Source: an uncultured Clostridiaceae bacterium
GTDB lineage: Bacteria; Bacillota; Clostridia; TANB77; CAG-465
Reading direction: 5' to 3'
NCBI GenBank assembly: GCA_964371585.1
Contig: CAYJMD010000006.1
Location: 12,831 to 20,149 of the forward strand
Length of the DNA: 7,319 nt
In this document: positions 1-7,319 of the stretch, one piece after another
Layout of the letters: each line of letters begins with the position of its first letter
How positions within the stretch are numbered: the stretch's first letter is position 1
Translations under genes and position numbers: made by a program
The notes under the pieces: generated by a model
Seen by the model: only the letters and a program-made list of their open reading frames with translations
Databases searched by the model: none
Told to the model about the DNA's origin: nothing

Positions 1-1
1 C

Positions 2-1441
2 TTACAACCTGAAACAAGAAAGAATGAAATGTTTTCTTCTTTCATAGATAAAGGTTTAGAAGATTTATGTGTGTCTAGAACTACATTTACTTGGGGAATT
101 CCAGTAGACTTTGATACAAAACATGTAGTATATGTTTGGATTGATGCATTATCAAATTATATTTCAGCTTTAGGATATTTAACTGAAGATGATACGTTAT
201 TTAAAAAGTATTGGCCAGCAGATATACATTTAGTAGGTAAAGAAATAACAAGATTCCATAGTATAATATGGCCAGCACTACTTATGGCTTTAGACCTTCC
301 ACTTCCTAAAAAGGTATTTGGACATGGATGGCTTGTGGTAGGAGGTAAAAAGATTTCTAAATCTTTTGGAAACTACAAAGATCCAAGAGAATATATTAAA
401 TATTCTAGTGTAGATGCTTTAAGATACTATTTATTAAAAGAAGTTAAATTAGGACTTGATGGTAACTTTGATGAAGAGATGTATATTCAAAGAATCAACT
501 CAGACTTATCAAATGACTTAGGTAATTTAGTAAGTAGAACAATTTCAATGACAGAAAAATATAATGAAGGAGTACTACTTAAAAGTGTATTTGAAAATCT
601 TCCACATACAGATGTAGATACAAATATGATTAATCTGGTAAAAGAAAATATAGACGAATATATAAAACATATGGAAATGAGTAGACCAGATTTAGCTGTA
701 GATAAGGCTATGAATATAATTTCAAATTCAAATAAATACATTGACTTAAATGAGCCTTGGAAGCTTGCTAAAGATGAAGAAAATAAAGATAGATTAAATA
801 AAGTGTTATATATATTAAGTGAGAATATAAGAATTAGTGCTGTTATGTTAAAACCGTATTTAATTGATGCACCAAATAAAATATTATCACAACTAGGAAT
901 TAATCTAGAAGATGAAAACCTTACAATGTTATCAAGCTTAAATAAATATGGAGCTATAGATGATAATACAATTTGTAAGAAAACAGAAAATCTATTCCCA
1001 AGAATAGATAGTAAAGAAGTTTTAGAAAAGGAAGAAAAAATGGAAAATAAAGAAAATGAAGTAAAGAAAGAAGTTGTAGAAAATGCAGCTAAAGTAGAAG
1101 AAGTAAATGAAAAAGGATATATCACAATTGATGACTTATCTAAAGTTGAACTTAAAGTAGGTCAAATAAAAACTGTTGATAGAGTGGAAAAAGCAGATAA
1201 ATTATATAAACTATCGGTAGATGTTGGAGAAGATGAATTAAGAACAATAGTATCAGGTATCGTACCATATTATACCGAAGAAGAACTACTAAACAAACAA
1301 ATAGTTGTTGTAACTAATTTAAAACCAGTTAAACTAAGAGGGATATTATCAAATGGTATGTTACTAGCTGCTGGTGATTCAGATGTTGTTAGTTTATTAA
1401 CTATTGATAAGGCTATAGCAAATGGTGAAAATATTCACTAA
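2..1441 (+). CDS. metG: Methionine--tRNA ligase (MetRS), C-terminal ~480 aa; the 5' end lies upstream of the window
   Basis: The frame is open from base 2 (LQPETRKNE precedes the first ATG at 29), so the ORF-track start at 29 is a truncation artefact. The class I KMSKS loop is present as KISKS (GGKKISKSFGN). A K/E-rich linker is followed by a C-terminal Trbp111/EMAPII-type tRNA-binding OB domain (KVGQIKTVDRVEKADKLYKLSVDVG...SNGMLLAA). Stop TAA 1439-1441. Confidence 0.93.
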   Translation, partial: LQPETRKNEMFSSFIDKGLEDLCVSRTTFTWGIPVDFDTKHVVYVWIDALSNYISALGYLTEDDTLFKKYWPADIHLVGKEITRFHSIIWPALLMALDLPLPKKVFGHGWLVVGGKKISKSFGNYKDPREYIKYSSVDALRYYLLKEVKLGLDGNFDEEMYIQRINSDLSNDLGNLVSRTISMTEKYNEGVLLKSVFENLPHTDVDTNMINLVKENIDEYIKHMEMSRPDLAVDKAMNIISNSNKYIDLNEPWKLAKDEENKDRLNKVLYILSENIRISAVMLKPYLIDAPNKILSQLGINLEDENLTMLSSLNKYGAIDDNTICKKTENLFPRIDSKEVLEKEEKMENKENEVKKEVVENAAKVEEVNEKGYITIDDLSKVELKVGQIKTVDRVEKADKLYKLSVDVGEDELRTIVSGIVPYYTEEELLNKQIVVVTNLKPVKLRGILSNGMLLAAGDSDVVSLLTIDKAIANGENIH

Positions 1442-1453
1442 GGGGGATATACA

Positions 1454-2110
1454 TTGAAAACTAAAGAGGGCAGATTAAAAATATATAAAGAGTTAGTAGA
1501 ATGGGCTGTTTGCATAATAGTTGCATTTATAATTTATTTATTTATAAACTATTTTATTGGAACAATTTCAGGTGTTAAACAAGTATCAATGACACCTACT
1601 GCTGTTGAAGGAGAAAGAGTATATATATCAAGAACTATATTCTTTCAAAAAGAATTAGTTAGAGGAGATATAGTTACATTTTCTTCTCCAGCAGGTTTAA
1701 ATGATATGGATACAGAACCTTCAGAGTTTACTCTTACAGGAGATAATGCAATTGCTTCGTTTGAAGACCTTAACTTTGGAGAAGCTTTTGTACATGATTT
1801 TTTAGGAATCAATAAAGTAAGTTATATTAAAAGAGTAATTGGAGTTGCTTCAGATCATGTATATATTGATGAAGATGGTAATGTATTTGTTAATGATGTA
1901 AAACTTGAGGAAAACTATTTAAACGATGGAACAACAAATAGAAATGGTAAGTATATTGATGTAATCGTTCCAGAAGGAAGTGTTTTCGTTATGGGAGACA
2001 ATAGGTTACATAGTATGGATTCAAGATATTTCGGTTGTGTTCCTCTAGAAGAAATAGAAGGATATGTTGAAGCAAAAGTTTGGCCACTTGATAAGATAGG
2101 ACCACTTTAA
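1454..2110 (+). CDS. lepB: Signal peptidase I (S26 family)
   Basis: TTG start sits 7 nt after a GGGGG Shine-Dalgarno (1442-1446). There is an N-terminal TM helix. The catalytic Ser box is VSMTPTA, followed by RGDIVTF. The catalytic Lys box is YIKRVIG and box E is GDNRLHSMDSRYFG. It begins 12 nt after the metG stop. Confidence 0.9.
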   Translation: MKTKEGRLKIYKELVEWAVCIIVAFIIYLFINYFIGTISGVKQVSMTPTAVEGERVYISRTIFFQKELVRGDIVTFSSPAGLNDMDTEPSEFTLTGDNAIASFEDLNFGEAFVHDFLGINKVSYIKRVIGVASDHVYIDEDGNVFVNDVKLEENYLNDGTTNRNGKYIDVIVPEGSVFVMGDNRLHSMDSRYFGCVPLEEIEGYVEAKVWPLDKIGPL

Positions 2111-2126
2111 GATAGGAGGCAAAGAT

Positions 2127-2963
2127 ATGTTTGAAAACATTATAGGACATAAAGAAGAAATCAATTATTTAATAAACGAACTGAATAATGATACTGTTTC
2201 TCATTCATATCTATTCTTAGGTAAATCTGGAATTGGCAAAAAACTTATAGCTAAAGAATTTGCCAAACAAATATTAAAAGTAAATGATCTAGAGACTTGT
2301 ATAGATTTTAATCTTATTCGAAAAAAAGATGATAAAAAACAAATAGTTGTAGAACAAGTAAGAGATGAAATTTTAAAAGATATCTATATAAAACCGATAT
2401 CTTGTGAAAAAAAACTATATGTAATTGATGAATTTGAAAATTTAAATGTAGCATCCCAAAATGCACTTTTAAAAATACTAGAAGAGCCACCAAAACATGT
2501 ATGTTTTATTATTATTGCATCAACTGAATCTAGTATTCTTGCTACAATATTATCAAGAGTGTCTAAAATTACATTTAGTAGTTTAAGTGATGATGAAATA
2601 AAGTTATATGTGAATAAGAATAATAAAATAGTCACAGATAATGTAATAGAATTTTCAGAAGGTTCAATAGGTGTAATAAACAGTATAATTGGTGATGGAT
2701 ATATAGAAATATTTGAAAATGTAGAAAGATTAACTAATACTATATTAGCTAGTAATTATATTGAATCATATAAAAGTATATCACAAATTAATTTTAATGA
2801 TGAACATATTTTTGACTATTTAATGTATATGCTTAGTAAAAATAATCAATATTTATGCATTAACATAGTTCAAAGATATAAAAACATGTTGCATAATAAT
2901 GGTAATTATGATATTGTAGTAGATAATATGCTACTAAAGTTAATTGAAAGTATTAACAAATAG
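2127..2963 (+). CDS. holB: DNA polymerase III subunit delta' (clamp-loader AAA+ subunit)
   Basis: GGAGG (2115-2119) lies 7 nt before the ATG. Degenerate Walker A is GKSGIGKK. Other motifs are the clamp-loader NALLKILEEPP motif, the sensor ILSRV motif, and DEFENL (Walker B-like). At 278 aa it is short for the family. It sits immediately upstream of a yaaT/ricT homolog, as in Bacillus. Confidence 0.85.
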   Translation: MFENIIGHKEEINYLINELNNDTVSHSYLFLGKSGIGKKLIAKEFAKQILKVNDLETCIDFNLIRKKDDKKQIVVEQVRDEILKDIYIKPISCEKKLYVIDEFENLNVASQNALLKILEEPPKHVCFIIIASTESSILATILSRVSKITFSSLSDDEIKLYVNKNNKIVTDNVIEFSEGSIGVINSIIGDGYIEIFENVERLTNTILASNYIESYKSISQINFNDEHIFDYLMYMLSKNNQYLCINIVQRYKNMLHNNGNYDIVVDNMLLKLIESINK

Positions 2964-2974
2964 AAGGAGAACAT

Positions 2975-3793
2975 ATGGATAATAATGTTTTAGGAATTAG
3001 ATTTAGAAGAACAGGTAAAATGGTATATATGCTTCCTTGTCAAGAAGATCTTAAAGTAGGAGATAAAGTAATTGCTGAAAGTGAAAAAGGTAAGGAAATA
3101 GGAAGAATTGTAAAAATACTTACTAAAGATGAAGTGAAAACAGAGGAACCATTAAATAAAATAATAAAAAAAGCTACAATTGAAGATGATGAAAAACAAA
3201 AACAAAATGTTAAAGAAGCTGAAAAAGTTTTAGAATTTACAAGAAAAGAATTGAAAAATTTACAACTTAACATGAAATTATTATTTTGTGAATATACATT
3301 TGATAAAGGTAAACTTACAATATACTTTACATCTGATGAAAGAGTAGATTTTAGAGAACTTGTAAAAACACTAGCTACAAGATATAAAACAAGAATAGAA
3401 CTTAGACAAATCGGCCCGAGAGATGAAGTTAAAGCCTATTCTAATTTAGGAATGTGTGGAAGAGAAGTTTGTTGTAGAACTTATCTACAAGATTTTAAAT
3501 CTGTAACTATTAAAGATGCGAAAGAACAAGGACTACAAATAAATATGAGTAAACTTTCAGGTGGATGTGGTAGACTTATGTGTTGTTTAAAATATGAAGA
3601 AGAGACATATAGAGATAACTCAAAAAAATTACCCAAAGTAAATGAAATTGTTAGTGTTAGAGAATCTGGTGAAGTAGGAAAAGTTATAGGTATTGATATA
3701 CTTAATTTAAAAGTTAAAGTTAAATTAGGTGATACAAGAGAAAATGAAAGTATAGTTAATTTTAAATTAGATGAATTAATTATTGATAATTAA
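2975..3793 (+). CDS. ricT: PSP1-domain protein RicT/YaaT (stage 0 sporulation / RNase Y maturation accessory protein family)
   Basis: AAGGAGA (2964-2970) precedes the ATG. It has the characteristic PSP1 C-terminal block RIELRQIGPRDEVKAYSNLGMCGREVCCRTYLQDF...LSGGCGRLMCCLKYEEETY with paired Cys-Cys motifs. It holds the conserved position after holB. Confidence 0.88.
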   Translation: MDNNVLGIRFRRTGKMVYMLPCQEDLKVGDKVIAESEKGKEIGRIVKILTKDEVKTEEPLNKIIKKATIEDDEKQKQNVKEAEKVLEFTRKELKNLQLNMKLLFCEYTFDKGKLTIYFTSDERVDFRELVKTLATRYKTRIELRQIGPRDEVKAYSNLGMCGREVCCRTYLQDFKSVTIKDAKEQGLQINMSKLSGGCGRLMCCLKYEEETYRDNSKKLPKVNEIVSVRESGEVGKVIGIDILNLKVKVKLGDTRENESIVNFKLDELIIDN

Positions 3794-3796
3794 TAG

Positions 3797-3982
<186 letters not shown>

Positions 3983-3987
3983 AAATG

Positions 3988-4036
3988 AACCTTTAAGAGT
4001 ATAGAGAATATACTTTCTTAAAGGTTTATTTTTTTA
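3988..4036. terminator. Bidirectional rho-independent terminator between the convergent fdx and pyruvyl transferase genes
   Basis: AACCTTTAAGA (3988-3998) pairs perfectly with TCTTAAAGGTT (4016-4026). An inner helix GTATA (3999-4003) / TATAC (4009-4013) has a GAGAA loop. On the + strand a T-tract TTTATTTTTTT (4025-4035) follows. On the - strand the same hairpin is followed by CATTTTT (complement of 3981-3987). The T-tract overlaps the stop codon of the - strand gene. Confidence 0.85.
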
Positions 4037-5083
4037 TTTAATTAATTTATTAAATGAGTTAAAATGTTTTGCAGAGTCCTTTGATAATGAATTTATAATT
4101 TCAGAATTAGTTTCTTGATATGAATTTATATCTAATAAATCATCACTTGTAATATTTTCTAAATTAATATATGAACTAGTTATTTTAGTATCATTTACTA
4201 CAGTAAGAAGTTTATTGCTATATGATAGTACTATAAATTTATGTCCAAGCTTACTTGATAGTATCATAGAATGAAATCTAGAACATATCATAAACTCCAT
4301 TTTTGAATAGATATTCATAAAATCATCTAAAGAAGAATTATAATCTACAATGTTTATTTTAGCAGAATAGCTGTCTGGTAAAATCTCTATAAGATTATTA
4401 CAAGCCTCTACATCACCTTCTGCATCACAAAATGGAAATAAATATATAGAATAACCATCATCTATGTATTTTTTTATATTGTTTGCTAAACACTTTAAAT
4501 AATCTTTAGTAACATGTTGTAAATTGGATTTTTTCTTTAAATCTATCATTGAAATTCCTATTGATTTTTTTATTGTCTCAGTGTCATTAATATCTAAACC
4601 AAATACAATATCCGGTGCTAGTGATACATTATTTAAATCGCTGAATATATCAAAAGAATATTTATCTCTAAAACAAGTATGAGTTACTGTTTTTAGTACA
4701 TTTCTTGTTAAATTTAAGTATTCTTCAGTTTTGTATGGACCGAAGTTTGTTCCCATATAGAAAAAAGGAACATTCAAAGCTTTAGCTTCTTTAACAAAAT
4801 CATATAAAGTTTGTAATCTATTTATAGAATTTGGAGCTTCAATGAATAGTGATCCACCAATATATATGATTGAATCATAATTTTGTATAATACTTGTATC
4901 AAAAACAAATTTTTTGTTTATAATAGTTAAGTTAGTTATATTATTAATAGCAAAAGCATCATCTATATTTTCTACATAAATAGAAAAATTAATATTAGGA
5001 TACTTTTTAGTAATCATAGAAATGAATAAATCATCGCCTACATTTGCTTTAGTATATGCAATTAAAAGAACATTTTTTATCAA
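4034..5083 (-). CDS. Polysaccharide pyruvyl transferase family protein (PS_pyruv_trans / CsaB-WcaK-like)
   Basis: N-terminal motif is LLIAYTKANVGDDLF (the family NxGD[DE] motif). Mid motif is IIYIGGSLF. C-terminal motif is ICSRFHSMILSSKLGHKFIVLSYSNKL (the family R[LF]H motif followed by a Y/S-x-x-K block). I moved the start from the ORF-track 5098 to the TTG at 5083. The codons at 5098-5090 (TTG GAG GCG) themselves contain GGAGG (5096-5092), which sits 8 nt before the in-frame TTG at 5083. Confidence 0.75.
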   Translation of the reverse strand: MIKNVLLIAYTKANVGDDLFISMITKKYPNINFSIYVENIDDAFAINNITNLTIINKKFVFDTSIIQNYDSIIYIGGSLFIEAPNSINRLQTLYDFVKEAKALNVPFFYMGTNFGPYKTEEYLNLTRNVLKTVTHTCFRDKYSFDIFSDLNNVSLAPDIVFGLDINDTETIKKSIGISMIDLKKKSNLQHVTKDYLKCLANNIKKYIDDGYSIYLFPFCDAEGDVEACNNLIEILPDSYSAKINIVDYNSSLDDFMNIYSKMEFMICSRFHSMILSSKLGHKFIVLSYSNKLLTVVNDTKITSSYINLENITSDDLLDINSYQETNSEIINSLSKDSAKHFNSFNKLIK

Positions 5084-5103
5084 AATAATCGCCTCCAAAC
5101 CAT

Positions 5104-5132
5104 ATTATAGCATGGCACAATAGATAAATCAA
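5104..5132 (-). promoter_or_regulatory. Putative sigma-A promoter for the pyruvyl transferase gene
   Basis: The - strand reads TTGATT (5132-5127), a 17-nt spacer, then TGcTATAAT (-10 hexamer at 5109-5104) with an extended -10 TG. The predicted transcription start is around 5097, so the leader would be very short and begin at the SD. Confidence 0.5.
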
Positions 5133-5152
5133 TGGTATTATTTAAAAGAAAT

Positions 5153-5183
5153 AAAAAAACACTCTAATCAATTGATTAAAGTG
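5153..5183 (-). terminator. Rho-independent terminator of the 66-aa gene (cassette terminator copy 1)
   Basis: The - strand RNA folds as CACUUUAAUC-AAUU-GAUUAGAGUG (10 bp including one G.U) followed by UUUUUUU (complement of 5153-5159). It lies 12 nt after the stop at 5195. It is the same CAATTG-centred hairpin as at 5538-5572 and 6511-6544. Confidence 0.8.
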
Positions 5184-5194
5184 CTTTAATGATT

Positions 5195-5395
5195 TTACTC
5201 GAAGTCAAACCCATCAGCAATATCATTAAAAAATGATGAGCTTCCAAATAGGTTGTCATTGTTGCTAAATTCAGACATTGGTAATTCTGATTGGGCTGCA
5301 TTTTGGAAAATGTTTCCAATAATGTCCATAGTTAATACCACGGCTAAAATAGAAATCAGAAGGATAATTGTTGTTGTAATAATTGCTTTTTTCAT
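5195..5395 (-). CDS. Small (66 aa) N-terminally anchored or secreted protein; minimal member of the cassette array
   Basis: It is preceded by the conserved leader, with GGAGG 7 nt before the ATG. It starts MKK plus a hydrophobic helix (AIITTTIILLISILAVVL) followed by TMD, as in the two larger paralogs (ETMDQ). The tail is acidic and S/F/N/D-rich. It has its own promoter and terminator. Two overlapping ORF-track entries were rejected in its favour. Confidence 0.6.
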   Translation of the reverse strand: MKKAIITTTIILLISILAVVLTMDIIGNIFQNAAQSELPMSEFSNNDNLFGSSSFFNDIADGFDFE

Positions 5396-5482
5396 TGTAA
5401 TACCTCCAAGTATTAAAAAAATTTTGTTGATACAAATCTCTAATCTTTATCAATTGTTAAAGATTTATATATATGTTTTTCA
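5396..5482 (-). promoter_or_regulatory. Conserved 5' leader, copy A (5387-5465 is identical to 7237-7315)
   Basis: The mRNA-sense core is AATCTTTAACAATTGATAAAGATTAGAGATTTGTATCAACAAAATTTTTTTAATACTTGGAGGTATTACA-ATG. It contains a 24-nt near-palindrome (5442-5465) and the SD. The upper boundary is the transcription start predicted about 7 nt downstream of the -10 box. Confidence 0.7.
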
Positions 5483-5488
5483 CTATTA

Positions 5489-5517
5489 ATTATACCATAT
5501 TTTAAACATTATGTCAA
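5489..5517 (-). promoter_or_regulatory. Consensus sigma-A promoter of the 66-aa cassette
   Basis: The - strand reads TTGACA (5517-5512), a 17-nt spacer, then TGgTATAAT (-10 at 5494-5489). Both hexamers are perfect and an extended -10 TG is present. Confidence 0.8.
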
Positions 5518-5537
5518 CTATCATGAGATTTGTTGAA

Positions 5538-5572
5538 CAAATAAAAACACCCTAATCAATTGATTAGAGTGT
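5538..5572 (-). terminator. Rho-independent terminator of the 262-aa gene (cassette terminator copy 2)
   Basis: The - strand RNA folds as ACACUCUAAUC-AAUU-GAUUAGGGUGU (11 bp including one G.U) followed by UUUUUAUUU. It starts 7 nt after the stop codon (5579-5581). The 40-nt block 5538-5577 is identical to 6510-6549. Confidence 0.85.
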
Positions 5573-5578
5573 TTAATT

Positions 5579-6367
5579 TTATCCAAAATTAACATTGTCA
5601 TCTGCATAAAGCAAATCCTCAGTTGGTTCTGGTTTTGGTTCTGGAGTTGGTTTAGAACTAGATTCAGGTTTAGGACTTGGACTTAAAAATTCGTCAATAA
5701 CTTCATCTAGAGTAGTATTTGAATTATTTGTTCCAAAGAATACATCATTCCACTGTTCAACAGTTTTAATGTCTTCAATGATAAGAGTCCATATATATTT
5801 TGGATCACCATCAAAAACATATTCATCCTCTGGTACTAATGATTCAATACAATCAGTACGTACAAAGCCTAAATATTTACCTGAGTCATCACGTTCAGCA
5901 ATGTAGTACTGATCTTTACCTTCGTGGTAGACCCTGTATACTTTGTGAGTAATCTCTCTAGATGGATTACAAGTGCTACAATATTCAGAGCTAGAGCCTA
6001 TGTGAACACAAGAGATTACAGCTGACTCCATTTCTGCTAAAAAAATTTCTTGCTCAAATGGAATTTCTGGTTCGGGTTCGGGTTTTGGAGTTGCGTCAGT
6101 ATATTTTTCTATTTCTATAGGATCCTTTATAGAATGAACACAAGGGCCTGAAGAAGATTCATAACTATAAAAGTTTTCTGTATATGGATCTATGTTAATA
6201 GCATCTAACGCTAAAGCTTCATTAGATTGATCTATGTTAATAGTACCTAACTCTAAAGCTTCATTAGATTGATCCATTGTTTCAATTGGTGTAGTTCCCA
6301 ATAAGTAGCCCGTACCAAATGATGCGATTAGTGATAGTGCGATTGTTAATGTAGTAAGTTTTTTCAT
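5579..6367 (-). CDS. Signal-anchored or secreted protein, 262 aa, paralog of 6595-7245 (unrecognised family)
   Basis: GGAGG lies 7 nt before the ATG. It starts MKKLTT plus a hydrophobic helix, then the juxtamembrane motif GTTPIETMDQSNEALE. A 14-aa tandem repeat and PKPEPEPE / PTPEPKPEP linkers follow. It carries the Cys motif CVHIGSSSEYCSTCNP. The C-terminal domain YRVYHEGKDQYYIAE...SLVPEDEYVF...PKYIWTLIIEDI...WN...SNTTLDEVIDEFL is shared with the next gene. Confidence 0.85.
   Translation of the reverse strand: MKKLTTLTIALSLIASFGTGYLLGTTPIETMDQSNEALELGTINIDQSNEALALDAINIDPYTENFYSYESSSGPCVHSIKDPIEIEKYTDATPKPEPEPEIPFEQEIFLAEMESAVISCVHIGSSSEYCSTCNPSREITHKVYRVYHEGKDQYYIAERDDSGKYLGFVRTDCIESLVPEDEYVFDGDPKYIWTLIIEDIKTVEQWNDVFFGTNNSNTTLDEVIDEFLSPSPKPESSSKPTPEPKPEPTEDLLYADDNVNFG
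6187..6274 (-). repeat. In-frame 42-nt tandem duplication (two units) inside the 262-aa gene
   Basis: Unit 6189-6230 differs from unit 6231-6272 at 3 of 42 positions. They encode DQSNEALELGTINI and DQSNEALALDAINI. Confidence 0.9.
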
Positions 6368-6455
6368 TGTAATACCTCCAAGTATTAAAAAAAATTTTGT
6401 TGATACAAATCTCTAATCTTTATCAATTGTTAAAGATTCATATATTTAATGTACA
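6368..6455 (-). promoter_or_regulatory. Conserved 5' leader, copy B
   Basis: 6349-6443 matches 7227-7319 except for one extra A in the homopolymer run (A8 at 6387-6394, versus A7 in copies A and C). The near-palindrome is at 6415-6438. Confidence 0.7.
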
Positions 6456-6461
6456 ATATTA

Positions 6462-6490
6462 ATTATATCACATTTAATGTGTTATGTCAA
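6462..6490 (-). promoter_or_regulatory. Consensus sigma-A promoter of the 262-aa cassette
   Basis: The - strand reads TTGACA (6490-6485), a 17-nt spacer, then TGaTATAAT (-10 at 6467-6462). Both hexamers are perfect and an extended -10 TG is present. The hexamers are conserved with copy A while the spacer and flanks have diverged. Confidence 0.8.
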
Positions 6491-6510
6491 CTAGTTTGGT
6501 AGAGTTTTGC

Positions 6511-6544
6511 AAATAAAAACACCCTAATCAATTGATTAGAGTGT
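6511..6544 (-). terminator. Rho-independent terminator of the 216-aa gene (cassette terminator copy 3)
   Basis: It has the same hairpin and U-tract as 5538-5572 (40 nt identical). It lies about 50 nt downstream of the stop at 6595. Confidence 0.8.
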
Positions 6545-6594
6545 TTAATGTTTAAGTTTAAAATTTATCTTGTATAAGCTAATTCTTTAAACAG

Positions 6595-7245
6595 TTATAG
6601 GTTTGGTTTTTCATTTGAAATTGAAACTGACAGAGGATCAATTATATTATCCAAAGTCAAAAAATGTTCAATGATTTCGTCTAATGTGTTATTTGAACCA
6701 TTCTTACCATTAAATTCACTATTCCATTTTTCGATAGTGATAATGTCTTTAATAATATATGTCCATGAGTATTTTGGATTACTATTAAAAACATAGTCTT
6801 CTTCTGGAACTAATGAATAAAAAAGACCATTAAACTCTAAAGGTCGCATTGAATCACTATATTCTGCAATATAATACTTGTCTTCACCTTCATGGTAAAG
6901 TCTATATAGCTTGCAAGTAATTTCTTTAGGTGAATTGTGTTCTAGGTAATCTTCATCACTATCACTTACATGTAGAGATTCAGAAAGAAACGGATCCACT
7001 TGAGGTTTTGGATTGCATTCTTTGCAATCATCAGAGCTCTCACCTATATGCATACAGTCATCAAGATAAAGATTTGATGTAGGTGTAGATTCTAACTCGG
7101 GCTCTAAAGAGAGACTAATAGTGTTAAACTCTAAAGTTTTGTTTGTTTGGTCCATAGTTTCAAGTTGTGTGGTTCCCCATAAGCAAATAACTGCTAATAT
7201 GGAGACTGCGCAGAGGATGATCATTGATGTAGTAAGTTTTTTCAT
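6595..7245 (-). CDS. Signal-anchored or secreted protein, 216 aa, paralog of 5579-6367 (unrecognised family)
   Basis: It has the same SD and leader. It starts MKKLTT plus a hydrophobic helix, then GTTQLETMDQTNKTLE. It carries the Cys motif CMHIGESSDDCKECNP. The C-terminal domain is YRLYHEGEDKYYIAE...SLVPEEDYVF...PKYSWTYIIKDI...WN...SNNTLDEIIEHFL. Confidence 0.85.
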   Translation of the reverse strand: MKKLTTSMIILCAVSILAVICLWGTTQLETMDQTNKTLEFNTISLSLEPELESTPTSNLYLDDCMHIGESSDDCKECNPKPQVDPFLSESLHVSDSDEDYLEHNSPKEITCKLYRLYHEGEDKYYIAEYSDSMRPLEFNGLFYSLVPEEDYVFNSNPKYSWTYIIKDIITIEKWNSEFNGKNGSNNTLDEIIEHFLTLDNIIDPLSVSISNEKPNL

Positions 7246-7319
7246 TGTAATACCTCCAAGTATTAAAAAAATTTTGTTGATACAAATCTCTAATCTTTAT
7301 CAATTGTTAAAGATTCATA
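7246..7319 (-). promoter_or_regulatory. Conserved 5' leader, copy C (truncated by the window end; its promoter is off-window)
   Basis: 7237-7315 is identical to 5387-5465. The near-palindrome is at 7292-7315. Confidence 0.7.

Follow-up and report, generated by a model that had tools for sequence, protein, structure and literature searches.

The three consecutive minus-strand genes at the end of the analysed stretch of DNA (7,319 nt, hereafter the window) constitute a small, lineage-specific paralog family of an uncultured, very AT-rich Clostridia-like bacterium, without any new kind of genetic system. With a probability of about 0.6, we posit that the array is a tandem family of surface-protein genes built as autonomous units, whose non-coding modules would be kept alike by selection together with gene conversion and whose common leader would work at the level of RNA. 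The modular build described by the initial annotation (promoter, leader, signal or anchor, body, terminator) is present, as are the three monocistronic units, the latter as predictions from the nucleotide sequence. The regulatory modules are far better preserved than the reading frames they flank, as had also been proposed: between units B and C, the leader matches at 74/75 positions and the terminator at 40/41, while the coding sequences have diverged to a dS of ~1.0–1.1.

The open reading frames of 66, 262 and 216 aa reported at first are confirmed as gene A (5195–5395), gene B (5579–6367) and its paralog gene C (6595–7245), all on the minus strand. The product of gene A has a hydrophobic helix at its N-terminus and ends in an acidic tail. 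Gene B combines a putative signal peptide or anchor with a 14-aa tandem repeat (42 nt, in frame), a C-x-H...C-x-x-C motif and a ~95-aa conserved C-terminal domain, and has a tail rich in Pro, Glu and Lys; a stop codon makes gene C shorter, its 3'UTR being a decayed copy of the B tail. The B and C proteins are 40% identical across 229 aa (BLASTP, E = 1e-46) and 53% identical in the C-terminal domain, which an estimate by eye had put at about half to 60%. Substitution rates in this domain (dN = 0.29, dS = 0.97; dN/dS ~0.3) and in residues 26–45 (dN = 0.25, dS = 1.09), with third-codon-position identities of 38–63%, mark B and C as true, ordinary tandem paralogs with a C-terminal domain under purifying selection. 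The kinship of A is confined to the N-terminal module, as first suspected: A matches C over the first ~20 residues only (9/20, E = 0.005), no likeness to B was found past the first ~20 residues, and homology of the A body to B or C was rejected, none having been found.

All three proteins begin with MKK followed by a hydrophobic stretch, with Kyte-Doolittle maxima of 2.67, 1.48 and 2.58 for A, B and C (19-residue window). We took as a Sec signal a positive n-region ahead of an h-region of 10–20 residues, to which a secreted protein adds a cleavage site; candidate -3/-1 sites, read by eye, are LIA/S and LxG/TT. The lipobox pattern [LVI][ASTVI][GAS]C was not found in A, B or C: A and B have no Cys within the first 27 residues, and Cys12 and Cys21 of C stand in the contexts IIL-C and VI-C, neither of which fits. 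With predicted pI values of 4.1–4.3 and Pro-rich linkers, A, B and C are probably acidic membrane-anchored or secreted proteins, and the hydrophobic segment, the pI, the linkers and the envelope neighbourhood of the genes together point to a surface role.

The predicted promoters A (5489–5517) and B (6462–6490), both on the minus strand, consist of TTGACA, a 17-nt spacer and TGnTATAAT, a sequence match to the sigma-70/sigma-A extended -10 class at 12/12 hexamer positions plus the TG. The perfect promoters noticed earlier in the two fully visible cassettes thus hold up, and two such sites were found where shuffles lead one to expect 0.01; promoter C lies past 7319, outside the window, and statements on promoters cover A and B only. 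The predicted terminators, also on the minus strand, are A (5147–5187; a 14-bp CAATTG-centred hairpin, with hairpin and U-run at 5187–5156), B (5535–5574; a 13-bp CAATTG-centred hairpin, with hairpin and U-run at 5574–5545) and C (6507–6546; hairpin and U-run at 6546–6517), the last being identical to B over 40 nt. They lie 4, 7 and, for C, 48 nt past the stop codons, have the features of intrinsic (Rho-independent) terminators, with predicted stems of 13–14 bp, energies of -14.4 (A) and -15.2 kcal/mol (B) and tails of UUUUUAUUUG or UUUUUUUAUUU, and account for three minus-strand sites with hairpin and U-run against 0.5 expected. The Rfam family Yfr10 (RF02362) was rejected as their identity: C and B score 35.2 and 30.7 bits against a gathering threshold of 43, and the model matches them in its 3' terminator-like helix alone, its 5' helix being essentially absent.

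Leader A (5396–5482, minus strand) runs from a predicted transcription start near 5481–5483 and holds a conserved block at 5396–5469, which extends 9 nt into the coding sequence, with GGAGG placed 7 nt ahead of the ATG; leader B (6368–6455, minus strand) has T8 instead of T7, and leader C (7246–7319, minus strand) ends at the window edge. The 79-nt identity between 5387–5465 and 7237–7315 reported at first is exact and belongs to a longer match of 82/83 positions between 5387–5469 and 7237–7319, and copy B (6360–6442) indeed departs by a 1-nt indel, an additional T in the T-run. Over the ~70-nt leader, the sole differences among the three copies are this T7/T8 homopolymer indel and one transition. 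The predicted fold comprises a 14-bp stem-loop (-8.8 to -9.7 kcal/mol), a linker and an SD/AUG hairpin closed by pairing of U7 with AAAAAA. It is moderately better than that of shuffles (z = -2.5), 4/200 of which fold equally well, and a single substitution in the stem retains pairing, in three near-identical copies without covariation. The conserved block starts, at its 5' edge, with the base of the 14-bp stem and stops, at its 3' edge, with the AAAAAA partner of U7/8. Complete identity of the loops and linker surpasses the requirement of any RNA structure.

Several familiar leader types were considered and rejected. An upstream reading frame would have a TTG start, no SD and a frame broken by the T8 of copy B; in a transcription attenuator, the U-run would begin 8 nt past the stem, which is too distant; and a CsrA site would rely on a single GGA that is itself the SD. 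Rfam returned no leader-strand cis-regulatory match at E <= 1 for the whole window, and a search with the leader alone to E = 10 gave only non-significant matches on the opposite strand (GibS, csRNA). No plus-strand promoter above 9/12 was found near the leaders, the antisense Rfam matches being non-significant. A type I toxin–antitoxin arrangement, in which a toxin with a TM helix, mostly shorter than 60 aa, is overlapped by an antisense sRNA that has its own promoter and terminator, was likewise rejected, since only A is small and the same leader drives proteins of 216 and 262 aa.

Units B and C are 58% identical overall. Their longest identical runs are the two leader pieces on either side of the indel, 48 and 45 nt, and a terminator stretch of 40 nt (5538–5577 and 6510–6549, as first reported); the next-longest run measures 10 nt, which is also the maximum in the coding sequence; in 5000 permutations of the alignment, the longest run was 27 nt. 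Given a dS of ~1 between B and C, the non-coding blocks are conserved far beyond neutral decay. Hexamers and TG are identical between promoters A and B while the spacer differs at 7/17 positions, which argues for selection on promoter function, and terminator A departs from B and C at three stem positions, each time with pairing preserved, which argues for selection on terminator function. The complete identity of the leader, we infer, needs gene conversion as well as selection. Of the two causes that the initial annotation had offered as alternatives, selection and gene conversion both fit, and the data suggest that both act; for the cassette exchange it had coupled with conversion there is no evidence, B and C being ordinary paralogs.

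We therefore favour a scheme in which each gene would be an autonomous transcription unit in a variable cell-envelope region. From a consensus sigma-A-type extended -10 promoter would start an mRNA of roughly 0.3–1 kb, which would open with an ~85-nt leader, use GGAGG as a strong ribosome-binding site, encode an N-terminus of MKK plus a hydrophobic stretch serving as Sec signal or anchor, and finish at the intrinsic terminator hairpin. An old duplication (dS about 1) would have given rise to B and C, both presumably still encoding functional proteins, with A retaining the 5' module only. Purifying selection on function would hold the promoter hexamers and terminator stems, and selection plus short-tract gene conversion between copies would hold the leader identical. 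The leader would act mainly as RNA, its 5' stem-loop and structurally presented SD setting mRNA stability and translation, so that one shared module may bring all three surface proteins to an equally high level of expression in a coordinated way.

The leader might instead serve mainly as a DNA operator. A shared repressor bound to it could hold three promoters of maximal strength off until a signal arrives, much as at the erp operator of Borrelia, and perfect consensus promoters such as those of A and B are usually repressor-controlled. Just downstream of the predicted start lie the palindromes AATCTTTA-N8-TAAAGATT and TTGATA-N15-TATCAA, an 8-bp-arm palindrome occurs in 3/3 leaders against 0.62 expected matches (<=3 mismatches), and TWATCAATTGWTWA is common to the leader and the terminator hairpin of every unit; in the co-expressed erp genes, moreover, promoter and operator DNA is conserved (PMC10016077). 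The motif was, however, defined post hoc, so that the count is not a fair test, leader and terminator resemble each other weakly (copy A, p = 0.006; copies B and C, p = 0.05), and the window contains no regulator gene. Identity also extends past the palindromes through SD, AUG and the Lys-Lys codons, none of which an operator needs, and we regard this account as unlikely. In a broader version, which seems to us quite unlikely, the leader would be a novel cis-regulatory element, acting as RNA or as an operator, of a surface-gene regulon in an undescribed Clostridia lineage, and a dedicated factor at the CAATTG-centred palindrome TWATCAATTGWTWA would co-regulate the units or mobilise them as genuinely exchangeable cassettes. 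Similarly improbable, at the level of the repressor account, is that the identical blocks are islands kept purely by recurrent gene conversion and have ordinary promoter, ribosome-binding and terminator functions only. Conversion would readily account for a leader that is identical in its predicted loops and linker too, for differences limited to a homopolymer indel and one transition, and for the 40-nt identity of terminators B and C; the copies of rRNA operons are likewise kept identical by it (PMC8022953). Yet in each of the three copies the block edges fall on structural and functional boundaries, no conversion tract >10 nt is seen in the C-terminal domain, which is 70% identical, the promoters and terminator A show patterns of selection rather than homogenisation, and an island would need a prior reason for exceeding its flanks in conservation.

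Still less probable, and in our view very unlikely, is programmed variation, in which recombination at the leader and terminator modules would shuffle, delete or amplify cassettes and so vary the cell surface. Direct repeats of 79–83 nt, 877–973 bp apart, could allow RecA-dependent deletion or duplication with the units left intact, gene B has its in-frame 42-nt repeat, the locus sits in a variable envelope island, and precedents exist in the Mycoplasma vsp/vpma loci and the S. aureus lpl cluster (PMC2568036, PMC10504702). Against this, the window holds no recombinase gene and no inverted sites, the B/C divergence is old and steady (dS about 1) without mosaic tracts, and in the one genome available no variation is observed; rearrangement among co-oriented units, each equipped with a promoter, would not switch genes on or off. 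Least credible of all is an assembly artefact in which a repeat was collapsed or duplicated. Contigs are often broken at repeats by assemblers, and the window does end within a leader copy, its odd length of 7319 suggesting a contig end, but a duplication would be identical throughout, whereas the three units differ in bodies, flanks and promoter spacers, and B and C differ at about 30–60% of positions between the identical blocks.

The array, which opens no new class of system and bears on no long-standing question, is carried by one genome only among the data examined. It occupies a variable cell-envelope island after metG-lepB-holB-ricT-fdx, next to a CsaB/WcaK-like polysaccharide pyruvyl transferase gene (4034–5098, minus strand; Pfam PF04230, E = 4e-37; NCBIfam CsaB model match below cut-off) that lies outside the array and has a promoter-like site of its own at 5132–5104. 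In five relatives, the slot after fdx holds differing glycosyltransferase or envelope genes, and the array is absent from these syntenic loci. Its proteins lack any homolog among about 15 billion proteins. A word-index search and an exhaustive HMMER search, made against 1.84 billion representatives, recovered just the two proteins of the window itself, and no significant match came from sequence searches of Pfam, PHROGs, NCBIfam, PADLOC and PDB; AlphaFold2 models were poor (pLDDT 35 for full-length B, 46 for the C-terminal domain), and with them Foldseek found nothing at E <= 0.001. The exhaustive protein searches revealed no third large paralog. The suggestion that more cassettes may lie past 7319 is accordingly unlikely as regards the same family, B and C being all that was returned; cassettes with unrelated cargo, like that of A, could still lie beyond the window. 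The idea that the leader and terminator recur in other genomes fared no better, every collection scanned being negative: one leader/terminator 20-mer had one chance match in GTDB representative genomes, inside a Nostoc MAG, and another had three in JGI metagenomes, all within one gene; four patterns gave zero matches in viral contigs, blastn against phages and plasmids gave nothing meaningful, and nhmmer found neither module on a set of loci that included the syntenic ones (L002, L003, L007–L009).

The closest parallels are surface-protein families with a common promoter, leader and signal region, namely Borrelia erp and Mycoplasma vsp. Like the array, the erp (OspE/F-related, 'upstream homology box') genes of Borrelia burgdorferi have one conserved promoter/operator, 5' region and leader peptide, and their conserved 5' parts are joined to diverse exposed-protein sequences in co-expressed genes (PMC10016077). 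The erp products are, however, lipoproteins encoded at allelic sites on separate cp32 prophage plasmids with a defined operator and known binding proteins, whereas the array is chromosomal and tandem, has three members, and has neither a lipobox nor a regulator gene in the window. In M. bovis, clustered vsp genes share ~150 bp of conserved upstream sequence and a 75-bp signal-peptide region ahead of variable, repetitive bodies (PMC10504702). The resemblance to the array lies in these conserved upstream and signal regions before variable bodies. The vsp genes encode lipoproteins and switch through a site-specific recombinase and DNA inversions. By contrast, the units described here are co-oriented, A and B have full consensus promoters of their own, and a search for a recombinase, an inverted arrangement or a mobility signal in the window was negative; we therefore rejected a vsp-type phase-variable locus, in which inverted recombination sites shift a single active promoter from gene to gene. 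The lpl genes of S. aureus resemble the array as clustered tandem paralogs that encode envelope proteins; a strongly conserved block is their recombination site and defines the evolving unit (Tsuru and Kobayashi 2008, PMC2568036). There, the block lies mid-ORF and the unit spans two genes, whereas in the array the non-coding ends are conserved and the ORF body is the unit. Integron cassettes share the word 'cassette' and the imperfect palindrome with which each unit ends on its 3' side, but are promoterless, mutually unrelated, attC-bounded and integrase-inserted. An integron array was rejected: the units have promoters, the palindromes are the predicted terminators, B and C are paralogs and the window has no integrase.

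For the leader itself, the nearest models are single, highly expressed genes. Lactobacillus slpA and B. subtilis aprE combine, as the array is predicted to do, a strong promoter, a long 5'UTR that holds a stable stem-loop, an exposed and strong RBS and a strong terminator; in slpA, the 5'UTR stem-loop and RBS module stabilises a highly expressed surface-protein mRNA (PMC10221546), and the aprE leader is cited as a 5'UTR stem-loop and RBS stabiliser (Hambraeus 2002, as cited in PMC3997798). Their half-lives are measured and each is one gene, whereas the array has three genes and a predicted stem. This stem begins ~12 nt from the predicted transcription start; classical 5'-terminal stabilisers in B. 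subtilis tolerate less than ~12 nt from the 5' end. Should the tandem surface-gene scheme be true, the array would be a clean case from nature in which non-coding expression modules outlast the coding sequence that depends on them, with hexamers, structured leader and terminator stems constant while proteins drift to 40% identity, and hence a small case study of concerted evolution confined to regulatory DNA. It would likewise supply a compact, apparently very strong promoter–leader–terminator set from a 28% GC anaerobe as a possible expression part, and draw attention to a pair of orphan surface proteins that feature a Cys/His motif and a conserved domain of ~95 aa.

The array is built of three minus-strand genes, A (66 aa, 5195-5395), B (262 aa, 5579-6367) and C (216 aa, 6595-7245), and every element that the initial annotation had described around them is present. 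Perfect TTGACA-17-TGnTATAAT promoters lie at 5517-5489 and 6490-6462 (2 matches against 0.01 expected from shuffles) ahead of A and B, that of cassette C falling beyond the window end. The conserved leaders ahead of A (5387-5469) and C (7237-7319) agree at 82 of 83 positions, and the sole difference in copy B is T8 for T7. This homopolymer is the only leader length difference (transcript strand; 5419-5425 in A, T7; 6391-6398 in B, T8; 7269-7275 in C, T7); it sits between stem-loop and Shine–Dalgarno (SD) sequence and is typical of slippage. Hairpin and U-run terminators follow all three genes on the minus strand (5187-5156, 5574-5545 and 6546-6517; 3 against 0.5 expected), with predicted energies of -14.4 to -15.2 kcal/mol and 40 identical nt between B and C. 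The leader is predicted to fold into a 14-bp imperfect stem, AUAUAAAUCUUUAA / UUAGAGAUUUGUAU (-8.8 to -9.7 kcal/mol), moderately better than shuffles (z = -2.5), and the AAAAAA of codons 2-3 can, by prediction, pair with the U7/8 run, enclosing a small hairpin that presents GGAGG and AUG. No Rfam family was matched by the array.

These modules surround coding sequences that have diverged far more. Proteins B and C are paralogs (BLASTP E = 1e-46), 40% identical as a whole and 53% identical within the C-terminal domain. Nei–Gojobori estimates put dS at 1.1 for the aligned codons taken together and at 0.97 for that domain, where dN is 0.29; these values mark the two genes as ancient duplicates that purifying selection maintains, and not as pseudogenes. 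At third codon positions the conserved domain is 63% identical and the middle region 38%, near the 33% that composition alone would give. Set against a dS of 1.1, identities of 74/75 (B-C) and 73/74 (A-C) in the leader and 40/41 in the terminator rule out neutral decay, as the initial annotation had argued. Alignment of the B and C cassettes (58% identity) concentrates the longest identical runs in the leader (48 and 45 nt, split by the indel) and the terminator (40 nt); the fourth-longest is 10 nt, the maximum in 5000 permutations is 27 nt, and there is no sign of conversion tracts within the coding regions.

Strong selection on the non-coding modules and gene conversion with cassette exchange had been offered as alternative causes. 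The first two both fit. The promoters of A and B have kept both hexamers and the TG despite 7 differences in the 17-nt spacer; at the 3 stem positions that set terminator A apart from B and C, pairing is kept (A-U/G-U, U-G/U-A, C-G/U-G), as it is at the one base that varies in the leader stem (A-U/G-U); and the edges of the leader block coincide with predicted RNA structure, the base of the 14-bp stem at its start and the AAAAAA of codons 2-3 at its end. These patterns point to selection on function. Conversely, the leader loops and linker are wholly identical, beyond the needs of any fold, and the fold itself only moderately beats shuffles; we infer that short-tract gene conversion also holds the leader copies identical. 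That gene conversion alone accounts for this identity, the leader having no special function, is improbable when set beside the promoter, stem and edge patterns. Cassette exchange is not supported, and programmed shuffling of the cassettes is very unlikely. An assembly artefact is excluded in practice, as bodies and flanks differ between units.

We suggest, with a probability of about 0.6, that each gene is expressed strongly and as a unit of its own and that the common leader is a post-transcriptional module. Each unit would open with a consensus promoter, followed by a leader whose 5' stem-loop precedes a GGAGG at optimal spacing, then a Sec-type N-terminus, and close with an efficient terminator; through the common leader, the transcripts of three envelope proteins would be handled alike after transcription. 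Such a leader would resemble the 5'UTR modules of slpA (PMC10221546) and aprE (PMC3997798), which stabilise the mRNA and expose the RBS. The leader could instead be an operator bound by a shared repressor, which we regard as unlikely. A CAATTG-centred near-palindrome, TWATCAATTGWTWA, recurs in each unit, once in the loop of the leader hairpin and once in the terminator hairpin (5165-5178, 5447-5460, 5553-5566, 6420-6433, 6525-6538 and 7297-7310). The window has 10 CAATTG sites where 2.9 are expected, 7 of them within the 2.2-kb array; the motif was defined post hoc. Leader-versus-terminator similarity has p of about 0.006-0.05, the local match between leader and terminator A being weak (p about 0.006). 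The palindrome could reflect a common binding factor, a single origin or, equally, chance.

The proteins share their N-terminal design, MKK and then a hydrophobic stretch, and all three are acidic (pI 4.1-4.3), with neither lipobox nor sortase motif on reading the three sequences. B and C have in common a conserved segment, GTTx[IL]ETMDQ, directly following the hydrophobic stretch and a C-terminal domain of about 95 aa, while the body of A shows no relation to either. Only B carries a Pro/Glu/Lys-rich tail. The C 3'UTR (6547-6594, minus strand) can be aligned to the final ~16 codons of B (5579-5630; score 32 against -3 +/- 8.6 for shuffles); C therefore appears to have lost its end to a stop codon, the old tail now serving as the spacer ahead of the terminator. 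A 42-nt in-frame tandem repeat in B (6187-6274; 2.1 copies, 93% matches; 14-aa unit IDQSNEALxLxxIN), to which a single copy in gene C (7116-7183) is related, is a possible site of length variation. The motif C-x-H-I-G-x-S-S-x-x-C-x-x-C-N-P, common to B 120-135 (about 5963-6010) and C 64-79 (about 7009-7056), may form a metal-binding knuckle; a degenerate second copy lies at B 76-83 and C 91-106, and MAFFT alignment A2 does not place the good copies of B and C together.

The array proteins had no match among protein families, defence systems, phage or PDB entries; the AlphaFold models could not be used, and Foldseek gave no hit. The suggestion that the array might be longer is not supported: a word-index search and an exhaustive HMMER search of 1.84 billion representatives returned only B and C themselves. 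The closest RicT in the database is 67% identical and the source lineage is therefore deep-branching and poorly sampled; the named relatives are 'Clostridia bacterium' MAGs. Five distant relatives (loci L002, L007, L009, L010 and L011) keep the ricT/fdx backbone, with the metG-lepB-holB-ricT-fdx order complete on those contigs that extend far enough upstream. What lies 3' of fdx differs in each, mostly glycosyltransferases and other envelope genes along with HD-domain, LRR and metallophosphatase genes, and the three longest loci continue with a 62-aa gene and valS. The post-fdx region is thus a variable cell-envelope island, and the array is absent from all five syntenic loci. The leader and terminator, proposed as search targets in relatives, gave no copy by nhmmer over a set of loci that included the syntenic L002, L003 and L007-L009, and scans for exact patterns in representative genomes, JGI metagenomes and viral contigs yielded only chance matches or none.

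A common promoter, 5' region and signal sequence around variable bodies is well known from surface-protein families. Each vsp gene of Mycoplasma bovis has a conserved upstream region of ~150 bp and a 75-bp signal region (PMC10504702), and in the S. aureus lpl cluster the conserved block is a recombination site (PMC2568036). The array resembles these families in architecture and is a member of none: it has no lipobox and no prophage plasmid, the window shows neither recombinase nor inversions, and the conserved stretches are found outside the ORFs. It is an orphan example, in a single genome, of a known type of arrangement. An integron array was rejected for the A, B and C units.

The window (28% G+C) has on its plus strand metG (3' part), the gene for signal peptidase I, holB, ricT (PSP1) and a 2x[4Fe-4S] ferredoxin gene; from about 4030 onward genes are on the minus strand, including a CsaB/WcaK-like polysaccharide pyruvyl transferase (PF04230, E = 4e-37). 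Of the transferase's in-frame starts, the first (TTG at 5098) overlaps the gene's own GGAGG (5092-5096; region 5081-5098), and TTG at 5083 (MIKNVLL...) is the likelier start, which may be why the 354-aa translation is absent from the protein collection. Mechanical ORFs overlap the leader at 5253-5489 (+), 5271-5453 (-) and 7160-7303 (-), one of them a TTG-initiated frame, MIKIRDLYQQNFF..., in which the extra T of copy B would bring a stop after 13 codons; all lack an SD and are unlikely to be genes. The window length is not a round number and its end, 7319, falls within leader copy C; the source contig may end at the leader repeat, as in assembly breaks at repeated sequence.

Follow-up and report, generated by a model that had tools for sequence, protein, structure and literature searches.

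An uncultured gut-type Clostridia bacterium has, side by side on one contig, two genes for a pair of diverged, very acidic proteins of 262 and 216 amino acids, which we read, with a probability of roughly 0.5, as strongly expressed envelope proteins that are Sec-exported or signal-anchored and possibly carry a Zn(Cys3His) knuckle. Both genes lie within the 7,319-nt stretch of DNA that was analyzed, referred to here as the window, and their features are listed in Table 1. An earlier sequence-only reading of this DNA had described the pair as paralogous exported proteins sharing a Cys/His motif and a C-terminal block. Its observations were confirmed, every string that it quoted being found where it had placed it, while its interpretation was partly supported.

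Table 1. Features of the paralogous pair and of its expression cassettes (positions in the window)
Feature	Positions	Strand	Details
ORF of paralog A, 262-aa acidic, putatively exported protein	5579..6367	-	GGAGG 7 nt upstream of ATG
ORF of paralog B, 216-aa acidic, putatively exported protein	6595..7245	-	GGAGG 7 nt before ATG
Candidate signal peptide or signal anchor, 262-aa protein, leader MKKLTTLTIALSLIASFGTGYLLGT	6293..6367	-	maximum Kyte-Doolittle, 19 residues, 1.48
Candidate signal peptide or signal anchor, 216-aa protein, leader MKKLTTSMIILCAVSILAVICLWG	7174..7245	-	maximum Kyte-Doolittle, 19 residues, 2.58
Conserved post-leader block (GTTxxETMDQxNxxLE) GTTPIETMDQSNEALE, 262-aa protein	6251..6298	-	
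Conserved post-leader block (GTTxxETMDQxNxxLE) GTTQLETMDQTNKTLE, 216-aa protein	7129..7176	-	
42-nt tandem duplication, spacer of 262-aa protein	6187..6274	-	2.1 copies, 93% matches
CVHSI, remnant of distal motif copy, 262-aa protein	6128..6142	-	residues 76-80
Intact motif CVHIGSSSEYCSTCNP, 262-aa protein	5963..6010	-	residues 120-135
Intact motif CMHIGESSDDCKECNP, 216-aa protein	7009..7056	-	residues 64-79
Decayed motif copy SLHVSDSDEDYLEHNS, 216-aa protein	6931..6978	-	residues 90-105
C-terminal conserved domain, 262-aa protein	5681..5959	-	residues 137-229
C-terminal conserved domain, 216-aa protein	6655..6927	-	residues 107-197
Pro-rich tail PSPKPESSSKPTPEPKPEPTE, 262-aa protein	5618..5680	-	6- and 12-nt periodicity (TRF)
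Promoter, 262-aa gene	6462..6490	-	TTGACA, 17-nt spacer, TG-extended TATAAT, 12/12
Conserved 5'UTR, 262-aa gene	6368..6444	-	near-palindrome AATCTTTAACAATTGATAAAGATT, 5' hairpin, GGAGG-containing hairpin
Matching conserved 5'UTR, 216-aa gene	7246..7319	-	
Intrinsic terminator, 262-aa gene	5545..5574	-	
Intrinsic terminator, 216-aa gene	6517..6546	-	hairpin identical to that of 262-aa gene

The two proteins were aligned by BLASTP with 40% identity over 229 columns (E 1e-46), a similarity far above chance that upheld the proposed paralogy; judged from this alignment, they are true paralogs, old and diverged. Their mature parts carry net charges of -34 (262-aa protein) and -24 (216-aa protein). 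The shared C-terminal block of about 90 residues was recovered as a domain of about 93 aa with 58% identity over 93 columns, and this domain is under purifying selection (dN/dS 0.29, dS about 1 between the paralogs). Since each ATG is preceded at 7 nt by GGAGG, each gene has its own terminator, and the domain shows this low dN/dS, both ORFs are real genes.

The claim that the pair belongs to no recognizable family was borne out. Pfam, NCBIfam, PHROGs, and PADLOC searches with the full-length proteins, as well as Pfam with the domain alone, gave no match, the best family-library scores (E 0.015-0.7) being far under the cut-offs and located in low-complexity or leader stretches; likewise, phmmer and profile searches of PDB sequences reached a best E of 0.28. 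The profile search that the sequence-only reading had named as a check was run by hmmsearch with profile A1. Among 1.84 billion cluster representatives, which stand for about 15 billion predicted proteins, it matched the two window proteins and two long proteins with tandem repeats, of 2628 aa (15 matched stretches) and 760 aa (7 matched stretches). The latter two were judged spurious because their scores were summed over repeats, leaving the window proteins as the only genuine matches. Word-indexed protein searches found each paralog itself only and missed even the other paralog, showing poor sensitivity here. No record was returned by exact-sequence contig look-ups with four window proteins, and 0 matches were found for the start-region DNA pattern in genome contigs. 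Metagenome and viral contigs likewise had 0 matches to the 24-nt UTR palindrome and 0 confirmed matches in back-translated protein scans. Furthermore, tblastn, blastn, and motif regex searches of 80 syntenic loci from the closest species yielded chance-level matches only, tblastn against phages and plasmids yielded none, and a search for literature on comparable orphan secreted Clostridia proteins found nothing relevant. The pair is a gene family of two members, known so far from this one contig only.

Structure prediction placed a beta-hairpin, a short strand, a strand, a helix, and a second helix in this order along the C-terminal domain, and the secondary structure agreed between two independent models, both of low confidence. 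The two AlphaFold models had pLDDT values of 45 and 43, with no confident tertiary fold and no modeled metal site. The fold search, also named beforehand as a check, gave no Foldseek match with E < 0.3 against PDB and BFVD (best PDB E 1.6), a comparison that is weak because of the model pLDDT of 45. A few GIY-YIG homing endonucleases occurred among the non-significant Foldseek matches. The GIY-YIG lead arose from a sequence pattern plus such noise-level matches and was rejected; the likeness is superficial, comprising a beta-hairpin, two Tyr 11 residues apart (KVY...YIA), a strand, and helices. GIY-YIG nucleases are marked by GIY and YIG strands with conserved Arg, Glu, and Asn. Against membership, hhalign gave a probability of 0.4% with a three-sequence profile of T4 SegF, SegA, and I-TevII, no GIY-YIG match was found in Pfam even at E <= 10, and the invariant Arg after the hairpin is absent, the basic residue there being K in one paralog and R in the other and standing one residue off the expected place. 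The predicted extracellular location of the domain also differs from that of GIY-YIG nucleases, and the retrieved loci contained no GIY-YIG gene that could have enlarged the profile.

Both paralogs start with MKK (MKKLTT), followed by a hydrophobic stretch of 19-21 residues and then an acidic segment. Under the positive-inside rule, this make-up supports the N-in leader that had been proposed, which should place the remainder of each protein outside the membrane, and we infer that the pair is exported, in either a Sec-type or a signal-anchored manner. The 262-aa leader is of moderate, signal-peptide-like hydrophobicity (1.48, Kyte-Doolittle, 19 residues), whereas the 216-aa leader is anchor-like (2.58). 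A lipobox ([LVI][ASTVI][GAS]C) was absent from the leader end of both paralogs, the 262-aa leader having no Cys and the 216-aa leader reading ...AVIC21L with Ile at -1, and the pair was not assigned to the bacterial lipoproteins. The C termini read ...TEDLLYADDNVNFG and ...SISNEKPNL; neither paralog has an LPXTG-type signal or a second hydrophobic segment, Kyte-Doolittle windows > 1.6 being confined to the N terminus, and the sortase-anchored class was likewise rejected. Pfam gave no SLH or CWB2 match for the pair, which speaks against the S-layer or SLH-anchored class, and no LysM wall-binding domain.

The PEPKPEP spacer that had been pointed out is present, and the 42-nt duplication in the 262-aa gene encodes DQSNEALxLxxINI twice. 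Gram-positive surface proteins can have Pro-rich, wall-spanning spacers with PEPK/KPEP-type repeats. Like these, the pair has a probable N-terminal Sec leader and acidic/Pro-rich spacers (TPKPEPEPE, PTPEPKPEPT), and its folded module would be held off the membrane. Unlike these, it lacks LPXTG, SLH, CWB2, LysM, and choline-binding modules; anchoring, if any, would be via the N-terminal helix, and the folded domain is without relatives.

The motif CxHIGxSSxxCxxCNP is common to both paralogs, as the sequence-only reading had claimed, but its intact copies do not occupy equivalent positions. In a colinear alignment, the intact motif of the 262-aa protein faces the decayed copy SLHVSDSDEDYLEHNS of the 216-aa protein, which has lost all Cys (C to S, C to Y, C to H), and the intact motif of the 216-aa protein faces the CVHSI...TPKPEPEP remnant of the 262-aa protein. 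The decayed copy matched the intact motif of its own protein with a score of 30 (0/20,000 shuffles) and that of the 262-aa protein with p = 0.007. The extra CVHSI, previously taken as an addition upstream of the cluster, makes better sense as what is left of a second motif copy in which C-x-H was kept and CxxC was lost; in the linker alignment it faces CMHIG in the 216-aa protein, with weak support (shuffle p 0.02-0.03). There appear to be two motif copies per protein, of which only one is intact and the other has decayed, with the paralogs keeping opposite copies. Either motif position has been lost once among the paralogs, so any given copy is dispensable. What is conserved, in a comparison of two sequences only, is one C-H-C-C unit per protein at differing repeat positions, which makes for mixed evidence on the functional cluster that had been proposed.

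The only Cys conserved between the paralogs are the three of the motif, accompanied by one His, and because three is an odd number, a Cys3His metal site fits better than disulfides alone. The four candidate ligands of a structural Zn(Cys3His) knuckle are alike in both intact copies, in two proteins each of which also holds a decayed copy. With its three Cys and one His, the knuckle C-x-H-x7-C-x2-C would bind a single metal ion in a structural role, most likely Zn. Near the motif, ligand types are swapped at two aligned positions (C133 to H103, H141 to C111). Small structural zinc knuckles and ribbons hold one Zn with two short ligand pairs; similarly, the four candidate ligands here form two pairs, C-x-H and C-x2-C, that are 7 residues apart, although the first pair is C-x-H instead of C-x2-C, the predicted location is extracytoplasmic, and no zinc-finger family profile in Pfam matched the pair. 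Zinc-binding anti-sigma factors (ZAS), which carry H-x3-C-x2-C in a cytoplasmic N-terminal domain and are partnered with an ECF sigma gene, were rejected as a class, in that the motif here reads differently and comes only behind the hydrophobic helix of the N terminus, the window contains no gene for a sigma factor, and no anti-sigma Pfam family passed (Sigma_reg_N E 0.39, on the 66-aa peptide only). Both motifs read C-x2-C-N-P, not the C-x2-C-H of c-type cytochrome haem attachment.

It is also conceivable, if somewhat doubtful, that the cluster is not a metal site at all and forms a disulfide-stapled loop or consists of tolerated residues in a decaying repeat, the function residing in the C-terminal domain only. 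One motif copy has fully decayed in each paralog, the gap between intact motif and domain is 1 residue in the 262-aa protein versus 27 residues in the 216-aa protein, and the extra Cys, C173 (262-aa protein) and C111 (216-aa protein), might be partners for the odd third Cys. However, these extra Cys are not conserved, and a strict gut anaerobe would generally offer poor conditions for structural disulfides. Moreover, the intact copies are alike at 10/19 residues, a score reached by 0/20,000 shuffles, within linkers that are otherwise unalignable (43% nucleotide identity), which suggests that exactly one intact C-H-C-C unit is being kept by selection.

Each gene forms a complete unit of its own, with promoter, conserved leader RNA, strong ribosome binding site, and terminator. 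The very strong expression signals that had been noticed are real: the sigma-70-type promoters of the 262-aa gene and of a third cassette, whose cargo is an unrelated 66-aa acidic peptide with a strongly hydrophobic leader (Kyte-Doolittle 2.6), are perfect (12/12) and TG-extended, and the promoter of the 216-aa gene falls beyond the window end. The 5'UTR of about 75 nt is near-identical between cassettes (about 100% over about 75 nt), having been kept despite the coding dS of about 1 and diverged promoter spacers, and the 5'-proximal hairpin of the leader RNA (about 85 nt) has a z of -2.9. Rfam gave only sub-threshold matches, to Yfr10, and these are the terminator hairpins. These signals predict high, co-regulated expression of the pair with the 66-aa cassette, and the products of the pair would probably be abundant. 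Highly expressed envelope genes, such as those for S-layers, have consensus promoters and long structured 5'UTRs that stabilize the mRNA. The cassettes resemble them in their perfect -35, extended -10, structured leader, strong GGAGG, and efficient terminator, and in having a polysaccharide pyruvyl transferase gene adjoining the pair (93 bits versus the 213 cut-off for CsaB); they differ in that the proteins of the pair are small (216-262 aa) and without SLH, and in that one leader is reused here on three unrelated or divergent cargo genes. The pair sits just past the end of a conserved metG-lepB-holB-psp1-fdx block, and relatives carry glycosyltransferases at the corresponding site. The best reading is a variable cell-envelope locus, in which the pair would have an envelope role.

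The three cassettes might instead be horizontally acquired accessory genes, that is, phage or mobile-element morons, with products that would alter the cell surface, for instance through receptor masking or exclusion, instead of being native envelope components; we regard this as decidedly unlikely. GC3 is 0.19-0.30 in the cassette genes versus 0.08-0.13 in the housekeeping genes on their flanks, synteny breaks where the cassettes lie, none of the 80 loci from the closest species has them, the promoter-to-terminator units are moron-like, and the proteins are orphans. Nevertheless, in AT-rich genomes the codon preference of highly expressed genes can also raise GC3, neither the proteins nor the UTR had a PHROG, phage, plasmid, or viral-contig match, and integrase, tRNA-type junction, and phage genes are all absent from the window; in addition, the paralog dS of about 1 indicates that the genes are not a recent arrival. 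That the proteins are cleaved and secreted as antagonistic or host-directed effectors or signals, with the 66-aa acidic peptide as partner, is highly improbable, for although the 262-aa leader is only moderately hydrophobic (Kyte-Doolittle 1.48), signal peptidase I might cut at a conserved small residue (L-x-G before TT), and one expression unit is common to all three cargo genes, the 216-aa and 66-aa leaders are strongly hydrophobic (Kyte-Doolittle 2.6) and more anchor-like, no likeness to toxins, bacteriocins, immunity families, or PADLOC models was found, and no transporter or processing genes are nearby in the window.

In the preferred reading of the pair as envelope proteins, a Sec-type N-in leader would either be cut off behind the conserved L-x-G that precedes TT or remain as a signal anchor, and would be followed by the conserved post-leader segment and then by a variable acidic/Pro-rich spacer that is probably disordered. 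One intact C-x-H-x7-C-x2-C knuckle per protein would hold one metal ion, most likely Zn, and the domain of about 93 residues, held outside the membrane on the spacer, may serve as an envelope binding or structural module, with the three cassettes predicted from their signals to be expressed together at a high level. A bolder proposal, which we consider unlikely, is that the pair founds a new extracytoplasmic metal-binding family that combines a Cys3His knuckle with a beta/alpha module, and that the leader of about 75 nt with AATCTTTAACAATTGATAAAGATT is a new cis-element, either an RNA element or an operator, with joint control over several unrelated genes for exported cargo in this lineage of Clostridia.

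Practical value is limited at present. The promoter-leader-terminator cassette around divergent cargo is possibly the most reusable piece, as a candidate regulatory element and perhaps as a strong expression module for AT-rich Firmicutes. The analysis documents a clean orphan family with two members and a candidate metal site. If the envelope reading is true, the pair would be an envelope component of this uncultured gut-type Clostridia bacterium that is strongly expressed and, so far, unique to its lineage, and orphan surface proteins of this kind shape encounters with phages, hosts, and neighbors.

The sequence-only reading described two paralogous, motif-bearing proteins of exported type, and this observation was confirmed with respect to strings, paralogy and gene reality: every quoted string was found in the window sequence, the 262-aa and 216-aa proteins shared 40% identity over 229 columns (E = 1e-46), and both ORFs are true genes. 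GGAGG lies 7 nt before the ATG of each, and comparison of the two genes gave a dN/dS of 0.29 with dS about 1 in the C-terminal domain. Two further minus-strand ORFs starting MIKIRDLYQQNFFNTWRYYNEK were rejected as repeat artefacts, because they open out of frame in the repeated ~75-nt 5′ leader and continue into the beginning of the gene downstream. The window is AT-rich (21-36% GC), and GC3 was 0.19-0.30 in the cassette genes (5579-7245) compared with 0.08-0.13 in all six neighbouring genes (29-5098), a rise that fits either high expression, through codon choice, or foreign origin.

Features of the window discussed in the text
Feature	Position	Strand	Description
Housekeeping block		+	metG C-terminal part, signal peptidase I, holB, PSP1/YaaT-like gene, small ferredoxin (fdx)
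Four genes 3′ of housekeeping block		-	polysaccharide pyruvyl transferase, then three short transcription units
Region at the end of synteny	3982-5100		synteny with the closest species stops after fdx; window carries the pyruvyl transferase gene here
66-aa protein gene	5195-5395	-	short transcription unit
262-aa protein gene	5579-6367	-	short transcription unit
216-aa protein gene	6595-7245	-	short transcription unit
~190-nt intergenic unit	5396-5580, 6368-6552, 7246-7319	-	terminator, perfect promoter, ~75-nt leader, GGAGG; repeated before three different cargo genes
Near-palindrome TCTTTATCAATTGTTAAAGA	5444-5463, 6417-6436, 7294-7313		three leaders only; 0.03 matches expected by chance
42-nt tandem duplication	6187-6274		262-aa gene, in frame, 93% identity
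PEP-type periodicity (6 and 12 nt)	5621-5653, 6065-6084		262-aa gene
Rejected ORFs	5271-5453, 7160-7303	-	repeat artefacts
Sub-threshold Yfr10 hits	5532-5586, 6504-6562	-	at shared terminator hairpins

Both paralogues begin with MKK and a hydrophobic stretch of 19-21 residues, the only hydrophobic segment in either, and are extremely acidic outside this protein leader, with net charges of -34 (262-aa) and -24 (216-aa). By the positive-inside rule, most of each protein should lie outside the membrane. The maximum Kyte-Doolittle value over 19 residues was 1.48 for the 262-aa leader, which is moderate and signal-peptide-like, and 2.58 for the 216-aa leader, which is strong and anchor-like; a conserved L-x-G before TT, a candidate signal peptidase I site, ends both. 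GTTxxETMDQxNxxLE follows, then spacers that cannot be aligned between the paralogues (43% nucleotide identity), the Cys/His motif CxHIGxSSxxCxxCNP, and a ~93-residue domain with 58% identity. The 262-aa spacer carries PEP-type repeats and a recent tandem duplication, which, together with the PEP-type periodicity of the gene, indicates continuing length change in the linkers. The 66-aa protein of the third cassette combines an MKK leader with a very hydrophobic helix and a tail that is acidic and devoid of Lys and Arg (net charge -7); it is unrelated to this pair except in protein-leader style, and family libraries gave no match to it.

The Cys/His motif was found in both proteins as had been proposed, but not at equivalent positions, as the intact copies are offset in the colinear alignment. 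That of the 262-aa protein (C120, H122, C130 and C133) directly precedes the C-terminal domain and aligns gap-free with SLHVSDSDEDYLEHNS, residues 90-105 of the 216-aa protein, in which S, Y and H replace three motif cysteines. This decayed segment resembles the intact 216-aa motif 26 residues upstream (score 30, equalled by 0 of 20,000 shuffles) and also the 262-aa motif (p = 0.007). The intact 216-aa motif in turn lies opposite CVHSI...TPKPEPEP of the 262-aa protein, a weaker resemblance (p = 0.02-0.03; linker alignment, p = 0.08). In the simplest history, the ancestor would have carried the motif twice in tandem, and reciprocal decay would have left exactly one C-H-C-C unit per paralogue. 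Furthermore, the three motif cysteines are the only cysteines conserved between the proteins, and ligand-type residues are swapped at two aligned positions (C133 to H103 and H141 to C111, 262-aa to 216-aa). This pattern hints at a single Zn(Cys3His) site in each protein.

The claim that the C-terminal domain belongs to no recognisable family survived every search run. Neither the whole proteins nor the domain alone matched Pfam, NCBIfam, PHROGs, PADLOC or PDB sequences. A word-indexed protein search missed the other paralogue for both queries, with both present in the collection and several exact 5-residue words in common; its negatives alone are therefore unreliable here, and an exhaustive HMMER search was needed. 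Run with a two-protein profile against 1.84 billion representatives (~15 billion proteins), it returned the two proteins themselves and no true relative; two long tandem-repeat proteins in the output were judged spurious, their scores being summed over 7-15 repeats. Each paralogue is a singleton cluster in the searched collection, from one 79-kb contig, and neither back-translated scans of metagenome and viral contigs nor tblastn against phages and plasmids detected a match. AlphaFold models, built from only two input sequences, had pLDDT of 45 and 43 and agreed solely on secondary structure: a predicted 9+9-residue beta-hairpin (KVYRVYHEG and QYYIAE), a strand (YxWTxIIxD) and two helices (TxExWN and TLDExIxxFL). 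With these models, Foldseek found nothing with E below 0.3 in PDB and BFVD. A few GIY-YIG homing endonucleases within the Foldseek noise, and a hairpin with two tyrosines 11 residues apart, pointed to a GIY-YIG fold; this reading was rejected, with an hhalign probability of 0.4% against the N-terminal domains of T4 SegF, SegA and I-TevII and zero Pfam GIY-YIG signal even at E ≤ 10.

Promoters could be read for the 262-aa and 66-aa genes, that of the 216-aa gene lying beyond the window end, and both are perfect (12/12), with TTGACA, a 17-nt spacer and a TG-extended TATAAT. An identical intrinsic terminator with a 13-bp stem ends each gene. The ~75-nt leader is almost 100% identical in all three cassettes, although promoter spacers, the terminator-to--35 stretch and coding regions (dS about 1) have diverged, so either very strong selection or local gene conversion holds it constant. 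It contains a 22/24 palindrome occurring in the window at the three leader sites only, a hairpin of 14 bp close to the 5′ end (z = -2.9) and a second, weak one over GGAGG. The near-palindrome, which has CAATTGAT in common with the terminator hairpin loop, might act as an operator bound by a dimeric regulator, or belong to alternative RNA hairpins. The leader matched no known Rfam family. Hits to the cyanobacterial sRNA Yfr10 (30.7 and 35.2 bits; gathering score, 43) are best treated as chance, since they fall on the terminator hairpins common to the cassettes.

Among 185,579 species representatives, the best match to the PSP1 protein reached only 62-63% identity; matches were MAGs of uncultured Clostridia, and the names of several refer to animal gut or rumen samples. 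The 26 closest of these loci conserve the metG-lepB-holB-psp1-fdx block, and synteny stops directly after fdx, where relatives carry glycosyltransferase genes and the window a polysaccharide pyruvyl transferase (PF04230, E = 4e-37; rejected as a CsaB equivalog at 93 bits against a cut-off of 213). The pyruvyl transferase, cassette proteins and ~75-nt leader were absent from all 26 loci. The low PSP1 identity, the end of synteny and the glycosyltransferases thus indicate that the cassette genes occupy a variable cell-envelope region in a lineage that has seldom been sampled. Exported orphan proteins are common where sampling of a lineage is poor. The pair most likely represents highly acidic envelope proteins with strong expression, either Sec-exported or signal-anchored, in each of which a flexible spacer would display a small beta/alpha domain together with one putatively metal-stabilized knuckle. 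Two features merit follow-up: the reciprocal decay of the motif and the reuse of the expression cassette.

What the first reader, a model, noticed from the sequence alone, without database searches (positions are those of the whole stretch)
6368..6455. Near-invariant ~70-nt leader with mutually exclusive helices and a 24-nt near-palindrome: candidate cis-regulatory RNA or operator
The leader core (mRNA sense) is AAUCUUUAACAAUUGAUAAAGAUUAGAGAUUUGUAUCAACAAAAUUUUUUUAAUACUUGGAGGUAUUACA-AUG, present at 5396-5465, 6368-6438 and 7246-7315. Nucleotides 1-8 (AAUCUUUA) can pair with 17-24 (UAAAGAUU). At the DNA level this is a 24-bp palindrome with only one asymmetric base pair. Nucleotides 1-9 can instead pair with 23-31 (UUAGAGAUU, one G.U). 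Nucleotides 13-18 (UUGAUA) can pair with 34-39 (UAUCAA), which excludes the first helix. UAAUAC and GUAUUA form a 6-bp stem that presents the SD (UUGGAG) in its loop, just before the start codon. A U7/U8 run lies between these elements. The palindrome sits about +17 to +41 relative to the predicted transcription start, which fits either a roadblock operator for a dimeric DNA-binding protein or an RNA switch, thermometer, or sRNA/protein docking site that co-regulates all cassettes. I do not recognise it as any known riboswitch or leader class. All helices are AU-rich and individually weak, so the structure is an inference.
Basis: partly seen in the sequence, partly recalled or inferred. Interest (0 to 1): 0.75.

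Follow-up and report, generated by a model that had tools for sequence, protein, structure and literature searches.

The report
Invariant leader shared by tandem cassettes
Three neighbouring genes for secreted or membrane proteins of unknown function each carry the same perfect promoter, the same ~80-base leader and the same terminator; the leader is a real, conserved control or expression module, but with no relatives in any searchable database I could not tell whether it acts as folded RNA or as a protein-binding DNA site.

Summary
A ~79-nt block ending at ATGAAAAAA occurs three times on the minus strand. The copies differ only by T7 versus T8 in a U run and by one G/A just upstream. Flanking spacers are about 43% identical and the two paralogous ORFs about 44% identical at the amino-acid level. 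Each copy follows a 12/12 TTGACA-17-TGnTATAAT promoter at a fixed 23-nt distance.

The palindrome hairpin reaches 2-9% and helix 13-18/34-39 about 0%. The SD hairpin is weak.

No Rfam family matches. Covariation cannot be tested: the cassette proteins are ORFans, true leader copies were found nowhere else, and the syntenic regions fetched from three relatives lack the cassettes.

My best reading (0.4) is a selected high-expression 5'UTR module: a 5' hairpin plus a strong SD, like the aprE leader. The rivals are a repressor operator (0.3), gene conversion (0.15), an RNA switch and a recombination site. The finding is ordinary in kind and lineage-specific in sequence.

The parts
6368..6454 (-). 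Full predicted 5' leader of cassette 2 (262-aa gene), from the predicted start (G about 7-8 nt after the -10) to the base before ATG
   Evidence: Promoter scan and sequence. The transcription start is inferred, not mapped.
6359..6443 (-). Invariant block, copy 2 (T8 variant): AUAUG...AUGAAAAAA
   Evidence: Alignments; covariance model hit of 104 bits
5387..5470 (-). Invariant block, copy 1 (T7; A instead of G before the palindrome), upstream of the 66-aa gene
7237..7319 (-). Invariant block, copy 3 (T7), upstream of the 216-aa gene; cut by the window end, promoter not visible
6415..6438 (.). 24-bp near-palindrome AATCTTTAACAATTGATAAAGATT (11 of 12 symmetric); same at 5442-5465 and 7292-7315. 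Candidate operator
6403..6443 (-). Dominant predicted RNA element: 14-bp hairpin AUAUGAAUCUUUAA / UUAGAGAUUUGUAU with a 13-nt loop; same at 5430-5470 and, cut, at 7280-7319
   Evidence: Pair probability 0.7-0.98, -8.8/-9.7 kcal/mol, z -3.1/-4.2, and forms only on the sense strand. The single variable site keeps pairing, G.U to A-U.
6387..6394 (-). U8 run (U7 in copies 1 and 3), part of the AU-rich linker CAACAAAAU(7-8) between the two hairpins
6370..6387 (-). SD hairpin UAAUACU-UGGA-GGUAUUA; GGA of GGAGG in the loop; same at 5398-5415 and 7248-7265
   Evidence: Probability 0.74-0.99 but only -3.0 kcal/mol, z -1.1 for the domain
6462..6490 (-). Promoter of cassette 2: TTGACA-17-TG-n-TATAAT, 12/12
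5489..5517 (-). Promoter of cassette 1: TTGACA-17-TG-n-TATAAT, 12/12; same 23-nt distance from -10 to palindrome
6517..6546 (-). Intrinsic terminator of cassette 3, 26 nt upstream of the cassette 2 -35; identical copy at 5545-5574; diverged copy at 5156-5187
   Evidence: -15.1 kcal/mol
5579..6367 (-). 262-aa ORFan with an N-terminal hydrophobic segment (cassette 2)
6595..7245 (-). 216-aa ORFan paralogue, 40-44% identical to the 262-aa protein (cassette 3)
5195..5395 (-). 66-aa ORFan with an N-terminal hydrophobic segment (cassette 1); resembles the other two only at the N-terminus

Best explanation
The leader is the transcribed part of a shared expression module: a consensus sigma-A promoter, an ~87-nt 5'UTR and a strong terminator. 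Selection has kept this module in front of each gene of a fast-diverging, lineage-specific family of secreted or membrane-anchored proteins.

I propose that the leader acts mainly as RNA. A 14-bp AU/GU hairpin lies near the 5' end. An AU-rich linker follows it. The GGAGG Shine-Dalgarno sequence sits in a small hairpin loop 7 nt before AUG. Together these would give every cassette the same high mRNA stability and translation initiation, in the manner of the Bacillus aprE-type 5' stabilising leader.

**Shown**
- the repeats and their identity
- the mosaic pattern of conservation
- the promoter and terminator matches
- the predicted dominance and strand specificity of the hairpin

**Inferred**
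- the transcription start
- that the hairpin forms in vivo
- that it affects stability or translation

The embedded 24-bp palindrome is not explained by this model. It may be an additional operator.
For: - **Extent of invariance.** The invariant block runs from the 5' base of the 14-bp helix to the third codon, about 85 nt. It is not centred on the 24-bp palindrome.
- **Conserved blocks match functional elements.** These are the terminator, the -35, the extended -10 and the leader-to-ATG stretch. The stretches between them are about 43% identical, by my count from the alignment. The ORFs are old duplicates, with 49 of 86 codons identical at identical residues. This pattern fits purifying selection better than one gene-conversion tract.
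- **The hairpin dominates the predicted ensemble.** Its probability is 0.9-0.98.
- **The hairpin is more stable than shuffles.** z is -3.1 and -4.2, and at most 0.6% of shuffles fold as well.
- **The hairpin is strand specific.** It contains 2-3 G.U pairs, so it forms only in the mRNA sense: -8.8/-9.7 kcal/mol against -5.3 for the antisense strand.
- **The one substitution keeps a pair.** It is G.U to A-U.
- **The only other change is in a linker.** It is a 1-nt length change in the U run between the two hairpins.
- **The surrounding signals point to maximal expression.** The promoter is 12/12 with an extended -10, the SD is GGAGG with 7-nt spacing, and the terminators are -15 kcal/mol.
- **There is a precedent.** The aprE 5'UTR stem-loop plus its SD raises mRNA half-life from about 5 to more than 25 min (PMC11805744, citing Hambraeus 2000 and 2002; PMC3997798, ref. 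109).
Against: - There is no covariation. Thirteen of 14 pairs never vary.
- The whole-leader fold is only modestly better than shuffles, z -1.4 to -2.6.
- I chose the hairpin region after seeing the fold, so its z-score is flattering.
- The hairpin starts about 12 nt from the predicted 5' end. From my own knowledge, classic 5' stabilisers sit at or within a few nt of the end.
- Structure alone does not explain why the 13-nt loop and the 15-nt linker are also invariant.
- It also does not explain why the loop holds a perfect 8-nt second complement to the 5' arm, which is what creates the palindrome.
- The terminators are equally invariant, loop included. Some homogenising process may therefore be at work.
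Confidence: 0.4

Rival explanations
1. The 24-bp palindrome is an operator on the DNA. A dimeric helix-turn-helix repressor binds it at about +17 to +41 and blocks RNA polymerase, or blocks promoter escape, at all cassettes. A third half-site, TAGAGATT, abuts the palindrome. This would give co-ordinated on/off control of otherwise maximal promoters.
For: - The dyad has 11 of 12 Watson-Crick symmetric pairs through its centre, with no G.T pairs.
- The favoured RNA fold does not use its right arm, so the dyad is otherwise unexplained.
- The -10-to-palindrome distance is exactly 23 nt in both visible copies although that stretch has diverged in sequence.
- A 12/12 promoter with an extended -10 is the kind that usually needs repression (this step is inference).
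- Three half-sites AATCT(T/C)TA are arranged forward, reverse, reverse.
Against: - Invariance extends about 45 nt beyond the palindrome, to the ATG.
- No regulator gene lies in the window.
- No extra half-sites occur at other promoters in the window.
- The palindrome resembles no operator consensus that I could recall. That is a lead from memory, not a test.
- A palindrome of this quality arises by chance in about 9% of simulated windows.
Confidence: 0.3
2. The identity is a product of concerted evolution, meaning short-patch gene conversion between the tandem intergenic units, or of recent spread of the module. The leader would then have no function beyond carrying a good RBS.
For: - There are zero substitutions in 79 nt, including loop and linker positions that structure would not constrain.
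- The terminators of cassettes 2 and 3 are 100% identical over about 40 nt, loop included.
- Identity between cassettes 2 and 3 runs 18 nt into the coding region.
- Tandem direct repeats are good substrates for conversion.
- S. aureus lpl tandem paralogues evolve through recombination at conserved segments (PMC2568036).
Against: - The intergenic alignment is a mosaic. Saturated stretches (about 43% identity) of 11-17 nt lie between identical blocks. Several independent conversion patches would have to coincide exactly with the terminator, the -35, the -10 and the leader.
- The hairpin is non-random and strand specific.
Confidence: 0.15
3. The leader is a bistable RNA switch. The 5' arm AAUCUUUA chooses between two tandem 3' arms, UAAAGAUU and UAGAGAUU. 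The choice would be set by a ligand, temperature, a small RNA or a protein, and would alter the downstream U run or SD region.
For: - The two alternative 3' arms are a 7-nt tandem repeat, and a second perfect 8-nt complement inside a 13-nt loop is unlikely by chance (sequence).
- During transcription the palindrome hairpin would form first.
- When that hairpin is enforced, a 5-bp mini-hairpin lands next to the U run.
Against: - The alternative state is 3 kcal/mol worse and holds 2-9% of the ensemble. Helix 13-18/34-39 holds about 0%.
- No terminator-like site is called in the leader.
- Exposure of the SD's GGA does not change from 20 to 42 C.
- No Rfam family matches.
- The all-AU helices offer no plausible ligand pocket (inference).
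Confidence: 0.08
4. The palindrome is the core site of a tyrosine recombinase (arms flanking a 6-8-bp centre). The cassettes would be deleted, duplicated or shuffled at the leader, as in the Mycoplasma vpma/vsp systems.
For: - In vpma genes, the 72 nt before the start codon differ at no more than 5 positions, contain the Xer1 recombination site, and are followed by conserved signal-peptide codons (PMC2268961). The leader here has the same length, position and degree of invariance.
- The 8-8-8 or 9-6-9 architecture fits such sites (my own knowledge).
Against: - Each visible cassette has its own complete promoter.
- All three genes point the same way.
- The window contains no recombinase gene.
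- The centre CAATTG is itself symmetric, so the site would lack direction.
Confidence: 0.05

Closest known systems
Bacillus subtilis aprE leader and other Firmicute 5' RNA-stabilising elements (cryIIIA STAB-SD, S-layer gene leaders)
   Same: A 5'UTR of a strongly expressed secreted-protein gene combines a stem-loop in its 5' part with a strong SD. In aprE both are needed for long half-life (PMC11805744; PMC3997798, ref. 109).
   Different: There is no sequence similarity. The hairpin here begins about 12 nt from the predicted 5' end rather than at it. Its stability effect is untested. It also contains a perfect DNA-type palindrome.
Conserved 5'UTR and signal-peptide region of Mycoplasma agalactiae vpma / M. 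bovis vsp genes (Xer1/Mbr recombination sites)
   Same: About 70 nt directly upstream of the start codon are almost invariant across a family of otherwise divergent surface-protein genes, and the first signal-peptide codons are conserved (PMC2268961).
   Different: The vpma/vsp loci have one promoter, genes in both orientations and an adjacent recombinase. Here every cassette has its own promoter and terminator, all genes are in one orientation, and no recombinase is visible.
Staphylococcus aureus lpl tandem paralogue cluster
   Same: Both are tandem paralogues for exported proteins in which the intergenic region and adjoining ORF ends are conserved units while the rest diversifies (PMC2568036).
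   Different: In lpl the recombining conserved segment is inside the ORF. Here the conserved segments are non-coding: terminator, promoter hexamers and leader.
Roadblock or promoter-proximal operators of dimeric repressors, such as xylO/XylR in Bacillus and the erp operator of Borrelia paralogue families (my own knowledge)
   Same: A dyad-symmetric site of 20-25 bp lies just downstream of or beside a strong promoter, and is repeated in front of each member of a gene family.
   Different: No cognate regulator is known and no binding has been shown. Conservation extends far beyond the dyad.

Membership tests
Any Rfam family (riboswitches, leaders, thermometers, sRNAs) | Covariance-model score at or above the family's gathering threshold | tested here: not met
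   The whole window scanned at E<=10 gave nothing in the leader; the sub-threshold Yfr10 hits are the terminators. The leader alone, with lax filters, gave only a 13.9-bit chance hit against a gathering score of 127.
aprE-type 5' mRNA stabiliser | Stem-loop at or very near the 5' end of the transcript | tested here: inconclusive
   A 14-bp hairpin is predicted with P 0.9-0.98, but it starts about 12 nt after the predicted start. The transcription start is inferred from the -10 only.
aprE-type 5' mRNA stabiliser | Strong ribosome binding site in the leader | tested here: met
   GGAGG lies 7 nt before ATG in all three copies, with its GGA unpaired.
aprE-type 5' mRNA stabiliser | The leader confers a long mRNA half-life | not testable with these tools
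   Needs rifampicin chase experiments.
Repressor operator | Dyad symmetry of about 16-26 bp at a fixed position relative to the promoter | tested here: met
   11 of 12 symmetric pairs; 23 nt from the -10 in both visible copies.
Repressor operator | A cognate DNA-binding protein, usually encoded nearby or with a matching regulon | tested here: inconclusive
   No regulator lies among the nine genes of the window. The rest of the 79-kb contig could not be fetched.
RNA thermometer (fourU/ROSE type) | SD base-paired at low temperature and released on warming | tested here: not met
   GGA of the SD is at least 0.98 unpaired at 20, 25, 30, 37 and 42 C; only the last two G are paired.
Terminator-antiterminator attenuator or riboswitch expression platform | Stable hairpin directly followed by a U run inside the leader | tested here: not met
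   No terminator-like site is called in the leader. The U run lies 8 nt after the hairpin, and the alternative 5-bp mini-hairpin is negligible.
Vpma/Vsp-type recombination-site leader | Near-invariant ~70 nt 5'UTR plus conserved signal-peptide start across the family | tested here: met
   compare PMC2268961.
Vpma/Vsp-type recombination-site leader | A single promoter serving silent, promoterless genes through inversion | tested here: not met
   Two complete 12/12 promoters are visible, and all three genes lie on the same strand.
Vpma/Vsp-type recombination-site leader | Adjacent tyrosine recombinase gene | tested here: inconclusive
   None is present in the window. The flanks are unavailable.

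The most novel reading that the evidence does not exclude
The leader is a new, lineage-specific three-arm regulatory element. One 5' arm can pair with either of two tandem 3' arms, and the first pairing doubles as a DNA palindrome. A dedicated trans-acting factor (protein or small RNA) reads this element to switch a whole family of ORFan secreted proteins on or off together. Dense overlapping DNA and RNA constraints would then explain why all ~80 nt are invariant.
Probability: 0.1. Interest if true: 0.6.

Novelty: new member of a known kind. Interest (0 to 1): 0.3.

Why it matters
If the module works as proposed, it is a compact natural expression cassette for an AT-rich, uncultured Bacillota lineage: a consensus promoter, a stabilising leader, a strong RBS and a strong terminator. 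It also marks a small family of rapidly diverging exported ORFan proteins that the cell expresses in the same way.

It is a clean example of footprinting between paralogous copies. Functional non-coding blocks stand out because the DNA between them has diverged to saturation. It does not open a long-standing question, and without further copies its mechanism stays unresolved.

Tried and rejected
**Searches for other copies**
The pattern matches the conserved NusA KH-domain coding sequence (SLAIGKEG) and other coding DNA.
- The 24-nt palindrome found nothing in the metagenome and viral scans.
- GATTAGAGATTTGTATCAAC found nothing in the viral scan and gave one chance hit in a GC-rich metagenome contig.
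- The SD block matched only a C. botulinum phage-plasmid gene, whose upstream region is not homologous.
- blastn against phages and plasmids found nothing significant.

**Protein route to homologous leaders**
- All three cassette proteins hit only themselves, or each other, among 5.8 billion and 1.84 billion proteins.
- They match no Pfam, NCBIfam or PHROG family.

**Fetching the source contig**
- Exact-protein look-ups failed four times.

**Relatives**
- The nearest RicT homologues are 62-67% identical.
- The loci fetched for three of them keep the metG-sipS-holB-ricT-ferredoxin order.
- None of these loci has the cassettes, a repeated intergenic module, or an nhmmer or covariance-model hit.

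**Structure prediction**
- The AlphaFold model of the 216-aa protein had a mean pLDDT of 34 and was unusable, so I ran no fold search.

**Rejected from the sequence alone (from memory, not tested)**
- Matches to the Fur, PerR, CodY, cre, Rex, CIRCE, ComK, TnrA and PhoP boxes
- TRAP, HutP or CsrA multi-site binding: there is only one GGA and one UAG
- A translated upstream ORF: no SD precedes the TTG
- An antisense promoter in the leader: none was called

Full report
**Anatomy**

The window has 27.6% G+C. On the plus strand it carries the 3' part of metG, a signal peptidase I gene, holB, ricT/PSP1 and a 2x[4Fe-4S] ferredoxin gene. A polysaccharide pyruvyl transferase gene lies on the minus strand.

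Three tandem minus-strand cassettes follow:
- a 66-aa ORF (5195-5395)
- a 262-aa ORF (5579-6367)
- a 216-aa ORF (6595-7245)

The two larger proteins are paralogues, 40-44% identical, with hydrophobic N-termini. The 66-aa protein resembles them only at its N-terminus. None matches Pfam, NCBIfam or PHROGs.

Each cassette is a self-contained transcription unit:
- a 12/12 TTGACA-17-TATAAT promoter with an extended -10 TG (6490-6462 and 5517-5489; the third is beyond the window edge)
- the leader
- the ORF
- a 13-14-bp terminator (6546-6517, 5574-5545, 5187-5156)

**Check of the observation**

The identical block is somewhat longer than stated: 84-85 nt from AUAU(G/A)AAUC to AUGAAAAAA. It contains one G/A site and a T7/T8 length difference.

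The palindrome has 11 of 12 symmetric pairs. A single palindrome of that quality appears in about 9% of simulated windows. Three copies are far beyond chance. All four proposed helices can be drawn.

**Evidence for constraint**

An alignment of the two complete intergenic regions is a mosaic. These blocks are identical:
- the terminator with its U tract
- TAGTTGACATAA
- the extended -10 with its TAATA discriminator
- the leader through the third codon

The stretches between them are about 43% identical by my count, close to the roughly 30% expected for unrelated sequence of this composition. Their lengths are kept, at 17 nt and 23 nt.

In the paralogous ORFs, only 49 of 86 codons at identical residues are the same. 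The duplication is therefore old. The non-coding blocks are held either by selection or by several short conversion patches that happen to coincide with functional elements. I judge selection the simpler reading. However, the total invariance of loops and linkers, and of the terminator loop, keeps homogenisation alive as a rival.

**RNA level**

The whole-leader fold is only modestly better than shuffles, with z between -1.4 and -2.6. One element dominates the ensemble.
- Its pair probabilities are 0.7-0.98.
- Its energy is -8.8 and -9.7 kcal/mol, with z of -3.1 and -4.2.
- It contains 2-3 G.U pairs, so it forms only on the mRNA strand. The antisense strand falls back to the palindrome hairpin at -5.3 kcal/mol.
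- Its 5' edge coincides with the 5' edge of conservation.
- The only substitution among the copies is G.U to A-U within it.

The palindrome hairpin holds 2-9% of the ensemble, and helix 13-18/34-39 about 0%. The SD hairpin is 7 bp and -3.0 kcal/mol, no better than shuffles. It leaves GGA unpaired from 20 to 42 C. No terminator-like site lies in the leader. No Rfam family matches.

**DNA level**

The favoured RNA fold puts the right arm of the palindrome in its loop. The perfect Watson-Crick dyad is therefore unexplained by RNA structure alone. The two 3' arms form a 7-nt tandem repeat, TAAAGAT|TAGAGAT, which gives three half-sites. The dyad sits at a fixed 23 nt from the -10. These features fit an operator. 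But the window holds no regulator and no other half-sites, and conservation runs well beyond the dyad.

**Comparative evidence**

None could be obtained.
- The cassette proteins are ORFans.
- Every protein looked up from the window is a singleton at 90% identity, from one NCBI contig of 79,262 nt.
- That contig could not be fetched.
- My single scan of genome contigs was lost to a badly chosen pattern.
- Metagenome and viral scans found no true copy.
- The nearest RicT homologues are 62-67% identical. The loci fetched for three of them keep the housekeeping gene order but have a glycosyltransferase and valS where this genome has the pyruvyl transferase and the cassettes. They contain nothing like the leader.

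The structural claim therefore remains an inference. Thirteen of 14 pairs never vary.

**Verdict**

The finding is a real, lineage-specific promoter-leader module of a known general kind.

Most likely (0.4) it is a selected high-expression 5'UTR combining a 5' hairpin with a strong SD. The aprE leader is the precedent: there both elements set mRNA half-life (PMC11805744; PMC3997798).

An operator is nearly as likely (0.3) and could coexist with the RNA role. Gene conversion (0.15), a bistable switch (0.08) and a Vpma-like recombination site (0.05; PMC2268961) follow. The recombination model fails two of its defining features: a single promoter and opposed gene orientation.

The leader is new in sequence but ordinary in category, so its interest is low to moderate.

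Noticed in passing
5156-5187, 5545-5574, 6517-6546: All three cassette terminators keep the core TAATCAATTGATTA. The leader palindrome has the same centre, CAATTGAT, and the same C-AAUU-G loop. The sub-threshold Rfam Yfr10 hits are simply these terminators. The shared centre could be coincidence, common origin, or a common binding site.
   Followed up: partly
6196-6305: A 42-nt tandem repeat lies inside the 262-aa ORF. It encodes QSNEAL(E/A)L..INID twice (family D3).
   Followed up: no
window 6364-6389; L124 4950-4972, L127 1501-1526: The 23-26-nt SD and start block ATACTTGGAGGTATTACAATGAAAAA is identical to the ribosome binding site of a small exported hypothetical protein on Clostridium botulinum phage-plasmids. 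The upstream sequence there is unrelated.
   Followed up: partly
4034-7319 versus L120 11205-16851: After the ferredoxin gene, the relatives' loci carry a glycosyltransferase gene, a 62-aa gene and valS. In this genome the pyruvyl transferase gene and the cassette array occupy that position and look like a lineage-specific insertion.
   Followed up: partly
262-aa protein residues 120-135; 216-aa protein residues 65-79: Both paralogues share the cysteine motif C-x-H-I-G-x-S-S-x-x-C-x-x-C-N-P and a conserved C-terminal YR-x-YHEG-x-D-x-YYIAE ... SLVPE ... PKY-x-WT domain. Neither has any database relative.
   Followed up: no
5396-5453, 7246-7303, 6368-6426: A TTG-started frame inside the leader (MIKIRDLYQQNFF...) runs into the main ORF in the T7 copies. 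In the T8 copy it stops at TAA after 13 codons. No SD precedes the TTG, so it is probably not translated.
   Followed up: no
5099-5135: The pyruvyl transferase gene has its own TTGATT-17-TATAAT promoter with TG. Its leader is only about 15 nt and its start is probably a TTG, in contrast to the ~87-nt cassette leaders.
   Followed up: no
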